The translations under genes and the position numbers were made by a program. This document shows positions 1 through 64,000 of a stretch of DNA of 64,000 nucleotides, piece by piece; positions within the stretch are counted from its first letter, which is position 1, and the number at the start of each line of letters is the position of its first letter. The DNA is taken from IMG/VR virus record IMGVR_UViG_2799113103_000001, positions 3,854-67,853 of that record; one strand, 5' to 3'. The notes under the pieces are model-generated. The model was not told where the DNA came from, did not search any database, and saw only the letters and a program-made list of their open reading frames with translations. This stretch comes from a virus.

Positions 1-23
1 ATGGGGCGTTGTTAGCTGGCGGG

Positions 24-752
24 TTACCAGGTTTCGGACGGTTGGCCGATGGCGATGTTGGGTTCGGCGTCGCCTCGGCGGATGTTGCAGTTCAGGTGGC
101 TGGGTCGGAAGTTCCTTGGGTCCAGCGCGAGTTCGGGGGCCTCGGATACGGGGACGGCGTGGTCCACGGAGAAGCTGTCCGGGTGGGGTGCTTTGAGGCT
201 GTAGTCGATGGGGCGCTGGTCCAGCCAGCACACGTCACCGCGCTCCTCGCATTCCTTACGGAACGTGGCCTTGAGTTCCTGGTAGTGGCGGCCGCGTGGG
301 CGTCCTTGTGCGTCGAGGCCGGGCACGTGCTGGGCGGGGCTGCTGCCGGTGGAGGGGTGTTCCTCGTACCAGCGTTTGATGGCGCCCTGTAGCTGCCATG
401 GGCGTTCGGCGCGTGCGCGTTCCATGACGGTGTCTTGGCCGGGGTCGATGGTGATGACCTCGGCGCCGTACGAGCGGTACTTCGTGAGGAGCGCGGGGCT
501 CGGGGTGGAGTGGATCAGGAACACGTCGTGCTCGCCGACGAGGGTGAGGGCGGTATCGATGGCTGCCTGGCGGGCTGCCTTGGTGACTGCCTTCACGTGG
601 TCGGGGTGGTCGTGGCGGTGGGGGCCGTCGTCTTGTGGGGTGAGGGTGCAGGCGATGGCGTCGTAGTCGATGGTGATGTCACCGGGACGCGAGTTGTCCC
701 GCACCCATGTGGACTTGCCCGCTGCCGGCGGACCCACCACCACGAACAGCAC
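24..752 (-). CDS. P-loop NTPase (Walker A GPPAAGKST) with C-terminal HNH-like His/Cys/Asn motif; GTG start overlapping the upstream stop
   Basis: ORF track; Walker A motif; C-terminal HAVPV...HLNCN..R motif; overlap with the next gene. Confidence 0.45.
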   Translation of the reverse strand: MLFVVVGPPAAGKSTWVRDNSRPGDITIDYDAIACTLTPQDDGPHRHDHPDHVKAVTKAARQAAIDTALTLVGEHDVFLIHSTPSPALLTKYRSYGAEVITIDPGQDTVMERARAERPWQLQGAIKRWYEEHPSTGSSPAQHVPGLDAQGRPRGRHYQELKATFRKECEERGDVCWLDQRPIDYSLKAPHPDSFSVDHAVPVSEAPELALDPRNFRPSHLNCNIRRGDAEPNIAIGQPSETW

Positions 753-976
753 TAGACCGCCACCAGGTGGCCGCACTCCAGGCAACGGGGCGTACCGCAG
801 TAACCGGTGATGCGCATCCGGTCGTCGGCGGCCAGCACCACGGCGCCATGGGCGGGTGCGCCCGGTCCGGCCAGGGTGCCGTCCAGGCGGAACCACTCGC
901 TACCGCATTTGACGCACTGGTGGTTGGTGGTCGGTGGGGTGCGGTGCTCGCCGAGTTGGATGACGTTGTCTGCCAT
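752..976 (-). CDS. small zinc-ribbon protein (CxxC...CxxC), about 74 aa from MADNVIQLG
   Basis: Cys pairs CVKCG / CLECG; ATGA-type overlap with the upstream gene. Confidence 0.4.
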   Translation of the reverse strand: MADNVIQLGEHRTPPTTNHQCVKCGSEWFRLDGTLAGPGAPAHGAVVLAADDRMRITGYCGTPRCLECGHLVAV

Positions 977-1218
977 CAGCGCAACCACCGGAGCAGGCGC
1001 AGGAACGGTCGCTTCCACCGTGGCGCGGTGAGGTACCGCACCGTTCGGTGGGTATTGGTGATCAGTGCGTGGGCACGGGCGACAGGGTCCGGGCGGTCGA
1101 GTGGTTGTAAGTCAGGTGTAAGTCCGCCGAACCCGTGGACCCCTGAATGTTTCTCCACGTGGACGACGCCGCCGATGACGACTCCGACGAGGCCCGGGTG
1201 GGGCGTCGGGTAGGTCAT
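976..1218 (-). CDS. hypothetical protein (about 80 aa, start MTYPTPHPG)
   Basis: internal ATG whose start overlaps the upstream stop by 1 nt (TGATG). Confidence 0.3.
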   Translation of the reverse strand: MTYPTPHPGLVGVVIGGVVHVEKHSGVHGFGGLTPDLQPLDRPDPVARAHALITNTHRTVRYLTAPRWKRPFLRLLRWLR

Positions 1219-1550
1219 CAGCTTCCCCAGCCGCGCGGAGCGCGAGGAAGATTCGGCTGGACGTGCTCCTGGTAGTACTCCATCTGCGCTTGCCACTTCT
1301 TGAAGGCGGCGAGGTAGGTCCGGCGGAGCTCGTTGTTCCGTTCCCCCGCCGCGACCCGGCGGCAATCCAGCGGATCGTCGTCGGGGCAGTGCGCGCAGCG
1401 GACATCGCCACACGCCCGGCACTTGTAGCCGCCGTGGACGCTGCCGATGTCCACGTAGACGCTGGTGTCCCAGTCGTGAGCCTGGTCGGGGAGGTGTTCC
1501 GGCTCGTAATCCGGTGTGGTGGGGCGTACCGGTGCCGGGATCGTGGTCAT
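1218..1550 (-). CDS. Cys-rich hypothetical protein (CRACGDVRCAHCP)
   Basis: start MTTIPAPV at 1550 overlaps the 1547 stop (ATGA). Confidence 0.4.
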   Translation of the reverse strand: MTTIPAPVRPTTPDYEPEHLPDQAHDWDTSVYVDIGSVHGGYKCRACGDVRCAHCPDDDPLDCRRVAAGERNNELRRTYLAAFKKWQAQMEYYQEHVQPNLPRAPRGWGS

Positions 1551-1987
1551 GCGTTCACCGTTGGCTGCTCGGTGGGTGTCGGGTCGCTGTCCACAGCGCA
1601 CGGGCACGGCGGGGCCGGTTCCCCATCCACCGGTGCCGCCAGCCACGGTGTGGCGGACTCGGTGCAGCCGTTCGCCTTGTGCGGCGGGTGGGGGCAGTAT
1701 CCGCACACTGGATCCGGGTCCGCGGCTTCGGGGCGTTCCGCGTACGCGACGAACTCATGCCACGTGTATGCCTCGATCGGCAGGTCCAAATTGTTCTGCG
1801 CTGCCCGGGGAATGGCCTCCGGCGGAACGGTGCTCGCCCGGTACTCGAATATGTGGAGGCCTTCGGCGGCGGCGTACAGCTCGAACGATTCCCGTGCCAG
1901 CCACCGCAACACATCCACGTCGGTATCAGGTGGCTGTGGGAACAAGGTCCGCAGGAACAAGGTCCGGAGCTGTCGTACGGCGCTCAC
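1547..1987 (-). CDS. hypothetical protein 146 aa
   Basis: ORF track; translationally coupled chain. Confidence 0.4.
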   Translation of the reverse strand: MSAVRQLRTLFLRTLFPQPPDTDVDVLRWLARESFELYAAAEGLHIFEYRASTVPPEAIPRAAQNNLDLPIEAYTWHEFVAYAERPEAADPDPVCGYCPHPPHKANGCTESATPWLAAPVDGEPAPPCPCAVDSDPTPTEQPTVNA

Positions 1988-2391
1988 GCTGACGCCGCCA
2001 CGTACACGCGCCCTATGACGCGCGGCAGCACCTCGACGGGGATGTCCTCACTGCCGGCCACCACGAACGCGTCCGCTTTGCCCCGGTAGTAGCCGCCGGT
2101 ACGCGCCGACATGAAGTGGGCGGTGCCGCCCCACACGTGGTGCACGCGCATATCGCCGAAGCTGGTACGAGTGGACTCGATTTCAGGCTGGGCGAGGTGT
2201 CCGTCCTCGATGAGGGACCGCATCGCCGATCGCGCTTCCGTGTGGTGCTGGGCAAGGTAGATCACCCGCCGCTGGTGGCGGAGCTCAGCAGCGACCAACT
2301 CGAGTACGGCGTATCGCGCGGCCTCGGGGTCGCGTGCGTCGATGGTTATGACGCCGGTCGGGGCGCAGGTCGGGGCAGTGCTTTGGGGCAT
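1984..2391 (-). CDS. hypothetical protein 135 aa
   Basis: ORF track; ATGA overlap with the next gene. Confidence 0.4.
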   Translation of the reverse strand: MPQSTAPTCAPTGVITIDARDPEAARYAVLELVAAELRHQRRVIYLAQHHTEARSAMRSLIEDGHLAQPEIESTRTSFGDMRVHHVWGGTAHFMSARTGGYYRGKADAFVVAGSEDIPVEVLPRVIGRVYVAASA

Positions 2392-2463
2392 GTCGGGTTC
2401 TCCTGTGCTGCTGGGTGTGGGCTGGTTTTCGTCGCTGGGGGAGCCAGAGGCGGTGAGCGAGGG

Positions 2464-2964
2464 TCAGGCCGGATTCGGCGCAGGGTTGTTCTGGAACCAC
2501 TGCTCGTACTGGGTCTGGGTGAGGAACGGGTAGCGCTGCACCGTGGTCAGATTCACCTCAGTACCGGCGGTCACGGGCGCGATGATCGCGAAGTTCCGCC
2601 AAGTGCGGTCGCCCCGGTTGAACACCACGTTCGAGAAGCTGATGTCGATGAAGAGGTCTGCCGGCCACGCGAGGAGTGCGGTGTTGGCGAACAGCTTCAT
2701 GCCGAGGGTGCCGTTGGGGTGGCGGAGGCGGCCTTCATCGAGGCGCCCCTCGAACGTGTCGAGCGCGAAGTCCGTTGGGCGGGGGTCGTAGTTCGCGGCT
2801 CGGAACGCCCAGCCCTGCGGCAGCCGGTACCGGAACAGGACCGTGGCCGTGATGGGCCGGATGTCAGGCTCGTTGTCCGGGTCGGTGTTGCGGTCTGCGA
2901 CGCCCGCCCACGTGTCGTACATGACCGTGAACGACTGCGGGACAGCGAGACCCGGCCCGGTCAC
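2464..2964 (-). CDS. hypothetical protein 166 aa
   Basis: ORF track; overlap with the next gene. Confidence 0.4.
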   Translation of the reverse strand: MTGPGLAVPQSFTVMYDTWAGVADRNTDPDNEPDIRPITATVLFRYRLPQGWAFRAANYDPRPTDFALDTFEGRLDEGRLRHPNGTLGMKLFANTALLAWPADLFIDISFSNVVFNRGDRTWRNFAIIAPVTAGTEVNLTTVQRYPFLTQTQYEQWFQNNPAPNPA

Positions 2965-3356
2965 TTGGCCTTGTTGCCCTTGCCGTTGTCGGCGGTCTCG
3001 TAGGCGGAGCCGTCGTGGACGGTCTCCAGCACCTCAGGACCTCCGTTGTCCTCGGGCTCATCGCCTTCGGCGTCGGTCACGCCGTCAACCGGAGTGCCGG
3101 TGAGCAGCGGGTTCGTTTCGGTGGTGAGGACGGTCAGCTCTCCGCTGGCGTTCGCGCGGGTAGCCGCGATCGACAGAGCACCGTCCGGCCCCTCCACGAG
3201 GGAGAAGTTCTCCACGTCCTGCGCGTACTCGATCCGGTCGTTGAATCGGATCTCCAAACGTCCTGGCATGGTGTGCTCCTTCGGTATCCAGGTGTGGTGC
3301 TCGGCTGGTAGCTCGACCACGCCGCGCAGCCACGGCGGGCTGTCCGGGTTGGGCAT
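2961..3356 (-). CDS. hypothetical protein about 131 aa with acidic C-terminus (start MPNPDSPPW)
   Basis: internal ATG preceded by AAAAGGA; AT-rich upstream region. Confidence 0.4.
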   Translation of the reverse strand: MPNPDSPPWLRGVVELPAEHHTWIPKEHTMPGRLEIRFNDRIEYAQDVENFSLVEGPDGALSIAATRANASGELTVLTTETNPLLTGTPVDGVTDAEGDEPEDNGGPEVLETVHDGSAYETADNGKGNKAK

Positions 3357-3689
3357 TTTATGAATCCTTTTGGTACACAACAGTTTTAAGGTGCGCCGAA
3401 CGGTAGTTGTCGCCCGTCGTCGTGACGCGTAGCTGCCATGACGTGTTCCACGCGAGGGCGGATACCCCGGCCCGGCGCACCAGCTCAATGACTTCCCGCC
3501 CCGCGCGGCGCGCAGCGCGCCCTCCACCCCTACGAGGCTTCCTGGGTGTCCGGCCAATCCCCCGCCCCAGCAAGACGGCAATGACGGATAGGCCTGCTAT
3601 GGCCCGGCGCAACAGCCGTCGCGGCAACGGGCCGCACGCTTACCGGGCAAGCACGAACCGGCTCAACGAGGCGCGCGGGGCGGAAAGGG
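3357..3689 (-). promoter_or_regulatory. about 330-bp non-coding region with an AT-rich patch (3357-3420); probable promoter for the leftward gene set
   Basis: no credible ORF; local AT-richness in a GC-rich genome; lies between a terminator and a gene start. Confidence 0.3.
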
Positions 3690-3732
3690 TCAGAAACGAG
3701 AAAAGGCCCCCGGAAGACTCACGGAGGCCTGA
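3690..3732 (-). terminator. rho-independent terminator after the 3812-4402 gene
   Basis: minus strand reads GGCCUCCG-loop-CGGGGGCC followed by UUUUCUCGUUUC. Confidence 0.5.
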
Positions 3733-3811
3733 ACTCTGGGCATAGCTCTGCCCACCACACCTGTATAACACGTTACGTCCGACAACCCCGAGAAGCCTCG
3801 CGGGCAGATTG

Positions 3812-4402
3812 CTAGGCGCGTCCTTGCGGAGGTTCGGTCTCCGCCTCCGCGTCCGGCTCATCCAGCGGGATTGCGTCCGGCAACTCAGTGGACGCCGCGT
3901 GGAGGCGTTTCAGTTGGCCGCGCAGTCCCAGTACCGCTTCCGTATTGCCCTGCAGGAAGAAATCGGACAACCCAGGTACTCGAAACGCCTTCCTGAATGA
4001 CCAGTACGCGAGGTACGCCCCGCTGGCCACATTGATTGTCACCATGGCCAGCCCGATAACGACTCCGACCGTGTCGCGTTGGTGGGCCATCATACCGACA
4101 AACCGGACGGCGCCTACGCCAGCGGCAATGAGGATGCAGCCGATGAACCCGGTAAGCAGGTCAGAACGCGGGCGGCTATCGGCCATCGCCCGCCCTTTGA
4201 GCCGAACCGCCACCGACTGCCTGAGCCACAGGGCGTGCGCGGCGAGCCCGACAGCGGACAACTTGTCAGCCAGCTCAAGGTCTTTGGATAGAGCCTCCCA
4301 GGTGCGATGCCGCGCACCCCTCCAGGCCGCCAATGCCCATCCAGACAGCAGGGTCACGACCGGTAGCACGACCGCCGTCACGACGGTTGCCTTGTCATCC
4401 AT
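3812..4402 (-). CDS. integral membrane protein (about 4 TM segments)
   Basis: hydrophobic segments VVTAVVLPVVTLLSGWALAAW, FIGCILIAAGVGAV, VGVVIGLAMVTINVASGAYLAYW. Confidence 0.5.
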   Translation of the reverse strand: MDDKATVVTAVVLPVVTLLSGWALAAWRGARHRTWEALSKDLELADKLSAVGLAAHALWLRQSVAVRLKGRAMADSRPRSDLLTGFIGCILIAAGVGAVRFVGMMAHQRDTVGVVIGLAMVTINVASGAYLAYWSFRKAFRVPGLSDFFLQGNTEAVLGLRGQLKRLHAASTELPDAIPLDEPDAEAETEPPQGRA

Positions 4403-4408
4403 AAGCCC

Positions 4409-4597
4409 CTACTTCGGTTCGACGGGTGCGCCCTGCACGTTGAACGCGCACCCGGCGTATCGATCCAAGGCCGCTAGGTCACGGCATCGCTGCTTGGCGT
4501 CGTCCTCGTCCAGCCAGATCGACTCCACCTCGTAATGGTGGATTGCGTCCGAGTCCTCCTCCCAGAACACGGCGATTGCGGCGTACATGGTCGTCAC
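4409..4597 (-). CDS. hypothetical acidic protein 62 aa
   Basis: ORF track; ATGA overlap with 4594-5052. Confidence 0.35.
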   Translation of the reverse strand: MTTMYAAIAVFWEEDSDAIHHYEVESIWLDEDDAKQRCRDLAALDRYAGCAFNVQGAPVEPK

Positions 4598-5052
4598 GCG
4601 GTCTCCCCTCGGTCCTTCGGTGTGATGACCTTAGCCCGGCAGGCGGCGTGCATCGCCAACAACGCCGCCGCGACCAAGGGGCCGTCCGCTACCGGGATTG
4701 GTCGCGGGATGCCGGCCAACGCGAGGCGCCCTGTCTTGTCGAGGCAGACTTCGCCATCTGCCCAGGGCTGCTCGCTCAATGGGACCCTGACCGCCCAGCC
4801 GCCGTAGCCGTCCGGGGCGACGGCGGGCAGCTCCACCAGCACGATTCCCTCGGCCGCGAGGAGCGCCGGGAGCACGGACGCTATCCGCCCGGCCACCTCC
4901 TCCGGCGTGCGTACCTCAACGAAGGCGTCTGGGTCCCGGATGAAGCTCGGGTCGTGGGTGCGGCTCAACAAGTTCGGGATACCCGCGATCACCCGCGCCA
5001 ACACTGTGCCGACTGCCATAGACCACGTTCTACCCGCCGCCACCGACAGCAC
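4594..5052 (-). CDS. hypothetical protein 152 aa
   Basis: ORF track. Confidence 0.4.
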   Translation of the reverse strand: MLSVAAGRTWSMAVGTVLARVIAGIPNLLSRTHDPSFIRDPDAFVEVRTPEEVAGRIASVLPALLAAEGIVLVELPAVAPDGYGGWAVRVPLSEQPWADGEVCLDKTGRLALAGIPRPIPVADGPLVAAALLAMHAACRAKVITPKDRGETA

Positions 5053-5065
5053 CCGACCAGCGCAA

Positions 5066-5482
5066 CTAGTCCCACGGGTTGTCGTACCGCCAGTTGCTCA
5101 TGATGTCGCCGGGGTGCTCCCGGAACCCGCGCCGGGTGATCTGCTGCCACTCCATCGGGATAGGCATGAGCGGGGGCCGGTCGATCAGCAGGTCCAGGTA
5201 ACGCGGCACCTGCTCGAATACCGGTTCCGTCTCGGTGCCCGACCGGTGCTCATCCCAGCCCAGCATGTACTCCGAGGGCCACACGTCCACACGGGAGGAT
5301 GCGAGCACCACCGTCAGGTAGGTGTCGTGCTCATCGACGGACAGCACCCCGCGCGCCCGCGCCGAACGCTGGTCGCGGATGTTCGGGCCCAGCCGCCACC
5401 AGCAGTCCAACGGGCCGGGCACGCGCCGAGCCGATGCCCCACGCGGGGCTGCCTCAATCCTCGCCGGCAGGCGGTCAGGCAT
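5066..5482 (-). CDS. hypothetical protein 138 aa
   Basis: ORF track. Confidence 0.4.
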   Translation of the reverse strand: MPDRLPARIEAAPRGASARRVPGPLDCWWRLGPNIRDQRSARARGVLSVDEHDTYLTVVLASSRVDVWPSEYMLGWDEHRSGTETEPVFEQVPRYLDLLIDRPPLMPIPMEWQQITRRGFREHPGDIMSNWRYDNPWD

Positions 5483-5529
5483 CGCGAACCACCGCTGGAC
5501 ACAGACCCGTGACGGTAAGGTACGGCTCC

Positions 5530-5694
5530 ATGGCGCTCACCATGCACCAACTTCGCGAGATAGCGGCCCGGATAGCGGCGGGAGAATCCCGAGCGAAACT
5601 GGCCGAGGAGTTCGGGGTGGCTCAGGCGTCAATGGACGACTCGCTGGCGTCTATTTCGGCTAGCGTCCGCGCCGTAACGGCGGACGAAGCGTAG
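5530..5694 (+). CDS. small HTH DNA-binding protein (about 54 aa, MALTMHQLREIAARIAAGESRAKLAEEFGV)
   Basis: only credible plus-strand ORF in a 235-bp gap of the minus-strand block; HTH-like sequence; AAGG upstream. Confidence 0.35.
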   Translation: MALTMHQLREIAARIAAGESRAKLAEEFGVAQASMDDSLASISASVRAVTADEA

Positions 5695-5717
5695 ACACGG
5701 GGGCGGGGGTTCGGCTC

Positions 5718-6023
5718 TCACCTGCGCTGCCCTTCCCACTCGCGCAGGCGGTTCCACGCCGTCATCACGAGGTGGTTATCCGCGTCGGTAGGTGTCCCGT
5801 CGAAGATGTGCAGCGCGGTGTAGCCGGGTGTGAAATAGGTGAGGCCGTGCTGGCTGGAGACCCCACCGCCGTAGGCGTCGCCCTCGATCTCCCATTCGAT
5901 GACCGGGCCGCCGTCCGGCGCCACGATAACGATGCGCTCGGTGACTGTCGTGTCCGCGATGCGGTGGGCCAGCTGCACCAGACGCCAAGCAAACCAGCGG
6001 CGGATACCCAACTCCCGGATCAT
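5718..6023 (-). CDS. hypothetical protein about 101 aa (start MIRELG)
   Basis: ATGA overlap with 6020-6349. Confidence 0.35.
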   Translation of the reverse strand: MIRELGIRRWFAWRLVQLAHRIADTTVTERIVIVAPDGGPVIEWEIEGDAYGGGVSSQHGLTYFTPGYTALHIFDGTPTDADNHLVMTAWNRLREWEGQRR

Positions 6024-6349
6024 TCGCCCGGCACCTCTGTCCAGCCAGACGCCCAATGCGACATGACCTTCCACGACGTAGGGTGTTGTCGCGCGCAGTA
6101 TCGGGCAGTTCCCTCACTGCCGATGGTCACCTCGTCATCGCCGATCATCTGCGCACCCCATACACGCGTGATTCCCCCAAGGGCTTTGTCTATCTCAGCG
6201 GACTGGTGTGCGGTCGCTTCCCCTACGTTCCCGAATGACTCTTTGCATCCTGTGCAGATGAATTGATCGAGATACGCAATCCGGTGCTCGCTCAGGACTT
6301 CCGACATGAGCTGCTGTGCTTCGCTTTTCGCAGGACGGCGGTCAGACAC
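6020..6349 (-). CDS. hypothetical protein 109 aa (CTGC motif)
   Basis: ORF track. Confidence 0.4.
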   Translation of the reverse strand: MSDRRPAKSEAQQLMSEVLSEHRIAYLDQFICTGCKESFGNVGEATAHQSAEIDKALGGITRVWGAQMIGDDEVTIGSEGTARYCARQHPTSWKVMSHWASGWTEVPGE

Positions 6350-6773
6350 CTTGGACCTTCACCCCGATATAGATGGCGCCTGGAGTGAGATCGTCATCCA
6401 CCAGGGCCATCTCACCAAACAGGGTTGCCTTGTCCCCCGACTTGGGGTTGTAGGGCGGGACGGACTCACCGTTGAAGAGGGCGTGAAGTGTTTTCGCGTC
6501 CTCTGGGCACACGTAGATGAAGCCGTGGACCGGCTGGTTCGTTGCAACCCGTATGTCCCTCAACGTGTCGATGATGCGTGTGACCATGCGTCTCAGCGGG
6601 TCGTGGCGAGGAATATCAACTACCTCGCTCTTTGTAGCGGCGACAGCCGTAGACATCGACTTCATCGCCGTGATGATTTGTGCCAGAGCGAGTTTCAGGT
6701 TTCCGGCATGCAGGGCATCCTCAGCGCCATTGACCCAAGAGTCGAAATATTCCAGGGGCTCTGCGTCACTCAT
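6342..6773 (-). CDS. hypothetical protein 143 aa
   Basis: ORF track. Confidence 0.4.
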   Translation of the reverse strand: MSDAEPLEYFDSWVNGAEDALHAGNLKLALAQIITAMKSMSTAVAATKSEVVDIPRHDPLRRMVTRIIDTLRDIRVATNQPVHGFIYVCPEDAKTLHALFNGESVPPYNPKSGDKATLFGEMALVDDDLTPGAIYIGVKVQGV

Positions 6774-7159
6774 GATTCGACCACAACGACTATCGGCTTG
6801 CCGGGCATCATGTCGGCCAGCTCGGCTAACGGGTCGATGTGGGTGTGGGCGTCACCGGGCAGAGGCGTCACGGCCAGCTCCACACCATAGGTGTCCTCCA
6901 GACCGGCGAGGTACGCCATGTATGCGTCGGCGTCTGCCAGATCGGGTACAGCGATATCGGCGAGCTGCGGATGCTGTTCCAGCAGTGCTGGTTTGCATTC
7001 GCCTGCGGCACGAGGCAACTGGTGGGTGAACAGGTTGTCGCCGGTCATGAAGTTGAGGAGTTCGTAAATGTCGCCGATATCGCGCGCGAGCATCCGGTCG
7101 GTGGTGACGGTCAAGATGGCGCCGAGGCCGAACATGCGTGAGGTGGGTGTGGTCATCAT
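6770..7159 (-). CDS. hypothetical protein 129 aa
   Basis: ORF track; ATGA overlap. Confidence 0.4.
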   Translation of the reverse strand: MMTTPTSRMFGLGAILTVTTDRMLARDIGDIYELLNFMTGDNLFTHQLPRAAGECKPALLEQHPQLADIAVPDLADADAYMAYLAGLEDTYGVELAVTPLPGDAHTHIDPLAELADMMPGKPIVVVVES

Positions 7160-7534
7160 TTACTCCAATGCCAACTGGGCAACTAGTGATTTCGCGTGCG
7201 CGGCGGCATCTTCGCGGGTGCCGAACACCCGTCCGCCCTGACTGGAAGTGTTGCCGAAACATCCGGGGCGAGTTTCATACTCGTAGTCGCACTCGACGTA
7301 CGTATCGTAGAGATCATCACGCCCGGCGTGATAGCGGTACAGCCCGGATACGACACCAAGTTTCTGGCCGGTTTGGACATCGTAGATGTCATCTCCGACT
7401 TGAAGTTTCGACGTTTCATGCATTTTCGCGTCCAGCCATTCGCGGCGCGCGTCTATCGCCGCCTGCACTGCCGCGTTCAAGGCTTCCAGTTCCGAATGCT
7501 CGTCGGCATTCAACGGTCTCTGGGTTCTGATCAC
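7160..7534 (-). CDS. hypothetical protein about 124 aa (GTG start, GTGA overlap with the upstream stop)
   Basis: ORF track; overlap geometry. Confidence 0.4.
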   Translation of the reverse strand: MIRTQRPLNADEHSELEALNAAVQAAIDARREWLDAKMHETSKLQVGDDIYDVQTGQKLGVVSGLYRYHAGRDDLYDTYVECDYEYETRPGCFGNTSSQGGRVFGTREDAAAHAKSLVAQLALE

Positions 7535-7758
7535 GCCATCTCCTCGCTTGTGAAGATCAGGGGCGCGAGCTCGCTCCACGCCTGACCAAGGTCACGACGC
7601 AAGAGCTCGATAGACCAGCTGGCCGACCAGTCCCGTATAGGTTTCAAAGCCTCACGGGCAGCGGCTTCGGCTAGATACCGCTCGGCCCCTTCCGGCTCTC
7701 CGTCTTCGGACCATGCGGCCAGAACCTTTTGTGCGGCAGAGATTGCAGGGTCAGTCAT
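7531..7758 (-). CDS. hypothetical protein 75 aa
   Basis: ORF track. Confidence 0.35.
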   Translation of the reverse strand: MTDPAISAAQKVLAAWSEDGEPEGAERYLAEAAAREALKPIRDWSASWSIELLRRDLGQAWSELAPLIFTSEEMA

Positions 7759-7969
7759 GAGGTTCCCCAGCGTTCCATTCCTTGAGGTCCACGGACCCTA
7801 GGTACTCGAATCTGTATCCGCCGTAGTGATAAACCCCGTGCTGCTCAACGAGTTCCGCCAGCTGGCCTACGGTATGGATGCCCTCTGGTCCTGCAGAAGC
7901 CGTGTCACCCACGGGTACGTCAGCATCGCCGGACGGCTGCACGCCCATGGAATGCAGATCAGCGCCCAC
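7751..7969 (-). CDS. hypothetical protein 72 aa
   Basis: ORF track. Confidence 0.35.
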   Translation of the reverse strand: MGADLHSMGVQPSGDADVPVGDTASAGPEGIHTVGQLAELVEQHGVYHYGGYRFEYLGSVDLKEWNAGEPHD

Positions 7970-7996
7970 GGTGCGCCTCCAGTGCGGTCGATACCG

Positions 7997-8854
7997 TCAT
8001 CGCCATCTACTTCGACTGACAGCGATGTTGTGTGCGTTTCGGATCGCGCCGGAGAGCCGGGCTTCGGGCGGGGTATCGCGCGTACGCCAGTGCCTTTGGT
8101 ACATATCGACCAACCACGTGTTGATCCGGACCCAGTCCGGCCCATCCGGCAGAGACGCTGTCGAGATGGAGTGCTCCAGACTCCAGGTCAGATACGCCAA
8201 CCAGCCCTTCACATCAGGGAGCGAGGTCTCACCGCGCCGAACGCGGAGCAGCGCATCACGATGGGCCTTGACCATCGGCAGGTGCAGCTTCCCCTCAACA
8301 AGGAGCTGGATACCCTGCATGCCCAGTCGCAGGGCGTGATACGCGTACTTGGTGTCGAAGCCGTACTGTTCGATGAGTTCGGGCCGGTTGGTGTGCCGGT
8401 GGTGAGTGCCCTCCAGCCCTTCACGCTGGGAGTTCAGGTAGCCGAGGAACTTCCGTCCGGCCTGCTTGGTCACGAACAGCTCTGAGGCGGCCTGGAGCTC
8501 GACGCCTAGTTGGGTCTTCACTGTCAGCTCATCGTCGGGTATCCAAAGCATCAGCAGCACTGAGGGATTGCCTTCGGCGGCGAGCCGCGTCCACTTCCGA
8601 AGGCTGTAGACGCACAGATCGAGGTCGCCGGGGCCGGAGCGGGCGCCGTCCGGTTGGGTGCGGTATATGTACTGTTCGAACTTCTCCAAACCGATTACGG
8701 CTTCGGGCGGTTCGATGCATATGCCCATTTCGTCGCGGTCGTCGGCGCCGGTCGTGACACCGTGCAGGCCGGAGCCGACCTGGCCGCGCAGGATCGTGTT
8801 CTCGTCCGCGATAGCGCAGTGCCGCTCCGTGCCGTGGCGCGCTTCGGTACTCAC
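7997..8854 (-). CDS. putative Pol-beta-superfamily nucleotidyltransferase (GSGLHGVTTGADDRDE motif), 285 aa
   Basis: GS-x9-DDRDE signature near the N-terminus; GTG start with GTGA overlap to the upstream small gene. Confidence 0.4.
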   Translation of the reverse strand: MSTEARHGTERHCAIADENTILRGQVGSGLHGVTTGADDRDEMGICIEPPEAVIGLEKFEQYIYRTQPDGARSGPGDLDLCVYSLRKWTRLAAEGNPSVLLMLWIPDDELTVKTQLGVELQAASELFVTKQAGRKFLGYLNSQREGLEGTHHRHTNRPELIEQYGFDTKYAYHALRLGMQGIQLLVEGKLHLPMVKAHRDALLRVRRGETSLPDVKGWLAYLTWSLEHSISTASLPDGPDWVRINTWLVDMYQRHWRTRDTPPEARLSGAIRNAHNIAVSRSRWR

Positions 8855-9021
8855 AGTCCACGCTCCAGGTGCTTCTTGAATTGCTTCTTGTCCATGACGA
8901 TTCCCGTGGTCCAGTCCGGTGTGGCAATGGTTTTCGCTAGCGCGCAGTCCGTTTCAGTCGTGAACGGGCCAACGTGCTTCCCGTTGAGCCGGTTCACGAT
9001 ATGGAAAGGGCCGCTACTCAT
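8851..9021 (-). CDS. small protein 56 aa (MSSGPFHIVNRLNG...)
   Basis: own translation; ATGA overlap with the 9018 stop and GTGA overlap with the nucleotidyltransferase start. Confidence 0.4.
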   Translation of the reverse strand: MSSGPFHIVNRLNGKHVGPFTTETDCALAKTIATPDWTTGIVMDKKQFKKHLERGL

Positions 9022-9239
9022 TGGGAGGTGGCCGTTCTACCGTCGATGATTTTCTGGATGAGTTGGGGGCTGCACTTCACGGCGGTGGCGAGGGTGGCGT
9101 GGGTCCACTTCTCGCGCTCGTTCGTCCAGAGTTCCCGTACCAGCCGGTCGCGCTGGCTTCGGTGCTGGCTGGCGGAGTCACGGTCTTCCCCGGCCAGCCG
9201 GTGGTGCTCACGGGCTTGCTGTGCCCTCGGGTCCATCAA
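9018..9239 (-). CDS. small HTH protein 73 aa
   Basis: ORF track; HTH-like THATLATAVKCSPQLIQKI. Confidence 0.4.
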   Translation of the reverse strand: MMDPRAQQAREHHRLAGEDRDSASQHRSQRDRLVRELWTNEREKWTHATLATAVKCSPQLIQKIIDGRTATSQ

Positions 9240-9670
9240 CGGCCCCCGATGTCCACGCGGCGGCGGGATATCTTCTCGATCGCGGTGATGGCTTCCCCTC
9301 CGGGGTCTTCGATCTCGAAGATGCCGTGCTCAGCCGCTTCACGGCCTGATTCGAACAGCGGCACTGGACTCACGTACTCGAATGCGGCCTGTACGTCCTC
9401 AGGAGACAGCGAACCCGTGACGGCGCCCATGCGAATTGCGAGTAGTTCCTCGCCGCCGTGACAGCCGATCCAGCCTGCGCATAGCCGGGCCGCTTCGTCG
9501 GCGACGTCAGTCTGGTGGCACAGGAACAGGCCGGTCGGCTGCTCCGAGGTCGGAGCGTCGTACGCGATGAGCTTCTGGTACTCGGTGGCATGCCACACGC
9601 CGCTGGGAACGTCCTCCCGGTAGGGGCACGACGCGCAGGGGCGCGGCGCGGGGCCGCCGACCCTGCCCAT
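9236..9670 (-). CDS. hypothetical protein 144 aa (Cys-rich N-terminus)
   Basis: ORF track; coupled to the rsr stop. Confidence 0.4.
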   Translation of the reverse strand: MGRVGGPAPRPCASCPYREDVPSGVWHATEYQKLIAYDAPTSEQPTGLFLCHQTDVADEAARLCAGWIGCHGGEELLAIRMGAVTGSLSPEDVQAAFEYVSPVPLFESGREAAEHGIFEIEDPGGEAITAIEKISRRRVDIGGR

Positions 9671-9672
9671 CG

Positions 9673-11376
9673 TTACAGGTCACCTCGGGCGAAGTCCGAG
9701 ATGAGCTGCGGCACCGCGCTATCGAACCCGGACACGTCGAGCTGGCGCGGGTCCGAAGGATCTGCGATGGTCTGCCGGCCGCCGGTCATCGCGACAACCA
9801 TCAGGCTGGTATCCAGGCCGAGCTTGTTCCGGTACTCGGTGAGCGCCTGGTGCGGGTGGATACCGCCGTACCAGGTCTCGTTGTCGGTGAGGATCACGAC
9901 GGCGTCGTAGGGGCGGAGCTGCGCCTTGGCCCAAACCATCGGGAGCGCGCAGTCCGTCGCACCCATGGGGAGGCGTGCCGTGTACTGGCACACGTCATCG
10001 AGGCGGCGGCGCGGCGTGATGTCCAGCTCCGTGATGCCGGATGAGCGGAAGCTCCCTCCGGCCCCAGCCGTGAAGCCGATCATGTCGTGATTGGGCTCAA
10101 CGTTGGCGGTCACGAGGGCGAGCGCGGCGGCGGCCTCGCGGCACGTCAGCGGCATACCCGAGATCGCGGCGCCCATGGAGCCGGAGATGTCCAGCGCGAG
10201 CAGGGTCCGCTTGCCCGAGGGCTCGACGGCGCCGTAGGCGCTGTAGAACGCGGCGTCGAGCGCGTCAACGATGTGCCGGTTCGGCGTCCAGGTGGACTCA
10301 CCGCGCGCCGAACGCCCGGAGGCATAGGTGCGCTGCGCGACAAGGACATTGATCGGGTGGACGCGGCCCTTCCGTAGCCGGTCGGCGTCCTGGAGCTGCG
10401 CAGCGACCCGGCTGCCGAGCTGACCGTTCAGCACGCCGAGGCGGGTTAGGCGGGGCAGCTGCCGCATGAGTGCGGTCTGCGGGAGGCCGTGCTCGATCAG
10501 GGCCTCCCAGATCACGGGCTGCGTAAGGGCCTTGTCGGGGAATGCCTCCCATGGCAGGCCGTTGCCCCGGCGGATGATCGCCAGCCACTCCTTGGCGGTG
10601 GTAGCGCGCTGCGCGGCCTCGTAGTCCGCGATGATGGCGAGCGGGTGCCCGTCAGCCAGTTCCACGTCGGGCAGCTTGGGGCGCTTGGGGTTGCGCTCAC
10701 CGGCCTTGAGCTGCTCAGGGGTCAGCTCCCGCACCGAGACATCGGTGTAGTCGTTGAGACCCTTGCCGACAGCCCAGTTGAACGCCAGGCGGCGGGCCGG
10801 GTCGCTGGTGGTGGGGCCGCTGAGCCGGAGCATGTCGCGGTGGGTCCAGCCGTCACGCTGCCGGTACTTGACCAGCTGGTAGGCGAGCCGGTCCACGGGC
10901 TTGTCCAGGTACCAGCTGGAGACGGCGCGCTTCATCGCCGGTCCCCAGCCACGGAACTGCTCCATGTACTTGGTGAACAGGTACAGGTGGGTGGCGGTGC
11001 GCGCGACTCGGGGCAGCGCGGCGGCGGCGGCACGGCGGCCATCGACGTTCTCGGCGGCCGACGCGATAGCGAGCGCGAACAGGGCCGGGTTCTGCTTGGG
11101 GGCGCGTCCGGCCTCGGAGACCTCAACGATCTTCTGCACGAGGGTGACGGGATCGGTTGCGGCGAGCCGGATCACGACATCGGCGGCGTCACGGGTCAGG
11201 TCCTCGGCGGAGGTGTAGTACGTGCCGCCGGTCGTGCCGAGGGTCAGGAACCGGTGGAGCCGGGTCCAGTCGTCGGCCTGGAAGGTGTAGCCCCCGGCGG
11301 CGTTCTTGACCTGGCGCGGGTCCGCCTTCTGGGATTGGGGGGTGCGCCGCGTGCTGATCGAGGATAGAACGTCCAC
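9673..11376 (-). CDS. rsr: Ro60-like protein Rsr (TROVE domain plus vWA domain with DISGSMG MIDAS motif), 567 aa
   Basis: RLHRFLTLGTTGGTYY and PALFALAIA resemble Ro60 hallmark segments; C-terminal vWA with DxSxS; GTG start with AAGGAG 6 nt upstream. Confidence 0.8.
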   Translation of the reverse strand: MDVLSSISTRRTPQSQKADPRQVKNAAGGYTFQADDWTRLHRFLTLGTTGGTYYTSAEDLTRDAADVVIRLAATDPVTLVQKIVEVSEAGRAPKQNPALFALAIASAAENVDGRRAAAAALPRVARTATHLYLFTKYMEQFRGWGPAMKRAVSSWYLDKPVDRLAYQLVKYRQRDGWTHRDMLRLSGPTTSDPARRLAFNWAVGKGLNDYTDVSVRELTPEQLKAGERNPKRPKLPDVELADGHPLAIIADYEAAQRATTAKEWLAIIRRGNGLPWEAFPDKALTQPVIWEALIEHGLPQTALMRQLPRLTRLGVLNGQLGSRVAAQLQDADRLRKGRVHPINVLVAQRTYASGRSARGESTWTPNRHIVDALDAAFYSAYGAVEPSGKRTLLALDISGSMGAAISGMPLTCREAAAALALVTANVEPNHDMIGFTAGAGGSFRSSGITELDITPRRRLDDVCQYTARLPMGATDCALPMVWAKAQLRPYDAVVILTDNETWYGGIHPHQALTEYRNKLGLDTSLMVVAMTGGRQTIADPSDPRQLDVSGFDSAVPQLISDFARGDL

Positions 11377-11400
11377 CGTGTGCTCCTTGCTGGGTTAGGT

Positions 11401-11477
11401 GGCGCGGGCGTGTGAGTGACCGCCGGGGTTCATCCAGTTGCGAGGTTGGGGTAACCGACCGTCGTCCTGCTCGCGCC
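11401..11477 (-). ncRNA. Y-RNA-like unit A, stem-only
   Basis: RNA reads GGCGCGAGCAGGACGACGGUCGGUUACC-21 nt-CCCCGGCGGUCACUCACACGCCCGCGCC; terminal GGCGCG/CGCGCC pairing; shares the conserved stem strands of units B-E. Confidence 0.45.
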
Positions 11478-11491
11478 AAAGGGGTTTGGGT

Positions 11492-11612
11492 GATGTGGGC
11501 GTGTATGTGCTGACCGGGATTTCGCTTTTACACCCGCACCGGGGCACGGGCGACAGGGGTCGAACCTGCATTACCAATTGAGTGATAACCGACCGAGCGT
11601 CCTGCTCACATC
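11492..11612 (-). ncRNA. Y-RNA-like unit B with a T-arm-like hairpin (GCAGGUUCGACCCCUGU) but no recognisable D-arm
   Basis: terminal GAUGUG/CACAUC pairing; conserved GAGCAGGACGC..GGUCGGUUA and CCGGUCAGCACAUACACGCCC strands. Confidence 0.45.
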
Positions 11613-11647
11613 GAAAAGCTATGGAGTTATTGATAATTCGCGTAGGC

Positions 11648-11786
11648 GGCGTGGGCGTGTGATTGCTGACCGACCGTTTAGCGTGCTGCCGTTACACCAC
11701 GGAGCGCCTACGGCGCGCCCGCCGGGATTCGAACCCGGACTACCTCTTTTCGACAGAGATAACCGACCTGCGTCCTGCTCACACCA
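11648..11786 (-). ncRNA. Y-RNA-like unit C with a permuted tRNA-like module
   Basis: T-arm CCGGGUUCGAAUCCCGG; acceptor-like helix GGGCGCGCC-GUA-GGCGCUCC; D-arm-like CGUGGUGUAACGGCAGCACG; terminal GGUGUG/CACGCC pairing. Confidence 0.5.
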
Positions 11787-11805
11787 TCTACTGCGAAGCC
11801 TTGGG

Positions 11806-11944
11806 GATGATGCGGGCGTGTGTGTGCTGACCGGGGTTAAGCGCTCTACCGACTGAGCTACAACCACTTTCGTGGCTGACGGGACTCGAACCCGCGACCT
11901 CTCCATTACAAGTGGTAACCGACCTGCGTCCTGCTCGCATCATC
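11806..11944 (-). ncRNA. Y-RNA-like unit D with a permuted tRNA-like module
   Basis: T-arm GCGGGUUCGAGUCCCGU, then 7-bp acceptor helix CAGCCAC-GAAA-GUGGUUG, then canonical D-arm UAGCUCAGUCGGUAGAGC; terminal GAUGAUGCG/CGCAUCAUC pairing. Confidence 0.55.
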
Positions 11945-11962
11945 AATGTGAAGTTGTATCCG

Positions 11963-12137
11963 GGATGGCGTGGGCGTGTGAGGTGCTTACCGGCGTTGAT
12001 CTTGGATCAATGCATTCGGCCGCTCTGCCACGTTCCGCCCGATGAAAGCCCGAAGCTCTTTCAGGCGGCCCGGCGGGATTCGAACCCGCGATCTGATGAT
12101 TTTCAGATAACCGACTCGCGTCCTGCTCACGCCATCC
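11963..12137 (-). ncRNA. Y-RNA-like unit E with a permuted tRNA-like module
   Basis: T-arm GCGGGUUCGAAUCCCGC; acceptor helix closed by a UUCG-capped hairpin; terminal 10-bp GGAUGGCGUG/CACGCCAUCC pairing; extra hairpin UUGAUC-CAA-GAUCAA. Confidence 0.55.
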
Positions 12138-12140
12138 ATG

Positions 12141-12290
12141 TTTTGTTGACTACGCCATGAACTATACCTCAGTAATGCCTGTTCAGGGCATATTTTTTGA
12201 GGAAATGTTGATTCGCTGGAAGGTGACTCCCGTACCGGGGAAAGTATGCCGTCGCGGGCCTCGACCTGGCTACCGAATATCGGTATCAGT
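12141..12290 (-). promoter_or_regulatory. AT-rich intergenic region upstream of the Y-RNA array; candidate promoter; contains a plus-oriented hairpin plus T-run (ATGCC-TGTTCAG-GGCAT-ATTTTTTG)
   Basis: AT-richness 12141-12240; no ORF; hairpin followed by T6. Confidence 0.3.
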
Positions 12291-13031
12291 TCAGTGAGGT
12301 ACTTCGTCCAGGCCGTTCATCTGCAGCGTCGCGACCATCGCTTCCACCACCCGCTCCGCGGACCAGTCGTCGGGAGCCGAGATCAGCGTTCCCTCATTCT
12401 GCTTCGACATGGTGAGCCCATCCGCAACCTGCGTCACGGCGGCGGTCTGCGCGTTGATCCAGGTGCGGTAGCCAACCCGGATCTTCCAGTTGCCGCGCCG
12501 CGCGACGCGGTTCGCTTCCCTGTCAGTGAGCATCAGGTACGAGGGGCGCCATGTGGAAGCGACGGCTGTGACCACTGCGTCACCCACTTCGCTGGTGAGA
12601 CCGCCCGGTGTGATCTCCCGCAGGTCCACCTTGAGATGGTGTGCGGGCACTCTGCCTCCGAAACTGACATATCCCGCGCTCACCCACACCCTCACCTCAA
12701 CTGACGGACCAGCGCCCATCAAAACCATCGAATAGCCCTCACCGGACAGGGGTTCACCGTCTTCGCCGTCTGGAAGCGCCTCTCGCACTGGGTTTCTACG
12801 GACTATGCCGGCCAATACCTCCGGCGAGCCCTCCCACCGATCACCCCTTGCGGTATCCCATCGGGCGATACCGAGAATCCCCTGCAACTGCGCCAGCAGC
12901 GCATCCGCGCGCCCGGCGATCCACTCTGGTGTTTCACTCTTCGCGAGCCAGACGGCGGTCACGAACGCGTATCCCGACCAGACCGGTGAGGGTGCATGTG
13001 TTGCGGTCACAGCTTCCAACTTTACTTTCAT
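12291..13031 (-). CDS. putative immunity protein for the upstream toxin (246 aa)
   Basis: immediately downstream of the toxin gene with ATGA overlap; no recognisable enzymatic motif. Confidence 0.45.
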   Translation of the reverse strand: MKVKLEAVTATHAPSPVWSGYAFVTAVWLAKSETPEWIAGRADALLAQLQGILGIARWDTARGDRWEGSPEVLAGIVRRNPVREALPDGEDGEPLSGEGYSMVLMGAGPSVEVRVWVSAGYVSFGGRVPAHHLKVDLREITPGGLTSEVGDAVVTAVASTWRPSYLMLTDREANRVARRGNWKIRVGYRTWINAQTAAVTQVADGLTMSKQNEGTLISAPDDWSAERVVEAMVATLQMNGLDEVPH

Positions 13032-14935
13032 GGCTTCTCGGGGGTGTAGATCACTCGAACGTCAGGGAACCCACCTTCATCCAGGAGATCACGAATTATC
13101 GCCGCACTCGAAGGATTAGCGACGTGCCATTCAAGTGCTGCCCCTTCTGGTAGGGCACGCAGCTGCCTCTGGGCTTCAGCGAGGAGGCCGTTCTCAATGT
13201 TCACTGTCCACGGCTTACCGGGGCTCTCGAACAGGGGCGCGTAGTTGTGTTTCGCGTCGAGGAAAACCTCCTGACCGCCCCGCTCGATGGGTCCGCTGTC
13301 GAACCTGACCACCTGGCCAGTATCGGGGTTCGTCACGACGTACTCCGGTATGCGCCCGTCTGGGGTCCGCTCGATACCCGTGATCTGGGACTGGTAGTCC
13401 ATCCAGGGCTTCTCCGGGCCGCGATTGACGTGCTCCCAACCTGGCGTGGGGTCACCCTTGGTCCAGGTCGGCTCGGGAGTATGGGGCGGCCACCCACCCG
13501 GGTGATGCGGATCTCCCGACGTGTAGTGCTGCCCCACGCTGGGGTCGAACTGATCGGGTGTCGGTAGTTGGTGCTGGGTCAGGGGTGGAGAGTGGTCGCC
13601 GACCGTAGGTGCTGGATGATCGACCGTGGGGGCGAGATGGGTTGCTTCGCTTGGGGGCTCTGCGGTGTGTGCGGGGGCTGGTGTGTCGTGGAGTGCGCCG
13701 GGGGCCGGAAGATCCGGGTGCATGCTGCCCAGATGCGCAGCAGACCCTTCAAGTCCAGCACGGGGCAACAGGCCCTCGGGACCACCTGCCATTAGCGCCC
13801 CACCATCGACCAGCCTTTCCCCGACATATTGGCCGGGATTTTCGATGTTGTGCTTGATGCCTTCGGCTATGTCGGCGCCAGGTGGGGTGGTCATCTGGTG
13901 CTTGAAGGATTCCCATTCACGCCTACCGGCCTCTTCGTTAGCCTCCCAAAAACCCTTGTCGCCCAACCCCAAGCGGTCCCGCAGGTCAGTGAAGGGGGCG
14001 GCCAACTTATCGACGCCCTTGTCGATGCCCTCGGAAATGTTCGTCTTGAAACGCTCCGCAGCCGATGGTTTGTGTTCTTCCGGTGGCTTGTCGTTGCGAT
14101 TGAGGTAGGTGACGCTTTCGCCCAGGCCGCCCACCTTGGTCTTGTCGATGGTGTCCTTGGCGAACGGGCCGTATTGCGGGGCATTCGGGTCGGCAGCAGC
14201 GGTGGCAGCGGTCGGGGTGGTCGCGGGATTTTTGATGTGCTCCAGCTTGTCGCCGAGCGTCCCGGCGCCGGGATCGATGGAGGCCGGATCGGTGGCCTTC
14301 GGGTACCAGTCCTTGTAGAAGTTCGCGGGCTGGGCGCTCGGGTCGCCGGGTTTCGGGGTCGCGGCGTCGCGCAGGGCTTTGCGCCCGTCCACGAGTGCCG
14401 TTTTGGGGTTGGCGCAGCCGGTGATCTTCTGGGCCGCCGCGTCGGCCTGTCCCTTGAGGGTTTGGCAGCCCTTCTCCCACTTGGCGACGTGGTCCTTGAT
14501 CAGGCGTTCGGTTTCGGCGACGTGCTCGCGGTTTCGGGCTATCGAATCGTCGCTCTCGCCTTCGGCCGGGTGGTAGTCGCACTTGAAGTTCTGGTCGATC
14601 GAGACGCCCTTGTCGGCGTGCGCCAGCACCCTCTCGATGAGGTTCTGCCCGCCGGTCAGATTGGGCACTACCTCGTAGGTGATGGTGGCCGTCGCCAGCT
14701 TGACGGCGTCCTCGGCGGTGTCGTCGGTGTTGTCGGAGACGCGGCAATCGGTGGACGCCCCCTCGTAGGACGCGGTCGCGGTGTGCCCGGTCCACTCCGT
14801 GCCATCGGGGCTGCCTGCCCAACGCTTGTAGTCGTCGTAGATTTCCTTGAACTGCTGAGTCTGCGGACGCCACGTATCGACCACCGCCATGTAGTCATTG
14901 GCCTTGACCGCCATGAACTCATCGAGCGTCGTCAC
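13028..14935 (-). CDS. polymorphic toxin: N-terminal WXG100-like domain (YKRWAGSPDG), long Pro/Thr-rich linker, C-terminal PD-(D/E)xK-like nuclease domain (RIPEY..RFDSG..QEVFLDAKHN)
   Basis: WXG motif at about residue 35; low-complexity PT-rich middle; C-terminal E..D..ExxxDAK pattern; start GTG at 14935 or ATG at 14914. Confidence 0.55.
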   Translation of the reverse strand: MTTLDEFMAVKANDYMAVVDTWRPQTQQFKEIYDDYKRWAGSPDGTEWTGHTATASYEGASTDCRVSDNTDDTAEDAVKLATATITYEVVPNLTGGQNLIERVLAHADKGVSIDQNFKCDYHPAEGESDDSIARNREHVAETERLIKDHVAKWEKGCQTLKGQADAAAQKITGCANPKTALVDGRKALRDAATPKPGDPSAQPANFYKDWYPKATDPASIDPGAGTLGDKLEHIKNPATTPTAATAAADPNAPQYGPFAKDTIDKTKVGGLGESVTYLNRNDKPPEEHKPSAAERFKTNISEGIDKGVDKLAAPFTDLRDRLGLGDKGFWEANEEAGRREWESFKHQMTTPPGADIAEGIKHNIENPGQYVGERLVDGGALMAGGPEGLLPRAGLEGSAAHLGSMHPDLPAPGALHDTPAPAHTAEPPSEATHLAPTVDHPAPTVGDHSPPLTQHQLPTPDQFDPSVGQHYTSGDPHHPGGWPPHTPEPTWTKGDPTPGWEHVNRGPEKPWMDYQSQITGIERTPDGRIPEYVVTNPDTGQVVRFDSGPIERGGQEVFLDAKHNYAPLFESPGKPWTVNIENGLLAEAQRQLRALPEGAALEWHVANPSSAAIIRDLLDEGGFPDVRVIYTPEKP

Positions 14936-14945
14936 ACCCGCGCCC

Positions 14946-15266
14946 CTATGCGCGCTTGGGCGGCTGATAGATGGTGGGCAGGCTGCTATAACCGGCCGCC
15001 AGGGAACTCTCCGTGATCGCGAAAGCCTGATGGGCCTCGTCATCGAAGTCAGCGATCGTGTTCAACCGGGCAGCGCCGATCCGCTTCACATCCGCGATAG
15101 CCTTCGACACCCCATGCAGCGCTGCCAACCCCGGATCAGCACCAGCAGGCGCCCCAACATCAGCCGGAATGCTTTTCGTAAGCTCACCGGCAAGTGTCCG
15201 CAGATGCGGGCCGAGCTTGCCCAACGCCGCAAGATCAAACTTGAGAACGTTCTCATCGCCCGACAT
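14946..15266 (-). CDS. small alpha-helical protein (106 aa), possible ESX/WXG-type partner of the toxin; no canonical WXG
   Basis: GAAGGGGG RBS 4 nt before ATG; position directly upstream of the toxin. Confidence 0.4.
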   Translation of the reverse strand: MSGDENVLKFDLAALGKLGPHLRTLAGELTKSIPADVGAPAGADPGLAALHGVSKAIADVKRIGAARLNTIADFDDEAHQAFAITESSLAAGYSSLPTIYQPPKRA

Positions 15267-15359
15267 GACACCCCCTTCGGCAACCAACCGTGTGATTGCC
15301 AGCACACTACAGGAGCAGTAGCGGGTTCCGCAGGGGGAGTTGCCTGGGGTAGGTGTTCG

Positions 15360-15881
15360 CTAGTCGAACAAGGCCAGCTGGCCTACTGGTTCCTCATCGA
15401 ACTGGAACGCCCGACGAACAAGCACCTTCTCCAGGTCGAATATGCGCCAGTGCTCGGCGCGGGCGGCGTCGTCCTCGGCGTCGGTGGGGTGGTACCGCTT
15501 GCAGGGTTCCGAGTGCTCGTGGCGTGCCTCGTGCTTCCACGGGCAGTGGCACCAGCTGTGTTGCTGGAGGTTGAGCGCGTGGCTGTCATTGCGGCATCGC
15601 TCGATCTCGGCGCGGAGGTCCGCCGGCAGCGCGAGGCCGTACGCGGTGATCCGGCTGACCTTGATCGACAGGATGGGCGTTCCGAACGCCGGGCAGCTGA
15701 TCTTGCCGCCGTTGGTGCTGAACCCGCCCCGGAGCCATTCGGGGCCGCCTTCAACGTCGCGCAGCGTGCCGCCCCAGTGGCTCTGAGCTAGGTAGTCTGC
15801 TCCTGCCTTGCTGAGGAGTGCGTCGAGGATCATCCAGCCGCCCATCGCAAACAGGAGCCAGCGTTCGTCCTCGGTCAGCAC
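15360..15881 (-). CDS. hypothetical protein 173 aa with His/Cys cluster (HSWCHCPWKHEARHEHSEPC)
   Basis: ORF track. Confidence 0.4.
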   Translation of the reverse strand: MLTEDERWLLFAMGGWMILDALLSKAGADYLAQSHWGGTLRDVEGGPEWLRGGFSTNGGKISCPAFGTPILSIKVSRITAYGLALPADLRAEIERCRNDSHALNLQQHSWCHCPWKHEARHEHSEPCKRYHPTDAEDDAARAEHWRIFDLEKVLVRRAFQFDEEPVGQLALFD

Positions 15882-16246
15882 GGCGGGTCGTTCTCGCGGT
15901 GGTATCGGGCCCAGGCCAGTTTCCGCCGGGATTCGAGGTGGTGTTTCTCGGCGGCGCGGCGGGCCGCGCGTAGGTCATGGCCTCGGTACAGCTCCGAGGG
16001 GACGATGATGGCACCGGGTTCGGTTGGGTGGTCGTATTCTGCGATCCAGTGTCGCTCAACAACATTCCGTGGCTCCCAAGTGCCGCTGAACAGCTTGCTC
16101 ATCATATGAAGTGTGTACTCCCTGACTTGCAGCCGGAGGCGGTACCTCCCCTCGCTGGCATCGCGGTGGGTCGCGAACCAGCTGACCCCCTTGTCCCAGC
16201 GGTCGTATTGGCCGCGTTGCCATTCCAGGCTTCCGTCGATCATCAC
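15875..16246 (-). CDS. hypothetical protein 123 aa
   Basis: ORF track. Confidence 0.4.
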   Translation of the reverse strand: MMIDGSLEWQRGQYDRWDKGVSWFATHRDASEGRYRLRLQVREYTLHMMSKLFSGTWEPRNVVERHWIAEYDHPTEPGAIIVPSELYRGHDLRAARRAAEKHHLESRRKLAWARYHRENDPPC

Positions 16247-16996
16247 CGCGCCCTCACGGGCTGCATACCGGGGATTGCCATGCGGGTGAGCCTGCCTGGG
16301 CTCCCGTCAAATCCGTTGAGCGCGAACGTAAGCATCTGCCACTCATCCCACCTGGCCATCTGGAGCCAGCCTTTCGCCGGTACAAGCTCCAGGGGCACGC
16401 GCTGCACATAGGGGCCGACATGGAGTAGGGCTTCCACGGGGATAACGATCCGCCGTTCGTGCACCGATCCTGCTCTCCGCTCGGTGATCCGGACGAAAGC
16501 GAGGTCTCTCCACTGGTCGTACCTGCTGGATGTCTCCACTTCGATGATGGGGATTACCGGCTCAGGTTCGGGCATTCCTTCCGTCACGCTCCAGCGGAAT
16601 GTCGGCAATCCCGCCAACAGCGCCAGACGATCTACCGGGCGCTCAATCAGAGCGCCGATTTCCTCTTGAGTGGGTTCCGGTGGGACCACGTCAACATCGG
16701 GAACCACGTCAACTTGGAACATCGTGGGCGCTGATGTCTGGTACATCCCGATCCCCTGTTGGTTTCGACGCTGACCGTAGGACGGGTTGGCCGGACGCAT
16801 GTACGCCGCTTTCTGCTCGGGCGTTCCGTATGGTCCGGGGCAGCCGCCCACAACGAGACCGTGCCATTCGCGGCCGCACACCGCGCACCTGTCCTGGTTG
16901 ACGTTGTAGTCGTATCCGCTTCGCTCGCTGTAGCCGGACAGCTGCTCATCAACCAGCTCGCCGATAGCGTCGATAACGTCTTGCTCTGGGTTGCGG
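16243..16996 (-). CDS. hypothetical protein about 251 aa; TTG start preceded by AAGGAG
   Basis: AAGGAGATCCCG-TTG; avoids overlap with 17001-17423. Confidence 0.4.
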
Positions 16997-17000
16997 GTGT

Positions 17001-17423
17001 TCAACGGGATCTCCTTGCGCGGCGGCGCTTCTTGTATTCGAGTACGTCTCCCCAGCGGAAGCGGGGGCCGTCTGGGGTGTCGATGGCTCGGACACCGTCG
17101 AGGCCTTGCTTGGCGCGGCTGTTCCACATACGCACGGCGGCGGGTGAGACATAGGCGTGAGCGGCCACTTCGGATGTGGTGAGAAGGTCGTCCTCGGCGG
17201 GCGGGGCAAGCTGAGGCACCACCCACAGCTGGTTGCCTTGGCTGTCGTCCTGCCAGTACCGGTCAAGGTCAGCGACCGCCTCCAGCGCGCGGTGGCCGGG
17301 TGGTAGATGCTCGGCGAGCACCTCAGTGAGCTGTTCGGCGAGGCGCCGATACGAGAGAGCAACGCGCCGGGTCAGCTCTACCGGTGAGTCCCCCCGGTAC
17401 CGGTGGACGTTCGGGTTAGTCAA
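17001..17423 (-). CDS. DNA-binding protein with excisionase/MerR-like C-terminal HTH (LLTTSEVAAHAYVSPAAVRMWN)
   Basis: HTH-like segment; basic C-terminal tail. Confidence 0.4.
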   Translation of the reverse strand: MTNPNVHRYRGDSPVELTRRVALSYRRLAEQLTEVLAEHLPPGHRALEAVADLDRYWQDDSQGNQLWVVPQLAPPAEDDLLTTSEVAAHAYVSPAAVRMWNSRAKQGLDGVRAIDTPDGPRFRWGDVLEYKKRRRARRSR

Positions 17424-17617
17424 CGGGATTCCGCCACCTTCGGCTCAACGGGCGCGGATTCCAGTGCTGGAGTGACCGGTACGGCTTGCCCGTCGATGTC
17501 GTAGGGCATTCCGAAGTTGAGCTCTAAGACGCCTTCAATCATCCTGGCACTCTTGAGTTTTGCTGTCACCCAGCGTCCCGTCTCCCGGTCATGGAAACTG
17601 AGGCTTTCGATGCTCAC
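17420..17617 (-). CDS. hypothetical protein 65 aa
   Basis: ORF track; ATGA overlaps on both sides. Confidence 0.35.
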   Translation of the reverse strand: MSIESLSFHDRETGRWVTAKLKSARMIEGVLELNFGMPYDIDGQAVPVTPALESAPVEPKVAESR

Positions 17618-18615
17618 TTCTTGGGGCCTTTCACTGTTTGGCGTTCCTTCGGGGTTTGGTGTGGGATTAGGCCGTTGTTGAGGACACTCTGGATGCTTTC
17701 CGCGACGACGCGGCCCGCGCCGGGCAGATCAACAGCCGGGTCACCCTCTGCCTTCTTGACGAGGGCAGATATCTCATCAAGCCTCGAATACGCCTCGGCT
17801 AGAAGGAATTTCAGCAAGTCTGTCTCCTCTTGTTCTTTGATCAGGTCAATTACTAGTCCTTGGAGCCACTGGTACTCGCGCTCAGGCCAGCGGGCACCGC
17901 ATGTAGTGCAGTCGTATTCGGCGGTGCCGTCCCAGCGGCCAACGGTGTAGGCGCCACATTGCTCGCCTTTGTGATTGACCGCCGGGCACGGCATAGGGTC
18001 TGAGTGCCGGAGCGCGGCCCGGCCAAGTTCCTGGTAGACGAGCCTGGATGCGTGAACGATCTGCGTCGCGATGTCCACGCCGTCGAAGGATTGGAGTTCC
18101 CGTGGTTGCCCATTGCGGGGGTGCCAGCCTTCATCGCCATCAGGTATTCGGCCCCACACAAGCATGTCCTGCTCTTTTTGGGCCAGCAGCACATCGAGAT
18201 TGGGCTCTAGGATTTTCACGGCGTGCACGACGGTCGCCTTGTCGTGGGCGGGGAATCCTCTCCGTCCGTGCCGCTGCCGGCCGTTGATGTTCATCGCGGT
18301 TTCGACCATCTCGGCGGCGCGGTCGGCGAGGTCAACGATGTGGGCCTGGAGGGCTTCGCGGTGCTCGTTGATGACGAGGGCGTGTTCGTGGGTGCCGGAT
18401 ACCTTGGCGCCTCCGGCGATGAAGCGCTCCCCCATCCCGTGGTGGAGCCGTTCCCAGTCGGCGGGCATGCCTTTCACCGCGTAGCGGAGTTTTGTGAGGC
18501 ACCCGTCGCAGACCACGCCGTCTACGATTTGCGCGCCGACATGCTCGTCTTCGAGGAGTTCGCGGCGGGTGCAGCGGGCCTCGAAAGCGCAGCGGTGCGG
18601 GTCGCGTTGTGTCAC
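17614..18615 (-). CDS. hypothetical protein 333 aa (C-terminal CxxC pairs)
   Basis: ORF track. Confidence 0.45.
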   Translation of the reverse strand: MTQRDPHRCAFEARCTRRELLEDEHVGAQIVDGVVCDGCLTKLRYAVKGMPADWERLHHGMGERFIAGGAKVSGTHEHALVINEHREALQAHIVDLADRAAEMVETAMNINGRQRHGRRGFPAHDKATVVHAVKILEPNLDVLLAQKEQDMLVWGRIPDGDEGWHPRNGQPRELQSFDGVDIATQIVHASRLVYQELGRAALRHSDPMPCPAVNHKGEQCGAYTVGRWDGTAEYDCTTCGARWPEREYQWLQGLVIDLIKEQEETDLLKFLLAEAYSRLDEISALVKKAEGDPAVDLPGAGRVVAESIQSVLNNGLIPHQTPKERQTVKGPKK

Positions 18616-18992
18616 TCGGGGTCTCCGTTCGCAAGTTCAAGGAGGACATCGGCATGGCAGGGTTGGTCGAGCGGGCAGTAGCAGCACAGGTCGTGTCCGC
18701 GTAGCAGCGGGACTAGGTCCTGTACGCGCTTCATCGAGCCGAGAAGCCAGCGGCGGTAAAGCCGCACCGCGTAGGCGGCTGCCCATTCACGTGTCCCGGT
18801 GCCCTGGAAAAACGTTCCGGGACCCTCGACGGTCCAGACCCGTTCGCGGCGGCGGCTGAATAGGCCGGGCTCTGTTCCTGCGGGTACGACCTTGAACGGG
18901 TTGCCCCATCGGGACGGCCTGGTGACGATGATGGCGCCTTCTGGTTTGTTCCAGCCCTTGACTCGTTTCCGCTGGATACGTTGTGGGCTCAT
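18612..18992 (-). CDS. DUF4326-like protein (GWNKPEGAIIVTRPSRWGNPF)
   Basis: N-terminal motif typical of the DUF4326 family. Confidence 0.4.
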   Translation of the reverse strand: MSPQRIQRKRVKGWNKPEGAIIVTRPSRWGNPFKVVPAGTEPGLFSRRRERVWTVEGPGTFFQGTGTREWAAAYAVRLYRRWLLGSMKRVQDLVPLLRGHDLCCYCPLDQPCHADVLLELANGDPE

Positions 18993-19213
18993 TTACTCAC
19001 CCCGAGGTAGTCGGCGAGCACCTTGTGCACGAGTGCGAGGGCGCCGTCGCGGTGGTAGTGATCGACCCTCCCGGATGCCGGTTCCGCTCGGTCGCTGCTA
19101 GTCACGGAATATTCGTAGCCTCGGGTGTCCGTGTAATCGCTCCACTCAACGCACTTGATGTCCACGTGACCGACCAGTAGCCCGTTTACCGTTAGATCGA
19201 CTGAAAGGCTCAC
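18989..19213 (-). CDS. hypothetical protein about 74 aa (GTG start, GTGA overlap)
   Basis: overlap geometry. Confidence 0.3.
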   Translation of the reverse strand: MSLSVDLTVNGLLVGHVDIKCVEWSDYTDTRGYEYSVTSSDRAEPASGRVDHYHRDGALALVHKVLADYLGVSK

Positions 19214-19644
19214 GTGGCCTCCTGTTCCCATGAATTGGCACAGGTGATGCAGGTGCGAAGGAGATACCGGCGCACCGGGCATCCGCCCCAGCCGGTGTCG
19301 CAGAATCTTTCGAGTTCGGGCACCTCGATGAGGTGGACTGTTTCCGTCGCGCAGGCGGGGCAGGTGTCAAACGAGTTGAACACCATCGGGATTCGATATG
19401 GATGCGTCTTCCTCATGAACCAACCGCTGTCACCCTCAGGAGAACCAGGGGGCCAAACTCCAACATCGACCCAAGCGGGCCTCTCTGTGGTGATGCCTGG
19501 TAGCTCTATCCGATCTCCGGGGTGGAGGGTGTCAAGCAGGACGAGAGTCGGTAGTTCATCCTTCTGATAGAAGAGGTTGAAGGATATAGGCCACCGTTTC
19601 CCGTTGCGTTCCAGCCAGATTGAATCCGGGGTGTGGGCGATCAT
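19210..19644 (-). CDS. hypothetical Cys-rich protein 144 aa
   Basis: ORF track; CPACA, CDTGWGGCP and CITCAN motifs. Confidence 0.4.
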   Translation of the reverse strand: MIAHTPDSIWLERNGKRWPISFNLFYQKDELPTLVLLDTLHPGDRIELPGITTERPAWVDVGVWPPGSPEGDSGWFMRKTHPYRIPMVFNSFDTCPACATETVHLIEVPELERFCDTGWGGCPVRRYLLRTCITCANSWEQEAT

Positions 19645-20543
19645 TTCTCACCCCACTGCATTTTGCAGTTGGTGCATTCGCGGCCGATGGTGGCGCCTTC
19701 GGGCAGGTCTATGGTGTGGAGGTAGTGGGCATCCACCCAGCCGCAGCGAGGGCAGCTGCAGGTGGCTTTGAACTCACGTACCGGGATGGGGCTGGCGTAG
19801 CCGAGTAGGAACTCGGGTGGTGCTGGTTGCTCAGGTCTGGCCTCGGCACCCTCGATAACGAAACGTGTACCGGTCCAGAGGTATCCGCACCGCTCAGTCT
19901 CGTCGTAGAACAAGGTGTTCTTGTCTTTCAAGGACAGACCAGCAGGAAGCTCACCTACGTGCTGGACGGCTGGTCCCATCTTCAAAGTGGCCGCGATACT
20001 TTGGACTCGGTACAGGCCAGCGAGGATGGCCGCCAGTCCGGGGCGGTCATCCAAGTGCGGGGGTCCTTCCTGCTGTTCCGCGAGCTGCCGTTCCCACGGT
20101 GTCTGGGGGCGAATCGTGTCGGATTTGGCGAGCCCGTTCGGGCCTCGGGCGAGAGCCTCCTGGAGGCTCTTGGCGTACAAATTGGTAACGAGGGCAGGTT
20201 GAATCGTTGACGGATGCCCACGGCACGCTTCTGAACCACACGCACATGCGGGTGCCTGTTCCCAGCACCGGCCATCCCGCGTGATTCCAGCCCTGAGCGG
20301 AGATGTCGAAGCCTGCCCTTGGCCGATCGTGACGGCGCCGTCGATGGTGTGGGCAGCGAGGGAGCCGTTCACGGCGGTGATGGTGATGTTGGTGCCGGAT
20401 ATCTGTGTGGAGTTGTCGCCAGCCACCTGAACCCGGTTCGGACCGGGGTTGTCACGCTTCCGGCTCCAGACGAGGAGCCATGCAACGTTGCACAACACGA
20501 CCAGCGCCAAGGCGGCGAGTGCGACCAATACCATTGCGGTCAC
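19641..20543 (-). CDS. membrane-anchored protein 300 aa (N-terminal TM, C-terminal zinc ribbon CSCPRCG..CTNCK)
   Basis: N-terminal hydrophobic helix MVLVALAALALVVLCNVAWLLVW. Confidence 0.45.
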   Translation of the reverse strand: MTAMVLVALAALALVVLCNVAWLLVWSRKRDNPGPNRVQVAGDNSTQISGTNITITAVNGSLAAHTIDGAVTIGQGQASTSPLRAGITRDGRCWEQAPACACGSEACRGHPSTIQPALVTNLYAKSLQEALARGPNGLAKSDTIRPQTPWERQLAEQQEGPPHLDDRPGLAAILAGLYRVQSIAATLKMGPAVQHVGELPAGLSLKDKNTLFYDETERCGYLWTGTRFVIEGAEARPEQPAPPEFLLGYASPIPVREFKATCSCPRCGWVDAHYLHTIDLPEGATIGRECTNCKMQWGEK

Positions 20544-20773
20544 GTCTTTCTCCTGCTCTCTATCGCCAGGATGTCGTAGACGCAGCCGAGTGCGTCAGGC
20601 TGGGAATCGAACGCGGCCATGGGTTTCAGCTGGCCGGGCCGCCATATCCACCAACGGGGTGTCGGAATGACGCCGGGTAGTGGGGGCAGCTCAGGCCACG
20701 GCGGGCGCTCCCCCTTCAAGGATTTCCGTATCCGCCAGAGCCCCAACTGTTCTGGTGTCCAGTCACGCTCCAT
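20540..20773 (-). CDS. hypothetical protein 77 aa
   Basis: ORF track. Confidence 0.35.
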   Translation of the reverse strand: MERDWTPEQLGLWRIRKSLKGERPPWPELPPLPGVIPTPRWWIWRPGQLKPMAAFDSQPDALGCVYDILAIESRRKT

Positions 20774-21173
20774 CAGGGAACACCTCCTCGTACGGGCGTA
20801 CCGAACGCAAGATGTCCCGGTGGTTCCTTATCGGCGCTTCGCATGTTTCGCAGCGCAGGGATTCATCGCGACCTGTGAGAATCGCGTGGAGGCCGCGTGA
20901 AGCTACGTCCATGCAGATTTTGATGACCATTTGGGTAGCGCATTCATGGCACATGAAGATCACCCAGTTGCCGAACTCGTTGACGCCGTCGCCCTTGCAT
21001 TCATCGGTCGCGTGGGCCTCAATCACGTAGACGGCGGCGTTCGGGCATGGTCCGTCATAGTGTGCGGCGCACTGGCATCCGGTTCGATGGCCTTGGAACT
21101 GCCCGTTCAGTTCTGGCAGCTCTGAGGCAATGAGCGCCTGAATCCGAGCCTCCGACAACCGTTCCACCATCAT
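20763..21173 (-). CDS. Cys-rich zinc-binding protein about 136 aa (start MMVERLSE)
   Basis: multiple CxxC and H motifs; ATGA overlap. Confidence 0.4.
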   Translation of the reverse strand: MMVERLSEARIQALIASELPELNGQFQGHRTGCQCAAHYDGPCPNAAVYVIEAHATDECKGDGVNEFGNWVIFMCHECATQMVIKICMDVASRGLHAILTGRDESLRCETCEAPIRNHRDILRSVRPYEEVFPDGA

Positions 21174-21403
21174 TGAGCCCCGGCGTAGGGCGGGTAGGTC
21201 GTGGGCATCGAGGATAGGACGGTCACGTACTTGCGCAGCCGGTCGGCGATGACCGGTCCGCCGTCCTCGGCGGTCTCCTCGTAGTCGGCTACGTCGGAGA
21301 GCGACAGACGCGCCAGTTGCAGCCCGAGGTCGATCCCTTCCTGGAAGGCGGTTTGTATGGCCTCCGGCGCGGCGCTGGCGCCTTCGTGGGTCGGCTGGGT
21401 CAT
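21170..21403 (-). CDS. hypothetical acidic protein 77 aa
   Basis: ORF track. Confidence 0.35.
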   Translation of the reverse strand: MTQPTHEGASAAPEAIQTAFQEGIDLGLQLARLSLSDVADYEETAEDGGPVIADRLRKYVTVLSSMPTTYPPYAGAQ

Positions 21404-22014
21404 CGGTCGCTCCTGACCGGCTCACCGCATCCGGCGGCCCCGAACTCATCCCACGGGATGAATCGTTCGACCTCGACCTGACCGTCAGTGGAGGCGACGA
21501 TCCTGTCCCGATCGTCGTAGGTTTCCGCTGACCATGTGTCAACCAGTCGGCGGCACCAGAATCCCCAGAGCCGCCTCCGCCGCCCGGTGATGATCAGGGT
21601 CCAGCAGGGGATGCGCCCGGTGTTCCATAGCCGCACGCGCGGTGGCCTCCGACCGCCCGCTTCGAGCTCGCCGACTTCCTGGAGGGTCTTGTCGAGGATG
21701 ACCCGGTGCCGCCACTTGGCCGGGCGGAAGGCGACGGAACCGGCGCGGCGGCGGCGCTCACCGGTGGGTGTCATTTCGGTGTAGCTGCCCCGCAGGACGA
21801 TGGAAACGAACCACCACGGGTGATCGTGTAGGGCGCGGTCTTCGTCGTCGCGTAGGAACTTGTGGAGGTAGACGTTCAGCCAGCGGTTCCTCGGGATCAC
21901 GTACCAGCGCAGCAGGTATGGGGGTTCGCCTTCGGCGCCGATGGGCTGGTGGGGTTCCAGCCGGAGCCACTTCCGCAGCCATCGGTGGTTGTTCGGTCCT
22001 GTGGTGGTGCTCAT
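21400..22014 (-). CDS. hypothetical protein about 204 aa (start MSTTTGPNN)
   Basis: internal ATG; ATGA overlap with 22011. Confidence 0.4.
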   Translation of the reverse strand: MSTTTGPNNHRWLRKWLRLEPHQPIGAEGEPPYLLRWYVIPRNRWLNVYLHKFLRDDEDRALHDHPWWFVSIVLRGSYTEMTPTGERRRRAGSVAFRPAKWRHRVILDKTLQEVGELEAGGRRPPRVRLWNTGRIPCWTLIITGRRRRLWGFWCRRLVDTWSAETYDDRDRIVASTDGQVEVERFIPWDEFGAAGCGEPVRSDR

Positions 22015-22187
22015 CGGTTCTCCTTGGCTGCTGGTTGGTTGGGTCGTTGCTTCTGGTGGAGTGGCATAACGCCGTCGCGGCGGATGCGGTACGAGCGCTG
22101 ACAGGTGGGGCAGTAGGCGCGGCCTTTGCGCGGTCGGGTGAGCGGGACCTTGCCGCTGCCGGCGCAGACCTCGTCGCGGGCGTTCAC
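22011..22187 (-). CDS. small zinc-ribbon protein about 58 aa (GTG start; CAGSG..CPTCQ)
   Basis: GTGA overlap with the DnaJ gene stop. Confidence 0.35.
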   Translation of the reverse strand: MNARDEVCAGSGKVPLTRPRKGRAYCPTCQRSYRIRRDGVMPLHQKQRPNQPAAKENR

Positions 22188-22828
22188 CGCTGGTCCTGGA
22201 GGCGCCCGAAGGCGCGGAGCACGGCAGCGGCGGCCTCGACGGCGTCCCACGCGGAACGGTCCCCGCTGTTGCGGTCCGGGTGGGCTCTAGCTCGTGCGGC
22301 TCGGTAGACCTTGTCGAGCGGCGAATTTTTGTCGCCAGCGGCAAGCCGGAGGTGGAGTTCAGCGTCATCGGCGGATTGGCCTCCGGGGGCTGGAGCTCCT
22401 GCGGAAGGGAGTTGCTTCCACCCGGCGTACTGCTGCCCGGTTTGGGTGACGCCGTAACGGTCCACCTTGCGGAGCGCTTCGAGCGCGAGGGCGATGGCGC
22501 GGAGGTTGTCCTGCCAGTTGGTGAAGGTGTCGCAGGGGAACGACAGTGGCCCTGTGCGGGATTCGACGTTCAGGATGACGCCGGGGTGCTCGGGTTTGGC
22601 TGTGGCGCGGGGCATCCCGTCCATGCGGAAGTCTTGCTCACGCATCGCGATCTGGAGGACGGCTGACGCGTTCTGCCTGCCGCTCCCGAGATACCAGAGT
22701 TCCCGGTCGAGCAGGTTGAGGGTTTCGCTCCACTGCGCGGAGAAGTTCGAGCGGCGGCGTTCCTGGGTGAGCTGGTGCGGCCAGGCGGTGATCGGGCGCA
22801 GGGTCATGTTCGTGGGGTAGCTCGTCAT
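22184..22828 (-). CDS. J-domain (DnaJ-like) protein; C-terminal HPD motif (RARAHPDRN)
   Basis: HPD tripeptide in helical context at the C-terminus; ATGA overlap with the upstream gene. Confidence 0.45.
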   Translation of the reverse strand: MTSYPTNMTLRPITAWPHQLTQERRRSNFSAQWSETLNLLDRELWYLGSGRQNASAVLQIAMREQDFRMDGMPRATAKPEHPGVILNVESRTGPLSFPCDTFTNWQDNLRAIALALEALRKVDRYGVTQTGQQYAGWKQLPSAGAPAPGGQSADDAELHLRLAAGDKNSPLDKVYRAARARAHPDRNSGDRSAWDAVEAAAAVLRAFGRLQDQR

Positions 22829-23763
22829 GCGGACTCCTTGGGTGCTTCGGGGTTGCATTGGCAGCGGCGGAGGCTGTCGTGGTCGTTGTCGATCCAGCCG
22901 CGTCCCCCGCATTCGGTGCAGGCGGCGATGCGGGCGCGGCGTTCGGCTTTCTCACGGGCGGGGCGTTCGGCGTCCCAGGCTTCGCGGCGTTCTCGGTGGC
23001 GCTGGCATGCGCGGCACGGGTCGTCGGTGCCGCCGGGGTGCTTTGGGCAGAATTCGGGGGGCGGCGCGGAGCGCTCCCCAAACCAGGTACCTACGGAAGG
23101 TGAGATAACACCCTGACCCTCACCCTGACCCGACCCTGACGCGAACCCTTCTCCAAAGGGTTTTGGGAAGGGTTCCATTTCCCCAGGTGGCGTGAACCCT
23201 TCCGGTAACCCTTCATCAAAGCCTTCTCCAAAGGGTTCAGGAAAGGGTTCCGATAACCCTTGGGTAAGGGTTCCCAAGTGCGCCAACGCTTCCGCGTGTG
23301 CCCGCTTCAAGTTGTCACGGAGCTTCAACGCCTTCGGGCTTTCGCCCGCGATGGAGGGCAGCGGTACCCGCTCCAGTTCCCCGGCGAGGACATACGCGAG
23401 TTTCGGCGACTCCACATGGGCCGCCGAGCGGAGCGCGGACAGCATCACGTTGGGCTGCTTTCCGACCTCGTCTCGGCGCATGAACGACCGCACCAAGGTC
23501 TCCCCGGTGTCCTCGTCGGTGAACACGTACCGGCTGCGCTCCAGCCGGACCAGGGCCTCCTCGACGGCGGACTCCTGGGGTATGCGCCCGCGCTGGCGAA
23601 GGGCCTTCCGCCAGCGCCGCATGTTGATCGGCTGCACCCCGGCGTAGTTCATGGCCGGTTGTGCGATCAGCACACAGAACAGGAGCTTGTCGAACACCTC
23701 CTGCGCGCAGAAGTCCTCATCGGTCCACATCGAGAACCACATACGCCCGTACTCGCGAGGCAC
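22825..23763 (-). CDS. putative replication initiator-like protein with internal EPF/GEGF peptide repeats and C-terminal Cys4 zinc finger; its gene contains an iteron cluster
   Basis: repeats EPFPEPFGEGFDEGLPEGF..EPFPKPFGEGF; CxxC..CxC at the C-terminus; DNA iterons (see repeat feature). Confidence 0.4.
   Translation of the reverse strand: MPREYGRMWFSMWTDEDFCAQEVFDKLLFCVLIAQPAMNYAGVQPINMRRWRKALRQRGRIPQESAVEEALVRLERSRYVFTDEDTGETLVRSFMRRDEVGKQPNVMLSALRSAAHVESPKLAYVLAGELERVPLPSIAGESPKALKLRDNLKRAHAEALAHLGTLTQGLSEPFPEPFGEGFDEGLPEGFTPPGEMEPFPKPFGEGFASGSGQGEGQGVISPSVGTWFGERSAPPPEFCPKHPGGTDDPCRACQRHRERREAWDAERPAREKAERRARIAACTECGGRGWIDNDHDSLRRCQCNPEAPKESA
23110..23280. repeat. iteron-like cluster: 4 copies of GACCCTG followed by 9 copies of AACCCTT/AAGGGTT in both orientations
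   Basis: direct reading of 23110-23280. Confidence 0.6.
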
Positions 23764-23791
23764 TACCGCTCCCCTTCCGTCTTGTTGTTGT

Positions 23792-24499
23792 TCACCAGCC
23801 GAACTCCGTGGGTACGTACACCTGCGTCTGGGACCGGATGAATCCCGAATCCAACGGGGGCTGGTCTGATTCCGTCACCCGGATGAGGAGCCGCCATCCA
23901 CGCCAATCCGCAGGCGTCGCGGTGTGGACGTTCCACCAACTCCACGAAAGCCACTGCTCCAGCGGAGAATCCAGATACGCGCCTCGCTCGGAATATGGCG
24001 CGCTCTCAACCTTTTGAGACAGTTCGCGATACAGGCCCGAGTCCTCGCCATGTTCCAGGTCAATGACCCACGGTTTGCGCATGAACCTTGTTGGGCAGTG
24101 GTTTCCGACATGGATGGTGTGGAACCGGGGCCGGTACCCCTTCGCCTCTTGGGCGCCCTGAGCGTTCATAGATGGAGGGCCAGCGTTGAACGGTGAACCG
24201 ACCTTCTCCGTCACGGTGTGGAGACGTGGAACGCCATCGGTGTGCCAGCCCGGTATCGCCGGGATGAAACCCGGCAGTAGCAGGGATACCTTCGTGTCCA
24301 CGAACACGTGCTTGTGATCACCGACAATCGGGGCTTGCTCCAGGCAGCGCCGCACCGCAGGGCCGCCGAACAACACCGCGTTCTGGAGGCTCGCGCGCTC
24401 CAGGTTCGGTGTGGCCGGCAGGCACCCCCGCTCCTCCGCGTAGAACTCGATGTGCGAGCCGTGCTTGGGCGGCTCAACGTTGAACGTGTAGGCGGTCAC
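23792..24499 (-). CDS. hypothetical protein about 235 aa (His-rich motifs HKHVFVD, HTIHVGNH)
   Basis: GTG start with GTGA overlap. Confidence 0.35.
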   Translation of the reverse strand: MTAYTFNVEPPKHGSHIEFYAEERGCLPATPNLERASLQNAVLFGGPAVRRCLEQAPIVGDHKHVFVDTKVSLLLPGFIPAIPGWHTDGVPRLHTVTEKVGSPFNAGPPSMNAQGAQEAKGYRPRFHTIHVGNHCPTRFMRKPWVIDLEHGEDSGLYRELSQKVESAPYSERGAYLDSPLEQWLSWSWWNVHTATPADWRGWRLLIRVTESDQPPLDSGFIRSQTQVYVPTEFGW

Positions 24500-24918
24500 C
24501 GGACTACCTGCCACGGCTTGTCGTCGCGGACTTTCCAGCCGAGGCCGGGGAGCTCGGGACCACTTTCGACTTCCACCCGCTTGTCGCTCGGCGGCTGGAC
24601 CACGAGCCATGTCAACCGCTGCTCAGCGTCCGAGTAGTAGCGGCGGGCGAGCCGCCCATCCCCATGGGTAGCGACGGTGCCCTCGGCGTGCCCGAGGCGC
24701 GTGGAATTGATCCGCTGTAGGAGCGAGATCGCAAGAGCTTGAGCCGCTTTCGTATCGATCTTCTTGGTCTGGCCAGCGCCGTAGTCCGGCTTGAAGTTGA
24801 CCGCCAGCCATGAGTCGTCCACCGTCTCGCGCAGCAGCCGAACCAAGTTGGCTAGCTCTCCCTCGGATACGGTCACGCGGCCATCCAGTCTTACCGGCAT
24901 TGGAGGGGTGTCGGTCAT
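24496..24918 (-). CDS. hypothetical protein 140 aa
   Basis: ORF track. Confidence 0.4.
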   Translation of the reverse strand: MTDTPPMPVRLDGRVTVSEGELANLVRLLRETVDDSWLAVNFKPDYGAGQTKKIDTKAAQALAISLLQRINSTRLGHAEGTVATHGDGRLARRYYSDAEQRLTWLVVQPPSDKRVEVESGPELPGLGWKVRDDKPWQVVR

Positions 24919-25400
24919 GGTGTATTCCCCGCTCTCTTGATGCTCGCTACGCCCGCCGCCCGGTACGCGAGGGCCTGTATTACGTGCTGTGGCAACTGCT
25001 CAGGTGTCTTGTTGATCGAGACTTTGCGGCGCACCTCGACGCGACCATGCGGATACAAAGGGGTCGGGTCGTGGATCCACCACAGCCCGCACCCGTAGAC
25101 AGGCGGATGCTCTATGAGCCCAGCCGGTACCGCATACACAAATCTGTGGCACACCCGGCGCCACGGTTGGACCTTTTCCCAGGTCTCCTTTGCGGCATCG
25201 GCTTTGGAGACTTTGATCTCAATCGCGGTGCGTTCCAAGCTGTCGAACATCAGCGCGTCTATCCGGCGTGTGTAGGGCTGCCCATGCCCATCGGGCAGCT
25301 CAGCCCAGATTGGGTGGTCATCGTGTATCACCACTTCGGGTACTAGCGCAGCGTCCCGGTGGTGTTTACGCAGCGCGGCAAGCACATCGGCGGCGTTCAC
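24915..25400 (-). CDS. PD-(D/E)xK-like nuclease-fold protein (IDALMFD..EIKVSKAD)
   Basis: D..E-x-K motif context. Confidence 0.35.
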   Translation of the reverse strand: MNAADVLAALRKHHRDAALVPEVVIHDDHPIWAELPDGHGQPYTRRIDALMFDSLERTAIEIKVSKADAAKETWEKVQPWRRVCHRFVYAVPAGLIEHPPVYGCGLWWIHDPTPLYPHGRVEVRRKVSINKTPEQLPQHVIQALAYRAAGVASIKRAGNTP

Positions 25401-26038
25401 GACGCATCACCCCGTTCAAGGAACTCGATGCCTTCTGCGAGGGTGTCGATACCGACTGGCGCTAGGTTCCAGGCATCCACTCCGACATGGAGCTGACGCT
25501 GGTGTACGTACGGCAGATAGCTTGCGGTGCTGTGGGTATGGCCGTGGAGAAGCCATGCGCCTTCATCGCGGAGCCGGTACTGGTTGTACCGCTCAGCGGT
25601 GGTGTGGTCGCCCAGGTAAGGCAGATGCGACATGAGAACGGTTCGGCCGCCGATACGGCGCCGCGCGAACGGCTGCACCGACTGAAACACCTGGAGGTAG
25701 TCGCGTTGCCACTTGTGGGCGTCGCGGTACATCGGGTGGCACCGGTCATGGTTACCCGGAACCAGGTGCTTCTCGCCCGGCCTCTGGTACAGCCACGCAA
25801 GAGACTTCATCTGGGCGGTGTTGGTTCCAGAGCTGTTGTCCCCCAGATCCCATACCTGGTCTCCGGGGTGAACGATGGCATCCCACTTCTCCGCCAAGGT
25901 CTGGTCATGCCACTCGATAGCCGCGAGTTGCCGATCCACAGGGTTGGCCGGCAGGGCGATACCGGCGCGCTCTGCCCGGATCACAGCGACGAGCGCGTGC
26001 CCGATATGTAGGTCGGAGACGAACCAGACAGTCGTCAT
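25397..26038 (-). CDS. calcineurin-like metallophosphoesterase (DLHIGH, GDNSSGTN, GNHD, HGHTH motifs)
   Basis: canonical phosphoesterase motifs. Confidence 0.6.
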   Translation of the reverse strand: MTTVWFVSDLHIGHALVAVIRAERAGIALPANPVDRQLAAIEWHDQTLAEKWDAIVHPGDQVWDLGDNSSGTNTAQMKSLAWLYQRPGEKHLVPGNHDRCHPMYRDAHKWQRDYLQVFQSVQPFARRRIGGRTVLMSHLPYLGDHTTAERYNQYRLRDEGAWLLHGHTHSTASYLPYVHQRQLHVGVDAWNLAPVGIDTLAEGIEFLERGDAS

Positions 26039-26976
26039 CACGCAACCGCCCCTGGGTATTGGTCCCATGTGCGCCCATCCAGCTCCCGCCCGGCGCGCCT
26101 CTTGCCGACGCGCATGACGAACGCATGGGGATCACTGAGATTGGCCCAATCCCGGTACTGATGTCCTGTGTTCGGTGTCCACTCGCCCCACTGTTTGAAC
26201 AGGAACGGCACGCCAGCGGCTACGCACTGATCGCGTAGCGAGCGAGCCCATTCGGGATGCATCGGCCTTGCGCCAGGACCGGATTCGCCGCCAACTATCA
26301 CCCAGCTGAGAGGTGGCACGTCGTACTTGGCGTCATCGTGCTCAGCGAACCGCGCGATGTCCAGCGGCCCGAGGAGCGGCTCGGCGCTGACGAACCGCAC
26401 GGCTGCCGAGGTATCCAGCAGGGCCGGAATGCGTAGGTCGGCGCGCTTCTGATCCTCGGCGCTCACGCCCAACCAGACGTTGGGTAGCACCTTGAACCGC
26501 CCCCGAGAGAAGCCGTCGAGTGCCGCCATGATCGCCACATCGTTGATGTGGAGCGGGTTACCGTGTTCCAGCAGTGCGTTGATGGCCATGTACACGAGGC
26601 CCGGGAACCTCTCAGATCCGAGGAGCGCGTGCATGCGGCCGTGGCGTTTGGTTAGCAGCTGGAAAGTGTGTCGTGGCGCGAGGGCCATGACGGCGAACAC
26701 GCGGGCTATGTACTCGTCAGGCACCTTGTCGTGGAACAGGTCTGACATCGAGTTGACGAACACCTTGCGCGGTTTGGTCCAGCGCAGGGGCAAGTCGAGC
26801 TTGTCCGGTCGCAGCTGCACATCGAACCCGCTCTCGAAGTAGTGCCCCGGCGTGCCGCGCCAACGCTCGGCAAACGTCTCGGCGTAGCAGTGATCGCAGC
26901 CGGGAGAAACCTTGTCGCAGCCGGTTACGGGATTCCATGTGGCATCGGTCCATTCGATGCCGGTCCTGTCACCCAT
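26038..26976 (-). CDS. phage Gp37/Gp68-family (DUF5131-like) protein, Cys-rich N-terminus (TGCDKVSPGCDHCYA)
   Basis: N-terminal WTDATWNPVTGC...CDHCY signature. Confidence 0.5.
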   Translation of the reverse strand: MGDRTGIEWTDATWNPVTGCDKVSPGCDHCYAETFAERWRGTPGHYFESGFDVQLRPDKLDLPLRWTKPRKVFVNSMSDLFHDKVPDEYIARVFAVMALAPRHTFQLLTKRHGRMHALLGSERFPGLVYMAINALLEHGNPLHINDVAIMAALDGFSRGRFKVLPNVWLGVSAEDQKRADLRIPALLDTSAAVRFVSAEPLLGPLDIARFAEHDDAKYDVPPLSWVIVGGESGPGARPMHPEWARSLRDQCVAAGVPFLFKQWGEWTPNTGHQYRDWANLSDPHAFVMRVGKRRAGRELDGRTWDQYPGAVA

Positions 26977-27324
26977 GGCGGTTCTCTCTCACGGAGTGCA
27001 GCTCGCGGGCCTCGATGGGGTGCTGTTCCTCGAACGCTGTCCCGTAGCCGCATACGGTGCAGCTACCGCCGTAACTGACTGTTACGACACCGGTTTCTGC
27101 GCCGTGGATCTCGTAGTCTTCGCGGAAGGTCTGACTCAGTGGGGCTGCTTCGATCTCTGCAATGGCACTCTCCAGGCGGCCGCGAAGGCTGTCGTATTCC
27201 TCCTGTGACACCTGTCCGTACGCGTCTTCGATGAGCTTCCGCTGCTCGGCAATTCGTTCGTCGTTAGCATCGGCACGCCGGGTCTGGCAGGCGTAGCAGG
27301 TAGTCCAGTTGTTGGCGCTCACCG
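26969..27324 (-). CDS. hypothetical protein about 118 aa (GTG start, Cys pairs)
   Basis: GTGA overlap. Confidence 0.35.
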
Positions 27325-27774
27325 GGCTGCCGCCTCGGCCACAGAGCTGAGCAGTGTCGCAACCGCGCGGGTCAGGTTGCTGCCACCTATGCCGTAGCCG
27401 CGCTCCAGTCGCCCGGCGGCTGCCGCGTACATCGAGGCGTCGGTATCGCGTGGCCCCTTGTGTGCAACACGTGGGACCTGAACGACCACATGCCCTTCCT
27501 CGGCCAACATCTCTCGAATGCATGCGACCACGCTTCCGGCATCGCCGCCCAGTTCCAGTTCCTCAGCGGCGGCGCCGGTCAACACTTCCCAGATTCCCTC
27601 TGGTGTAGCAACGTTCGGCGTATCCGGCACCGTCTCGAACTCGCGGCCTTCGTTCCGGTGCCCGAGTGGGCAGTGGATCGGGTGCCCGCTGAGCCAGACC
27701 GGGACACCGAAGCTCGTGTCGCAGTGGTCGCAAATCACGGCCTCCAGAACAAGTTTCACTCTGAGTGTCGCCAT
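27319..27774 (-). CDS. zinc-finger protein 151 aa (CDHCD..HCPLGH)
   Basis: ORF track. Confidence 0.4.
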   Translation of the reverse strand: MATLRVKLVLEAVICDHCDTSFGVPVWLSGHPIHCPLGHRNEGREFETVPDTPNVATPEGIWEVLTGAAAEELELGGDAGSVVACIREMLAEEGHVVVQVPRVAHKGPRDTDASMYAAAAGRLERGYGIGGSNLTRAVATLLSSVAEAAAR

Positions 27775-27777
27775 TGT

Positions 27778-28251
27778 TCAGCGCTCCTTATAGTCCGGGT
27801 GGAATACGTCGAGGTTCCTTGTCTCACCTTCGATTCCGAGGAGCCGTTCGCGGACCTCGCGACGTATCTCTTCCATCGCGGCCGGGTCTGTCTTGACTGC
27901 GCGAACGAGAGTCTCGGAAACGCGGTCAGCCTCGGCATCGTCCTGGCTGTAGTTGAGCGCGCAGGTTGCGGCGCCCGTCATGAATCCATCGAGATAGATG
28001 TCGATGAGAATGCTCGAATCGAGCTGCTGCACTATTACTTTCGGGCTGTCGGTCATGCGCATTCTCCTGCGTGCTGGCACCAACAGTTGGGGCAGATGTC
28101 CCGTATGTCGGTGGGGGTTACTGGGTTTGGGCAGGCGGTGTGTACGAGGGGTGTCGTCGTCGTAGCGGACTTCGTCGCCGGGCCGGATCGGGTCGTCGCC
28201 GTAGTCGCACCAGCCGCCAAACTCGGCGCGGAACGCGCGGCTGCTGCTCAT
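27778..28251 (-). CDS. hypothetical protein (157 aa, or 92 aa from MTDSPK with an AGGAGA RBS)
   Basis: two candidate starts. Confidence 0.35.
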   Translation of the reverse strand: MSSSRAFRAEFGGWCDYGDDPIRPGDEVRYDDDTPRTHRLPKPSNPHRHTGHLPQLLVPARRRMRMTDSPKVIVQQLDSSILIDIYLDGFMTGAATCALNYSQDDAEADRVSETLVRAVKTDPAAMEEIRREVRERLLGIEGETRNLDVFHPDYKER

Positions 28252-28535
28252 CGCTGGATTCCGATGTTGTCTCCGGCGTCACCGAGACCTAGGAGGTACT
28301 CCAGGCCGGGGTTGTCGTAGAGGTTGAATGTCATGGCCAAGCGAGTCAGCACCTGGACGTTGTGCCCGCGCAGAGCGCGGTGGCGGACCGCGAACCGTTC
28401 TGCTTGCTTGAGACCTTCCCGGCCGCGAGGGAACTCCCACGTGGCCTTCACTTCATGGCCGTATTCCTCGTCCTTGGTGGTGGGGCAGTCCTGGCACTCG
28501 GCGACCCATTTCCTTTCTTCCAGTTCGGGGTTCAT
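28248..28535 (-). CDS. hypothetical protein about 95 aa (MNPELEERKW)
   Basis: ATGA overlap. Confidence 0.35.
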   Translation of the reverse strand: MNPELEERKWVAECQDCPTTKDEEYGHEVKATWEFPRGREGLKQAERFAVRHRALRGHNVQVLTRLAMTFNLYDNPGLEYLLGLGDAGDNIGIQR

Positions 28536-28720
28536 GGCTGCTCCCCGTACCCGGCGATGTGAGCGGCGGCGGCCTGCGTCAGCGCCTCCAACAGATCCAC
28601 GGTCTCGCCGAGCTGCTTGTCGGTGGTTCCCCACTGCATCCAGCCGAGAGGCGCGATCTGGAACTTGCGGGTCACACCATCAGTGGTAGTGATTTGTCCG
28701 CGTATCAGCTGGACCTTCAC
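28532..28720 (-). CDS. hypothetical protein about 62 aa
   Basis: GTGA overlap. Confidence 0.3.
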   Translation of the reverse strand: MKVQLIRGQITTTDGVTRKFQIAPLGWMQWGTTDKQLGETVDLLEALTQAAAAHIAGYGEQP

Positions 28721-29076
28721 GGGTACATCCCCAGCACCCGGTACGTCCGCGTCACATGGCGAGAGACGCCATCCCAGTGCAGATGACCCATGGCGCACGC
28801 CTGGCACACCCAAAGCGTGTCCGGGGCGGTCAGCTGGTCCATGCTGCGAGGGCACAGCTCGCAGGTGACTTTGATGACCGCACCCACCGTTGGCTGCTGC
28901 TCCGTCGTCTCCCCGGCTCCCGGTTCATCGGCGGGGGTGACGGTGGCGCGCAGACCTGTTATCCACGCGAGGAGCTGCTGGCCCTCGGCGTTCTCGATGG
29001 TGTCTGCGGCGCGGCGGACAGCTTTCGCCGCGTACCGGGCTCCGACCTCAAGAAGTTCTGCGAGATTGCTTGCCAT
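28717..29076 (-). CDS. hypothetical protein 119 aa (CELCP..CQAC)
   Basis: ORF track. Confidence 0.4.
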   Translation of the reverse strand: MASNLAELLEVGARYAAKAVRRAADTIENAEGQQLLAWITGLRATVTPADEPGAGETTEQQPTVGAVIKVTCELCPRSMDQLTAPDTLWVCQACAMGHLHWDGVSRHVTRTYRVLGMYP

Positions 29077-29359
29077 GCTTGGTATCTCCTAGTAGTCGGC
29101 GCTGGCGCCGGTTCAGCCCAAACGGTGACGGCTGCTGCTCCCGTCTCCGGGTGGTGGGCTGCCGGCGGGGGATCGGGCGGAACGTGACCTTGGTCTGGTC
29201 GGTGGCCGGGTCGTACACCGCCGAGACGGGCGCGTAGTAGGCGCCGTGTAGGTCGGGGCCGAATGGGTGGGTGTCGGCCAGGATGTGTGCGGCGATGTCG
29301 CCCCGGTAGTTGGCTACGTTGCGGGTGGCGCCGGGGAACAGGTCTGCGAACTCAGGCAT
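29048..29359 (-). CDS. hypothetical protein 103 aa
   Basis: ORF track. Confidence 0.35.
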   Translation of the reverse strand: MPEFADLFPGATRNVANYRGDIAAHILADTHPFGPDLHGAYYAPVSAVYDPATDQTKVTFRPIPRRQPTTRRREQQPSPFGLNRRQRRLLGDTKHGKQSRRTS

Positions 29360-29736
29360 CAGGAGGCCGCCTTCCGGCTGCTCCAGAGATGCTGGAGTTC
29401 ATCGACGCTGGCGCGATGCTGGTAGGCGTCCCCGGGGCACGCTTCTACCAACACTTCCTTGCCCCAGCGCTCCTGACACTTGGTGCCCCAGCGGCGCACC
29501 TTCTCCACTTCGGTGGATTCAGGTACGAGCGAGTCCAGGAACCGGTGCTGGTCTAGGAGGAATTTCTGGCAGAAGTCCTTGGCCCTTGGGACCTGGTTGA
29601 TGGTGATCGTTCCGCCGGTCATGAACCCGAGGAGCGCTTGCACTTCGCTGACCTTGCATAGCGCGCCTTCGGGTAGCCCGGCGGCGACGGTCAGGACGGC
29701 GGCGAGCGGGAACCGTTGCTTACGTGGGCGACTCAT
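29359..29736 (-). CDS. hypothetical protein about 125 aa
   Basis: ATGA overlap. Confidence 0.35.
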   Translation of the reverse strand: MSRPRKQRFPLAAVLTVAAGLPEGALCKVSEVQALLGFMTGGTITINQVPRAKDFCQKFLLDQHRFLDSLVPESTEVEKVRRWGTKCQERWGKEVLVEACPGDAYQHRASVDELQHLWSSRKAAS

Positions 29737-29945
29737 TCGGTCCTCCATGTGGGGTCACCTATGAACGGGGCTTTGGCCTCGACGTTCGGCCCGGCGTTGT
29801 ACGCGGATTCCGCTAGCAGCTCGTACAGCGCCAGGGATGCGTTGAGCTGTGCCTCCGCGATGAGCGGGGTGGACTGTGCCTTGGGGAGGCCCTGCGCCTC
29901 TTCATAGAGACGCAGGGCTTCCTCATGGTGTTCGGTAGCGGACAC
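29733..29945 (-). CDS. hypothetical protein 70 aa
   Basis: ORF track. Confidence 0.35.
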   Translation of the reverse strand: MSATEHHEEALRLYEEAQGLPKAQSTPLIAEAQLNASLALYELLAESAYNAGPNVEAKAPFIGDPTWRTE

Positions 29946-29947
29946 GT

Positions 29948-30802
29948 CTACCGGCTGTACTCGTTGCTGAACGGCTGAACCGGCTCCGGCGCAGGGCCGT
30001 ACGCGATGGGCAGGCTGTCGGTGATTTTCTCGACCTCGGCGTCGAACGCGGCATCAACGACTTCCTGTGCCCGGTCGAGCTTGTATCCGAACGCGACGCC
30101 CTGCGGCCCGAGCCGGTACATGAAGTGCGCCAGCAGTTCGTAACGGGCGCCGCGCTCGTAGATCGGGAGCCTCAGCGTGAGTACCTGCGGGATCTCGATT
30201 GTCCCGGCGGTTCCGCCGCCCGCATCCGAGGTCTCCTCGACGTACTCGAACTGGACCTCACCGTTGGCGATATCCCGTGCCGATTTGAACGAGAGGGACC
30301 GCTTGGCCTGAAACTTCCGCACAATCTCCACCAGGTCGGCCGCCGGGGGGTTGTAGATCTCGGAGAGCCCATCCTGGAGGTGGTCGGCGAACCTGGCCTG
30401 AGGCAGGAACTCACCGTCGAGCTGGGACCAGTGCTGCCACTCACGAGAGTGCTTCAAGTGCAGAGCGATCCGGTGATCACCCCAACCCTCGTAATTGAGT
30501 ATCGCGGTCACCCGGTTGCTTGCGCGGTCCGCGAAACCGAGCGCGTCGAGCTGCTGGACCTTACCCAGGATCAGATTCAGGCTGTCCGCATCCAGAACCG
30601 CTGTGGTGCCGCGTTGGCGGCGCGGGTTCGGCAGGTACTTCTCCAGCGAATGAAACTGCTGGGTCTCGTCATTTCGGACCGTGAATGTGAAAACCTCTGC
30701 TGTATCGGGTGATACGGCGTCCACGCGGTCAACGGCCAGCCGGGCGAGGTCGGCTGTCGCATCGACCTCCGTGCGGGAACTGGTGTCGGTGAATGATGCC
30801 AT
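29948..30802 (-). CDS. DUF2303 (YfdQ)-like protein 284 aa, typical companion of phage RecET modules
   Basis: size, and position just upstream of the recombination genes; weak family resemblance. Confidence 0.35.
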   Translation of the reverse strand: MASFTDTSSRTEVDATADLARLAVDRVDAVSPDTAEVFTFTVRNDETQQFHSLEKYLPNPRRQRGTTAVLDADSLNLILGKVQQLDALGFADRASNRVTAILNYEGWGDHRIALHLKHSREWQHWSQLDGEFLPQARFADHLQDGLSEIYNPPAADLVEIVRKFQAKRSLSFKSARDIANGEVQFEYVEETSDAGGGTAGTIEIPQVLTLRLPIYERGARYELLAHFMYRLGPQGVAFGYKLDRAQEVVDAAFDAEVEKITDSLPIAYGPAPEPVQPFSNEYSR

Positions 30803-31177
30803 TTAGTTGGCTTCCTTTCGGGTGTTGTCCTCGGCGGGTACCGGGGTGGGTACGGCTTGGATGGAGTTGAAATCGAGCTGGTTCGGGTCGGATCGAGTGG
30901 GGTTGCCGTCCTTGTCCACGAACCAGAGGGAACGCGTCCGGTCCGGCTTCGGGAGCTTGGGCGTCACGTCGTCGTCAATGATCAGCATCGGGGTCTTCTT
31001 TTCCTGCGACACAACCAAAGTCAGCGTGAGGGAGCCCTTCTTGCCGGTGGCTTTCACCGCCGCTAGAAGATCGTGGAGACCTTGGGACAACTCTTCATGG
31101 ACGCGGCCCTTGTTGAGTTCCTGTAGGAAGGCGGCGAAGGGGCGAACTACCTTCTCGTCCTCGTCTGGTTCAGCCAT
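30803..31177 (-). CDS. hypothetical protein 124 aa
   Basis: ORF track. Confidence 0.4.
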   Translation of the reverse strand: MAEPDEDEKVVRPFAAFLQELNKGRVHEELSQGLHDLLAAVKATGKKGSLTLTLVVSQEKKTPMLIIDDDVTPKLPKPDRTRSLWFVDKDGNPTRSDPNQLDFNSIQAVPTPVPAEDNTRKEAN

Positions 31178-31514
31178 GGGTCACCGCCGCTCCGTCCGCC
31201 GCGCCCTTCTCTGAATCCTTCACTGGCGGCACCCATCCGGCATTCATGAAACGGACCATGGTTTCCCTGAACTCCGGCGTGTTCTCACCGAACGCTGCGC
31301 CGACCTGTGCCTTAGCAGCGACGTTGGACAACAGGTAAGCGGCCCGCTTGGGGAGCTTCCCCTCTTCGGCCAGGGCCTCAATTTTCCCGGCCGCGCTCTC
31401 CGCGATCTTGAGGACTGTAGTGATCATCAGTTCGGTGGCGACATCGAACTTGGCTGCTCTGGCATATGTTTCGGATAGGGGCGGTAGCCCCGGTGGCAGT
31501 TCGTTTCCGTACAT
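31170..31514 (-). CDS. hypothetical protein 114 aa
   Basis: ORF track. Confidence 0.4.
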   Translation of the reverse strand: MYGNELPPGLPPLSETYARAAKFDVATELMITTVLKIAESAAGKIEALAEEGKLPKRAAYLLSNVAAKAQVGAAFGENTPEFRETMVRFMNAGWVPPVKDSEKGAADGAAVTHG

Positions 31515-31541
31515 CGGACTGTTCTCCTTCTGGGTTGGGTG

Positions 31542-32429
31542 TTACTTGGTTGGAGCGGGGATCGTGGCGAGGGCGCCGGTACCGGGCCAGCAGCCCCACG
31601 GGGACATGCCCTTGTCGAGTGCTTTGGTGATGCAGTTCTGCACAATCACGTTGGGGTCGTTGGACACCGATGACGAGAGGATGCGGTTCGCTTCGGCCTG
31701 TTCAGTGGCCGTCTTCTTCGCCTGCTCCGCTTTCGCTGTATTGGCGCGCTCAGCGTTCAGCTCATTGATGCGGGCTTCGGTGCCGTCGTCGTAGTCGATG
31801 GTGGGCACCGCCACGTCGAGGATGTCTACCTGTTCTCCGACGAGCCTCCGCAGCTTCTCGGAGGTGTCCTTGGCGAATGTCTCCAGCGGTAATCCGTTGG
31901 CCCACTTGGTAGCCAGTGGGTCCAGCTTGGAGAACACATCGTTGAGTGCGACCTGGAGGTTCCGAGTGATGAGGTTGGTTCGGACGTTGTCGAACGATCG
32001 GTACTGGACATACAGCTCGTCAGCGGCGTCCTGCTTGATCTGCCAGCGCACGGACACGTCCGCGTCGGCGGTGGATGAGTTCCCGAGCCTTACCTTGATC
32101 CGGTGGTCGCCTTCGTACTTGTCGATCTGCACGGCGGCGTCCATCTCATCGACCGTTGCCCAAGGCCTCTTCCAGTGCAGGCCGTTGGAAAGTGTTTCCC
32201 CGGATGGCTTTCCGAATACGGTCTCGATACCGACCTTCCGGGTGCCGACGACTGTGAAGCAGCCCAGCAAAAGGACGACTACGGCGACAACTAGGGCGAT
32301 GCCTCCGGCGACGAACGAAACGTAGGGGCCTTCGGCATCTCGATCGATCCGGTGGGCGACGAAGCCGCCGCCACACAAGGCCACGGCGATGAGACCGAAT
32401 ATCAGGAACGTGACAAATTCCCAGGACAT
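31542..32429 (-). CDS. SPFH/band-7 (prohibitin/HflC-like) membrane protein with two N-terminal TM helices
   Basis: TM segments followed by IETVFGKPSGETLSNGLHWKRPW; coiled-coil/Ala-Glu-rich C-terminus. Confidence 0.5.
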   Translation of the reverse strand: MSWEFVTFLIFGLIAVALCGGGFVAHRIDRDAEGPYVSFVAGGIALVVAVVVLLLGCFTVVGTRKVGIETVFGKPSGETLSNGLHWKRPWATVDEMDAAVQIDKYEGDHRIKVRLGNSSTADADVSVRWQIKQDAADELYVQYRSFDNVRTNLITRNLQVALNDVFSKLDPLATKWANGLPLETFAKDTSEKLRRLVGEQVDILDVAVPTIDYDDGTEARINELNAERANTAKAEQAKKTATEQAEANRILSSSVSNDPNVIVQNCITKALDKGMSPWGCWPGTGALATIPAPTK

Positions 32430-32433
32430 GTGC

Positions 32434-33555
32434 TTACTTCTCCTTCTCGGTGTTGGTCAGGACGGCGATGACTTCGGCGGCCTGGTCGTCGGACAGCGAG
32501 TCGATGTCCGTGACTTCTTGGGATACGCACTGGGACAGGAACTCCAACGCTTCCTTCATGCCCTGCTTGGTGCGCAGCTGGTACTTCTCGGCCGTGAGTA
32601 GGTCACGGACTTTCTGGATGGTGGCGCTGTCGGCTTTGCCGCTGCCGGGCGGCGGGGTGTCGTCACCGCCGTCCGGCGCGGCGGCCTCCAGCGCCTCCGC
32701 TGCCGCTGGGGCTGGCTCGGGTTCCGGTGCTGGGGCTGCCTCCACGCTGGTGTCCGGTTGGGTGGGTTCTGGTCCCTGTTCCGTCGTCTCTGCTGCCTGC
32801 CGGCGCTCTTCGATGGCGGCCTGGAGCCCAGCGAGGCCCTTCTGTTGCGCGGGCGGTCGGGAGACCCGCTGCACCGAGACCGTCTCGGAAAGCTGCAGTT
32901 CTTCGACGGAGTGGCTCATACCGAGGAGTACGTCTTGGAACAGGATTCGGCAGACTTCTGCCTGTGCTTTCGCACGCAGCATCTCGGTCGGTTGCTTCTT
33001 GTACAGCTCGTTGCTGGTGAACCCGGCTGTGGTGGCGCGTTCAATGGTCCACTCGGATGCGGCGGGCCTGCCGTCGCGGCGCCCGGCCCACACGACGCGC
33101 TCCGGTGACGCCGCAACCTCCCAAACCCCGTCGCCGTCAGGACCGCCAGTTCCGTTGTTGTCTATCCAACGTCGGACCTGCGCCACCATGGTCTTGCTGT
33201 AGACACCGGGTGACCCGTGGACGGTGAACACGTTCTGCGCCGCCTGCATCGCAGACATGCCGAGCTCGGCTCCGTACATAATCGCGGCGGCAAGGTCTTG
33301 AGCTGCCTTATCCCCCAGAGGTTCCCGATGGTTCCTGGGAGTGTGGGACTGTTGGAAGTGTTGCGGCACCATCGATGTTTTCGAGAGTGACTTCGCCATG
33401 TTGTATGCGGTCTGGAGTGCGCGGGCTTCCGCCTCCATCCGTTTGATAGCCGGGGTGGTCGGCTCATCCATGAACACTTCCGGTACTGGCGGAGTTTCCA
33501 CCTGGACGATGTCGGTGGTTTCGGACATTGCTGGTTCTCCTTCTGGTTGTTTCAC
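32434..33555 (-). CDS. recT: RecT-like single-strand annealing protein
   Basis: size, and pairing with the downstream exonuclease; C-terminal acidic/PA-rich tail. Confidence 0.45.
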   Translation of the reverse strand: MKQPEGEPAMSETTDIVQVETPPVPEVFMDEPTTPAIKRMEAEARALQTAYNMAKSLSKTSMVPQHFQQSHTPRNHREPLGDKAAQDLAAAIMYGAELGMSAMQAAQNVFTVHGSPGVYSKTMVAQVRRWIDNNGTGGPDGDGVWEVAASPERVVWAGRRDGRPAASEWTIERATTAGFTSNELYKKQPTEMLRAKAQAEVCRILFQDVLLGMSHSVEELQLSETVSVQRVSRPPAQQKGLAGLQAAIEERRQAAETTEQGPEPTQPDTSVEAAPAPEPEPAPAAAEALEAAAPDGGDDTPPPGSGKADSATIQKVRDLLTAEKYQLRTKQGMKEALEFLSQCVSQEVTDIDSLSDDQAAEVIAVLTNTEKEK

Positions 33556-34445
33556 TGGATCGCGTACAGGGACACCGACGCGCCCCTGCCTGGTTGTCTC
33601 CTGGCGACGCGGACCCCGCCCGCTGTCGCGTATTGGGCATCGCCCATGAGGTCGAGAATCTTTGTCTTGGCGCCGCGTTCGCGGCTCGTGGCTTCTTTCG
33701 CCTCGGCTACAGCGGTGAGGTACTCCGCGCCGTCTTCGGGGGTGATCTGGACGGTGATTCCGCGCGCGATGTCGGGGTGCTGCTCACGTACGAACTCGTA
33801 CGTGGCGACCGAGTTATCGAGCGGTGGTGGCTCCGTCGCATCGAGTGAGTCCCAGAACTCCTTGCACGCCTTGATGATCGCAGCGGCTGCCGCCATGTTG
33901 TACGGGATGACGTACGTGTGGTGCTGGAACCGCGGACCCATCACGACAAGGTGTGCGGGCTCTTTGGTCAGCCCGGAGAACACCTGCTGGGTAAGGACTT
34001 GCGTGAAGTAGTCCGGGGGTGCTTCATCGGTGAAGTCGTCGCCCCACTCCTCCAGTGAGCGAGCGATCTTGAACTCCACGTCGCGGCGGCGGCGGCCCCG
34101 GCGTCCGCGTCGGTCCAGCGTCACCAGGTACGGGAAACCGAACTTGTCTGGGTCACCGACGTACTGGACCTCGCCGGGTGAAAGCTGCCAGCCGGGGTTG
34201 TCGTACCGCCACAGCTCGGCGAGGGCGAGCTCGAACGCGTGCCCCACCCGGAATATGTCCTTCTCCGGCTCCGGTGCCGCGAGGCCCTTCATCCGGTGCC
34301 ACAGGCAATAGGGCGAATCCCAGCGAGAGAGGCCCATGATCGCGGCAACCTTGGAAGGGCTGATGAGCATCGAGTGCTCCGGCGAGCCAGGAGCGATGAA
34401 TCCCGGTTCTCCGGGCCGGTAGATGCCCGGCTTGATATTGGTCAT
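33552..34445 (-). CDS. RecE/YqaJ-like exonuclease (start MTNIKPGIYRPGEPGF)
   Basis: ATGA coupling to recT; conserved position. Confidence 0.4.
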   Translation of the reverse strand: MTNIKPGIYRPGEPGFIAPGSPEHSMLISPSKVAAIMGLSRWDSPYCLWHRMKGLAAPEPEKDIFRVGHAFELALAELWRYDNPGWQLSPGEVQYVGDPDKFGFPYLVTLDRRGRRGRRRRDVEFKIARSLEEWGDDFTDEAPPDYFTQVLTQQVFSGLTKEPAHLVVMGPRFQHHTYVIPYNMAAAAAIIKACKEFWDSLDATEPPPLDNSVATYEFVREQHPDIARGITVQITPEDGAEYLTAVAEAKEATSRERGAKTKILDLMGDAQYATAGGVRVARRQPGRGASVSLYAIQ

Positions 34446-34810
34446 CGGGCGTTCTTTCCTGCTGGTAGGTAGTTGTCGTGCAGCCAGAGGTCGGGCTGGC
34501 GGTTGGGGCGGTTGCGTACCGGCACCGCCGAAGGCGAGATATGTGGATGCCCGGGGATGGAGAGGCCAACGGATTGCGCCCATTCCGGGTTGACCGTGAC
34601 TTCCCGATGGTCATGGGAGCAGAGGTCGATGATGTTGGCGGGGTGCCACTTGCCGCCCTGTGAGCGGTTGATGCGGTGGTGCTTCTCGGTGGCTTGTTCC
34701 TTGCCGCACCACTCGCACCAGCCCATCGAGCGCCCGGTGACGTGCGCTCGGGTGAGGGGTTCATCCCAGTTGGTGATGAACTCCTCGTCCCAGATCGACG
34801 GCGCGGTCAT
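34442..34810 (-). CDS. HNH endonuclease (CEWCG..HHRINRSQGG..CSHDH)
   Basis: HNH signature residues. Confidence 0.55.
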   Translation of the reverse strand: MTAPSIWDEEFITNWDEPLTRAHVTGRSMGWCEWCGKEQATEKHHRINRSQGGKWHPANIIDLCSHDHREVTVNPEWAQSVGLSIPGHPHISPSAVPVRNRPNRQPDLWLHDNYLPAGKNAR

Positions 34811-35007
34811 TGCAACTTCCCAACAATGGAAGCGTTGGCTGGCCAGGAATCGACGTGGAGGGTATCGCCATCGCCGAGCGGCGTAGCGCATTCCCACTCG
34901 TCATAGCCATCGTCGCCTTTCCCGACGTAGGCGAGTTCGCAAACGATCTTCCGCCCATCGGCTTTGGTGATGGAGACGCCTTGCGGACGCTCAGGCTGCT
35001 CGCTCAT
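34807..35007 (-). CDS. small protein 66 aa
   Basis: ATGA overlaps. Confidence 0.3.
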   Translation of the reverse strand: MSEQPERPQGVSITKADGRKIVCELAYVGKGDDGYDEWECATPLGDGDTLHVDSWPANASIVGKLQ

Positions 35008-35219
35008 TCGGCGTCCGGTTCGAGCGGTGTGTGAGTGGGCTTGGCGGTGAAGTTGCGCGCGAATTTCCTGCCAGCTGCTGCGGCGACAGCCTTGGTCGGG
35101 TAGGGGCCGTAGTTGAAGTGCTCGTTGCCCTTGGGGCTGCTCCACTTCCACGCGAAGCCGTCGTTGTCCTTGCGGGGGAACGCTTCGACGGCGCCGGGTA
35201 CTGGCTTGGGCTTGCTCAC
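35004..35219 (-). CDS. small protein 71 aa
   Basis: ORF track. Confidence 0.35.
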   Translation of the reverse strand: MSKPKPVPGAVEAFPRKDNDGFAWKWSSPKGNEHFNYGPYPTKAVAAAAGRKFARNFTAKPTHTPLEPDAE

Positions 35220-36007
35220 GCTGCGCCTTCTTCCTTCGTTGCGGCTTTGATCCGTTGCAGCTGCCGCTCAACGGATTCCGGCTTCACATCGAGCCGATCA
35301 GCGATCTCTCGGATGTCCCGAACACCCATGTCTTGCAGCTCTTCCAGCCGTTCCTTGGCTGTGCTGAAATTGCTGCCATAGATTGGCGGCGCGGCGGGGT
35401 CATCGATGGTGTCTTCGTCCCACTGGAGGGGTAGCGGCCAGCCCTTTATGGTTGCTCGCTGGCGGGCGACACGGCTTGGGCCTTCGGTCATTTCCAGCTT
35501 GTTGAACAGGTCGGCTATCGCTAGCGCCCGTCGCGCGGTGACGTACTTTGCCTTCCCGGAGTACAACGAACTGAGCGCGGTTGAATCTGCCAGCCCGAGG
35601 CTCTCGGTGATCTGCGGGCCTCCATACCCAATCCTGGCGAGGGCGCGGAGGCGGCGTATCGAGCCTGTTGAGTCCACGAGCGCCGATGCGCTTGCGAGTT
35701 CGGCAGCGGACGCCGGTACAGCGATGCCCATGATTAGTTCGTGGGTGCGGCGGTCAATCCAGCGGCGTTCGGCGGCGCCCAGTCGCATGATGGTGCTGCG
35801 TGATAGGCCAGTCAGTTGCCGTATCTGCCGGGTGCCGATGCCCGCCGTTTGAAGTTGCGTAAGCCGTTCGCGGGCTTCGTCTACGGGGTGCCTGCCGTTG
35901 TCGAACCGTCCGTACGCACGCAGGCGGTAGACATGCCGCTTCCGGTGCGTGTCACATAGGCCATGACCGACGACCGGCCTTTCGCAGAGTCGGCACTGAG
36001 CCCTCAC
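35216..36007 (-). CDS. HTH DNA-binding protein 263 aa (QIRQLTGLSRSTIMRL)
   Basis: HTH segment. Confidence 0.45.
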   Translation of the reverse strand: MRAQCRLCERPVVGHGLCDTHRKRHVYRLRAYGRFDNGRHPVDEARERLTQLQTAGIGTRQIRQLTGLSRSTIMRLGAAERRWIDRRTHELIMGIAVPASAAELASASALVDSTGSIRRLRALARIGYGGPQITESLGLADSTALSSLYSGKAKYVTARRALAIADLFNKLEMTEGPSRVARQRATIKGWPLPLQWDEDTIDDPAAPPIYGSNFSTAKERLEELQDMGVRDIREIADRLDVKPESVERQLQRIKAATKEEGAA

Positions 36008-36151
36008 GGGTTACCCTTCCGCGCCGAGTAGAAATAGTGCCCCGCGAGGACTCCCGCTACGACTGCAGGAATCAGCCATCCGCCCTGCCCTGTCGCGGCG
36101 CCGACGCCCGCGAACACGAAAGAGGCTGCCAGTGAAGCCCAGCTCTGCTTC
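36008..36151 (-). CDS. small membrane protein about 47 aa (GTG start, not in the ORF track)
   Basis: own translation VKQSWASLAASFVFAGVGAATGQGGWLIPAVVAGVLAGHYFY; GTGA overlap. Confidence 0.35.
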
Positions 36152-36491
36152 ACGATTCGACCGCCAGAGGGTTGTACGCGTTGCCTCGTGCGAACCGGCG
36201 GCGACGTTTCTGCGCGTAGTTGAGACGCGACTGGCGGGCGATGGCCGCAGTGTTGCCGCGCCGCGCGCGGCGGGCGTGGCGGTTCTTCTTCCGCCGCCGC
36301 TCTACCTCCTCCACGGGAACGGACCCCGCGTACACGTTGGAGCCTTGGAGCGCGAGGAGTACAGACTTCTCAAACTTGCCTGGCTCCAATGGCTTTGGTG
36401 TGGGCTCCAGCTGGTAGACGCCGGTCTCTGGCTTCTTGGCCGCTTCGGTGCGCGCGTTCTGGTCGCGGAGAAGCTTGTACATATCAGGCAT
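36150..36491 (-). CDS. small basic protein 113 aa
   Basis: ORF track. Confidence 0.4.
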   Translation of the reverse strand: MPDMYKLLRDQNARTEAAKKPETGVYQLEPTPKPLEPGKFEKSVLLALQGSNVYAGSVPVEEVERRRKKNRHARRARRGNTAAIARQSRLNYAQKRRRRFARGNAYNPLAVES

Positions 36492-37056
36492 GGGGCTCGG
36501 CTCCTATTCCCTTCTTGTCGCGCTCGTATGCGCGGCGGAAGCAGTCGCGGGTGGCCCGCGTGTCGCCGAGCGCGGTGTGTTCGGCGGTGTTGGTGACACC
36601 CAGCAGCTCGCAGCACCTTGCAAGGCCGGGTGGGTCGGCGGGGTCTATCTGGAAAAGTCCTGCGGTGTAGGCGGATAGGTCCGAGAGTCGGTACCGCCAA
36701 GGCTCGTTCGTGCGGGTCTGCGCACGCCAAACATGCTCGTAACCGGCCATCAGCATGTCCGCGTCGAATCGCGGATTCGCACCCCCGAGGGTCTTCCCGT
36801 CTAGCAGCTCGAACAAGTCCTGGTAGCAGTTCAGCGTCGCGGTGTCGCTGAGCTGATCGCGGTAAAGGGCGCGCTCGTAGTAACGGTTGATACGCATCGA
36901 CTCTGGGTCCGCGTTGCCCAGGGCCTCGGCTGAAATAGACGGGACGAAATGGATTTCGCGGCCCGTCTTTAGGTGGATCGCCGCCACCTCCACCGGCAGG
37001 TGCCGGTTGCGGTCCAATCCGGTTGTCTCAACGTCAACGACCCACAACTCGCTCAT
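36484..37056 (-). CDS. DnaQ-like DEDDh 3'-5' exonuclease (VVDVETTGLD, HTALGD)
   Basis: Exo I and Exo III motifs. Confidence 0.55.
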   Translation of the reverse strand: MSELWVVDVETTGLDRNRHLPVEVAAIHLKTGREIHFVPSISAEALGNADPESMRINRYYERALYRDQLSDTATLNCYQDLFELLDGKTLGGANPRFDADMLMAGYEHVWRAQTRTNEPWRYRLSDLSAYTAGLFQIDPADPPGLARCCELLGVTNTAEHTALGDTRATRDCFRRAYERDKKGIGAEPHA

Positions 37057-37352
37057 ATGGCCCTCCAGCGGGCCGACTTCACGTAGAGGTCGAGAAGCGG
37101 CTGCTGCCAAGGGCAGTAAGCCTCCACGGACAGCCGGACAATGCGGCCCGCGTCGGGGTACCTGAACCCTCGCTCGTGGAGTGCATTCCCGATGCGGTTG
37201 ATGCCCTTGAAAGTTGGATCGCCGCTGATCGCGATGCACAGCGCGCCACCAACATCGTTCGCGGCATCGTTCACCGGGTCGGCAGCCGCCGGGGCGGCAC
37301 AGGAGGCCACCAGCGCGAACGCTACGAAAGTCGCCAAGACTATTCGTATCAT
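37053..37352 (-). CDS. DUF732-like secreted lipoprotein (lipobox LVASC)
   Basis: signal peptide and lipobox; conserved Cys pair. Confidence 0.45.
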   Translation of the reverse strand: MIRIVLATFVAFALVASCAAPAAADPVNDAANDVGGALCIAISGDPTFKGINRIGNALHERGFRYPDAGRIVRLSVEAYCPWQQPLLDLYVKSARWRAI

Positions 37353-37513
37353 GCTGCAGCGCTCCAGATCTCGGCTGGTGTGCCGTGCCTTGCGGACAGT
37401 TCGTCCCAGATCGGATTCAGGCTTGGCGGCGCCGGTTCGGGTGCCGGTTGGATACCGAACAAGACACGCCGCAACCATCGGTGCTTCATGTTGTCTCCTT
37501 GTGCTGGTTGGTT

Positions 37514-37870
37514 TTACGTGAGGGCGAGCTGCTGGGAACCGCCCAGCCGGTAGTGCATTTCGCCGATACCGGCGGCGGTGACGTGGATGATCTGTGGGCG
37601 CTCCTTGGTCACACCGGCAGGTGTTTCGTACTCGCCGCCGGGCCGCAGAGCGATGTACCCGAGGGTCACGCTCTCCGGGTAGGCGTGCCAGCGTTGATCG
37701 CGGCCCCGTGTGATCCAGTCCTCGTTAGCCATTGCCTCGAACAACTGGTCGCGCCCGATGTTGATGGCAGGGTCTACGGACAGCAGGCGTGCGGCCTCGG
37801 ATACGGGGTAGTCCCCCATGAGATCCGTGAGATGCGCTGGCAGCTCAGGGCGTTGAAGGATGCGCGCCAT
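37514..37870 (-). CDS. hypothetical protein about 118 aa (alternatively the ORF extends to 38056)
   Basis: ORF track; uncertain start. Confidence 0.3.
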   Translation of the reverse strand: MARILQRPELPAHLTDLMGDYPVSEAARLLSVDPAINIGRDQLFEAMANEDWITRGRDQRWHAYPESVTLGYIALRPGGEYETPAGVTKERPQIIHVTAAGIGEMHYRLGGSQQLALT

Positions 37871-37994
37871 GGTGATCACCTGCTGGAGAGGACGTTCGTC
37901 ATCAGGACGGAGCCGAAGAACACGCCGAAGGCGAGTGCCCAGAGGACAGGCACCAGGGTCTCCCGGAGCCAGGGCACCACGGTCTCGCGGAACA

Positions 37995-38855
37995 TCACGC
38001 GAGCACCTGCTGTGTGGCGCCGATAACCTTGGGGAAGTTCGTTCCGTTCCACCCACCCTTGGGCTGCTGGAGCTTCGCGATGTGGCTGCCGGTCATCCAG
38101 CGGTTGAACGCGACAATGAAATAGCCGATGGCTTCGCGGTCAGAAATCTTGAAGCCCTCGCCGCGCACGCGGTCTAAACGGTTACGCAGGGCGAGGATTG
38201 GCGAGCCTGCCTCCAGCCCAGCACCGTCGAGTACTCGCTGGAAGAACACGCTGGTTGTCTCAACCCCATGCCAGTACGCGATGCCTGCGAACACCGCACG
38301 CACCAGGCCGGGCCGCGCCTTCACGCGATTGAAGGCGCCACCCCTGCGGATGAGCTCGAACACCTCGGGGTGCTCGGTGGCCCACTGCACAACATCCGTG
38401 GTCGTGATGGCGCCGGAGGCCTTATCGGTGTACAGCCATCCGCGCTGCCACACCATGAACGTCTTGACAGCGGAAGCGTCCGAGTTCGTGGAGTTGATAC
38501 CGGCGAGGTTCAGCTGATCGGATGCGCTCCGCCGGAGGCCCTGGTCCATGGTGCTCTGCGATTCCGCCGGCAGGCCCCGAACCACAAGCATTTCCACGGG
38601 CACGCCGCACAGGGAGATCGCGTGGAGGCGGTGCTGCCCGTCGAGAAGTGAGCCGTCCAGGCTGAACTTGATCGCCTCGCCGTTGAACTGCCAGCGGCCC
38701 GCCTCCATGTCGGCGGCTAGCTGGAGAATCTTCTTCTCGCTGAGGGGCCGGTTGCGGACGTTGAACTTGAGGTACTCGTCGGCGAGCTTGCCGTCGATCC
38801 TCTCGACATCGGACGTGACCATTTGGTTCCTCCGAAGTGGGATAGCATTCGACAC
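37995..38855 (-). CDS. ParB-like nuclease domain protein (DGQHRL motif)
   Basis: ParB N-terminal domain signature. Confidence 0.5.
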   Translation of the reverse strand: MSNAIPLRRNQMVTSDVERIDGKLADEYLKFNVRNRPLSEKKILQLAADMEAGRWQFNGEAIKFSLDGSLLDGQHRLHAISLCGVPVEMLVVRGLPAESQSTMDQGLRRSASDQLNLAGINSTNSDASAVKTFMVWQRGWLYTDKASGAITTTDVVQWATEHPEVFELIRRGGAFNRVKARPGLVRAVFAGIAYWHGVETTSVFFQRVLDGAGLEAGSPILALRNRLDRVRGEGFKISDREAIGYFIVAFNRWMTGSHIAKLQQPKGGWNGTNFPKVIGATQQVLA

Positions 38856-38876
38856 TGAGGTGCTCCTTCTGCTGGT

Positions 38877-39758
38877 TTACGAGGGCAACTTCTCGATGAC
38901 GCGTTGCAGCGCGTCTCGCGCGCGGATCAGATCGCTTGCGTAGATGGCGATTTGGTCCGCGTTCTTGTCGAAGCGGTCGTCAGCTGCCAGTGCCTCTACC
39001 CGCTTCACCGCCTTCGTCATGGCCGTGGTGGCTTCGGCGAAGGAGTCTGTGATCGGCTTCCGGCGGGGCGTGGGCACGGGAACCGGGACGGGGGCGGCGG
39101 GCGTGGGGAGCACGCAGGACTGGTGCTCGTCGCGCCAGTCCTGGAGTGCCAAGCGGTCTTCGTCTGCCGCCCCGGAGTAGAGGGTCATGGTGGATCCGCA
39201 CACGCACTTGGCGAGGCTCTCCACGGTCTCGAAGGTGGCGGCAGCGGGGGGAGCGCTCACCTCCGAGACCGTGGGAGCGCCCGTGGCCGCCTGCGCGGGG
39301 GGAGGCGCAGCATTGGCAGCCGCCGGGGGCTCATTCGGGAGGTCTGGGACAACCGTCAGCGTGGGCCGTACCGGCTGGGTCGGCTGGTAGGCCTTGCCGT
39401 TGGTGCCGGTGACGGGTGCTACTGAGTCATTTGACTCAGTAGGGGGTGCGGGGAGTTCGCGTTGCACGGTGCTCTGGCTGACCCCGGTTGCCGCCGCGAT
39501 GGCGCGTGTGGAGAGCCCGGAGTCGCGGAGAGACAGCACTACCTCGGCGCGGGTCTCGCGGGGCAGCTTGAACCAGGTGGAGGCGAACTCGCGCTCGCAG
39601 TACACGTCCCAGGACGGATATCCGAGGACGGCCCATGCCCGCTGGGTGTATGCCTTAGCTATGAGGTCCCAGACGCGATTGACGGAGCTGCGGATGCTCT
39701 CGGTGAGTGCCCGCGCGTCACTCGGCGACATCGCGGTCACGGAGACGGCGGACATCAT
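38877..39758 (-). CDS. HTH DNA-binding domain protein 293 aa (LSTRAIAAATGVSQSTVQR)
   Basis: sigma region-4-like HTH. Confidence 0.45.
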   Translation of the reverse strand: MMSAVSVTAMSPSDARALTESIRSSVNRVWDLIAKAYTQRAWAVLGYPSWDVYCEREFASTWFKLPRETRAEVVLSLRDSGLSTRAIAAATGVSQSTVQRELPAPPTESNDSVAPVTGTNGKAYQPTQPVRPTLTVVPDLPNEPPAAANAAPPPAQAATGAPTVSEVSAPPAAATFETVESLAKCVCGSTMTLYSGAADEDRLALQDWRDEHQSCVLPTPAAPVPVPVPTPRRKPITDSFAEATTAMTKAVKRVEALAADDRFDKNADQIAIYASDLIRARDALQRVIEKLPS

Positions 39759-40009
39759 GCGGCCTTGGAGGCAGAGTCGGGCAGAAGAGAGGTGATGGAG
39801 ATGCCCAGAAACCGGGCGATGCCGTCGAGGTCGGCAAGGGTGAAGCTCAATTCCCCTGTGAGTCGGCGACTTACGTACTGCCGGGTGCGGCGGAGGGGAA
39901 CGGCGGCGTCAGTGGCGGTGAAGCGGCGGCGGGCGAGCTCGGCTCGGATGGTCGCACCAACCATTTCATCCAACGTCAGAACGTTACTCACAGCGTAACG
40001 ATAACTCAT
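39755..40009 (-). CDS. Cro-like XRE-family HTH protein 84 aa, divergent from the repressor
   Basis: HTH QYVSRRLTGE; position relative to the repressor. Confidence 0.5.
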   Translation of the reverse strand: MSYRYAVSNVLTLDEMVGATIRAELARRRFTATDAAVPLRRTRQYVSRRLTGELSFTLADLDGIARFLGISITSLLPDSASKAA

Positions 40010-40125
40010 AGCAAGTAACGGCGCTACCGTTTGGAGATACGGCGCGCCGGTTTAAGTGAGGTGTGAGTTACTTTTCCGGTCGTTTAGTTAGCTTTAACTT
40101 TCACCACGACCGCTAGACGGCTATC
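40010..40125. promoter_or_regulatory. divergent repressor/cro switch region with inverted repeats (AGTAAC..GTTACT; AACGG-n5-CCGTT)
   Basis: 116-bp AT-enriched intergenic region between divergent HTH genes. Confidence 0.45.
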
Positions 40126-40581
40126 ATGAGCGCTATGAGTACGTTGTATTCGGTTCCGAACGAGACCCTGTCCCAGACAGTGGCCCGCCGAATCCGGGGG
40201 CTGCTCGGGGAGAAGCGCATCTCTCAGGCCAAGTTCGCCAAGATGCTGGAGACGAACACCGCGAGCATGTCGCGGCGGCTCTCAGGCGAATACCCCATCG
40301 ACCTGGCTGAGGTTGAAAAGTATGCAGCCGCACTGGGGGTGTCCCCAATGCGGCTGTTGACTGGTCGGCCTGACGGCAGTGGCCCGGATGGACCTGATGT
40401 GCGCCCGAAGGGATTCGAACCCCTAACCTTCTGGTTAGGGGTTCCCAAGTCGCCTGCGTCTTCCGATAGCGCCATCACTGATCTGGGCGAGTATCGCAGG
40501 GCGCGACGCCACACGCCAACACGCCACGCACCAGCCGCCTCTCACCCGGACCGTGCGGGCCTCGATGCGGGCGCGGCGTGA
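40126..40581 (+). CDS. immunity repressor, XRE-family HTH, 151 aa virion form ending ..DAGAA; attP core lies inside the ORF
   Basis: HTH ISQAKFAKMLETNTASMSRRLSG; tRNA-3'-end-like sequence at codons about 92-106; Ala-Ala C-terminus. Confidence 0.6.
   Translation: MSAMSTLYSVPNETLSQTVARRIRGLLGEKRISQAKFAKMLETNTASMSRRLSGEYPIDLAEVEKYAAALGVSPMRLLTGRPDGSGPDGPDVRPKGFEPLTFWLGVPKSPASSDSAITDLGEYRRARRHTPTRHAPAASHPDRAGLDAGAA
40401..40445 (-). other. putative attP common core: tRNA 3' end mimic (AGGGGTTCGAATCCCTTCGGGCGCA on the minus strand) with a 9-bp inverted repeat CCCCTAACC-n4-GGTTAGGGG
   Basis: T-loop GGTTCGAATCC plus a 7-nt acceptor strand; no matching 5' half nearby. Confidence 0.45.
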
Positions 40582-40583
40582 GC

Positions 40584-41270
40584 CTAAGCCGCATCCTCGC
40601 CGGACTGGGCGTGCCGCCGGGCTCCGACCACACCGGCCAACGACAGCGCCGTGAAGCTGACGAGCTGGATCGTCCAGACGATTGGGTAGGTGGCCTCCAG
40701 CGACCAGCGAAGCGTGTACATATCGACGCGATCCACGATCATGAGCAGCGGGTAGAGGGCACCAACCAGACCGTAAATTCCGAAGAGCCAGAACAGTACT
40801 CGGTTCTGGTGACCCCTTCTCGCGCCGATGACGGCGGCGATATGGGTGGGCAGCAGACCGGCCGAAAGCAGCCACGAGAACACGTAGCTCGGCGGCCCGG
40901 GGATCGTCTCGACCACGAGGCTCGGGGTGGTGGAGAGGTTGGTGATCAGGTACACGGCGCTCATGCCGATGATCGATGCCCATGTAATCACCAGTGCCCA
41001 AAGAGTATTGAGACCTGCGACCTCGCATGTGGTGCGCGCGAAGATGTACGAGGAAGCCACCATGAGCACGTAGGTGATGATTTGCGACAAGTTCGCCAAG
41101 CCAGTCAATTCCATCAGCGGCGGGTCCAGGGTCGTGACGAGCGCGCTGACGAGCTGCGAAACGCTGGTCACCCACAGCCCGATAGTCAGCAGCCACGGCG
41201 CACGTACGACCGTCCGGTAGAGCGCCGAGAGCGCAAGAACCACAGCGCACGCAGTGCCGAGTGGGTCCAT
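40584..41270 (-). CDS. polytopic membrane protein 228 aa (about 6 TM), convergent with the repressor
   Basis: hydrophobicity pattern. Confidence 0.5.
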   Translation of the reverse strand: MDPLGTACAVVLALSALYRTVVRAPWLLTIGLWVTSVSQLVSALVTTLDPPLMELTGLANLSQIITYVLMVASSYIFARTTCEVAGLNTLWALVITWASIIGMSAVYLITNLSTTPSLVVETIPGPPSYVFSWLLSAGLLPTHIAAVIGARRGHQNRVLFWLFGIYGLVGALYPLLMIVDRVDMYTLRWSLEATYPIVWTIQLVSFTALSLAGVVGARRHAQSGEDAA

Positions 41271-41566
41271 CAGAAACCTTTCTCGAAGATCTCAGCAGCG
41301 GTTGGCCGCCTCTTAGGCCGGTCGGGGGTATCGCGGATAGCTTCCGCGATGACCTCCATGAGATCGGCATCCAGGGCGTTGGCGATCAGGTCTGCGTCGT
41401 CAAGTCCGATTGGCTGCGTACCGGTACGGCGCGACCCCAGCAGCCGCGACACCTTGTCGGCGGTGTAGCCGGTGCGCTTGGCGATGGTGTGCTGGTCGAT
41501 CTGCTTCTTCGCGGCGATGGCGCGGAGGACAGCACTGACGGCACGGGACAAGGGGTGTTGGCGCAC
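41270..41566 (-). CDS. HTH DNA-binding protein 98 aa
   Basis: HTH HTIAKRTGYTADKVSRLL. Confidence 0.45.
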   Translation of the reverse strand: MRQHPLSRAVSAVLRAIAAKKQIDQHTIAKRTGYTADKVSRLLGSRRTGTQPIGLDDADLIANALDADLMEVIAEAIRDTPDRPKRRPTAAEIFEKGF

Positions 41567-41761
41567 GTGTAACAGAATAAACGCAAATTACCAGAATCTC
41601 TGGCGTTTATTAATAACCCCAGCTATCGTCCGTTTTCTAGTCACGTCGGGGAGGCGCTACTTTCAAGCAAGGGGGCTTGCAATAATGTTGGAAAGTCTTG
41701 TGGTACAGGGGTATTCGCAGCACTATATTGGCGCCCACGCCAGGGCGAGGGGGCCGCAACG
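41567..41761. promoter_or_regulatory. AT-rich divergent promoter region with a 9-bp inverted repeat AATAAACGC-n19-GCGTTTATT
   Basis: direct reading. Confidence 0.35.
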
Positions 41762-42727
41762 ATGAGCTCAGGCCCACAACCGCTCCCCGTCCCTCATGAG
41801 TGGCAGCCACTCGTTGACCGGTATCGGCTCGCACTCCAGGCAGCCGGATACCCGAAGACCACCATCGGCACCCGGATGTCCCACATGAACCGGATCGCCA
41901 GATCCTTGGCGGTTCCGCCCGAGGGAGTGACACACGATCTACTCGAGGTGTGGTTCGCGCACCAAACCCAGTGGGCTCAAGAGACCCGGCGCGGCTATCG
42001 CACCTCAGCGACGAAATTCTTTGGCTGGGCCCACGCAGCAGGCCACATACCAATCGACCCATCCACGAAACTGCCGCCAGTGAAGCCGGGGCAACCCACG
42101 CCGAACCCCGCACCTGACCGCATCTGGAAAGAAGCGCTCCTCGCGGCCGACGCCAGAACCACGGTCATGCTGCACCTCGCTTGCGGGGCCGGGCTTCGAC
42201 GGGCCGAAGTCGCACAAGTCCACACCGATGACCTCCGGGAGGGCTTCTCCGGGTACCAGCTGCTCGTGCACGGCAAGGGGGCCAAGGACCGCCTGATCCC
42301 GATCTCAGACGAGATCGCAGCGATGATCCTCGCCGGGCCGGGCGGCCACACCCCCGGTCACGGCAACCGAGGATTCTTGTTCCCTGGGGCCGATGGCGGC
42401 CACCTCTCCGCACGGTGGGTCGGAAAGCTCTGCGCAGCAGCGATGCCGGGGGTTTGGACGATGCATAAGCTGCGGCACCGGTTCTCTACCCGCGCATACC
42501 AGCGCACCCGGAACCTCCGCGCCCTCCAGCAGCTCCTCGGGCATGCGAGCGTCGCCACCACGCAGATCTACACTGCGGTCGATGACGACGAGATGCGGGA
42601 GACGATGCTCGCCGCTACTGACACCAGCCCGCGACCTTGGACGCGATGGGCGAGTTCTGCAGCCGGGGTCGTTGTTGCGGCAAGCGCCGCGACACTAGCC
42701 AGTCATGCGGTGTCGCTAGTACCTTAA
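41762..42727 (+). CDS. int: tyrosine integrase (R..HxxR..Y catalytic C-terminus LRHRFSTRAY...QIYTAVDDD), 321 aa, no arm-binding N-domain
   Basis: tyrosine recombinase signature motifs. Confidence 0.75.
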   Translation: MSSGPQPLPVPHEWQPLVDRYRLALQAAGYPKTTIGTRMSHMNRIARSLAVPPEGVTHDLLEVWFAHQTQWAQETRRGYRTSATKFFGWAHAAGHIPIDPSTKLPPVKPGQPTPNPAPDRIWKEALLAADARTTVMLHLACGAGLRRAEVAQVHTDDLREGFSGYQLLVHGKGAKDRLIPISDEIAAMILAGPGGHTPGHGNRGFLFPGADGGHLSARWVGKLCAAAMPGVWTMHKLRHRFSTRAYQRTRNLRALQQLLGHASVATTQIYTAVDDDEMRETMLAATDTSPRPWTRWASSAAGVVVAASAATLASHAVSLVP

Positions 42728-42732
42728 CCGCT

Positions 42733-43164
42733 ATGGACCTGCGGAAACTCGCCTTGTGTGCGCTCTCAGCGGTGGCGCTGGCTGGATGCAGTCAGCCTGC
42801 CGGCCAAACTGCTGCCGGCGGAAGCACGGTCGTCACGTCGGTGATCGTGTCGGTACCGGCGGCGGCGCGGGAAACTGTCACCGTGACGGCGCAACCAACT
42901 TCCGTAACCCCGGAGGAGGGCGACCCTAACGACCAGGCGTTCATGGCCGTGCTTGTGCAGCACGACATCAACGTGGGCAGCCGCGCGCAGTCGATCGCAC
43001 TGGGACACAGGGTCTGTGATTGGTTCGAGGAGCGGCCAGACAATGACTTGGCCGCCGCCGTGAAGGGCATCGTCCAGAGCTACCCGAAGATCTCCCAGGA
43101 GCAAGCTGCGCTCTTGGCTGGCGCGGCGGGCCGCGCGTATTGCCCGGACACTCGAATCAGGTAG
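42733..43164 (+). CDS. DUF732-like lipoprotein (lipobox LAGC)
   Basis: signal peptide MDLRKLALCALSAVALAGC; Cys pair VCDW..YCPD. Confidence 0.5.
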   Translation: MDLRKLALCALSAVALAGCSQPAGQTAAGGSTVVTSVIVSVPAAARETVTVTAQPTSVTPEEGDPNDQAFMAVLVQHDINVGSRAQSIALGHRVCDWFEERPDNDLAAAVKGIVQSYPKISQEQAALLAGAAGRAYCPDTRIR

Positions 43165-43182
43165 CACCCTCTCCAAACGACA

Positions 43183-43219
43183 GAGGGGGTCAGCCCGTAA
43201 CGGGCTGACCCCCTCGCAC
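43183..43219. terminator. bidirectional stem-loop terminator GGGGGTCAGCCCG-TAAC-GGGCTGACCCCC between convergent genes
   Basis: 13-bp perfect GC-rich stem. Confidence 0.5.
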
Positions 43220-43233
43220 AGCGGGACCTTCTA

Positions 43234-43383
43234 ATCGAGGTCGGTGACCCCGCACTCCGCCAGAACCTCACGGGCGACACGAGCGTCCTCGCTCCCGTCC
43301 GGTGCCTCGGCGAGCACCTTGCGCGCCCACCTGATGAGGCCTGCGGTGTCCGGTGCCACGTTCAACGTGTTAGCGGTCATTTC
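43234..43383 (-). CDS. small protein 49 aa (not in the ORF track)
   Basis: own translation MTANTLNVAPDTAGLIRW... Confidence 0.3.
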
Positions 43384-43415
43384 TCTCAATTCCCTTCCAG
43401 TTCTTGCTTGTCTGG

Positions 43416-44603
43416 TTACCGGCGAGCTGCGGCGAGCATCGCGTCTACCCCGGTGGCGGCGAAGTCGTTGGAGCGGTCAACGTCCTCGATCTCTTGAGCG
43501 TACGAGGTGACCGCGTGCATCACTCCGCCAGCCGTGAGCTGGCCGCCCTTGATGAAGTGGTCCAGGATGCCCTTCATCTCGTCCTGCGAGTAGGCCAGCT
43601 TCTTGCCCACAGTCTCGATGGTGCCCTGCGCGTCTTCCAGTGGGACAGCGCTTGTCTGCTCCAGCTTGGCGACGGTGCGGGTGACGTAGTCCACGTTCAT
43701 GAACGAGGTGACTGCGTCCTTGACCTGCTGCTTGACGAGCTCGTTCGATGCGTCGATGGTCTCGGTGGACCATTCGATCTGGCCTTCATCGAGCTTCTTA
43801 CCGAGGTGGACCTTCCGCATCGCGTCGGCGTTGATGGTCATGCCGTTGTCGCACACCAGGACCCGCAGCTCTGGGGTGATGGTGAGTGCGCCGCCACCGG
43901 TTTCGCTGTTGGTGACGAGGAGGCCCGCGTAAACCAGCTTGGGGTTCTCGGCGGCCTCGCCACCGTGGCCGGTGCCCTGGAACGGTGAGCGGTAGTTCTC
44001 CAGCAGCTTCTCCGCTTGAACGCCGTACTCGCGGGCCGTGACGCGGAGATACAGCCGGTCATCGGTGAGGTCGCAGCTGCGGATGTGGGTCTCGTTGAGA
44101 CCGGCAGCCTGCATCCCGTCCAGCAGCGCGAGCACGGTGTCGAGGTTGTCGCGGATGCCGTACTTGTCCGAGAGCACCGCGCGGACGATTCCGTTCGAAT
44201 CGGGGTAGAGGGGGTCGGTGCCGTAGAGGGTGCGGACGAGAACCTTCTTCTCGGGATCGGCCATGATGGCCAACTCGTTGAAGTTGGTGTCCAGCAGCTC
44301 GACGTGCTGCGCGCGCAGCTTGCGTACGTACTTGGTGGGGATGTCGAGCACGTTCCCCAGCTGAGCGTCGGCCAGTCCGGTCATGCGGAACGCGCCGTTT
44401 ACCTCGGTCACCCCGCGCTCATCGATGTGGGGCTCGAAGCCGTCGAGGATGAGTTCGCCGTGCTCGAAGTGGATACGGGACATCGGGACCACGAGGTCGG
44501 CCTTGTGGGCGTGCTGGTGTTGGAGAAGTTCCACCAAGGAGGCGAGGTCGCCCCGGCGGAGGGTGCGTTGCGGGAGGGCCGGGAGGGTGGCGGGAGCGGT
44601 CAT
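43416..44603 (-). CDS. DUF932-like phage/plasmid protein 395 aa (not a capsid protein)
   Basis: size and position in the lysogeny-proximal region; weak family resemblance. Confidence 0.35.
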   Translation of the reverse strand: MTAPATLPALPQRTLRRGDLASLVELLQHQHAHKADLVVPMSRIHFEHGELILDGFEPHIDERGVTEVNGAFRMTGLADAQLGNVLDIPTKYVRKLRAQHVELLDTNFNELAIMADPEKKVLVRTLYGTDPLYPDSNGIVRAVLSDKYGIRDNLDTVLALLDGMQAAGLNETHIRSCDLTDDRLYLRVTAREYGVQAEKLLENYRSPFQGTGHGGEAAENPKLVYAGLLVTNSETGGGALTITPELRVLVCDNGMTINADAMRKVHLGKKLDEGQIEWSTETIDASNELVKQQVKDAVTSFMNVDYVTRTVAKLEQTSAVPLEDAQGTIETVGKKLAYSQDEMKGILDHFIKGGQLTAGGVMHAVTSYAQEIEDVDRSNDFAATGVDAMLAAARR

Positions 44604-44663
44604 CTGAGCATTCCTTTCGAGTATTCAGCGAGGCAGCGAACCATTCGCTAGACTGACTTCAAA

Positions 44664-44686
44664 AGTATAGCGCGCTTTACCGACAT
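44664..44686 (-). promoter_or_regulatory. copy 1 of the repeated motif GGTAAAGCG(C/G)GCTATACTT (imperfect 14-bp palindrome TATAGCGCGCTTTA), upstream of DUF932
   Basis: repeat seen twice, each upstream of a minus-strand gene. Confidence 0.4.
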
Positions 44687-44837
44687 AGCGCTCGTCCGCT
44701 GCATAAATAATCTATTTACCCAGGTGGCTAGATAGCCATCTCTGAATTTGCCCACGTGCAGCGTTCAACCAGTCAAGAAAGGGTTGTCTCGCTACGCGAC
44801 GGGGAGGGGCGATAACAGGAGCTAGCCGGGCCGGTGG

Positions 44838-45044
44838 TTACCGGGTGCCGCGCCAGATCTGCCCAACGCGCTGCTTGGTCAGGCCAGCGGCCTCACCAAT
44901 CTCAGGCTGGGTCAGGCCGAGGTTCTGGCCATCCTTGATCGCTTCAATGAGCAGCGACTCAGCGCTCTCGCGGCGCGCACGACGGCGGGCGATGAGTTCC
45001 AGGTGTGCCACCTGCTCCTCGCTCAGCTTCCGCTCACGCACCAT
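44838..45044 (-). CDS. small HTH DNA-binding protein 68 aa
   Basis: HTH GLTQPEIGEAAGLTKQRVGQIW. Confidence 0.45.
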   Translation of the reverse strand: MVRERKLSEEQVAHLELIARRRARRESAESLLIEAIKDGQNLGLTQPEIGEAAGLTKQRVGQIWRGTR

Positions 45045-45045
45045 G

Positions 45046-45070
45046 CGGCGAAGTATAGCCCGCTTTACCT
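45046..45070 (-). promoter_or_regulatory. copy 2 of the same motif, upstream of the 44838-45044 HTH gene
   Basis: sequence AAGTATAGCCCGCTTTACCTA. Confidence 0.4.
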
Positions 45071-45157
45071 ATCAGCAAACGAACGAAGTCCGCCCCCCGG
45101 CCCGAAGGCCAGAGGGCGGACCAACTGGAACGAGATCAGCTGAGGGCGGTCACCGTG

Positions 45158-45517
45158 TCATGTGCGGGTTTGAATACGCCGTAGCGCCACTATCAGCTTG
45201 ACGAGCGCGTAGCCCAGCCCGACGTATAGGACGCCGCGTACCTGACCCCGCCACGGGTAGTCCTGTCCCCACCAAACGGAGACCGAATTCTGTGTGAGCA
45301 CTAGCGACAACGCGAGGTAGATGCTCACCGTAACCCGCCCGAGGGGCCTCACCCACCAGGCCGACCGAAGCACGTACAGGAGGGTGAACATCCAAGAGAA
45401 CGTCGCCGCCACCGTGAGCGCGACATCGGCCACGGTCTCTGGGTTCAGCCAGATCGTCGGTACGAAGGCCAACGCCGCGACCATCGCCGCGTGCCGTAGG
45501 CGTACCGGATTCCTCAT
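45158..45517 (-). CDS. membrane protein about 119 aa
   Basis: TM segments. Confidence 0.4.
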   Translation of the reverse strand: MRNPVRLRHAAMVAALAFVPTIWLNPETVADVALTVAATFSWMFTLLYVLRSAWWVRPLGRVTVSIYLALSLVLTQNSVSVWWGQDYPWRGQVRGVLYVGLGYALVKLIVALRRIQTRT

Positions 45518-45714
45518 CTTGCCAGCCTCCGTCTCATGGTCCGTTCCCACGCTTCCGCAAACCCGTTGCTCTCCATGAGCATTTCGGCGCGGCGCTCAAT
45601 TTCTGCGGCCTGGTCCAACCGCTGCTGCGCGTCGTGTCGCTGCGCCAGCGCATCCTCCACCCCGGCCTCGTCCGGGCGGAGCCGCTTCCCCCACATCAGG
45701 TTTCGCCATTTCAT
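45514..45714 (-). CDS. hypothetical protein 66 aa
   Basis: ORF track. Confidence 0.35.
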   Translation of the reverse strand: MKWRNLMWGKRLRPDEAGVEDALAQRHDAQQRLDQAAEIERRAEMLMESNGFAEAWERTMRRRLAR

Positions 45715-46034
45715 GGCCGCTCCTGCTGAATAGACTCAATCGCTCTCACCGCGAGCTGCGCCGGGGCCGCGTACTTGTCCACGGCTCCGACCAGATTCTT
45801 GGTCGCTTCGCGGAGGTATTCGATCTCGTCGTCCTTGGAGGCGACGAGCCTGTCCACGGCACCTTTTGGCACCAGACGGTCAGTCATGATCGCCCACACC
45901 ACGGTGATTGCGAGGAAGAGGAACGCCCCGGCGAACATGAAATCGTCAGGGCTATTCAGGAGGGGCGACATCGGCCCGATGGCGAACATGTAATCCTCTC
46001 CGGGGCGGTTGAACAGCCGCCACATCGCCCTCAT
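45711..46034 (-). CDS. membrane protein 107 aa
   Basis: TM FMFAGAFLFLAITVVWAIM. Confidence 0.4.
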   Translation of the reverse strand: MRAMWRLFNRPGEDYMFAIGPMSPLLNSPDDFMFAGAFLFLAITVVWAIMTDRLVPKGAVDRLVASKDDEIEYLREATKNLVGAVDKYAAPAQLAVRAIESIQQERP

Positions 46035-47021
46035 CTACGCGGCCACCAGCGCTTCCAGGCGCTTGGTCGCCACGTCACGCATATGTTGGATGCCGTACTG
46101 CCAGTAAGTCATTCCTGTTCCTGGGCATTCGTTCAGGTGGTAGGTGACGTGCGGGCCGGTACCGCGAGCCACGAACAGGCCGCCGTTCCAGATGGCCTTA
46201 GCCAATGCGGGAATCTCGCGGCCGGGATTGGTGATCAGTTCCAACAGCTGTTCTGGCACAGTGTCTTTGCCGGTCCAGCGGCGGAACACCGCGTTGAAGA
46301 TGGCGCGTTCCATTTCGCCGACATCGCCGTCCGGGCAGGTGGTGTACAGGTCGCCGCGCTGCGCCAGGTTGATGCAGTACGACTCCTCGGCGAGTTCCAA
46401 CTGCGGGTCGATGCCGTGTCCGCCGGGGTCGGTGTTGCCCGCGTAGGCCCCGGAGGGCCGCATTGGATTGCCCCAACTGGCAGCCGCGATGAAGTCCTTG
46501 TACCGGGGGTGGGGGTCGCCAGCGCGGAGCCGGTTACGGATGCGTCCGCCGACGATGCTGCCCTGGCTGTAGTCGAACATCGCGAACGGGCCGGGGCAGA
46601 TGCTCCGGTCATTGATGAGGCGGAATAGCTCCGCCTCGCCATCGTTCACCGAACCGTCCATGGGTACGGCAGTCGCCGGGTAGTTTCCGACCGGCTGCCA
46701 CCAGAACAGGTCCAGGCATTCCCGCGCGGCGTCCGCCGGCAGGCCGATACCGAACGGGTCGGCCTGCCCTGTCCCGTGGATAGAGAACAAGGTCGGGAAG
46801 ATGCCGAGGCGGTGCAGGTCTGCATCGGTGACCACACCCGTCTGGGGTTGCCTGGTGCGGCTCTGGTATTCGCGCTGCACCTTGTCGTCGTCGTAGCCGA
46901 AGTACGAGTCCACCTTCAACGTGCTGCCGTCCGCCGCGAGCGCATATCCCCGGTATCGGTTGACCATCGTCTTCTGCCAGGCCGCAGTGACGAGGCCGTT
47001 CGATCCGACCTTGAGTGGCAT
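46035..47021 (-). CDS. lysB: lysin B, cutinase-like mycolylarabinogalactan esterase (GYSQGS catalytic motif)
   Basis: G-x-S-x-G; N-terminal peptidoglycan-binding-like segment. Confidence 0.65.
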   Translation of the reverse strand: MPLKVGSNGLVTAAWQKTMVNRYRGYALAADGSTLKVDSYFGYDDDKVQREYQSRTRQPQTGVVTDADLHRLGIFPTLFSIHGTGQADPFGIGLPADAARECLDLFWWQPVGNYPATAVPMDGSVNDGEAELFRLINDRSICPGPFAMFDYSQGSIVGGRIRNRLRAGDPHPRYKDFIAAASWGNPMRPSGAYAGNTDPGGHGIDPQLELAEESYCINLAQRGDLYTTCPDGDVGEMERAIFNAVFRRWTGKDTVPEQLLELITNPGREIPALAKAIWNGGLFVARGTGPHVTYHLNECPGTGMTYWQYGIQHMRDVATKRLEALVAA

Positions 47022-47410
47022 CAGTTGCCCGGCAAGATCTGGTCGAGTGCCTGCTTCGCCAGCGGGCCGACACCGGGAACGCTGCCGAACGCGTCACTGG
47101 CTACCTTCTTCACGCGGTCGAGGTCAGCCTGCGCTTGCGCAGCTGTGTCGATCAGGACCGGGATACCGTTGAGGACTTGATCCACGGGTGAGGCAGCCGG
47201 GTCGTGGATTCCTTTCTTGAGCTGCTTGCCCAAGATGACGCCCGCCGTGCCGGAACCGACAGCGCCGATCAGGGTGCCGAGGGTGACCACGAGGTTGTTC
47301 CATTGGCCCCCTTGGTCGGTGCTCAGGACACCGAGCGCGATCAGGATTGGCACCACCGCGCCAACCAGGCCGGAGAACAGGTAGTAGTACTGGCGAATTT
47401 TGTCGGTCAT
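47021..47410 (-). CDS. holin, 2 TM (YYYLFSGLVGAVVPILIALGVL; LVVTLGTLIGAVGSGTAGVILG)
   Basis: TM topology; between lysA and lysB; ATGA overlap with lysA. Confidence 0.55.
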   Translation of the reverse strand: MTDKIRQYYYLFSGLVGAVVPILIALGVLSTDQGGQWNNLVVTLGTLIGAVGSGTAGVILGKQLKKGIHDPAASPVDQVLNGIPVLIDTAAQAQADLDRVKKVASDAFGSVPGVGPLAKQALDQILPGN

Positions 47411-48879
47411 GACGAAGCTCCGTTCTGCGAGATAAACGCGTGTAGTAGTTCGGGATTCGTTGACTCCAGGTAGGCAAGGCCCTCCTGGAGGTAGTCGGCA
47501 GGAACCTTCTTCAACATCCGCTTGGCGTTGGCGATGAACTCGGGCGAAGTGTTCGCGCCGAGCCCCGCTGCCGAGCGGACAAGGCGCCGAATGGAATCCA
47601 GATCGCCGACCTGAACGGCCTTCCACTCGGTGTACAGCTCGTGCAACATCAGGTCCTTGTTGCGGTCGATCCGGCACCAGGTGCCGATGTTCCCTTCGCC
47701 GGGGTCGCGATACCCGGAGAGGGATTCGTGTTCCTGGGTCTGCTCCCGGAATACGCGATCCCATTGGTCTTGTGGCACTTGGGCCATGTCGTCTCCTTCC
47801 TGGATGAGTTCGAGTAACCGGTCACCCAACGCGATTGCGCGGTTGTACCGGGTTTGGCGATCGGGCAGGCCGTTGTAGCCGCCGTTGATGAGGTAGGTGA
47901 CGCCGTTGAGATCGGCTCGGTCGCAGAGGGTGTTGATGTTGGCCCGGGCCACGGTCCAGTACCAGGCCGGGCCAATACCCGCGTACTGGAGTTCGGCAAG
48001 CTCGCGGGGTCGGTCCACGAAGTAAGTGGGCGTGGGGATGAGGCCATTCTGGAAAGCCCATCGGGAGAATGCCGCGTAGTTCTCGCGCCAGGTGATCTGA
48101 ATCCAGGTGCGCCCGAGGTATTTCCACCGCTCTGTGGCTCCCCCGTCGCCCTTCTCGTACTCTTCTGTGGCGTTGAAGTTGTCTGACTCATGGCCTATCT
48201 GAGCGAGCCACATTGCGATGCGGCGGGGACTCACGCATTCGCTCAGGCGTAGGCCCTCGGCCACCTGCGGCAGGATCTCCGCCGCTCTGGCGATAGGCAG
48301 GCCGGTGGCCTCGGCCAATACCTGAGCGTTCCAGCTGCCGTCAGTGGTTCCCCGTTTGTACGTCGAGAAGCCGTCAGCGCGAATGAACTTCGCTATGAAC
48401 TCGCGGCAGAGGTCTTGGTTGGCGTAGGTTCCGTACCCCATCTGGAAGTGCATGCTGTCCTTGGGGGTGGACCAGTCGTTGCCCCAAAACACGAGCTGCA
48501 CACCCTTGTAGGTGTAGAACTTGAGCAGGTCACGTATCGCGGGTACTTGGTCGCCGTGGATCAGGCTGGAGCCCTTCCACCCGGCGGCTGGGTCGCTGGC
48601 CTCCGGCCCCATGGGGTGATCGGTCCAGTTGTAGTCAAAGGCTGTTCCGCCCAGGTGGTTTGACGTGGCGACGCTGTTGGTGGGTGTCCATCCGCCTTCG
48701 TCTGTTCCACCTCGCGCGTTGTATACGGATTCGATACGGGCGTTGAGGTCTGCGGCGAACGTCTTCAAGATGACGTTTGGGATACCTCGTTGGAGCGGGA
48801 TTCCTACATCTGTTCCGGGGATGGGGTTGGTGTCGCATTCCGCGATACTGCATGAGGGCCAACCGTTTTCGGTGATCAT
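47407..48879 (-). CDS. lysA: lysin A: N-terminal M15/VanY-like peptidase motifs (SNHLGGTAFD, DSMHF), central GH19-like glycosidase (IGHESDNF..GRTWIQITWRENY), C-terminal cell-wall-binding region
   Basis: domain motifs. Confidence 0.65.
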   Translation of the reverse strand: MITENGWPSCSIAECDTNPIPGTDVGIPLQRGIPNVILKTFAADLNARIESVYNARGGTDEGGWTPTNSVATSNHLGGTAFDYNWTDHPMGPEASDPAAGWKGSSLIHGDQVPAIRDLLKFYTYKGVQLVFWGNDWSTPKDSMHFQMGYGTYANQDLCREFIAKFIRADGFSTYKRGTTDGSWNAQVLAEATGLPIARAAEILPQVAEGLRLSECVSPRRIAMWLAQIGHESDNFNATEEYEKGDGGATERWKYLGRTWIQITWRENYAAFSRWAFQNGLIPTPTYFVDRPRELAELQYAGIGPAWYWTVARANINTLCDRADLNGVTYLINGGYNGLPDRQTRYNRAIALGDRLLELIQEGDDMAQVPQDQWDRVFREQTQEHESLSGYRDPGEGNIGTWCRIDRNKDLMLHELYTEWKAVQVGDLDSIRRLVRSAAGLGANTSPEFIANAKRMLKKVPADYLQEGLAYLESTNPELLHAFISQNGASS

Positions 48880-49013
48880 TAGTAGTTCGCTTCCATGTCG
48901 TGCTTGGATTCGTACACGAAAAGCGCGACACCCAGCGCCACGCCTAGGAGGGCGCCGATAGCGACGCCTCCGGCTATCACGAGCACCTTGGAAGGGTTCG
49001 GGGTGCCTATCAT
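48879..49013 (-). CDS. small TM protein about 44 aa upstream of lysA (MIGTPNPSKVLVIAGGVAIGALLGVALGVALFVY)
   Basis: single TM helix. Confidence 0.35.
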   Translation of the reverse strand: MIGTPNPSKVLVIAGGVAIGALLGVALGVALFVYESKHDMEANY

Positions 49014-49030
49014 GTTGTTCTCCAGTCGTT

Positions 49031-49228
49031 TTAGGGGAGACGCCACAGGACTAGGGCGCTGAACAGGACCGCACGGCGGTGGGGCCACTTCGCGGCGTTT
49101 CCGGCCCGGCAGGGGTGATCAACAACGGGCCGCTCGCAGATCGGGCAGCGGTCCTCGGGGTGGCCTTCATTGAAGGCGGGTAGATCGGTTCCGTACTCGT
49201 CGCAGAGGGCGAGTACTTCCCGGATCAC
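49031..49228 (-). CDS. hypothetical protein 65 aa (CPICERP..C)
   Basis: ORF track. Confidence 0.35.
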   Translation of the reverse strand: MIREVLALCDEYGTDLPAFNEGHPEDRCPICERPVVDHPCRAGNAAKWPHRRAVLFSALVLWRLP

Positions 49229-49575
49229 GTTCCTGCGCGTTGTATCTCGTTGGAGACGAACAGGTCTCCGTTCTTGATGGGGCGGATATCGACCAAGGTC
49301 CGAATGTCGAATACCAGGGGATGCTCGGGTTGCGACATTCCCACCGGGGCGCCGCCTACCGGCTCCATCCAGTAGGTGAAGAACGGGTACCGGCCTGCGG
49401 GGGCATGGACGACTGCCGAACCCTCTATGGTGCCGCCAGGGGTTGGCTGCCAGCTGATCTGGCCGCGCTGGTAGTCCGGGTGTAACGGTTCACGCCCGTC
49501 CTCCAGGGCCAACCCGATATACACCGGCCAGACAACGATCTGGAGCAGGCCATCGGCTTTCGATGGGGCGGTCAC
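49225..49575 (-). CDS. minor tail/structural protein 116 aa
   Basis: position; ATGA coupling. Confidence 0.35.
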   Translation of the reverse strand: MTAPSKADGLLQIVVWPVYIGLALEDGREPLHPDYQRGQISWQPTPGGTIEGSAVVHAPAGRYPFFTYWMEPVGGAPVGMSQPEHPLVFDIRTLVDIRPIKNGDLFVSNEIQRAGT

Positions 49576-49922
49576 GCCACGCCCAGCGAGGGCGTGAGTA
49601 CCAGGTTTCCGGCGGTGGAAAAGATGGCTTGGGTGACGGCGCAGTTGTCGATCATGTTGGCGGCACCGACCGCCGATGCAGACGCCAAGATGGCGTAGTT
49701 GATGGTGGATGCAGGGACCGGGATGGTTACCGCTGAGCCGGTTACCGCGCCGCCGGACCCGGATGTCCAGGTGGTTTGGGCGCGTGCGTAGCCGCCGCCG
49801 GTCGATTCATTCGCGGGTGTTTGCGAGGTTCCCGGTGATGCGGTTGCCGAGCCGATCCAGTTGCCGAGGGCTTTCCACGCGTCGGCGAGTGATTGGCGCG
49901 TCTGGGGTACTTGTATTGCCAC
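49572..49922 (-). CDS. minor tail protein 116 aa (Ser/Thr/Gly-rich)
   Basis: composition; position. Confidence 0.4.
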   Translation of the reverse strand: MAIQVPQTRQSLADAWKALGNWIGSATASPGTSQTPANESTGGGYARAQTTWTSGSGGAVTGSAVTIPVPASTINYAILASASAVGAANMIDNCAVTQAIFSTAGNLVLTPSLGVA

Positions 49923-49940
49923 GTGGGTTGCCTCCGTTGT

Positions 49941-51095
49941 CTATTGGTATGCGCGGCACCAGGCTTGGCCGTTGCCGCCTAGTCCGCCTTGGGTGCGTGA
50001 GCCGAAGATTCCGCCGTTGCCGCCCGCGCCCCCGGCGCCGGGCTGGGCTCCAGCTCCTGCGTTGCCTGTTCCGCCGTTGCCGCCCGTGTAGCCGACCCCT
50101 TGAAAGGTGAAGTTGCCTGGGCTGCCGCCGTTCTGGCCGGACTGGGTGCCGCTTCCGCCTGTTGCGGTGACGGTGACGGTTTGGCCCGCAAGGTTCTGGT
50201 AGGTCAGTACGGTGTTGGCGCCTGCGGTGGGACCGGCGTTGTCGCTGTTGGCGGGCCGCGCCCCGCCTGCCCCGACATTGATGGTTAGTGTGGTTGCGGT
50301 CCAGGGGATATCGACGCCGCGCTCCAACCGCACGCCTTGCCACTGGCCCGGGTTGCCTCCCTTACCGGCGGTGTTGACTGCGCCGTTGCCTGTTTGGCCG
50401 GATGCCCCACCGCTGATGAAGACGACATCTATGTAGCGACACCAGTAGGGGATGTTGTAGGTGGCGGAGCCGGTGCTGCTGAATGTCTGTGTGGCCGGAG
50501 ACATTGCGGGGAATGCTGCGGAACAGGCCATTGTCCCGACGCCTGCGAGAGGGGCGCTGAGTTGGTATTTCTGGGCGACTTGGGCAGCGAGTGTGCCTAC
50601 CCCGGTGAGGGCTGCTCCGAGGGCGTACGCCTGTGACATCTGCGCGGCCATCGTGCCAGTCGCCGTGGCTCCTGCCGGCCGGAGGAACTGTTGGAGCAGC
50701 TGCACGGTGAGCGTGCCCGCAGCGGCGAGCTGCGCGCTGCGGTCGAGCCGGACCCTTGCATCGGCGGACATGGTTCCGGCACCGGACATATCGGCTTGTC
50801 GTGTGTAGGTCTGCCGGATATCAGCTGTGAGGGCGCCCGCGCCCGCGAACTGAGCGGTGAGGCTGTATATCTGGGAGACTCCGGCAGACAAGTTGCCCGC
50901 GCCCGCCATATCGGCGCCGATTGTGTACACCTGCCCGACCTGGGCGGCCATCTGGCCTTCGGCGTGGAACGTCCCTAGCCGCTCGGGTATCCAGAACCAG
51001 CTCTGGGACGCTTTCGGCGGGTCGATGGGTGGGTCCTTCCACCAACTCCGCTGCGGGTCTGGGGGTTCCGCTGGCGGATTGGGGGACCAGGGCAT
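49941..51095 (-). CDS. glycine-rich minor tail protein 384 aa
   Basis: GGNGGTGNAGAGAQPGAGGAGGNGG repeats. Confidence 0.55.
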   Translation of the reverse strand: MPWSPNPPAEPPDPQRSWWKDPPIDPPKASQSWFWIPERLGTFHAEGQMAAQVGQVYTIGADMAGAGNLSAGVSQIYSLTAQFAGAGALTADIRQTYTRQADMSGAGTMSADARVRLDRSAQLAAAGTLTVQLLQQFLRPAGATATGTMAAQMSQAYALGAALTGVGTLAAQVAQKYQLSAPLAGVGTMACSAAFPAMSPATQTFSSTGSATYNIPYWCRYIDVVFISGGASGQTGNGAVNTAGKGGNPGQWQGVRLERGVDIPWTATTLTINVGAGGARPANSDNAGPTAGANTVLTYQNLAGQTVTVTATGGSGTQSGQNGGSPGNFTFQGVGYTGGNGGTGNAGAGAQPGAGGAGGNGGIFGSRTQGGLGGNGQAWCRAYQ

Positions 51096-51302
51096 CTATT
51101 CCTCGGCAACGGGGGTGGGGTCGAGGAATTCGAGATACTCCTCGACGCTGCCTTGAACTGTCAGTGTGTATGGACCCGCGAATACCAATTCGACGCCGCC
51201 CGAGTCGTTGCGCATGCTCAGGTTCAGTGGCTTGAACCACACGTCCGACCCATCAAGGCCCTTAGCTTTGATAAACCCAAACTTGCCCTGCTCGAAAGTC
51301 AT
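51096..51302 (-). CDS. small tail-associated protein about 68 aa
   Basis: internal ATG. Confidence 0.3.
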   Translation of the reverse strand: MTFEQGKFGFIKAKGLDGSDVWFKPLNLSMRNDSGGVELVFAGPYTLTVQGSVEEYLEFLDPTPVAEE

Positions 51303-51312
51303 TGTTGCCCCT

Positions 51313-53877
51313 TTAGATTTGGCTGCGGTTGAGCAAGGCCAGAGACAGATAGGTCGCGGTACCGGCCGAATCTCCGGTGACTTGCCGAGTGCTCGCATTG
51401 GACCCGAGGACTTGACCGCCGCGCACAACGCCCCCGGCGTTGAGGTAAATGACAAATGAGTCCGACAATGACAGGACGGGAATGGTCAAGTCTACGCTGC
51501 CGTCGCTGGAGTTTGACCGCGAATACTGCTGTGGTAAACCAATTTTCGATGGTGTTGTGGTGCTATTGACGAAGATCGCCGGGTTCGCCTGTCCTGAGCT
51601 ATTGGTCGAGTTCGTGAAGATATTCGACTTGGTGGATAGCTTCGCCAGATACCATCCGCTCAGCGATACCGTCATGGTGCCGTTGGTCAAGTTGCATGCG
51701 ATGTCGGGGGTCGCGGACTGAACCACCGAGTAGAAGCTGTTCGGCAACACCGTTGTGCCGGTTGCGATTGTGACGTTTGTCGCGCTGGTGCGTGCCATGG
51801 TGGCGCCGGAGCCCAGATATACGGGATCGACATAGTCCGACAAGGTGATCGCCGCGACCCGGAAGCTGTCGTAGGTGGTGGTGCCTTGGAACCACCCGTT
51901 GCTCACGGTGGCGCGTTGCATGACGAAACCGCCACCGTATCGGGTGCTGGCGCCGAACGTCACCGCAGAAGAGGTGACCGAGAGGACCGTGTTGCCATTG
52001 ACGGCCAGCGTCCATGTCGTGCCGACGTTGTGTACCTCCACCAGGGAGCCTTGCCCCAGGGCCCCCGACCAGGTACCACCGGAGAACGCCGTGAATGTGA
52101 TGCTGGCGCCTGATCGGGTGTAGCTACCGATGGTGGCGCTAGCGTTGTCGATCTTGAGGCACGCACCCGCCGTGTATCCCGAATCTGAGTGGAACAGATG
52201 GTATTCCGGCGCGTTGAGTGATCCGCCTTGATCGCCCAACACCACCGCGAGACTCTGATCATCGGTGCTGTACTGCTTGTTGCAGGTGACAACATACGTG
52301 CCGTCTGGCTTGGAAGCGGCGATACCGGCGTAGCCGTTGTTGCCACGCACTTTCAGATCCGAGCCGGTGAACACGGCGGGAAGTGCGGCACCATCGGCGC
52401 CGCCGAAGACCGTCGTGTAGTTGAGGCCACCCCCGGCTGCATTCTGCTGCCCCTGCGATTTCGCGAGCTGCGCGTTGGCCGCCGCTGCGGCGGCCCCCGC
52501 TTGGTCCGCGATCTGCTTGACCCCGATGAGGCTGTTCATGACCGCCACCAGATCGAAGCCGCTGCCGTTCTGCCCGGTCGCCGCGTTGACGATGCCGTCC
52601 TTGAGCGATCCGATGCCCGTTGCTGCTTCGCTGATCAGTCCCGTGATCGCAGAACCGGCCAGCTGCCCTGAGCTGTTGAGCCCCTGAGTCTTGTTGTTGT
52701 TGCCCGTGAACCAGTCTTTGACTGACTGGATTGTCGAGTTGATCGGCGTGACAACAAGACCCGCGAAGATGTCACGGATTTGGTTGAGCTGGGCATTCAG
52801 GTCGGGTAGGTCAGTAACCTTGTTCTGTGGCAGAAGCGGGATGTTGCCGAGGCCAAGGAGTCCGAGGACCTCTGCGGCGTCGATCTTGCCGTCCGCGCCT
52901 ATCGCTTGGAGGCGGCCTGTGATGTCAGAGATTTCGGCATTGATCTTCCCGCCGACAGTGTCGAAGAACTCCTTGAAGCGGTCCAGCCCAACCTTTTCAG
53001 CGAGCTGGTTGAAGGCCTCGCCTATATCGTCGGTGAACTGCTGCAGCTGCCCGACGAGGTCTTGCACGTAGTCCAGCGGTAGCTTGCCGACCTTGATGGC
53101 GTTCGCGTCATCGAACCAGACGAGACCGGCTGTGGCGTCTGCTGTTACCTGCAGGCTGACCCGAATGGCGTCCACGCCTGCTGGTACCGGGAAGGAGCCA
53201 GTGAGGTGTTCCCAAGTTGTTGAGTCGGCGGTGGACGGCTGGAACGAGGCTATGACGGTTCGGACGGGTTGTCCGCCGGACATCACTGGGGCGCCGTTCA
53301 GGTAGTGCGAGGCGATGAGCCGTATCGGGTTGGTTCCGGCTGGCGCGGAGAAGCTGGACCACTGCGCCCACGACTCCAGCGTCATCTTCTGCCCCGCGAC
53401 TACCGGGATGTCGTTGGAGTGCAGGATCTTCATGACACCGGAGACGACGGTCTTCACTGAGCCGAGCGGCCCGGAGCGCCCTACCGTGCCGTCCCATGAC
53501 CAATCGGGGTTGTCTTGAAGGGTTTTCGCGTCATCGAAACCGCCGTTGAGTATCAGGTTCGGGAACCACTCCCCGATCTGTGACAGCGGAATCAGCGGCA
53601 GGAGGCCCGGCTTGATCCACGACAGCACGTTCGAGAGGGAGTTCTGGAAGTCCTCCAGCCAGCCCACGATCTCCGGTATCGGGTTGGCCGCGATGCCGAG
53701 GAGGGTGTCGATGAGCCGTTTGAGTTCGGCCTGGACCTTCTCGTTGAGCTGCGCGATGGCCTTGCCGACATCCTTGACGTTCTTGCCCAACACTGAGGCT
53801 GGGTCCTGCGCAAGCTGATTGGTGGGGTCGTAGTCGGCCTTGAATCCCTGTGGGACTAGATCGACCGCGCGGGGCAT
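51313..53877 (-). CDS. minor tail protein 854 aa
   Basis: size; position after the tape measure block. Confidence 0.55.
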   Translation of the reverse strand: MPRAVDLVPQGFKADYDPTNQLAQDPASVLGKNVKDVGKAIAQLNEKVQAELKRLIDTLLGIAANPIPEIVGWLEDFQNSLSNVLSWIKPGLLPLIPLSQIGEWFPNLILNGGFDDAKTLQDNPDWSWDGTVGRSGPLGSVKTVVSGVMKILHSNDIPVVAGQKMTLESWAQWSSFSAPAGTNPIRLIASHYLNGAPVMSGGQPVRTVIASFQPSTADSTTWEHLTGSFPVPAGVDAIRVSLQVTADATAGLVWFDDANAIKVGKLPLDYVQDLVGQLQQFTDDIGEAFNQLAEKVGLDRFKEFFDTVGGKINAEISDITGRLQAIGADGKIDAAEVLGLLGLGNIPLLPQNKVTDLPDLNAQLNQIRDIFAGLVVTPINSTIQSVKDWFTGNNNKTQGLNSSGQLAGSAITGLISEAATGIGSLKDGIVNAATGQNGSGFDLVAVMNSLIGVKQIADQAGAAAAAANAQLAKSQGQQNAAGGGLNYTTVFGGADGAALPAVFTGSDLKVRGNNGYAGIAASKPDGTYVVTCNKQYSTDDQSLAVVLGDQGGSLNAPEYHLFHSDSGYTAGACLKIDNASATIGSYTRSGASITFTAFSGGTWSGALGQGSLVEVHNVGTTWTLAVNGNTVLSVTSSAVTFGASTRYGGGFVMQRATVSNGWFQGTTTYDSFRVAAITLSDYVDPVYLGSGATMARTSATNVTIATGTTVLPNSFYSVVQSATPDIACNLTNGTMTVSLSGWYLAKLSTKSNIFTNSTNSSGQANPAIFVNSTTTPSKIGLPQQYSRSNSSDGSVDLTIPVLSLSDSFVIYLNAGGVVRGGQVLGSNASTRQVTGDSAGTATYLSLALLNRSQI

Positions 53878-55283
53878 TAGACCGGCGTCACCTGGACGTA
53901 CAGCTGGGCGTTCGCCTTGTTGAACTGGTACGCCCCAGCGAGGCCGTCGTTGTACAGGTTGACGTACAGAGTGCCTTGTACCCCAGTGTGGTTCGCGGGG
54001 ACCAGCGCGTACGAGTTGTCCGGGGTGATCGCGATGGTTGGATCAGCAGTGCTGGAGGCGTGGGGCATCATGTGCGCCCAGGAGGCCGTGTTTCCGAATC
54101 CGCGGGCAATCAGCTGGCCGGAGGTGGGGTGGCCGAGCCTGATCTCGCAGCCGATGATCAGCGGATCGGAGTCCAGCTCCAAGCCGGTGGCCTTGATGTG
54201 CCCAAACACGATTGGCTTCCACGGGAACGGCTGGGCCGGTACCGCGAACGATCCGATGGGTGCGCGGGTGGAGATGCCCTGGTAGTTCGTGAACGCCGCC
54301 TCGGGCACCGTGTAGGGCCGGGGGATGATCGCGCCGATGGACATCGGTCGCCACTTGCCGCCGGGCAGAATGTTCGCGTCGAACGCGAGCACCTGGAGAT
54401 GCGAAGGCGGGGTGGACATGTCCACATCCGGGGACTGCGACAGATTGCCGGCAGGACCCTGCGGGCCGCGCGGCACTGCCAGGTGCGCAATGACCGATGG
54501 AGCGTAGGGGCTGCCCGACTGCGACATGTAGGACTCGACGCCGCCGTCCGGGTCCAGAAGCTCTACACCCCAGGTGATGAGCGGGACCGGCCCCGGCGGG
54601 CCTTCGGTGCCCATCATGATGACGCGGTAGTGATCCCCGAACCACACGTAGGCGCGTGAGCCGATGAGGTTGGTGCCGCCCTGCTGGTTGGTGACCACAT
54701 TCACCGCTGAGGAGGTGCCGCCGGTCGCGGCCCCGGTGATGGGCGGCTGGTTGAGTCCAGCCTTCGTGCCGGTGAAGGTCACCGCGTAGGGGCCGCCCGC
54801 GACACCGGCCACAGCGACATCGCCTGGCGCGATGTTGGCCAGCGCTTCGAGAGCGGCTTGCACAGCGGCGGAGGTAGCGCCTCCCGCGATAGAGGCCGTG
54901 GGTAGCCCGTCGTAGTTCAGGATGAATGACGTTGGGCCGCCGGTAACGGTGACGGTTTGGACCTCGTTGACAACTTCGTACTGGTTGATGACCCAGTACT
55001 TGCCGATGTCGTCATCGGTGTTCGTCAGGTTGGTGGGCAGGTCTTCGGGGTCGTCAATGGTAGAAACCTGCAGCCGCAAGGCGAAAGCGTGCTCACCGGC
55101 AGGGCCTTGCGGTCCGACGAGCGCCGGGATGACCAGCGTTGCTTGGTCGCCCGCAATCTCCATCGTCGCGACATGCCCGTCCGGGGTTTCCCCGTCCCCG
55201 ACCACGGCATAGATGTGCGTCGTGGTGGTGAGCGACTTGAGGTACTGCATCAGGCCAAGCGGCTGAATCACGGGTGCTGACAT
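53877..55283 (-). CDS. minor tail protein about 468 aa
   Basis: position; ATGA coupling. Confidence 0.5.
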   Translation of the reverse strand: MSAPVIQPLGLMQYLKSLTTTTHIYAVVGDGETPDGHVATMEIAGDQATLVIPALVGPQGPAGEHAFALRLQVSTIDDPEDLPTNLTNTDDDIGKYWVINQYEVVNEVQTVTVTGGPTSFILNYDGLPTASIAGGATSAAVQAALEALANIAPGDVAVAGVAGGPYAVTFTGTKAGLNQPPITGAATGGTSSAVNVVTNQQGGTNLIGSRAYVWFGDHYRVIMMGTEGPPGPVPLITWGVELLDPDGGVESYMSQSGSPYAPSVIAHLAVPRGPQGPAGNLSQSPDVDMSTPPSHLQVLAFDANILPGGKWRPMSIGAIIPRPYTVPEAAFTNYQGISTRAPIGSFAVPAQPFPWKPIVFGHIKATGLELDSDPLIIGCEIRLGHPTSGQLIARGFGNTASWAHMMPHASSTADPTIAITPDNSYALVPANHTGVQGTLYVNLYNDGLAGAYQFNKANAQLYVQVTPV

Positions 55284-55870
55284 CAGCTCTCCTCGGGTCG
55301 GGGTTCGTCGGTGTAGCGGACCTCGGCCTTTGTGTGCCACTGGGACATCACCATTGGGCCTTCGCCGTCGCGGCGGGCCGCGAGGCCGCGCACGTCCGGC
55401 GGCCGGAGCCGGTCTGCGCTGTAATCGCCTGGCTGGAGGTCGCGTTCGGCGTCATCGGGCGCCTTCACATCCACCCAGGTGCAGGCGTTCGGGTAGACGC
55501 CTTCCAGGTTGGTGAACCGGCGCTTCTTGATAAGGGGCTCAGCGGAACGCCGGAACCCGTACAGGGCAGCGGTCCACGCGATAGCCATCGGCGTGGACTG
55601 GGTCACCTGGTCGTCGCTGCCGGCCATGAGAATGTTCAGGTCGTGGGTCCGGCCGTTCTGATCAACCGGGTACTCCATGACCTCCAACAGCTCCAGGTAG
55701 GCGCGCTGAATATCGCGCATCGCGGCCACTCGCTGCGCCTTCTCCAAGTCGAGCCCGGCGTCGAGCCCAATCTGTATGTCCGCCGGGATATCCCATGCCT
55801 CGCATTCGTCGGCTTCCGCGCAGACAGCTTGGTCGCGGGCGGACATCTGGAGGGTGTGCTGATCGGTCAA
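55283..55870 (-). CDS. minor tail protein about 195 aa (TTG start)
   Basis: TTGA overlap. Confidence 0.4.
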   Translation of the reverse strand: MTDQHTLQMSARDQAVCAEADECEAWDIPADIQIGLDAGLDLEKAQRVAAMRDIQRAYLELLEVMEYPVDQNGRTHDLNILMAGSDDQVTQSTPMAIAWTAALYGFRRSAEPLIKKRRFTNLEGVYPNACTWVDVKAPDDAERDLQPGDYSADRLRPPDVRGLAARRDGEGPMVMSQWHTKAEVRYTDEPRPEES

Positions 55871-57687
55871 AAGATGGTCCCTTCGCCGAGGAAGTGGGAC
55901 AGGGTTGTCCAAACGGCCTGCAACGCACGAAGACCCCGCGCTGCGGGGTCTTCTTTGTCGTTGTCGTCGCCGATCGCGAGGGACACAGTTACCGGGTCTT
56001 GGCGGGACCACGTCCGCTTTATCGCGGTGATCTGGTCCGTGAAGATGATTCCGTGCTGCTCGAACCCGGCCCGGTCACCGAGCCCAACGTCTACGTCGAT
56101 GGCGTGGGGTCGTCCATTGACCACCTTGACCGTGAAGCCTTGCCAGGCACGGGTTTTGTAGTGGCCTACGCGGAGCGTCACGACACCGGAGAGGGTGTAG
56201 GCGGTGCCGCCGCCCTTCTCGAAATGCTCCTGCCAGGCCATGTCACCGGCCCATAAAGCTCGAGTTGGATCGGTGAACCGCATCCACGCCAGCAAAGTAT
56301 TGTCCAGCTGGCCTTGGTACAGGTTGTCCAGGCCTTCTGTGCCTTGAGCTTGGCCGTAGAACGCGATGGTCTGGGCTAGTTGCGATAGGGCATAGCGGAT
56401 AGCAAACGTCTGGGCTTGGTTGACGATCGCGGGCGACCGCGAGCCCGTCATGATCGTCTTGACCGGCCCCTTGTGCTGTCTTCGCTCGGACTCGATGATC
56501 CCGCTGAATTGGCCGTCGTACCAGATTGTCTTGGGCTTCTCAGGGGCGACGCCAAAGAGCTTGCGGAACAGAGGATCTGTTTCGCCGTCCTGGTTCTCGT
56601 CCAGGTTGATCAGCGTCTCCGTGATCATGTCGTCCAACGTGGCGCCGATGAGGTTGATGACGCCGTCTACGGCGGTGCCTGTCGGGCCGGTGACGCCGGA
56701 CTTGTCCTCGATGGCGAAGACGATGCAGTTCCGGTGAGGGCGGGTGGCCTGGTCTACGAAGTCCTCGGCGACGGTTCCCCGGGCGATGTCCACGAGTTCG
56801 GTGTGCGGGGAGTCTTCGTCCTCTTCCAGCCATGTGTAGGCACGGAATCCGCAGCCCGCGTCCTTGAGCATGTCGTCCATTGCGGAGTGCCAGTCGGTCC
56901 ACGCGGAGCCGATGACGGAGAGCCTGGATTGGTCAAGCAGGGGGTTGACGAACGCGACTTGCAGCGGCCACGACAGCGGGTCCAGTCCGGTGAGTCCGCC
57001 GTTGAGCCATGAGAACGGGTTGAAGATGTTGGTCGGGATCGACAGCAGCGGGAAGAACAGTCGCGCCAGGTTGATGAACATGGAGGCGGAGAGGATGGTG
57101 CGGGTGTTGCCCGGAAGCACCCACATCTTGGGCAGCTGGACCTCGGGTGGGAAGATCGGATTCGCTGCGAACAGAAGGTTTTTCGCGTGCTGCCGGTTGC
57201 TGATGGCCTCCAGCTCAAGCGTGTGAATGCCGGAGCTGTCGCGCTTGGCGTTGATCCCGGTGATCTTCCCGCCCCATCGGGTTCGCCATGTTGGTGCTGT
57301 CGGGTTGGGGTCCACGACCAGGTGGAGGTCTTCGTGGATCTTCGTCTGGTGGAGGATGAAGTCGGTCAGCCAGTTCTCGTACCGGAGAACAACATTGGCT
57401 TGGCCGGAGTCGGACCACATCTCCTCCACTGAGGCCATCCGCTCGCCCGCGATCTGCGCGACCGGCTTCATGTTCTTGTCGAACAGGCGGAGCATCGGGC
57501 GCTGCCGGGCGGAGGCCTCGATGATGTCGCGGCGGCCCTTTACGTACCGGAACTGCGACATGGGGTCGCTGGGGTCCGGCTTCTCCTTCTCAGCGATGAC
57601 CCGTTTGAACTGGTCGTTCATCCAGCGGGTGAACTCCAGCGGCGCCGTTACCAGTCCGGTATCGACGCCGTCGAGGAGGCTGCTCAC
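55867..57687 (-). CDS. minor tail protein 606 aa
   Basis: size; position. Confidence 0.55.
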   Translation of the reverse strand: MSSLLDGVDTGLVTAPLEFTRWMNDQFKRVIAEKEKPDPSDPMSQFRYVKGRRDIIEASARQRPMLRLFDKNMKPVAQIAGERMASVEEMWSDSGQANVVLRYENWLTDFILHQTKIHEDLHLVVDPNPTAPTWRTRWGGKITGINAKRDSSGIHTLELEAISNRQHAKNLLFAANPIFPPEVQLPKMWVLPGNTRTILSASMFINLARLFFPLLSIPTNIFNPFSWLNGGLTGLDPLSWPLQVAFVNPLLDQSRLSVIGSAWTDWHSAMDDMLKDAGCGFRAYTWLEEDEDSPHTELVDIARGTVAEDFVDQATRPHRNCIVFAIEDKSGVTGPTGTAVDGVINLIGATLDDMITETLINLDENQDGETDPLFRKLFGVAPEKPKTIWYDGQFSGIIESERRQHKGPVKTIMTGSRSPAIVNQAQTFAIRYALSQLAQTIAFYGQAQGTEGLDNLYQGQLDNTLLAWMRFTDPTRALWAGDMAWQEHFEKGGGTAYTLSGVVTLRVGHYKTRAWQGFTVKVVNGRPHAIDVDVGLGDRAGFEQHGIIFTDQITAIKRTWSRQDPVTVSLAIGDDNDKEDPAARGLRALQAVWTTLSHFLGEGTIF

Positions 57688-58701
57688 CTAGCGTGACCTC
57701 TTATAGCGTTGTGGCAGCAGGACAGTGATCTTGGCGTTGGGGTCGGAATGCTTGACGCGGATGTGCGCGACGGTCTTCGGGGCGATGGCCGCCATGAACC
57801 GCTTGTCGAACCGCTTCCACACCGGCTCACCGCTGGCCGCGAGGTCATGCAGGAAGAAGTCGAGGATCTTGGACTGGCGGGCGATCTTGTAGAAGATGTT
57901 GTCTACCGGGTCATTTGATGCTGTGAGCGTCCGCTGGGTGGGGTCGGTATCTACGAGCACGTAGCCGTCTTGCGGTGTGATGAGTGGCAGCTCCACCATG
58001 CGGCCGGTGTCGCCGTCTTCCACCCATGCCTTGCCGGGAGGAATGATGAACTGCGTGAACGACTTCAACTCGCCCCGGTTGGCGAGGGCTACGGTGCCCT
58101 CACCCTTGCCGTCATACTGGGCGGCGTTGGCCGGGGTGTTCTGCCACGTAGACCACAGCGAGGGCTTGCTGTAGTACGGCTTCTGGGCGAGCCATGTCAG
58201 GTTCCAGGTAGCGAAGTTGTTGCCGAATGCTACGGGGTCACGCTTGACCGAGCCGGTTACGGTTTTAGCGGGCCGGACCCTGATCCAGCGCCAGCCGGAG
58301 AACCGGGTGTAGATACCGAGCCACCCATCGCGTTCTTCGTCTTGGCCTGCCCACCAGCGTGATTCGGCCATCCGGTACTGGTACTCGTTGAACGGGATGC
58401 CCTTCCCGCCGATCTTCACCCCGAGGTTGATCTCCCGCTTGAGGATGTTGACGCGCTCGACCGTGGTTCCGAGCTCGTAGGCGCCCTCGCTGAGTAGCAG
58501 CTCGAAAGGCCAGTGGTGCTCGCCCTCGATCTCCTCCGCGAGGTGTACGCCCTGCCGGCCAGCGAGGACACCGCCGTGCAGGTCGTAGCGGTACCCGTCC
58601 GGGGTGATGTAGATGACGCGGGTCTCCAACCCCTGCAAGCGGGGTGGCAGCTTCTCCCATACGTCGTAGGCCGCCATCTCTGCCTGCCGGATGAACCTCA
58701 C
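57688..58701 (-). CDS. minor tail protein about 337 aa (GTG start, GTGA overlap with the tape measure stop)
   Basis: overlap geometry. Confidence 0.5.
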   Translation of the reverse strand: MRFIRQAEMAAYDVWEKLPPRLQGLETRVIYITPDGYRYDLHGGVLAGRQGVHLAEEIEGEHHWPFELLLSEGAYELGTTVERVNILKREINLGVKIGGKGIPFNEYQYRMAESRWWAGQDEERDGWLGIYTRFSGWRWIRVRPAKTVTGSVKRDPVAFGNNFATWNLTWLAQKPYYSKPSLWSTWQNTPANAAQYDGKGEGTVALANRGELKSFTQFIIPPGKAWVEDGDTGRMVELPLITPQDGYVLVDTDPTQRTLTASNDPVDNIFYKIARQSKILDFFLHDLAASGEPVWKRFDKRFMAAIAPKTVAHIRVKHSDPNAKITVLLPQRYKRSR

Positions 58702-61700
58702 GGTCGCGGCAGTCCTGACGCGTAGGTGCGCGAGCGCGCGTTCTGCTCGGTGTGTATCTCGGATTTCAGTGCAGCGGGGTCCATTCCCACGTTCCCGGTG
58801 ATGTTGATCGACTGATCGACGCTCGGCGGTGCCTGTGTCTGGCTGTTGGGCAAGAAGTCGCTTACCTGCGGGAGCACTGACGCGATGGTGTCGCCAGCTG
58901 ACGAGATGCCTCCCCCGTCGCCGAAGTTCATGCCGCCGAGGCCGCCGTCTTCGCCGCCGAGTGGGCCTCCGGCGAGGCCTGGGAAGTTCCCCCGCTGCGG
59001 GCCGCCGAAGGCGTTCTTCGCCAAGCTGCCGAGGTAGTTCGCGCCTCCGGTGAAGAGCTTCCAGATGCCCCAATCCATTGGGTTGCTGAATATCTCGCCG
59101 TCGAAACCGAGGGCGTCCATGGCGCCGGAGAGCATGTCCTTCGCGAAGCTCTGTCCATCGGGTCCACTCCCCTTGCTTCCCTTGTTGGCGGTGAACTTGC
59201 CTCGCTGTGCTTCGCCGAGGTCGTCACGGGCATCCCCTGCTTCGCGACGTGCCTTTGCGGCGTCGTTCTTGGCCTTATCGACCGCGTTCTGGGCCTGCAT
59301 GACTTCCAGATCAGTTGCGGCGGCTGTGAGTTCCCGCTGCTTGGCTTCGGCCTCTTTGACGCGCAGATCGGCGTCTTTCACCCTCTGATCGGCGTCGGTG
59401 ACGCGCTCCTGCGCTTCCCGGACCTGCTTCGCATCCGGCCGGTAGTAGCCCGCCGTGCCGTCGTCGTCATAACCGGGGGTGGCGGGCATCCGCTGGTAGC
59501 CGTAGCCGCTGATTCCACCGCCACCACCTCCAAGACGGCTGTACGCGGCAGACGCGGCGCCACTCTTGGACTGGATCTCCGTCTTGTATGCCTGCCGGCC
59601 ACCGGAGTAGGCCGCCTCGGCTGAGGCTGCGCCGGGCGCCTGCTGGAGCCAGAAGATGTCCTTCCAGATGTCCTTGGATGAGCCTCCGCTACTGCGCTTT
59701 TCATCAAGGCGGTTGAAGAACTCCCCGATGTTCTTGTTGGGGTCGTCGCGGCCGATGTAGGAGGTGTCCTGCTGGAACACGCCGTGCCATGCGCCACCCC
59801 CACCAGAGGCTTTGGGGTTCAGGCCGGACTCTTGCATCGCGGTGGACAGCACCGCGACTGCTTCGTCTTGGCTGTACCCGCGACGTGTTGCCTCCCCGAG
59901 GATCGCCGAGGCAACGTCATCTGGGCTGGATTCCGGGGTCAGCTGACCGAGGCCTACGGACTGCTGCTGTTGCCGCCCCCCGCCCGGCATCTGCCCATAG
60001 CTGCCGATCTCGTGCAGGGCAGCCACATGGATGTGATCCCCGTGCTGCTTCATCGTGGATTCGCCGTAGATGCGGCGTGCAGCTTGGCCTTCGGCGTGTT
60101 CGCCGTTGACGTTGTACCAAACCTTTTGCGGGTCATCGAAGATGATTTGTGCGAGCTGGTCACGCATAGACCAGAGCGCATCCAGGTTCCGGCGGGACGG
60201 GTCAACGTCGATGGCCATGCCCTTGGGGTGGTAGCCGCCGTCTACTCCGTGATCGGTCTTGGCGCTGGTGAGTACCGCGCTCGGGTTGGATTCGCGCAGA
60301 GCCCGCAGGATGGACAGGTTTACCGTGCCGCCGCCCATCCGGTTGAGCTCATCCTGGGAGACGTTGTTGAAGCCGCCCTGGTCGAACACGCCGAGCATCT
60401 GGCCGGTCTTGGCCCAGATGTCGATGGAGCGCTTCCCGCCCCTTATGGGTATGAATGCCTCACCGCCTGTGGATGGTTCGGCCCACTGCACCAGCCCGGC
60501 GCCAGCGACCGGTGGCTGGAACATCGCGGTGCGGGGTAGCTTCCCGCCCGCGAACGACGCAACCGAATCCCACACGTCGTAGATGCCGCCCCTGGCTCGG
60601 GGGGCGGCTGGCGGCGGCAACATCAGGGTGCTCCAGTCGCCCGGCGGTGGTGAGGAGGCGGGGGCGGGTGCTGTGATGTTCTTCTTGAAGTTGTCCCAAT
60701 CCTCTTGTGCCTGCTTGGTATCTACGGTGACGGGGACTTCGAGCTTCTTGCCGCCTTGCTTCTGCCGCCACGCGTCGAGGGTCTTCTGGCCTTCTTCGGT
60801 GTTGGCGTTCACCTCGAACTTGCCGTCAGGCAGCTCCTTGACCTGGAGGCCGATCTTGGCGAGTTTCTCGGTGACCTCAGGGGCGTTCGAGTCGATGTAG
60901 ATGGTCGTCTTGTCGTCACCGAGGGATACCTTTGCCTTGCCGAGCTTTTCGGTGAACTTGAGTGCTTCGGCGGTCTGGTTACCGGCCTCATCGAGCTTCT
61001 TGTTCAGCTCGTCAGCGCCGCTGTTGGCGGCGTCCTTCCACTTCTTTGCCTTCTCGAACAGGCTGTCCGGTCCCGACTGCCAGGCAAAGAAGTCTTGCGC
61101 GCGTTTGAAATTCTGCTGTGCCTTGTCGTCGTTTCCGAGGACCTGGTCCCAGACGCCCCGCAGCTGCATCCATGTGCCGGCCACGTCGCCTGCGGCGGCG
61201 ATGATGTCGCCGACCGCTGTCATCATGTCGGCAGCGAAGATGATGACGTGCCGCCCGGCGTCTACCGCGCCCTCGGCGATGAGCGAGAAGAACTTCACGA
61301 GGTCGGATTGGTGCTCGCTCACCCAATCGCCGAGGCCACCAAGGGCTTCGTTCGTGAAGTCGAAAACCTCGCTGGAGAGAGGCTGCAAAGCGCCAGCGGC
61401 CTTGTTCTTGAGGATCTGCCACTGCTGCGCGAAGTCATCGGTGGCGTCCACGTCTTCCTGGATCGTGGTGCCGGTATGCGACAGCGCCTCATCGAGCTTC
61501 TTGACATCGAAGACTCCACGCCGGATTGCATCCACGAACTGCAACCCGCCTCGTCCACCAAATAGCTTGTTACCGAGGTTGATTGCTCCCGCCTCATCGC
61601 CTACGTCGATGAGGCGCTGAATCTCATTGGTGAGAGTGCGCAACGCCTCGGGTCCGCTCTGCCCCTTCTTGGCGAGGGTGCCGAGGCCCTTGGTGAGCGG

Positions 61701-63128
61701 AGCGATGATCTTCTCCGGCTCCATCCCGGCTTCCTCGAAGACGCCCATCATGGCCGTGGCCTTGCCGAGGTCCATCCCGAGTTGCCGCATGGCCGGGCCG
61801 CCCTTTGCAGCCAGCCCGATGAGTTCGTTGACGGGTATCTGTGTGGATTGAGAGGCGTTCTTGAATGAATTGAGCGCAGCTACTTGTTCTTTCGCGTCCT
61901 TGAGCGAGTACGCCTTGAAAACCTTGCCCAGCTGACGTACGTCGATGGGTTCCTCGGCGATGCGCGACAGGTTGGCGATATTCGTGGTGACCTCAACGAG
62001 ACCGTCACCGGTTTGCCCAAGCGCCTTGTTGACTTGAGCGGTCATCGAGCCGATTTCCCCAGTGGTAAGGGGTACTTGGCTTGCTATGTCCATCGTGGCC
62101 TGCTTGAGGCCTTCCAACGCCGGGCCAGTCTCACCGGTCTTGAGGCGCAGCCTGTCGAACACCTCGTCGTACGACTCGCCGAGGTCGTACAGCTGCTTCA
62201 TGGCGGCGGCAGCCCCGGCGCCCAACGCAGCGAGCCCAGCGCCCGCGACGGCGCCCGCCGCCGCGCCGAGAGCCACTGCCCCTGTCTCTGCGGTTCCCAG
62301 CGCCGCGCCGAGGCCTGTCGCACCGCTGCTCAGCCTGCCCAGCATCGCCCCAAGTACGTTGCCCCCCGCGCCAAGGCGATCAGCGGCAGAGCCCGCTCTG
62401 CCTAGCGCACCGCCCAACACATTCACTGCGGCGGCGGATTCGCGGTGTCCGGCCGTGCTGTCCTGTTGGGCCCGACGTTGGTCCCTGAGCGCGCGTGTCA
62501 GATTGTCGGCCGCGAGCACCTGCGCGCGGCGGGCGCGTTCGACTGATTCTTCGGCGGCCTTGCGTTGGCCGGCAGAGGCGCTGGACTTCTTGCGTACGTC
62601 CTCCAGCCGGGTTTCGGCTACGACAAGGCGCCCCGCAGCGTCGGCTTCGGCCTTCCGGGCAACCTGCACCTTTTTGGAGGCCGCCTCGACCTTTCTGAGG
62701 CCGGACTCGGCTCGCTTGGTGCCCTCATCGAGACCGGATGCGAGCTGCTGTCCCATGACCTTGCCCGAGCGGCCGAAACGCTTTTCAGCCTTGTCGGCGA
62801 TCTTCTCCACGCCCTCATCCAGATGAGAGGCCTCCGGCCAGAGTGAGACCAGGACGCGGGCCAGTTCGATAGTTTCGGTCACGGGTCTCCTCTCTTTTCG
62901 GGGCCGATCACTCGGCCTTGGGTCGGGGGTGTGCGGGCGTAGTTCTCGGCGCGTAGCCGCTCGAACTCCTCCAAGGTCATCGCGTCGAACGAATCGATGC
63001 GCCTTGGGTTTTGCTTCTGCACGGGCGGCTCTTCGGGCACGCCGGGGCGGGGCATCCGACGCTGGACCTCGATGAGCCCTTCGTTCTGCTCCATCTGGGT
63101 AGCGATGAGGTGGGCTTCCTTCGTCCAC
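58698..63128 (-). CDS. tape measure protein 1476 aa with embedded peptidoglycan-hydrolase-like motifs
   Basis: length; coiled-coil-rich N-terminal half; motifs AIDVD..HGDHIHVA and MQESGLNP..WHGVFQQ. Confidence 0.8.
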   Translation of the reverse strand: MDEGSPPHRYPDGAERRAHRGPASDAPPRRARRAARAEAKPKAHRFVRRDDLGGVRAATRRELRPHTPDPRPSDRPRKERRPVTETIELARVLVSLWPEASHLDEGVEKIADKAEKRFGRSGKVMGQQLASGLDEGTKRAESGLRKVEAASKKVQVARKAEADAAGRLVVAETRLEDVRKKSSASAGQRKAAEESVERARRAQVLAADNLTRALRDQRRAQQDSTAGHRESAAAVNVLGGALGRAGSAADRLGAGGNVLGAMLGRLSSGATGLGAALGTAETGAVALGAAAGAVAGAGLAALGAGAAAAMKQLYDLGESYDEVFDRLRLKTGETGPALEGLKQATMDIASQVPLTTGEIGSMTAQVNKALGQTGDGLVEVTTNIANLSRIAEEPIDVRQLGKVFKAYSLKDAKEQVAALNSFKNASQSTQIPVNELIGLAAKGGPAMRQLGMDLGKATAMMGVFEEAGMEPEKIIAPLTKGLGTLAKKGQSGPEALRTLTNEIQRLIDVGDEAGAINLGNKLFGGRGGLQFVDAIRRGVFDVKKLDEALSHTGTTIQEDVDATDDFAQQWQILKNKAAGALQPLSSEVFDFTNEALGGLGDWVSEHQSDLVKFFSLIAEGAVDAGRHVIIFAADMMTAVGDIIAAAGDVAGTWMQLRGVWDQVLGNDDKAQQNFKRAQDFFAWQSGPDSLFEKAKKWKDAANSGADELNKKLDEAGNQTAEALKFTEKLGKAKVSLGDDKTTIYIDSNAPEVTEKLAKIGLQVKELPDGKFEVNANTEEGQKTLDAWRQKQGGKKLEVPVTVDTKQAQEDWDNFKKNITAPAPASSPPPGDWSTLMLPPPAAPRARGGIYDVWDSVASFAGGKLPRTAMFQPPVAGAGLVQWAEPSTGGEAFIPIRGGKRSIDIWAKTGQMLGVFDQGGFNNVSQDELNRMGGGTVNLSILRALRESNPSAVLTSAKTDHGVDGGYHPKGMAIDVDPSRRNLDALWSMRDQLAQIIFDDPQKVWYNVNGEHAEGQAARRIYGESTMKQHGDHIHVAALHEIGSYGQMPGGGRQQQQSVGLGQLTPESSPDDVASAILGEATRRGYSQDEAVAVLSTAMQESGLNPKASGGGGAWHGVFQQDTSYIGRDDPNKNIGEFFNRLDEKRSSGGSSKDIWKDIFWLQQAPGAASAEAAYSGGRQAYKTEIQSKSGAASAAYSRLGGGGGGISGYGYQRMPATPGYDDDGTAGYYRPDAKQVREAQERVTDADQRVKDADLRVKEAEAKQRELTAAATDLEVMQAQNAVDKAKNDAAKARREAGDARDDLGEAQRGKFTANKGSKGSGPDGQSFAKDMLSGAMDALGFDGEIFSNPMDWGIWKLFTGGANYLGSLAKNAFGGPQRGNFPGLAGGPLGGEDGGLGGMNFGDGGGISSAGDTIASVLPQVSDFLPNSQTQAPPSVDQSINITGNVGMDPAALKSEIHTEQNARSRTYASGLPRP

Positions 63129-63331
63129 CCGCCGACTGCCAGAAACACGGAGCTATTCGCCGGGGGCGCAAGAACTATCGAGGCGAACTCATCCAGCGAG
63201 AGGTCTGTTCCGATGTCCTTGGCGCGGAATCCCAGGGCTAGAAGGTCGCGCTGAACCGCGTGCCAGTGATCACCGAACACACGGGTCAGCGCACCTATTT
63301 TTCCGCTGAGAGATTCGCCTCGGCGAACCAA
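62879..63331 (-). CDS. minus-1 frameshift extension of the tail assembly chaperone (G-T-like fusion); not an independent gene
   Basis: overlapping ORF in the minus-1 frame beginning inside the chaperone 3' end near GCGGAAAAATAGG. Confidence 0.45.
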   Translation of the reverse strand: MVRRGESLSGKIGALTRVFGDHWHAVQRDLLALGFRAKDIGTDLSLDEFASIVLAPPANSSVFLAVGGWTKEAHLIATQMEQNEGLIEVQRRMPRPGVPEEPPVQKQNPRRIDSFDAMTLEEFERLRAENYARTPPTQGRVIGPEKRGDP

Positions 63332-63687
63332 CCATCAAGGAACACACGGAACTCCTCCGGCGGCAGTTCAACGACGTTCCGCTGGATGGATTTCGGCACG
63401 TCGGCGTGATCCATCCAGATGAAAGGTTGGAAACGGGGCGCGGCGTTGTACAGCTCCCACCAGAACACGTTGTCCGGCGGTGTGATAGCTGTGATCTTCG
63501 GGAAGAGGATCACAACCCCTGCGGCGCTGGTGTATTCGTACAGCGGCGTCCCATCGGGGTACGGCGAGACCGTCTTCGGCTTCGGCGGGACAGCCCCCGC
63601 CGGAGCGGGGGCGTCCTCACCTGCGGCCGGAGCGGCGGCCTTGCGCGGCACTGCCTTCTTGGCGGGCGCCTTGCGTGCGGTGCTCAA
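63295..63687 (-). CDS. tail assembly chaperone (G-like) 130 aa
   Basis: position immediately upstream of the tape measure; PAKKAVPRKAAAP N-terminus. Confidence 0.55.
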   Translation of the reverse strand: MSTARKAPAKKAVPRKAAAPAAGEDAPAPAGAVPPKPKTVSPYPDGTPLYEYTSAAGVVILFPKITAITPPDNVFWWELYNAAPRFQPFIWMDHADVPKSIQRNVVELPPEEFRVFLDGWFAEANLSAEK

Positions 63688-64000
63688 ATGGTCACCACGC
63701 CGTCGTTCCAGTACTGGTAGCCGTGGTTCCCGTCAGTGTCGGGGAACGGCTTGAGCGTGCACTCGTAAGCGGCCAGCTCGGAGTGGACCCACTTGAGCGG
63801 GCCAACCGAGGTGATACGACCGATCGGGATGACCAGCCGCATCGAGATCAGGTTGTAGAACCCTTCGATCAGCCACGCTCCGGTGTCGAGGAGCTTCGAG
63901 TTCAGCTTCGCCGCTATCTCAGCACCACTCGTGGTGCTGGCCGGGGTCACGGTGACGTTGCCGCTTCCGTGCACAGCCTTCTGCACGTCAGCGTTCATCA
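63684..64000 (-). CDS. partial tail gene (3' end; likely major tail subunit) running off the window
   Basis: ORF reaches the window edge; ATGA overlap with the chaperone start. Confidence 0.4.
   Translation of the reverse strand, partial: MNADVQKAVHGSGNVTVTPASTTSGAEIAAKLNSKLLDTGAWLIEGFYNLISMRLVIPIGRITSVGPLKWVHSELAAYECTLKPFPDTDGNHGYQYWNDGVVTI

Follow-up and report, generated by a model that had tools for sequence, protein, structure and literature searches.

A putative RlaP-family RNA nucleotidyltransferase loosely linked to a Ro60–Y RNA cassette in a Mycobacteroides abscessus phage

Downstream of its Ro60 gene (rsr), a temperate Mycobacteroides abscessus phage or prophage of ~75 kb encodes a 285-aa Pol-beta nucleotidyltransferase that, judged by its sequence, is an ordinary member of RlaP (PF10127), a known family of RNA-end-repair nucleotidyltransferases. 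The link between this enzyme and Ro60 is loose and weak, and the gene is best seen as an optional extra rather than an obligate, co-evolving subunit of the Ro60 module. The gene truly tied to Ro60 is instead that of a small HTH protein encoded between the two. Our analysis covered a 64-kb window, positions 3,854 to 67,853 of IMGVR_UViG_2799113103_000001, and all coordinates below are those of the window. What is known of Ro60 and Y RNA function in bacteria and phages comes largely from Deinococcus and Salmonella. A temperate M. abscessus phage that combines Ro60 and Y RNAs with the HTH protein and RlaP offers a compact set for study.

Family assignment of the nucleotidyltransferase

The nucleotidyltransferase gene (7997..8854, minus strand) gives a Pfam match to RlaP with E 8.3e-34 and 117.8 bits against a gathering cut-off of 23, residues 18-250 aligning to profile positions 18-249 of 249. 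In PHROGs the protein matches phrog_388, 'nucleotidyltransferase', with E 1e-63. The GS-x9-DDRDE motif reported in the initial annotation reads exactly as described (G27-S28, nine residues, D38-D39-R40-D41-E42), and the Pol-beta signature of hG[GS], DxD and a third Asp is intact. The catalytic carboxylate triad is present, with G27, S28, D39, D41, D77 and D79 invariant among 30 homologues at 51-80% identity. PF10127 is precomputed on all 120 homologues among the matches listed. Homologues occur in 540 phage records, a 100% identical protein is recorded in M. abscessus, and T4-like phage nrdC.11 genes match by tblastn at ~24% identity (E 8e-9).

An AF2 model (pLDDT 88.6) comprises an N-terminal alpha/beta domain, whose strands fall within residues 20-113, and a helical C-terminal domain with helices in residues 115-259. 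This arrangement is compatible with the published architecture of PfRlaP, in which an N-terminal nucleotidyltransferase domain and a C-terminal helical domain together form a cleft (PMC12776372). The nearest folds to the model are phage 'nucleotidyltransferases' (TM up to 0.73). PDB sequence searches with the single protein and with a 30-sequence profile returned no match and no RlaP structure, and Foldseek against the PDB returned generic nucleotidyltransferase folds only, the best being 3c18, ANT(4')/AAD(9) and Hailong HalB (E 4e-5 to 4e-3).

These generic proteins, each a nucleotidyltransferase domain plus a helical domain, are what could speak for a signalling, toxin or small-molecule enzyme, whether CD-NTase/CBASS-like, MNT antitoxin-like, an oligonucleotide synthase resembling Hailong HalB or an aminoglycoside nucleotidyltransferase. 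We regard such a role as very improbable, since the structural matches reach a TM of only 0.3-0.46 at about 10-15% identity, and the RlaP family has been measured to act on RNAs rather than on small molecules, DNA or protein (PMC12776372). Pfam at E<=0.1 returned RlaP alone, with no SMODS, NTP_transf_2 or KNTase match, and NCBIfam returned nothing. PADLOC gave 0 matches for defence nucleotidyltransferases, and neither a HEPN gene nor an effector-like partner is found among the neighbours. An MNT/HEPN antitoxin is further disfavoured by the length of 285 aa with a helical C-terminal domain, MNT proteins having only ~100-150 aa, and an aminoglycoside nucleotidyltransferase is rejected on the Pfam, PADLOC and NCBIfam results. 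A class II CCA-adding enzyme or poly(A) polymerase was likewise rejected, there being no match to the PolyA_pol head (PF01743) or to its RNA-binding body and tail in Pfam at E<=0.1 or NCBIfam at E<=0.01. The CD-NTase/SMODS, MNT and CCA-adding readings offered in the initial annotation are accordingly set aside.

Its suggestion of a role in RNA processing fared better, in that characterised RlaP members act on RNA 3' ends, chiefly those of broken tRNA (PMC12776372). The Pseudomonas enzymes PfRlaP and PaRlaP add 1-2 NMP onto an RNA 3'-OH in a Mn2+-dependent reaction, with a preference for the 5' half of broken tRNA, little NTP specificity and no activity on DNA or protein (PMC12776372). Because characterised RlaPs have this activity and favour broken tRNA, RNA repair would be the best reading for the phage protein; its subfamily is actinobacterial, and the activity is known only from PfRlaP and PaRlaP.

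Organization of the Ro60–Y RNA locus

The rsr gene (9673..11376, minus strand) encodes a 567-aa Ro60 orthologue with TROVE and vWA domains (PF05731, E 1.7e-51; PF25045, E 1.7e-56). Its product is 76% identical to prophiGD43A-5 gp52, a 'Ro-like RNA binding protein', and matches the NCBIfam Rsr model with E 9e-142, below the equivalog cut-off. Upstream of rsr lies an array of YrlA-like, tRNA-mimicking Y RNAs (11500..12130, minus strand), recognised by an Rfam match to YrlA (RF02553, 11825-11925, minus strand; 36.9 bits and E 3e-6, short of the gathering score of 69) and by T-arm motifs. The motif GGGTTCGARTCCC occurs three times on the minus strand upstream of rsr, at 11724, 11881 and 12075; the window as a whole contains four copies for an expectation of 0.36. 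It is also found upstream of Ro at loci L091, L001, L003, L128, L161, L178, L180 and L032. A 154-nt 'tRNA', the sole Rfam match at the gathering threshold, is spurious and bridges two Y RNA units; ARAGORN found no tRNA.

With a TROVE and vWA_Ro60 protein and an adjacent YrlA-type RNA of sub-gathering Rfam score, the locus constitutes a Ro60 (Rsr)–Y RNA module. It is not an rsr-yrlBA-rtcBA operon, as RtcB, RtcA and RtcR were all missing from the window in a Pfam scan of ORFs of ~100 aa or more and in tblastn. Nor did these searches of the 64 kb reveal an RNA ligase or a PNKP domain. With neither a ligase nor an end-healing enzyme beside the nucleotidyltransferase, the 'ligase-associated' context (RtcB, Pnkp, Rnl) for which RlaP was named is absent from the window; membership in the Pfam family does not require such a neighbourhood. 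Far from the nucleotidyltransferase gene, the window encodes a generic Metallophos protein and an AAA_33+HNH protein of sub-threshold score.

Three small minus-strand genes separate rsr from the nucleotidyltransferase: a Cys-rich 144-aa DUF6283 protein without assigned function (9236..9670; PF19800, E 1.6e-38 in Pfam), the small HTH-like protein (9018..9236), and orf56, which encodes 56 aa without assigned function (8851..9021). The nucleotidyltransferase stands a few genes past the Y RNA–Ro60 cassette. All ORFs of the initial annotation are present on the minus strand, and independent gene prediction on an identical M. abscessus contig of 75 kb recovers the series (Ro 567, DUF6283 144, HTH 72, 56 and RlaP 285 aa). 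The Pfam matches, together with homologues numbering in the hundreds to thousands, show that the genes are real and did not arise as chance ORFs.

A chain of overlapping stops and starts had been proposed to extend from the Y-RNA array through the nucleotidyltransferase, and overlaps do occur at three of the four junctions from rsr onwards. The array itself does not overlap rsr, and a 2-nt gap (TAA, 'cg', ATG) separates rsr from the 144-aa ORF. At the following junction (TTGATG), the likely ATG start at 9236 overlaps the TGA of the 144-aa ORF by 1 nt, so the HTH-like product has 72 aa, not 73. Read from the sequence, orf56 is coupled on both sides, through ATGA to the HTH gene and through GTGA to the GTG start of the nucleotidyltransferase. 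Overlap alone does not delimit a functional module, because genes in this genome are generally packed with tight or overlapping junctions. On the identical contig, an overlap of 1-8 nt occurs at 22 of 36 junctions between same-strand genes, and the tight chain runs on downstream of the nucleotidyltransferase. The enzyme is encoded within a long co-directional run of densely packed genes, described as early genes, and a scan for promoters and terminators gave nothing informative.

Association with Ro60 across genomes

Synteny of the nucleotidyltransferase with rsr is found in relatives. The fixed order rsr-HTH-nucleotidyltransferase envisaged in the initial annotation is nevertheless restricted to one narrow phage clade, and the exact gene order of the window to four near-identical contigs. 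Ro lies near the nucleotidyltransferase at 6 of 36 viral loci, representing three lineages, and at one of 80 bacterial loci (relatives at 43-57% identity). Ligase neighbourhoods accompany 10 of these 80 bacterial relatives, with Pnkp within 8 kb of RlaP in eight and RtcB in two. In Bxz1-type (cluster C) mycobacteriophages both genes are present, separated by about 26 kb.

Chance juxtaposition has a substantial probability, somewhat short of even. By this account the nucleotidyltransferase, an enzyme of RNA repair or of some other function, works apart from Ro60 and Y RNA, and its position is simply a product of dense gene packing and of mosaicism among actinophages; the genome-wide frequency of overlapping junctions fits, as coupling is not specific to the rsr–nucleotidyltransferase chain. 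In the sister phage prophiGD43A-5, whose Ro is the 76% identical protein noted above, the Ro-HTH pair is present without a nucleotidyltransferase near Ro. A DUF7736 gene block directly follows the pair, the orf56-RlaP-orf72-orf75-orf139 block is missing, and no other repair enzyme occupies the slot. The closest homologues from Ro-less loci (75-76% identity) lie among unrelated genes in M. abscessus prophages, and most actinophage homologues are solo with hypothetical neighbours. DUF6283 and orf56 likewise behave as variable fillers.

Against chance stands the recurrence of the pairing. RlaP lies near Ro in at least four arrangements besides that of the window clade, making at least five different arrangements in all, at 43-74% identity. 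RlaP is 3.4 kb downstream of Ro in L091, 1.7 kb downstream in L112 and immediately upstream of Y RNA-Ro-HTH in L161. Spacings of a few kb in ~50-100 kb phage genomes are not strongly non-random. In L032, RlaP lies divergent from Y RNA-Ro at a distance of about 0.4 kb, followed by Pnkp, within a 5-Mb bacterial chromosome. The Ro and RlaP families are, moreover, each independently tied to RNA damage responses. The claim of a new partnership for Ro60 was overstated. Phage RNA-repair repertoires described in the literature include both Ro/TROVE and RlaP. Ro60/Y RNA and RlaP are co-located sporadically yet repeatedly, in one chromosome together with Pnkp, and this adds comparative support to the view that Ro60 RNPs take part in RNA-damage repair and not only in decay.

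The 72-aa HTH protein shows a far stricter association. At 43 of 44 viral loci its homologues lie directly downstream of Ro, and the same holds for all seven annotated phage records that have one, for one Pseudonocardia chromosome and for one Gordonia prophage. The protein has an invariant N-terminal RAQQAREHH and a C-terminal helix-turn-helix, with a sub-cut-off Pfam match to HTH_31 (E 0.0045). Its AF2 model (pLDDT 83) places a helix at residues 3-39 and the HTH at 46-65, and a Foldseek search with this model returned no significant match. As a strictly Ro-linked gene it is the more useful lead, and its product could supply the regulator or partner that has been missing for actinobacterial Ro60.

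The other two intervening genes show no such constancy. DUF6283 stands between Ro and HTH in the window clade only and is missing from other Ro-HTH cassettes. It occurs in 37 phage records, several of them ~76-kb mycobacteriophages, and in one of these, Jobypre, it lies ~36 kb from the nucleotidyltransferase; we therefore rejected it as a Ro/RlaP partner. For orf56, Pfam, PHROGs, PADLOC and NCBIfam gave no match, and the gene varies even within the clade (present in L085, L086 and L121; absent from L084 and L098).

Proposed role and comparison with known systems

On balance, the enzyme is probably a template-independent RNA nucleotidyltransferase of the RlaP family and an optional accessory of a phage RNA damage-control toolkit. 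Its most likely substrates are predicted to be tRNA 5' halves left short of nucleotides after cleavage by a host anticodon nuclease or toxin. Following addition by RlaP, a ligase could restore full-length tRNA, and because the window lacks an RNA ligase, RtcB and Pnkp, we infer that resealing would need a host enzyme. The same toolkit would include Ro60 and Y RNA, which may handle or decoy damaged or misfolded RNA. tRNA-cleaving toxins are abundant in mycobacteria, and for phage biology and therapy the locus suggests that prophages bring countermeasures against them.

A different substrate, raised in the initial annotation, is the phage's own YrlA-like RNAs, which have no CCA end and whose 3' ends RlaP might extend to control their stability or their binding to the Ro60 ring. 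RlaP favours tRNA-like broken substrates with little NTP specificity, YrlA modules are tRNA mimics, and in L161 and L032 the nucleotidyltransferase borders the cassette on the side of the Y RNAs. Such tailing or maturation is nonetheless improbable, since an adjacent RlaP is absent from 40 of 44 Ro-HTH viral loci (those outside the window clade) and from all Bxz1-type (cluster C) and Streptomyces phage Ro loci inspected. RlaP is thus not required for Y RNA biogenesis, and most RlaPs reside in genomes or loci without Ro.

A more speculative proposal, which we think unlikely, starts from Deinococcus, where a Y RNA tethers Ro60 to PNPase and the outcome is decay. By analogy, the locus might encode a ligase-less Ro60 RNP in which the YrlA tRNA-like domain would recruit RlaP to 3' ends of RNA passed through the Ro60 ring, with 3'-end rebuilding as the outcome instead of decay. 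In the same proposal, the invariant 72-aa HTH protein would serve Ro60 of actinobacteria and actinophages as a dedicated, previously unrecognised cofactor or regulator.

The preferred reading, an accessory for RNA damage control, can be set against four known systems. Pseudomonas RlaP, whose gene lies between rtcB and rtcA in Pseudomonas fluorescens and P. aeruginosa (PMC12776372), shares with the window enzyme the Pfam family, matched over its whole model, and the G-S/DxD/D signature; the predicted structure of the window enzyme is compatible with a like two-domain architecture. The chemistry is presumed to be the same. In contrast, the window enzyme is phage-borne, belongs to an actinobacterial subfamily and lies near Ro60/Y RNA, not near RtcB/RtcA or any ligase. 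The phage nucleotidyltransferases of phrog_388 include T4 NrdC.11, which is assigned to the RlaP family (PMC12776372), Bxz1 gp3 and Faith1 gp35 ('NrdC-like'). They are homologous early or accessory genes, Bxz1 gp3 and other cluster C gp3 homologues being 45-48% identical to the window protein, but they are solo or far from Ro, whereas the window gene lies ~0.8 kb downstream of rsr.

[quoted passage not shown] The shared theme would be a response to cleaved tRNAs. Unlike the Salmonella operon, the window has RlaP in place of the RtcB ligase or RtcA cyclase, lacks RtcR/sigma-54 control, carries a small HTH gene after rsr and belongs to a phage element. Finally, the Pnkp/Hen1-type locus L032, from an Ilumatobacteraceae MAG, places a 52% identical RlaP beside Y RNA-Ro60. 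Its orientation is divergent where that of the window is co-directional, and its Pnkp has Pfam-confirmed kinase, phosphatase and ligase domains, whereas the window encodes neither Pnkp nor a ligase.

The gene chain and its nucleotidyltransferase

The source of the window is a ~75 kb temperate actinophage or prophage. G+C content is ~64%, genes lie nearly all on one strand, and the gene complement includes a Sipho_Gp37 tail protein, a holin, an integrase, RecE/RecT-like proteins, replication initiators and a 1476-aa ORF judged a putative tape measure by position and length. The nearest annotated phages are the Mycobacteroides abscessus prophages prophiGD43A-5 and prophiT37-1, with 78% DNA identity over rsr. 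The entire gene chain of interest is on the minus strand. In transcription order, an untranslated stretch of ~900 nt with tRNA-like modules precedes rsr (9673-11376), which encodes a 567-aa Ro60 protein, followed by a 144-aa DUF6283 ORF (9236-9670), a small HTH-like ORF (9018-9239, or 9018-9236 counted from ATG; HTH72), a 56-aa ORF (orf56, 8851-9021) and a 285-aa nucleotidyltransferase (NTase, 7997-8854).

The initial annotation described a translationally coupled chain. The named ORFs and overlaps are present, with sequence readings of TTGATG at the 144-aa stop/HTH start, ATGA at the HTH stop/orf56 start and GTGA at the orf56 stop/NTase start, but the rsr/144-aa junction reads TAA, two bases, then ATG, and is therefore a gap. 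The HTH ORF was likewise confirmed, although its length is likely 72 rather than 73 aa, since homologues align from residue 2 and thus favor the ATG start. The NTase has a 100% identical database entry named from M. abscessus. An identical 285-aa protein is also encoded on a public 75,023-bp contig of an M. abscessus sequencing run, where an independent gene call gave the same genes and starts. Overlaps of 1-8 nt occur at 22 of the 36 same-strand junctions of that contig, and tight packing goes on past the NTase with a 27-nt gap and then more overlaps. Overlapping junctions are nothing special in this genome.

On every sequence criterion the NTase belongs to the RlaP family. Pfam assigned PF10127 RlaP (E 8.3e-34, 117.8 bits versus a cut-off of 23, profile positions 18-249 of 249), described as 'RNA repair pathway DNA polymerase beta family', as the sole family at E<=0.1, and PHROGs matched phrog_388 'nucleotidyltransferase' (E 1e-63). 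PADLOC and NCBIfam searches of the protein gave no match, so earlier suggestions of a CD-NTase, MNT or CCA-like enzyme are unsupported. Searching 5.8 billion proteins returned 3674 relatives, mostly actinobacterial, and PF10127 was found on every one of those listed. Matches by tblastn in 540 phage records included Bxz1 gp3 (46% identity), Gordonia phages (53%) and T4-like nrdC.11 (~24%, E 8e-9); the family takes in T4 NrdC.11 (Huang-lab preprint, PMC12776372). The GS-x9-DDRDE motif first noted is borne out as G27-S28, nine residues, then D38-D39-R40-D41-E42. Loss of the catalytic carboxylate triad had been named as a result that would refute the initial annotation's reading; instead, 30 aligned relatives at 51-80% identity all keep G27, S28, D39, D41, D77 and D79, and the two-metal carboxylate set is intact.

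The AlphaFold2 model (pLDDT 88.6) places an alpha/beta NTase domain at the N-terminus and a helical domain at the C-terminus, in agreement, at the level of description, with the published account of the crystal structure of the Pseudomonas enzyme PfRlaP. The PDB entries searched did not include that structure; sequence searches gave no match, and Foldseek returned only generic NTase-plus-helical-domain proteins (TM 0.3-0.46). The best structural matches among viral models were phage nucleotidyltransferases, with TM up to 0.73.

RlaP owes its name to an association with RNA ligases, and its predicted role is to put back nucleotides lost from cleaved RNAs ahead of ligation. Among E. coli macromolecules, the P. 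fluorescens and P. aeruginosa enzymes label RNA alone (2025 preprint PMC12776372). They require a 3'-OH and add 1 or 2 NMPs, discriminating little among NTPs. Of a nicked tRNA mimic they favor the 5' half, and Mn2+ is their preferred metal ion; when a tRNA missing a nucleotide is repaired, they improve its aminoacylation (PMC12776372). By homology, the window NTase would act in the same manner.

The Y RNA array and neighboring genes

Three copies of the T-arm motif GGGTTCGARTCCC precede rsr on its own strand, and eight further loci examined have the motif ahead of Ro. The Rfam YrlA model matches 11825-11925 (-) with E 3e-6 and 36.9 bits, short of the gathering score of 69. YrlA arrays adjoining phage and bacterial Ro60 genes have been published, and the window array agrees. 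The sole gathering-level Rfam match is a 154-nt 'tRNA' that runs from the D-arm of one Y RNA unit to the T-arm of the unit after it, an artefact produced by the permuted order of the arms. ARAGORN found no tRNA. The prophiGD43A-5 annotation has a 'tRNA-Thr' ahead of Ro that coincides in part with this T-arm motif, and it too may be a Y RNA module. These tRNA-like calls concern 11714-11867 (-) of the window and 10374-10452 of locus L001. The motif occurs in perfect form a fourth time, as GGGTTCGAATCCC, at 40410-40422 (-), well away from the array and near a tyrosine integrase gene (41762-42727 (+)); this copy may be an attP core that originated in the 3' end of a host tRNA.

Directly upstream of the array, two genes that overlap by 4 nt look like a polymorphic toxin and its immunity protein: the first (13028-15043 (-)) encodes 671 aa with Tox-REase-5 as the C-terminal domain (E 2.5e-6), and the second is a 246-aa ORF without family match (12291-13031 (-)). 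The gene run closes downstream with 24-896 (-), whose 290-aa product fuses a P-loop AAA_33 kinase-like domain (E 1.2e-5, slightly under cut-off) to an HNH nuclease; an end-healing role is conceivable because AAA_33 is the Pnkp kinase family. A Metallophos phosphoesterase (25397-26068 (-), E 2e-11) and a Band_7/SPFH protein (31542-32429 (-), E 9e-18) are encoded ~14 kb and ~20 kb upstream of rsr, respectively. Band-7-like genes also occur a few kb from Ro in Streptomyces phage BoomerJR and Microbacterium phage Cece, the latter with RtcB nearby.

HTH72 as the Ro60-coupled gene

The gene really coupled to Ro60 is HTH72, not the NTase. A homologue immediately follows Ro in all seven INPHARED records having one, among them prophiGD43A-5, prophiT37-1, Sparky, Farewell, BearBQ and Cashline; no cluster C or Streptomyces phage is among the seven. 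An IMG/VR profile scan placed Ro directly upstream of the homologue in 43 of 44 loci, mostly 0-20 nt off, across Ro proteins of as little as 46% identity. Ro and HTH72 are also paired in a Gordonia prophage and, in a region that is not phage, on a Pseudonocardia chromosome, where T-arm motifs precede Ro. No HTH72-like gene follows Ro at the Streptomyces, Gordonia Forza and Microbacterium loci inspected; Ro without HTH72 thus occurs, and the coupling runs one way.

The family numbers 442 members, and its size range is 67-76 aa at the loci recorded (window 9018-9236 (-); relatives' loci L128 6001-6210, L003 7589-7804, L001 7749-7979 and L178 8001-8219; also L134-L177). The N-terminal motif RAQQAREHH hardly varies across the family, and the C-terminal helix-turn-helix reads WTY..LA.AVGCSPELIA. 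HTH72 itself matches Pfam HTH_31 only below threshold. Its AlphaFold2 model comprises a single long helix (residues 3-39) and an HTH (46-65), and a structural search found no significant neighbor beyond generic HTH regulators. We found no description of the Ro-HTH72 pair in the literature searched. Overall, HTH72 appears to be a partner or regulator dedicated to Ro60 in Actinobacteria and their phages, and the cassette is the most rewarding part of the finding to pursue.

DUF6283, inserted between Ro and HTH72 in the window clade only, is a mobile filler gene, found without Ro in 37 phage records and, in mycobacteriophage Jobypre, ~36 kb from the NTase. Its 144-aa product (9236-9670 (-)) has conserved Cys/His residues (e.g. 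C..CPYR, LCHQ), and the records without Ro include ~76-kb mycobacteriophages and Rhizobium, Microbacterium and Phaeobacter phages.

RlaP beside Ro60 in relatives

For the initial annotation, a lack of rsr synteny in every relative would have been a refutation; synteny does occur. Four IMG/VR contigs (Ro 92-98%) share the order Ro-DUF6283-HTH-(orf56 or other)-RlaP; being near-identical relatives, they represent one lineage. More divergent cases occur elsewhere. Ro and RlaP are 3.4 kb apart with other genes between in locus L091 (74% and 68% identity) and 1.7 kb apart in L112 (43% and 45%). In L161 the order is RlaP, T-arm motif, Ro and HTH, with RlaP immediately before the motif. On the bacterial chromosome of an Ilumatobacteraceae MAG (OZ257157.1, locus L032, 5939-12707), RlaP (8001-8756) is divergent from the Y RNA (T-arm motif at 7848) and Ro60 (-), ~0.4 kb off, and is followed by a Pnkp (10170-12707) whose kinase, phosphatase and ligase domains were confirmed by Pfam. 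A closely related MAG (L043) has RlaP and Pnkp and no Ro match. Within 8 kb of RlaP relatives at 80 bacterial loci, Pnkp occurs at eight, RtcB at two and Ro at one, which supports an RNA-repair context for this subfamily.

Other genomes dissociate the two genes. The closest NTases lacking Ro (75-76% identity) are in other M. abscessus prophages; Bxz1-type (cluster C) mycobacteriophages carry both genes ~26 kb apart; and elsewhere among actinophages the NTase stands alone. In the sister phage prophiGD43A-5 (Ro 76%), Ro-HTH directly abuts the DUF7736 block. The window has that block after the NTase, and the sister phage thus lacks the NTase block outright. We read RlaP as an accessory RNA-repair gene that is found next to the Ro60 cassette repeatedly, not regularly; functional cooperation between the two is plausible, if somewhat doubtful. 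The proposed new partnership for Ro60 is weakened: that Ro/TROVE modules and RlaP are both parts of RNA-repair systems is a concept published before. The abstract of Burroughs & Aravind 2016 reportedly agrees.

Unlike the RlaP family's name-giving setting, the window NTase has no ligase neighborhood: the ORFs scanned across the 64-kb window yielded no domain of an RNA ligase, RtcB or PNKP. Lacking RtcB, RtcA and RtcR, the locus falls outside the rsr-yrlBA-rtcBA operon type, yet it resembles that Salmonella operon in pairing Ro60 and a YrlA RNA with an enzyme for broken RNA ends.

What the first reader, a model, noticed from the sequence alone, without database searches (positions are those of the whole stretch)
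9673..12140. Ro60 (Rsr) orthologue with five tandem, diverged Y-RNA-like genes carrying circularly permuted tRNA-like modules
The 567-aa protein at 9673-11376 has RLHRFLTLGTTGGTYY and PALFALAIA (TROVE/Ro60 hallmarks) and a vWA domain with a DISGSMG MIDAS motif.

Directly upstream on the same strand lie five units: 11401-11477, 11492-11612, 11648-11786, 11806-11944 and 11963-12137.
- Each unit is closed by complementary termini, for example GGAUGGCGUG/CACGCCAUCC in unit E and GAUGAUGCG/CGCAUCAUC in unit D.
- All share the conserved strands GAGCAGGACGC..GGUCGGUUA (5' side) and CCGGUCAGCA..CACACGCCC (3' side). This is the expected Ro-binding helix.

Units C, D and E embed tRNA elements in permuted order. 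The order is T-arm (GGGUUCGAAUCCC), acceptor 3' strand, a closing loop, acceptor 5' strand, then D-arm (UAGCUCAGUCGGUAGAGC in unit D). The closing loop is GAAA in D, GUA in C and a UUCG-capped hairpin in E.

Unit A is a bare stem. Unit B has only a T-arm-like hairpin. Together the five look like a decay series of one module.

Bacterial YrlA-type Y RNAs that mimic tRNA next to rsr are established. What is unusual here is a five-copy tandem array of mutually diverged units inside a phage early operon, followed by rsr and a nucleotidyltransferase. A naive scan for GGTTCGAATCC here would mis-call a tRNA cluster.
Basis: partly seen in the sequence, partly recalled or inferred. Interest (0 to 1): 0.85.

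Follow-up and report, generated by a model that had tools for sequence, protein, structure and literature searches.

The report
Prophage Ro60 gene with five Y RNAs
A mycobacterial prophage carries a Ro60 (Rsr) RNA-binding protein gene preceded by five small tRNA-mimicking "Y RNA" genes; this is a large example of a known bacterial and phage system, not a new kind of element.

Summary
On the minus strand, 9673-11376 encodes a Ro60/Rsr protein (TROVE plus Ro60-vWA domains). Five tandem units lie directly upstream at 11401-12137.

A covariance model built only from Y-RNA units of unrelated loci finds exactly these five units in the 64 kb. E-values run from 1e-23 to 8e-6, and the next hit has E=2. 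The terminal helix, the inner helix and the T, acceptor and D stems all show strong covariation across about 80-120 homologous units.

Units E, D and C are YrlA-type, with a permuted tRNA-like head. Unit B is YrlB-like and unit A is minimal. This matches the published Mycobacterium smegmatis YrlA/YrlB-rsr locus, and YrlA was already reported in 22 phages.

- Arrays of 2-4 units are common in Actinobacteria.
- Five units occur in this prophage lineage, and six in two M. abscessus prophages.
- The units are conserved classes, not a decay series.

Three features look new:
- The tRNA-like head of unit C is swapped between near-identical relatives.
- All units of these prophages share a variant Ro-binding motif (GCAGGAC).
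- Unit E has a class-II-like D arm.

Expression, processing and function are inferred only.

The parts
12138..12205 (-). Putative promoter/operator: palindrome ATGCCCTGAACAGGCAT (12175-12191), followed by a -10-like TATAGT about 20 nt before unit E
   Evidence: These 70 nt are nearly invariant in five related prophages, while the sequence further upstream diverges. The sigma-70 consensus scan found no promoter. The promoter role is inferred, not shown.
11963..12137 (-). Unit E (175 nt). YrlA-type Y RNA with a 10-bp terminal stem, V hairpin, T arm, a long acceptor stem capped by a UUCG hairpin, a D arm with a long loop (class-II-like), and an extra hairpin UUGAUCCAAGAUCAA
   Evidence: Model R1 scores 48.1 bits, E=2.6e-9. 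The fold has z=-4.5. The unit is 93-100% identical in relatives. The class-II resemblance rests on my own knowledge of tRNA-Ser/Leu D arms and was not tested.
11806..11944 (-). Unit D (139 nt). Canonical YrlA-type Y RNA: 9-bp terminal stem, V hairpin, T arm, 7-bp acceptor stem closed by GAAA, and D arm UAGCUCAGUCGGUAGAGC
   Evidence: Model R1 scores 109.1 bits, E=1.3e-23. Rfam YrlA RF02553 scores 36.9 bits, E=3e-6, below the gathering score of 69. The fold has z=-2.0. It matches the complement of the M. smegmatis YrlA-5' probe at 20 of 23 bases.
11648..11786 (-). Unit C (139 nt). YrlA-type Y RNA whose internal V/T/acceptor/D module differs from that of all close relatives
   Evidence: Model R1 scores 65.6 bits, E=2.1e-13. 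It is only about 80% identical to relatives whose flanking units are 92-100% identical. Three alleles of the inner module share the same Ro-binding strands. Its acceptor-5'/D-arm part aligns with phage Farewell tRNA-Trp.
11492..11612 (-). Unit B (121 nt). YrlB-like Y RNA with a terminal stem, V hairpin, T-arm-like hairpin and a second hairpin, but no D arm
   Evidence: Model R1 scores 47.2 bits, E=4.4e-9, with the D-arm positions deleted. It is 96-98% identical in relatives and 90-92% identical in M. abscessus prophages. M. smegmatis YrlB also has only a T arm.
11401..11478 (-). Unit A (78 nt). Minimal Y RNA: Ro-binding helix plus a small apical region
   Evidence: Model R1 scores 33.4 bits, E=7.7e-6, with 70 inner model positions deleted. 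Minimal units lie next to rsr in Farewell, Nappy, FuzzBuster and many bacterial loci.
9673..11376 (-). rsr, the Ro60 orthologue (567 aa). Its Shine-Dalgarno AAGGAG at 11383-11388 lies 13 nt after unit A
   Evidence: Pfam TROVE and vWA_Ro60. PDB matches 2NVO, 9NEN and 1YVP at about 1e-95 to 1e-98. The MIDAS D-x-S-x-S is invariant in the alignment of six phage Ro60 proteins. The NCBIfam Rsr equivalog scores 473 bits, below its cut-off of 900.
9236..9670 (-). DUF6283 protein (144 aa), starting 2 nt after the rsr stop codon
   Evidence: Pfam PF19800, 1.6e-38. Among the 91 loci it occurs at this position only in the window lineage.
9018..9239 (-). Small conserved ORF (73 aa, weak HTH-like match) that follows rsr in many Actinobacteria and phages
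   Evidence: tblastn finds it directly downstream of rsr in 31 loci. Pfam HTH_31 matches only at E=0.0045.
7997..8854 (-). RlaP-family nucleotidyltransferase (285 aa)
   Evidence: Pfam PF10127, 8.3e-34. PHROG 388 nucleotidyltransferase. Homologues sit just upstream of the Y RNAs and rsr in three Nocardioides loci.

Best explanation
This is the Ro60 (Rsr) ribonucleoprotein cassette of a mycobacterial prophage.

Five Y-RNA genes sit in tandem directly in front of rsr:
- three YrlA-type tRNA mimics (E, D, C)
- one YrlB-like RNA (B)
- one minimal Y RNA (A)

What the sequence analysis shows:
- The gene identities.
- The shared two-part helix: a terminal stem, an internal loop carrying the conserved 5' motif GCAGGAC, and a 9-bp inner stem ending in CGGUUA.
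- The permuted T-arm / closed acceptor stem / D-arm heads.
- Conservation of the whole array in related prophages.

What is inferred by analogy with M. smegmatis, Salmonella and Deinococcus:
- One transcript starts at a conserved promoter-like element just upstream of unit E. It runs through the five units into rsr, because only 13 nt separate unit A from the rsr ribosome-binding site.
- Host RNases cut out the individual RNAs of 78-175 nt.
- Rsr binds the conserved helix of each RNA on the outside of its ring.
- The different heads act as tethers or gates. They connect Rsr to tRNA-recognising or RNA-degrading host factors such as PNPase, RNase P, the CCA-adding enzyme and modification enzymes.
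- Unit D has a 7-bp acceptor stem. [quoted passage not shown]
- Together with the linked RlaP 3'-nucleotidyltransferase, the cassette most likely handles damaged or misfolded structured RNA, tRNA above all, for the benefit of the phage or the lysogen.
For: Protein identity:
- Pfam TROVE and vWA_Ro60.
- Solved Ro60/Rsr structures at about 1e-95 to 1e-98.

RNA identity:
- Rfam YrlA hits unit D at E=3e-6.
- Model R1, built from 31 units outside this lineage, finds exactly the five units in the window.
- In 91 related loci R1 gives 210 hits, all on the rsr strand.

Structure:
- RNAalifold on the independent MAFFT alignment predicts 33 pairs, 22 of them with compensatory changes.
- On 79 model-aligned units, 95.7% of cells are paired against 73.3% in shuffles. 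There are 544 double-change cells against 153±12, and 73-108 with slid partners. All five helices are supported.
- Terminal stem over 119 units: 313 double-change cells against 102±8.
- Inner-stem extension: 78% paired against 55±1.5%.

Linkage:
- The 5' motif occurs at 1.04 per kb just upstream of rsr and at 0.054 per kb elsewhere in the loci.

Conservation:
- The same five-unit array lies in front of a Ro60 that is 92-98% identical at the protein level in five IMG/VR prophage contigs.
- A six-unit array occurs in two M. abscessus prophages.

Experimental precedent:
[quoted passage not shown] YrlA is cut by RNase P and receives CCA.
- Unit D matches the complement of the YrlA-5' probe at 20 of 23 bases, and unit E shares a 15-nt block with the complement of the YrlA-3' probe.

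RNA-repair context:
- RlaP adds one or two nucleotides to damaged RNA 3' ends.
- RlaP is linked to the Y RNAs and rsr in Nocardioides too.
Against: - No expression data exist. The consensus scan found no sigma-70 promoter or intrinsic terminator on the relevant strand, so the transcript model rests on conservation and spacing only.
- No unit reaches Rfam's YrlA gathering score: D scores 36.9 against 69, and C and E give no hit.
- The 5' motif GCAGGAC departs at two positions from the published GNCGAAN0-1G.
- Single-sequence folds of A, B and C are no more stable than shuffles, with z from 0 to -0.8.
- The covariation alignments were partly fitted. The terminal-stem partner was chosen by complementarity plus motif, and alignment A5 was aligned to the model.
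- No RNA ligase or PNPase gene is nearby, so the effector is unknown.
- The function of bacterial YrlA is itself unresolved in the literature.
Confidence: 0.85

Rival explanations
1. The tRNA-like heads work mainly as decoys or sensors for host or competitor tRNA-targeting nucleases (anticodon nucleases, toxin RNases). Rsr only stabilises them, and several different heads broaden the range of nucleases covered.
For: - The three full units carry different heads: ordinary, Trp-like and long-D-loop.
- The head of unit C is replaced between near-identical phages, as expected under an arms race.
- Toxin cassettes sit directly upstream of the array. Here it is a polymorphic toxin cassette; in prophiGD43A-5 it is BrnT/antitoxin.
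- The linked RlaP repairs damaged tRNA 3' ends.
Against: - The heads have no anticodon loop where most such nucleases cut.
- There is no direct evidence for any nuclease target.
- The same architecture occurs in chromosomal loci of free-living bacteria.
- The known partner in other species is PNPase.
Confidence: 0.1
2. The units are circularly permuted tRNA genes. Processing would turn them into functional, chargeable tRNAs, as happens for permuted tRNA genes in some algae and archaea.
For: - The order T arm - acceptor 3' strand - loop - acceptor 5' strand - D arm is that of permuted pre-tRNAs.
- M. smegmatis YrlA is opened by RNase P and receives CCA.
- Unit D has a 7-bp acceptor stem.
Against: - No anticodon arm occupies the position of the Ro-binding helix.
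- No bacterial splicing endonuclease and ligase pathway for circularisation is known.
- ARAGORN finds no tRNA in the window.
- Units A and B lack most tRNA parts yet are conserved.
- All units keep the Ro-binding strands.
Confidence: 0.02
3. The region is a decaying cluster of tRNA genes or a duplicated repeat with no function of its own, as in the first reader's 'decay series'.
For: - The units have progressively fewer tRNA parts from E to A.
- Real tRNA genes precede the Y RNAs in phage Farewell.
- A published model derives YrlA from dimeric tRNA transcripts.
Against: - Units A, B, D and E are 91-100% identical in five relatives. B, D and A are 85-92% identical in more distant prophages, more conserved than rsr DNA at 78%.
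- Compensatory changes keep every helix.
- Each class recurs in other lineages.
- All model hits lie on the rsr strand.
Confidence: 0.02
4. The array acts mainly in cis as a structured 5' leader of the rsr mRNA. Rsr would bind the Y-like modules in its own leader and so autoregulate its synthesis or stability.
For: - Unit A ends 13 nt before the rsr Shine-Dalgarno sequence, with no terminator between them.
- In M. smegmatis the Y RNAs and rsr come from one precursor.
Against: - Five units and 740 nt are far more than such a leader needs.
- In Sorangium and Chondromyces the units lie downstream of rsr.
- The M. smegmatis RNAs accumulate as discrete Rsr-bound species.
- This reading can coexist with the best explanation rather than replace it.
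Confidence: 0.05

Closest known systems
Mycobacterium smegmatis YrlA/YrlB-rsr locus (Chen et al. 2014, RNA 20:1715; PMC4201824)
   Same: - The Y RNAs lie upstream of rsr on the same strand.
- One RNA has the full T / acceptor / D head with a 7-bp acceptor stem, and one has only a T arm.
- There is sequence-level similarity: 20 of 23 bases with the YrlA-5' probe complement, and the CACACGCCCAC 3' strand.
- The published RNAs are processed from one precursor.
   Different: - There are five units here instead of two.
- The extra classes are a minimal unit, a long-acceptor-stem unit with a long-D-loop arm, and a variable-head unit.
- The 5' motif is GCAGGAC rather than GCCGGA/GCCGAA.
- The locus is prophage-borne.
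- DUF6283 and RlaP lie downstream.
- There are no experimental data for this locus.
Salmonella Typhimurium YrlA (Rfam RF02553; structure of the tRNA-like domain, bioRxiv 10.1101/312249)
   Same: The RNA is modular. A Ro-binding stem is formed by the 5' and 3' ends, and the head is an L-shaped tRNA mimic with the T arm 5' of the D arm and a closed acceptor stem.
   Different: - The Rfam model reaches only 36.9 bits on unit D (gathering score 69) and misses C and E.
- The Salmonella RNAs sit in the RtcR-controlled rtcBA RNA-repair operon. No RtcB or RtcA gene was seen among the genes scanned near the array here.
Deinococcus radiodurans Yrn1/Yrn2-Rsr-PNPase complex (RYPER)
   Same: Several small RNAs are encoded upstream of rsr. 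The Y RNA tethers Rsr to an exoribonuclease. This is the mechanism adopted here by analogy.
   Different: - The Yrn1 head has a different orientation and is considered an independent lineage.
- PNPase binding was not tested here.
Ro60 plus YrlA loci of mycobacteriophages (ET08 and other Bxz1-like cluster C phages) and Thermus phage phiLo Ro60 with Yrl1/Yrl2 (PMC12135203)
   Same: A phage-encoded Ro60 has Y-RNA-like genes directly upstream. Nappy, a cluster C phage, has three units and phiLo has two.
   Different: - The window lineage has five units and is a temperate prophage related to M. abscessus prophages.
- Its array carries three full tRNA-like heads.
M. abscessus prophages prophiGD43A-5 and prophiT37-1 (GenBank MW584167, OQ417969)
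   Same: - They are the closest sequenced relatives in the phage collection, with about 75% DNA identity over the locus.
- They have the same array layout with D-, B- and A-type units, and the same GCAGGAC-type motif.
   Different: - They have six units, including one class that is absent here.
- A BrnT/antitoxin pair lies upstream instead of a polymorphic-toxin cassette.
- They have no DUF6283 or RlaP.
- Their arrays are unannotated, apart from a false tRNA-Thr call on one unit.

Membership tests
Ro60/Rsr (TROVE-vWA ring proteins) | TROVE (HEAT-repeat ring) domain followed by the Ro60-type vWA domain, both above the curated Pfam thresholds | tested here: met
   PF05731 scores 176 bits (cut-off 23) and PF25045 scores 191 bits (cut-off 27.7). 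Full-length matches to 2NVO, 9NEN and 1YVP.
Ro60/Rsr (TROVE-vWA ring proteins) | MIDAS motif D-x-S-x-S in the vWA domain | tested here: met
   LDISGSMG read from the sequence. D396, S398 and S400 are invariant in the alignment of six phage Ro60 proteins.
Ro60/Rsr (TROVE-vWA ring proteins) | NCBIfam 'RNA-binding protein Rsr' equivalog cut-off | tested here: not met
   NF041674 scores 473 bits against a cut-off of 900. The protein is a clear homologue but outside NCBI's strict equivalog set.
YrlA-type bacterial Y RNA (Chen 2014; Rfam RF02553) | Encoded within 4 kb of a Ro60 orthologue and on the same strand | tested here: met
   All five units lie 25-760 nt upstream of rsr on the minus strand.
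YrlA-type bacterial Y RNA (Chen 2014; Rfam RF02553) | The 5' and 3' ends pair into a stem whose 5' strand carries the motif GNCGAAN0-1G | tested here: inconclusive
   The stem is present and covaries. At the homologous position the motif reads GCAGGAC(G), with two departures. Related loci read GCCGAAG or GCCGGAG. Whether Rsr accepts the variant was not tested.
YrlA-type bacterial Y RNA (Chen 2014; Rfam RF02553) | T-arm-like stem-loop, then a closed acceptor-like stem-loop, then a D-arm-like stem-loop, in that order | tested here: met
   Met for units C and D, where all pairs are standard in the R1 alignment. Met for E with a long acceptor stem and an atypical D arm. Not met for B, which has no D arm, or for A, which has none of the three. 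B and A are therefore Y RNAs but not YrlA.
YrlA-type bacterial Y RNA (Chen 2014; Rfam RF02553) | Rfam gathering score (69 bits) | tested here: not met
   Unit D scores 36.9 bits at E=3e-6. Units C and E give no hit at E<=10. The actinobacterial model R1 scores them at 109, 66 and 48 bits.
YrlA-type bacterial Y RNA (Chen 2014; Rfam RF02553) | Accumulates as a discrete small RNA bound by Rsr, with tRNA-type modifications or RNase P/CCA processing | not testable with these tools
   Shown only for M. smegmatis and Salmonella.
Canonical tRNA genes | Cloverleaf in the normal order with an anticodon arm, as called by tRNA finders | tested here: not met
   ARAGORN finds none in 64 kb. The single Rfam tRNA hit (31.2 bits against a gathering score of 29) joins two neighbouring units across a 93-nt insert.
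RlaP nucleotidyltransferase (PF10127) | Pfam model above the gathering score, and linkage to RNA-repair genes | tested here: met
   117.8 bits against a cut-off of 23. Linked here to rsr and the Y RNAs, and likewise in three Nocardioides loci. No RNA ligase was seen nearby.

The most novel reading that the evidence does not exclude
The prophage encodes a private Ro60 particle that does not cross-talk with the host's own Rsr and Y RNAs, and that carries a set of exchangeable tRNA-mimic heads.

- All 42 units of this lineage and its M. abscessus relatives carry GCAGGA at the Ro-binding motif. All 102 units elsewhere carry GCCG(G/A)A.
- The heads are of ordinary, Trp-like and class-II-like types.
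- The head of unit C is a hot-swappable cassette under diversifying selection.
- The particle would capture, decoy or repair specific tRNA classes attacked during phage-host or bacterium-bacterium conflict.
Probability: 0.12. Interest if true: 0.75.

Novelty: new member of a known kind. Interest (0 to 1): 0.4.

Why it matters
It adds a well-defined natural system for studying what bacterial Y RNAs do.
- It is a temperate mycobacteriophage lineage with five or six different Y RNAs in front of one Ro60.
- Close relatives differ in only one head, and M. smegmatis and M. abscessus offer genetic tools.

It also has practical value for annotation.
- These arrays are unannotated in public phage records.
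- They trigger false tRNA calls, both from ARAGORN in prophiGD43A-5 and from Rfam's tRNA model here.
- The current Rfam YrlA model misses most actinobacterial units.

The lineage-wide change in the Ro-binding motif and the swapped head of unit C give two testable questions. One is how Ro60 tells its RNAs apart. The other is what the tRNA-like head is for.

Tried and rejected
- A naive caller (CGGTTA plus any complementary run of 6 nt or more) gave many false units in this GC-rich DNA. It was replaced by a motif-anchored search and a covariance model.
- Two of my own regular expressions were wrong and were corrected.
- Taking the rightmost inner-stem anchor mis-registered many units. It was replaced by the leftmost anchor, and only the unanchored positions 5-9 were scored.
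- The first genome scan with the single protein found nothing. The alignment-based scan worked.
- Rfam YrlA at the gathering threshold found nothing.
- BLAST of the inner module of unit C against phages gave only weak Streptomyces-phage matches and no donor tRNA.
- The idea that the V hairpin is a general anticodon-loop mimic did not hold. Only 10 distinct units have the CCA-CU-NNN-RA-UGG form, and MFE loop sizes vary widely.
- The sigma-70 and terminator scans gave nothing useful.
- The reviews by Sim and Wolin (2018), Sim et al. (2020) and Boccitto and Wolin (2019) are not held in the library. I therefore could not check whether they mention larger arrays. The supplementary tables of Chen 2014 are not held either.
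- The M. abscessus prophage papers do not mention Ro or Y RNAs.

Full report
WHAT IS THERE

All features lie on the minus strand. ORF 9673-11376 encodes 567 aa from a GTG start. Its AAGGAG ribosome-binding site lies 6 nt upstream of the start.

It matches several Ro60 resources:
- Pfam TROVE at 1.7e-51 and the Ro60-type vWA domain at 1.7e-56.
- The solved structures of D. radiodurans Rsr, human Ro60 and Xenopus Ro60, at about 1e-95 to 1e-98.
- The NCBIfam Rsr model at 473 bits, which is below that model's strict equivalog cut-off of 900.

Five tandem units fill 11401-12137. They end 13 nt before the rsr ribosome-binding site. Repeat analysis confirms the shared 5' and 3' strands and the complementary termini.

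ARAGORN finds no tRNA in the window. Rfam's tRNA model gives one hit just above its gathering score. That hit is a chimera of the D arm of unit D and the T arm of unit C, with 93 nt in between.

ARE THE UNITS Y RNAs?

Rfam's YrlA model matches unit D at 36.9 bits and E=3e-6. This is below its gathering score of 69, and the model misses the other units.

I therefore collected related loci from four sources:
- Two M. abscessus prophages, phage Farewell, and cluster C, Microbacterium and Gordonia phages.
- Five IMG/VR prophage contigs whose Ro60 is 92-98% identical at the protein level.
- 80 bacterial loci found with an alignment of six phage Ro60 proteins.

From 31 YrlA-type units taken only from loci outside the window's lineage I made a MAFFT alignment. 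RNAalifold predicts the following on it:
- a 7+2-bp terminal stem
- an 8-bp inner stem
- a 5-bp T stem
- a 7-bp acceptor-like stem
- a 4-bp D stem

Of the 33 predicted pairs, 22 have compensatory changes.

| Unit | Bits | E-value |
|---|---|---|
| D | 109 | 1.3e-23 |
| C | 65.6 | 2.1e-13 |
| E | 48.1 | 2.6e-9 |
| B | 47.2 | 4.4e-9 |
| A | 33.4 | 7.7e-6 |

The next hits have E=2.2 and 5.6. In the model alignments:
- D and C have every stem.
- E has a 46-nt insertion in the acceptor stem and a poorly aligned D arm.
- B lacks the D arm.
- A lacks all 70 inner positions.

Across the 91 loci the model gives 210 hits at E<=1e-3, every one on the strand of rsr.

COVARIATION

- Terminal stem over 119 distinct units. 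88.6% of cells pair against 66.9% in shuffles. There are 313 double-change cells against 102.5±7.6, and 44-72 with slid partners. The caveat is that I chose the 3' partner by complementarity plus the conserved ACACG/ACATG context.
- Inner stem. The first four pairs (TCGG/CCGG) served as the anchor, so I scored only positions 5-9. 78% pair against 54.8±1.5% in shuffles and 21-45% when slid. There are 127 double-change cells against 38±5. Position 10 is almost never paired, which marks the internal loop.
- 79 model-aligned full units, including window units D and C. 95.7% pair against 73.3% in shuffles. There are 544 double-change cells against 153±12, and 73-108 when slid. All seven acceptor-stem pairs covary. 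This alignment was fitted to the model and so leans towards it. The independent MAFFT and RNAalifold result points the same way.
- Single-sequence folding is convincing only for E (z=-4.5) and D (z=-2.0). It is not for A, B and C.

COMPARISON WITH WHAT IS KNOWN

Chen et al. 2014 reported the following:
- YrlA RNAs lie next to Ro60 genes in 254 bacteria and 22 bacteriophages, including mycobacteriophages.
- The RNAs have a T arm, a closed acceptor-like stem and a D arm, in that order.
- In M. smegmatis, a 147-nt YrlA and a YrlB with only a T arm are bound by Rsr.
- YrlA is cut by RNase P and receives CCA.

The structure paper describes YrlA as resembling a circularly permuted tRNA. It also discusses an origin from dimeric tRNA transcripts.

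Sequence comparison ties the window units to these RNAs. Unit D matches the complement of the M. smegmatis YrlA-5' probe at 20 of 23 bases. Unit E shares a 15-nt identical block with the complement of the YrlA-3' probe.

The permuted order and the rsr linkage are therefore established facts about this family. Units D and B correspond to YrlA and YrlB.

RlaP (PF10127) is a known RNA-repair-associated 3'-nucleotidyltransferase. Its homologues lie just upstream of the Y RNAs and rsr in three Nocardioides loci.

HOW UNUSUAL IS FIVE?

The motif count, which is a lower bound, gives these numbers of units per locus:

| Units per locus | Loci |
|---|---|
| 0 | 31 (mostly non-actinobacterial loci with other motif variants) |
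| 1 | 12 |
| 2 | 22 |
| 3 | 14 |
| 4 | 5 |
| 5 | 6 (the window and its five relatives) |
| 6 | 2 (the M. abscessus prophages) |

The model search agrees. No bacterial locus has more than four units, while several Mycobacterium, Nocardia, Segniliparus, Chloroflexota and Armatimonadota loci do have four. By eye, Nappy has three units, FuzzBuster three, Cashline two and Farewell two.

Multi-unit arrays are therefore normal. Five or six is the top of the observed range and is confined to this prophage group.

The held literature does not describe such arrays. I could not read the main reviews or the supplementary tables of Chen 2014.

NOT A DECAY SERIES

Against the five close relatives:
- Units E, D, B and A are 91-100% identical, and most spacers are 94-100% identical.
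- Against the M. abscessus prophages, whose rsr DNA is 78% identical, units B, D and A are still 85-92% identical. That makes them more conserved than the protein gene.

Minimal and T-arm-only units recur in many lineages. These are maintained classes.

THREE FEATURES THAT MAY BE NEW

1. Unit C is only about 80% identical to its counterpart in every close relative. The alignment shows three alleles of the inner V/T/acceptor/D module: the window, L007, and L008/L010/L011. All sit between identical Ro-binding strands. The acceptor-5'/D-arm part of the window allele aligns with a phage tRNA-Trp. I found no donor sequence.

2. All 42 units of the window lineage and the M. abscessus prophages read (G/A)CAGGA(C/T) at the Ro-binding motif. 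All 102 units elsewhere read (G/A)CCG(G/A)A, or GCCGAT in two units. The search pattern allowed either base. This replaces a conserved C:G pair with an A-G mismatch in every paralogue. Possible causes are gene conversion within arrays, co-evolution with the prophage Rsr, or expansion after the change. I cannot tell these apart.

3. Unit E combines three things:
   - A very long acceptor stem.
   - A D arm with a 3-bp stem and an 11-nt loop (GCA-GAGCGGCCGAA-UGC). To my knowledge this is the class II (Ser/Leu/Tyr) pattern.
   - An extra conserved hairpin between the D arm and the 3' Ro strand.

CONTEXT

The window is a mycobacterial prophage. It is related to prophiGD43A-5 and prophiT37-1 and has lysin, integrase and RecE-like matches elsewhere in the window.

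Upstream of the array lies a polymorphic-toxin / WXG / probable immunity cassette. In prophiGD43A-5 the same position holds a BrnT toxin-antitoxin pair. Downstream of rsr come DUF6283, a small conserved ORF, a 56-aa ORF and RlaP.

The 70 nt before unit E are almost invariant in the relatives. They hold a 17-nt palindrome and a TATAGT. No consensus promoter or terminator was detected.

VERDICT

- Mechanistically it is best read as an Rsr-Y RNA particle system of the M. smegmatis type, expanded to five RNAs.
- Expression, processing, Rsr binding and biological role are inferred.
- Novelty is modest: a new, large member of a known kind, with a few variant features worth testing.

Noticed in passing
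window 9018-9239 (-); also L001 6471-6686, L002 6018-6209, L012 4371-4565, L039 4087-4293 and others: A protein of about 70 aa is encoded directly after rsr in 31 loci, in phages and in Mycobacterium, Nocardia, Nocardioides, Actinomyces and other genomes. It has only a weak HTH_31 match and is annotated 'helix-turn-helix' in Farewell. It looks like a conserved partner or regulator of the rsr/Y-RNA module.
   Followed up: partly
window 11401-12137; L001 3850-4722; L003 2848-3720; L007-L011 arrays: Every Y-RNA unit in this prophage lineage and in the M. abscessus prophages has A instead of C in the Ro-binding motif: GCAGGA against GCCGGA/GCCGAA. The count is 42 of 42 here against 0 of 102 elsewhere. 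This may indicate co-evolution with the prophage Rsr, or gene conversion within arrays.
   Followed up: partly
window 11648-11786 versus L007 2586-2730 and L008 1702-1848: The inner tRNA-like module of unit C exists in three different versions among phages that are otherwise 92-100% identical across the array. The flanking Ro-binding strands are unchanged.
   Followed up: partly
L001 3998-4076 (GenBank MW584167, gene 51): The annotated tRNA-Thr(tgt) of prophiGD43A-5 is a false call on the 5' two-thirds of a YrlA-type unit. ARAGORN reads the V hairpin CCA-CUUGUAA-UGG as an anticodon arm. Ten distinct D-type units have this 7-nt CU-NNN-RA loop with a variable middle triplet. The pattern is not general.
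   Followed up: yes
window 12175-12191 and about 12158-12163 (-): A perfect 17-nt palindrome ATGCCCTGAACAGGCAT is followed by TATAGT. Both are invariant in five relatives, whereas the sequence further upstream diverges. They may be an operator and a -10 element for the array. The scan tool lists the palindrome only as a plus-strand terminator-like site.
   Followed up: partly
window 12291-15305 (-): A polymorphic-toxin cassette lies directly upstream of the array. It has a 671-aa protein with a weak Tox-REase-5 C-terminus, a WXG-like 119-aa protein and a 246-aa probable immunity gene. The 246-aa gene is only 56% identical in L008 and L009, and tblastn found no match in the other relatives. prophiGD43A-5 has BrnT/antitoxin at this position. 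The site seems to be a variable conflict-gene island.
   Followed up: partly
window 9236-9670 (-): A DUF6283 gene is inserted between rsr and the small conserved ORF, starting 2 nt after the rsr stop codon. Among the 91 loci it occurs only in this prophage lineage.
   Followed up: no
L020 1288-2094, L022 1122-1931, L031 1279-2103: RlaP homologues (43-45% identical) lie immediately upstream of the Y RNAs and rsr in three Nocardioides genomes. The RlaP - Y RNA - rsr linkage is therefore not peculiar to the phage.
   Followed up: partly
L001 3850-3972, L003 2848-2970, L012 2268-2390: There is a further Y-RNA class. It has the Ro-binding stem and an inner segment containing CGUAGUUCAAGU-AGAACGCC, and no T or D arm. 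It occurs in the M. abscessus prophages and in a Mycobacterium MAG, but is absent from the window.
   Followed up: no
L072, L082, L085, L086, L088 (Sorangium, Chondromyces) at about 4370-5980; L059 at 210-1994: In myxobacterial loci the model hits lie downstream of rsr rather than upstream. A Chloroflexota MAG (L059) has six T-arm-to-D-arm signatures upstream of rsr. These could be a tRNA cluster or a large YrlA array.
   Followed up: no

Follow-up and report, generated by a model that had tools for sequence, protein, structure and literature searches.

A phage-encoded polymorphic toxin-immunity cassette of probable ESX type, with a Tox-REase-5 end, located beside the Ro60/Y-RNA genes

The three genes lying directly upstream of the Y-RNA/Ro60 genes in the phage DNA analyzed here very probably form a cassette encoding an ESX-secreted polymorphic toxin of the published PT-Imm/PEST type. 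The window, i.e., the whole stretch of DNA analyzed, is 64,000 nucleotides long, and all the coordinates refer to it. The ORF list contains three intact minus-strand ORFs encoding a small partner protein, the toxin and an immunity protein, and the features of the locus are as follows:

14946..15266, minus strand: partner gene (106 aa, helical); in relatives, the annotation reads "WXG motif" or "ESAT6-like"
13028-14935, minus strand: polymorphic toxin gene (635 aa), GTG start
14396..14935, minus strand: toxin residues 1-180, putative ESX-targeting head
13439..14395, minus strand: toxin residues 181-499, constant middle region
13031..13438, minus strand: toxin residues 500-635, Tox-REase-5 (PD-(D/E)xK) nuclease domain
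12291..13031, minus strand: cognate immunity gene (246 aa), ATG overlapping the toxin stop codon (ATGA)
15267..15359, minus strand: candidate cassette-borne promoter/operator region (93 nt) with a conserved upstream motif; putative function
12175..12191, strand unassigned: G+C-rich hairpin from the consensus terminator scan, possible end of the cassette transcript

The toxin GTG is located 10 nt past the partner stop codon. The coordinates given for the toxin ORF in the initial annotation (13028-14935) are correct, whereas its length is 635 aa and not ~636, and the 246-aa ORF placed directly downstream is present, with overlapping start and stop codons. An identical toxin-cassette protein was found in three independent assemblies. 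The NCBIfam search yielded no match for any of the cassette proteins. A plus-strand ORF of 395 aa (13829-15016) lies within the toxin gene and was taken to be an antisense ORF; ORFs of this type occur in every frame of this G+C-rich DNA in the ORF list.

The order partner-toxin-immunity and the homology with cassettes already described are those of the PEST/PT-Imm loci. At the DNA level, annotated M. abscessus prophage cassettes (PMC8092301; PMC10654092) share ~80% identity with the partner gene and with the first ~220 residues of the toxin, in line with the initial proposal of an ESX cassette of the mycobacterial prophage type. DNA similarity was also detected with the PEST1 representative prophiGD43A-6 (H16/H17), the head of which is homologous to the present one. 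The PT-Imm/PEST cassettes of M. abscessus-chelonae prophages show the same gene order and the same modular mosaicism, and the closest variants are those of the Tox-REase-5 type carried by prophiGD57-1, prophiGD08-3, prophiGD43A-3, and prophiT46-2; Tox-REase-5 toxins have been listed for the first two of these (Dedrick, 2021; PMC8092301). The partner and the head show 72-87% amino acid identity with those of prophiGD43A-5, prophi58-1, and prophiGD08-3, whereas the toxin domain and the immunity family are shared with the published phage PT-Imm versions at only 48-55%. Two such cassettes have been found to be toxic without the immunity gene, and a PE25/PPE41-like heterodimer has been predicted (mSystems 2023, PMC10654092).

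The head of the toxin is predicted to consist of a helix (residues 13-41), a turn (42-50) containing W48-T-G50, and a second helix (51-105), followed by a conserved Y121-x-P-x-E125 motif and a further helix (129-174). It thus has a WXG100-like helix-turn-helix with the WxG triplet in the turn, with a pLDDT of only ~60 around this turn. Two WxG triplets lie close together, and the one on which the initial annotation relied, W39-A-G41, turned out to be the wrong choice: it is located at the end of helix 1 and reads WxG in only 57 of 82 homologs, whereas W48-T-G50, in the predicted inter-helix turn, does so in all 82. The resemblance with WXG100 proteins suggested initially is one of motif and architecture, and does not extend to sequence matches with Pfam WXG100 or with solved proteins. 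The head (14 members) showed no WXG100 (PF06013), PE or PPE match in Pfam, even at E values up to 10, and PDB profile searches performed with the head and the partner matched no solved WXG100, PE or PPE protein. In the structural comparison, the head matched helical bundles of a generic kind, and PPE41 appeared only at rank 38.

The partner protein is encoded by the 106-aa helical ORF noted initially for its strong ribosome-binding site: GAAGGGGG precedes its ATG at 15266. Its homologs form 30 clusters, are typically 106 aa long, show 65-100% identity, and are encoded directly upstream of the toxin gene in all cases; with gp112 of prophiGD43A-5, the identity is 85% at the protein level. Neither the partner nor its family contains any Trp residue, so that a helix-turn-helix with WxG in the turn is absent from this protein, and the partner also lacks a YxxxD/E motif. 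The partner family gave no sequence match in Pfam or PDB, and no WXG100, PE or PPE match was obtained with 28 members, even at E values up to 10.

The M. tuberculosis PE25/PPE41 proteins and the CpnT-type ESX substrates likewise combine a helical head carrying WxG and YxxxD/E with a small helical partner encoded upstream, and in CpnT, the toxin domain is located at the C-terminus. PEST1 is reported to resemble PE25/PPE41 (PMC10654092). The 106-aa protein would pair with the toxin head, involving the W48-x-G50 turn and Y121-x-x-x-E125, to form a PE/PPE-like bundle, and the latter would be recognized by the type VII (ESX) system of the host, leading to the export of the toxin.

The middle region consists of proline-rich stretches and a conserved central segment. 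The Pro/Thr/His-rich linker described initially corresponds to residues 396-510 (P 22%, H 11%, T 10%), but not to residues 291-395, which form the conserved segment and are not proline-rich. In comparison with two related loci (L003 and L007), the middle region is 91-92% identical, and the head and the toxin end diverge more. About 170 Mycobacteroides homologs share the first ~70% of the toxin, i.e., the head and the linker, and behind this shared part alternative ends occur (GH-E, HNH, NS_2, TNT, and deamidase); six Pfam toxin ends were identified among these 170 homologs (PF15648, PF14410, PF13930, PF12639, PF14021, and PF15644). The alignment with homologs carrying other toxin domains stops at residues 449-511, often at 476-497, and a near-invariant HYxSGDPHHPGGWPP sequence (residues 470-484) marks the junction with the variable end. 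The constant part would end at this sequence, and the C-terminal module beyond it would be interchangeable. A constant N-terminal trafficking region followed by interchangeable C-terminal domains is what defines polymorphic toxins (Zhang et al., 2012), and the polymorphic architecture put forward initially, with a conserved head and swapped C-termini, is found throughout the homologs.

The toxin end matches Pfam Tox-REase-5 (PF15648) over the whole model (1-95 of 95) with 28.5 bits, above the curated cut-off of 25 (E 2.3e-6). The RIPEY, RFDSG, and FLDAKHN motifs from which a PD-(D/E)xK nuclease had been proposed are all present, and fold comparison assigned to this end a restriction-endonuclease fold like that of the solved members. 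Among 152 family members, E531 is conserved in 86%, D546 in 93% and D560-A-K562 in 93%; Q591, E602, and H604 are further residues of the domain. The Tox-REase-5 signature comprises Y, FDG, EAK, Y, Q, and W (Zhang et al., 2012; PMC3482391). Its counterparts here are Y514, F545-D546-(S)-G548, D560-A-K562, Y565, Q591, and W603, all of which fall on columns conserved in the 152 relatives; the FDG motif contains one extra residue (FDSG), a feature shared by ~5% of the family members.

Among the solved proteins, the system to be compared is TseT-TsiT of P. aeruginosa (PA3907-PA3908; PDB 7dym, 9oz0), with a sequence identity of only 19-20%. TseT was not reached by PDB sequence searches with the toxin end, either single-sequence or profile, and is linked to it through Pfam and fold comparison only. 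The delivery of TseT relies on type VI secretion and involves PAAR and chaperones, whereas the present toxin carries a putative type VII-targeting head. TseT is listed as a DNase, and TseTBg degrades both DNA and RNA, its DNase activity being abolished by mutations of the conserved D and K residues (PMC9990079). The toxin end is a Tox-REase-5 PD-(D/E)xK module of the TseT type, and would most likely cut DNA, possibly also RNA, in a recipient cell.

Homologs of the 246-aa protein were found in exactly those phage records that have a homologous toxin end (11/11), where they are annotated as immunity proteins, and they always come after Tox-REase-5 toxins. In PADLOC, PDC-M17A is matched by the toxin end (E 4e-13), and PDC-M17B, the model paired with this Tox-REase-5 component, by the 246-aa protein; in the immunity family, 33 of the 42 members match PDC-M17B. 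This co-occurrence and this match favor the role of immunity protein initially attributed to the 246-aa ORF. Pfam Imm52 (PF15579) gave only 12.1 bits with this protein (E 0.15), below the cut-off of 25, and matches were obtained in only 4 of the 42 relatives (best E 0.01). The profile of the immunity family detected no solved relative, and no sequence similarity was found between the 246-aa protein and the solved TsiT. In comparison with a sister phage, no part of the cassette has diverged more than the immunity gene (56% identity at the amino acid level and 63-65% at the nucleotide level, vs. 92-98% in the flanks); the toxin end is 76% identical. In the sister phages L022 and L039, the same Ro60-adjacent slot is occupied by another toxin end, downstream of which a Tdi1-type immunity protein is encoded; this indicates that the downstream position is the immunity position. 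The adjacent downstream gene thus varies with the toxin end, as in other polymorphic toxin systems. The 246-aa protein would bind to the nuclease and neutralize it in the producing lysogen.

That both components of PDC-M17 have counterparts here, in the toxin end and in the immunity protein, also fits an intracellular role in anti-phage defence or abortive infection, where the immunity protein would restrain the nuclease until it is freed on superinfection and secretion would be irrelevant or secondary. The PDC systems of PADLOC are candidate defence systems; the literature search yielded no mention of PDC-M17. In the present toxin, the alignment with the PDC-M17A models is confined to the C-terminal ~135 residues. 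PDC-M17 may in turn represent a toxin-immunity pair of the polymorphic type. Prophage-mediated defence is one of the three roles left open for such cassettes (mSystems 2023, PMC10654092), and in prophiGD43A-5 the same slot is filled by a BrnT/antitoxin pair. However, an intracellular toxin-antitoxin pair has no need for a dedicated partner, a YxxxE motif or an invariant WxG turn, all of which have been kept, and the exchange of toxin ends downstream of a head that stays constant is a hallmark of exported polymorphic toxins. An intracellular defence function is therefore considered unlikely.

Cassettes of this type have already been published, including the Tox-REase-5 variant and the modular exchange, and the unusual feature is the internal, Ro60-adjacent position. 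The attP site lies within the repressor gene and was mapped to about 40,404, where three independent prophage contigs end (window 40404). The cassette (12,291-15,305) is 25.1 kb away from this site, which agrees with the distance of roughly 25 kb noted initially, and it is surrounded by the early genes, with which it shares the strand. The published PT-Imm cassettes are located beside the junction and are usually oriented against the lytic genes; proximity to attL/attR or the integrase, which is typical of PEST/PT-Imm loci without strictly defining them, is not found here, and the slot normally used, which separates the lysis genes from the integrase, is unoccupied. In IMG/VR, 56 of 65 related loci are situated near a contig end, integrase or lysis genes, and 3 of the 65 occupy the Ro60 slot. 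This slot is common to a small lineage of Mycobacteroides phages of ~74-75 kb, in which toxin/immunity pairs are swapped. A second cassette near the integrase was considered and rejected, as the match with gene 111 of prophiGD43A-5 consisted of joined alignment pieces and tblastn detected a single copy in the window. The possibility that the window might be an integrated prophage with host flanks was likewise discarded, the sequence running uninterrupted through attP.

A CTAC-N8-GTAG inverted repeat located upstream of the partner gene overlaps TGTAGTGTG at 15303-15311. The TGTAGT[GC]T motif was detected in 29 of 40 distinct upstream regions, and in 28 of the 40 the distance from its end to the partner start codon is 29-48 nt, the remaining copy lying 85 nt upstream of the partner; its placement does not depend on where in the genome the cassette is located. 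Since the window contains a single copy of the upstream 9-mer, as expected by chance, the weight of the motif comes from its conservation across loci alone. The sigma-70-type promoter scan identified no site between 11.3 and 16.4 kb. The hairpin at 12175..12191 lies 100 nt past the immunity stop codon and has a T-run on the plus strand only, so that it would be a putative terminator of the minus-strand transcript. Cassettes of this kind, including that of prophiGD43A-3, have been found by RNA-seq to be expressed in lysogens (Dedrick, 2021; PMC8092301), and prophiGD43A-3 carries a homologous Tox-REase-5 end. The present cassette may be expressed in the lysogen from its own promoter, although its orientation, which is that of the early lytic genes, and its location 25 kb from attP make this less certain here.

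The same orientation as all the flanking early genes, together with the lack of a predicted terminator upstream, might mean that the cassette is expressed mainly by read-through during the lytic cycle. The nuclease would then act on host or competitor DNA or be released at lysis in a bacteriocin-like manner, possibly in conjunction with the Ro60/Y-RNA module; the maintenance of the Ro60-adjacent position in the ~74-75 kb lineage and the ability of Tox-REase-5 relatives to cut RNA as well as DNA would be in keeping with this idea, which we regard as very unlikely. A cassette 78% identical over the whole toxin is present at the standard position beside the integrase, the motif shared with junction-proximal cassettes suggests that the cassette has its own regulation, and a co-expressed immunity protein would block the nuclease in the producer. 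In addition, the toxin-antitoxin pair present in the corresponding slot of prophiGD43A-5 is unrelated, so that Ro60 adjacency looks like an accessory-gene slot rather than a functional link. The broader scenario in which the cassette moved from the junction into the early lytic operon, where its nuclease serves the phage lytically, perhaps with Ro60/Y-RNA-based RNA handling, is also very unlikely; if it were correct, the cassette would serve to attack the nucleic acids of the host or rival phages, or to release the toxin at lysis, and would not be an ESX weapon. A decaying relic with an inactive toxin, as the extra FDG residue and the Pfam score barely above the threshold might suggest, is extremely improbable, given the three intact ORFs, the preservation of all the conserved catalytic positions, the identical protein in three assemblies and an immunity gene which has diverged but is still in frame, a sign of selection rather than decay.

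As a probable ESX-secreted polymorphic toxin, the present cassette adds an allele to the PT-Imm/PEST family, and no new concept. The PADLOC candidate PDC-M17 appears to correspond to a toxin/immunity pair of the Tox-REase-5 type, a point relevant to the counts of "defence systems" in genomes. The upstream motif and the HYxSGDPHHPGGWPP sequence provide experimental handles on the regulation and the recombination of the cassettes. The fact that the Ro60-slot lineage keeps the cassette and exchanges the pairs indicates that closeness to the attachment site is not needed for these cassettes to persist and diversify, and this lineage constitutes a natural test of whether they have their own promoter.

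Every gene in this region of the window is on the minus strand, and the three-gene cassette proposed in the initial annotation was borne out by tightly packed genes at 12291-15266:

15303-15311, minus strand: copy of TGTAGT[GC]T, within 15267-15359, upstream of the partner gene
14946-15266, minus strand: partner gene (106 aa), ATG at 15266 with GAAGGGGG just before it
13028-14935, minus strand: toxin gene (635 aa), GTG start 10 nt past the partner stop
13484-13528, minus strand: near-invariant motif HYxSGDPHHPGGWPP (toxin residues 470-484), from the homologue alignment
13031-13444: match to PADLOC model PDC-M17A
12291-13031, minus strand: immunity gene (246 aa), ATG overlapping the toxin stop codon
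12291-13031: match to PADLOC model PDC-M17B
9673-11376, minus strand: Ro60, with TROVE and vWA domains

The toxin homologues begin with MTTLDEF at the same start site as the window toxin. A 93-nt gap separates the cassette from an upstream 173-aa phage gene (PHROG 12222, no assigned function), and downstream of it tandem Y-RNA-like modules extend over about 900 nt and are followed by Ro60.

Dedrick et al. 2021 (PMC8092301) describe cassettes of the same three genes in M. abscessus prophages, with WXG motifs for type VII export and variable C-termini explicitly including Tox-REase-5, which are expressed in lysogens and adjoin the attachment junctions; the name PEST cassettes comes from a 2023 mSystems paper (PMC10654092). 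Since the partner gene and the toxin head share about 80% DNA identity with such cassettes, the window cassette is a new allele of this already published PEST / PT-Imm system, which supports its initial interpretation as a known mycobacterial prophage type.

The first 70% or so of the toxin is common to about 170 proteins, nearly all from Mycobacteroides, and the ends found behind this head include GH-E, Endonuclease_NS_2, colicin-type HNH, TNT and glutamine deamidase. Since the alignments with homologues carrying other Pfam toxin ends stop at residues 449-511, often at 476-497, the swap point can be placed just past the HYxSGDPHHPGGWPP motif, which by analogy with VENN in CdiA may be a recombination or processing boundary. 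The model of the head (residues 1-200) shows a helix (13-41), a turn (42-50), a second helix (51-105), a small hairpin and a third helix (129-174). The invariant WxG is W48-T-G50, located in the turn and present in 82 of 82 homologues, and not W39-A-G41 as previously proposed, which sits where helix 1 ends and forms a WxG in only 57 of the 82; a Y121-x-P-x-E125 motif is retained in 79 of them. The description of the toxin as WXG100-headed thus holds for the architecture and the motif but not for family membership, since sequence searches with the head gave no match to Pfam WXG100, PE or PPE, nor to any solved protein. The same searches with the 106-aa partner were likewise negative, and tryptophan is absent throughout the partner family. 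Fold searches with the head returned generic three-helix bundles, PPE41 and PPE15 ranking 38th and 41st. A PE/PPE-like heterodimer of partner and head is suggested by the published AlphaFold model of a related cassette (PMC10654092).

At the other end of the toxin, Pfam Tox-REase-5 matches residues 511-608 with 28.5 bits (curated threshold, 25 bits). When 1.84 billion representative proteins were searched exhaustively, 197 relatives of this end emerged, and in most of the full-length matches, the lengths of which vary widely, the domain occupies the extreme C-terminus. The most highly conserved columns among 152 relatives (Y514, Q515, G520, E531, D546, G548, (D/E)560-A-K562, Q591, E602 and H604) correspond to the Tox-REase-5 signature set out by Zhang et al. 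2012, which takes in the three nuclease stretches originally picked out. In the AlphaFold2 model of the toxin end (block-mean pLDDT 80-97 for model residues 61-160, i.e., toxin residues ~530-629), E531, D546 and D560/K562 are carried by three successive strands, followed by the helix bearing Q591. TseT has been classed as a DNase, and its Burkholderia relatives cleave both DNA and RNA, the DNase activity being lost upon mutation of the conserved D and K (PMC9990079).

Homologues of the 246-aa protein were found in exactly the 11 phage records having a homologous Tox-REase-5 end, directly downstream of that end; most carry a polymorphic toxin immunity annotation. Imm52, the family paired with Tox-REase-5 by Zhang et al. 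2012, is only hinted at (Pfam matches in 4 of 42 immunity relatives, best E 0.01). Both proteins are matched by PDC-M17, a two-gene candidate defence system in PADLOC: the toxin end by model A (E 4e-13), the immunity protein and 33 of its 42 relatives by model B. Because these models match a Tox-REase-5 end and its immunity protein, PDC-M17 may belong with the polymorphic toxin pairs and not with the anti-phage systems.

The window is related, in reversed and rotated form, to prophiGD43A-5 (L001), a 76.5-kb prophage of cluster MabK, and is organized as follows:

64-45 kb: tail and lysis genes
42733-43164, plus strand: DUF732 gene (143 aa), after the integrase, in the interval holding the toxin cassette in relatives
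41762-42727: tyrosine integrase
40584-41566, minus strand: two genes (228 aa and 98 aa)
40126-40581, plus strand: repressor, attP core at about 40404-40440
39755-40009: Cro-like gene, divergent from the repressor
39.7 down to 15.4 kb: early genes, then the cassette, Y-RNA modules and Ro60

An identical integrase occurs in three independent lysogen assemblies, all of which terminate at 40404, inside codon 93 of the 151 repressor codons, where the sequence resembles a tRNA 3' end (GGGATTCGAACCCC); the full-length repressor ends in -GAA. These assembly ends are the signature of an attP within the repressor gene, where attP is annotated in prophiGD43A-5. The arrangement resembles BPs-type integration-dependent immunity, the phage apparently inserting into a host tRNA gene. 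The two reverse-strand genes between repressor and integrase have no counterpart in prophiGD43A-5; the 228-aa product gave no family match and the 98-aa one a weak HTH/MarR-like match.

With attP placed at 40404 by the assembly ends, the cassette lies 25.1 kb from it, in agreement with the distance of roughly 25 kb first estimated. The cassette of prophiGD43A-5 is located between its lysis genes and its integrase, whereas the window cassette stands beside Ro60 and the lysis-integrase interval holds no toxin, only a gp115-like gene and the DUF732 gene, which may be a further lysogen-expressed accessory gene. The slot of the window cassette corresponds to the one before Ro60 in prophiGD43A-5 (24889-26079 of that prophage), which contains instead a reverse-strand pair of a BrnT-like toxin and its antitoxin; this slot apparently attracts accessory genes of the toxin type. 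A tRNA-Thr feature is also annotated there, which might correspond to the tRNA-like part of a Y RNA.

The internal position is not a one-off but is common to a small phage lineage. The same arrangement is found around the closest toxin (84% identity), which comes from M. abscessus subsp. massiliense GCA_900133605.1, and at three of 65 related IMG/VR loci, the contigs of these three all measuring 73.8-74.4 kb; 56 of the 65 are situated close to a contig end, integrase or lysis genes, and another phage carries a 78%-identical cassette at the standard integrase-adjacent position. Compared with the massiliense sister phage, the flanks show 92-98% DNA identity and the cassette 63-90%, the immunity gene being the lowest. 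In two sister phages the Ro60-adjacent slot is occupied by another toxin end, with a Tdi1-type immunity gene at the immunity position. The slot is therefore stable, and its content diversifies in place. The position is the sole unusual trait of the window cassette.

The stretch separating the immunity gene from Ro60 contains four to five Y-RNA-like modules in tandem (11390-12160, minus strand), which have in common a repeated GAGCAGGACGNNGGTCGGTTA core and, resembling a T-arm, GGTTCGAATCC elements. A match to Rfam YrlA at 11825-11925 is below threshold (36.9 bits, E 3e-6), and a tRNA model match spans 11714-11867. Ro60 with YrlA RNAs on a phage has been mentioned (PMC4201824). Genes linked to RNA repair or handling surround Ro60:

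24-896, 7997-8854 and 9236-9670, all minus strand

One encodes an RlaP-family nucleotidyltransferase (PF10127), another is a DUF6283 gene that immediately follows Ro60, and a third is related to a prophiGD43A-5 gene with a polynucleotide kinase annotation. Taken with the Y RNAs, they suggest a phage RNA-repair or quality-control module.

Upstream of such cassettes, TGTAGT[GC]T was found in 29 of 40 distinct regions, in the window and ahead of most of the partner genes in related loci (L013-L077). It is usually preceded, at 4-10 nt, by a CTAC or ACTA arm giving a short inverted repeat, and in 28 of the 40 regions it ends 29-48 nt ahead of the partner start codon, whatever the location of the cassette. 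No sigma-70-type promoter was found by consensus scan; the window element contains a TANNNT-type -10 candidate. No mention of this upstream cis element was found in passages from three papers on these prophages. These patterns suggest that the cassette brought its own putative promoter and perhaps an operator. If it does carry its own promoter, expression in the lysogen would be possible despite the lytic genes around it.
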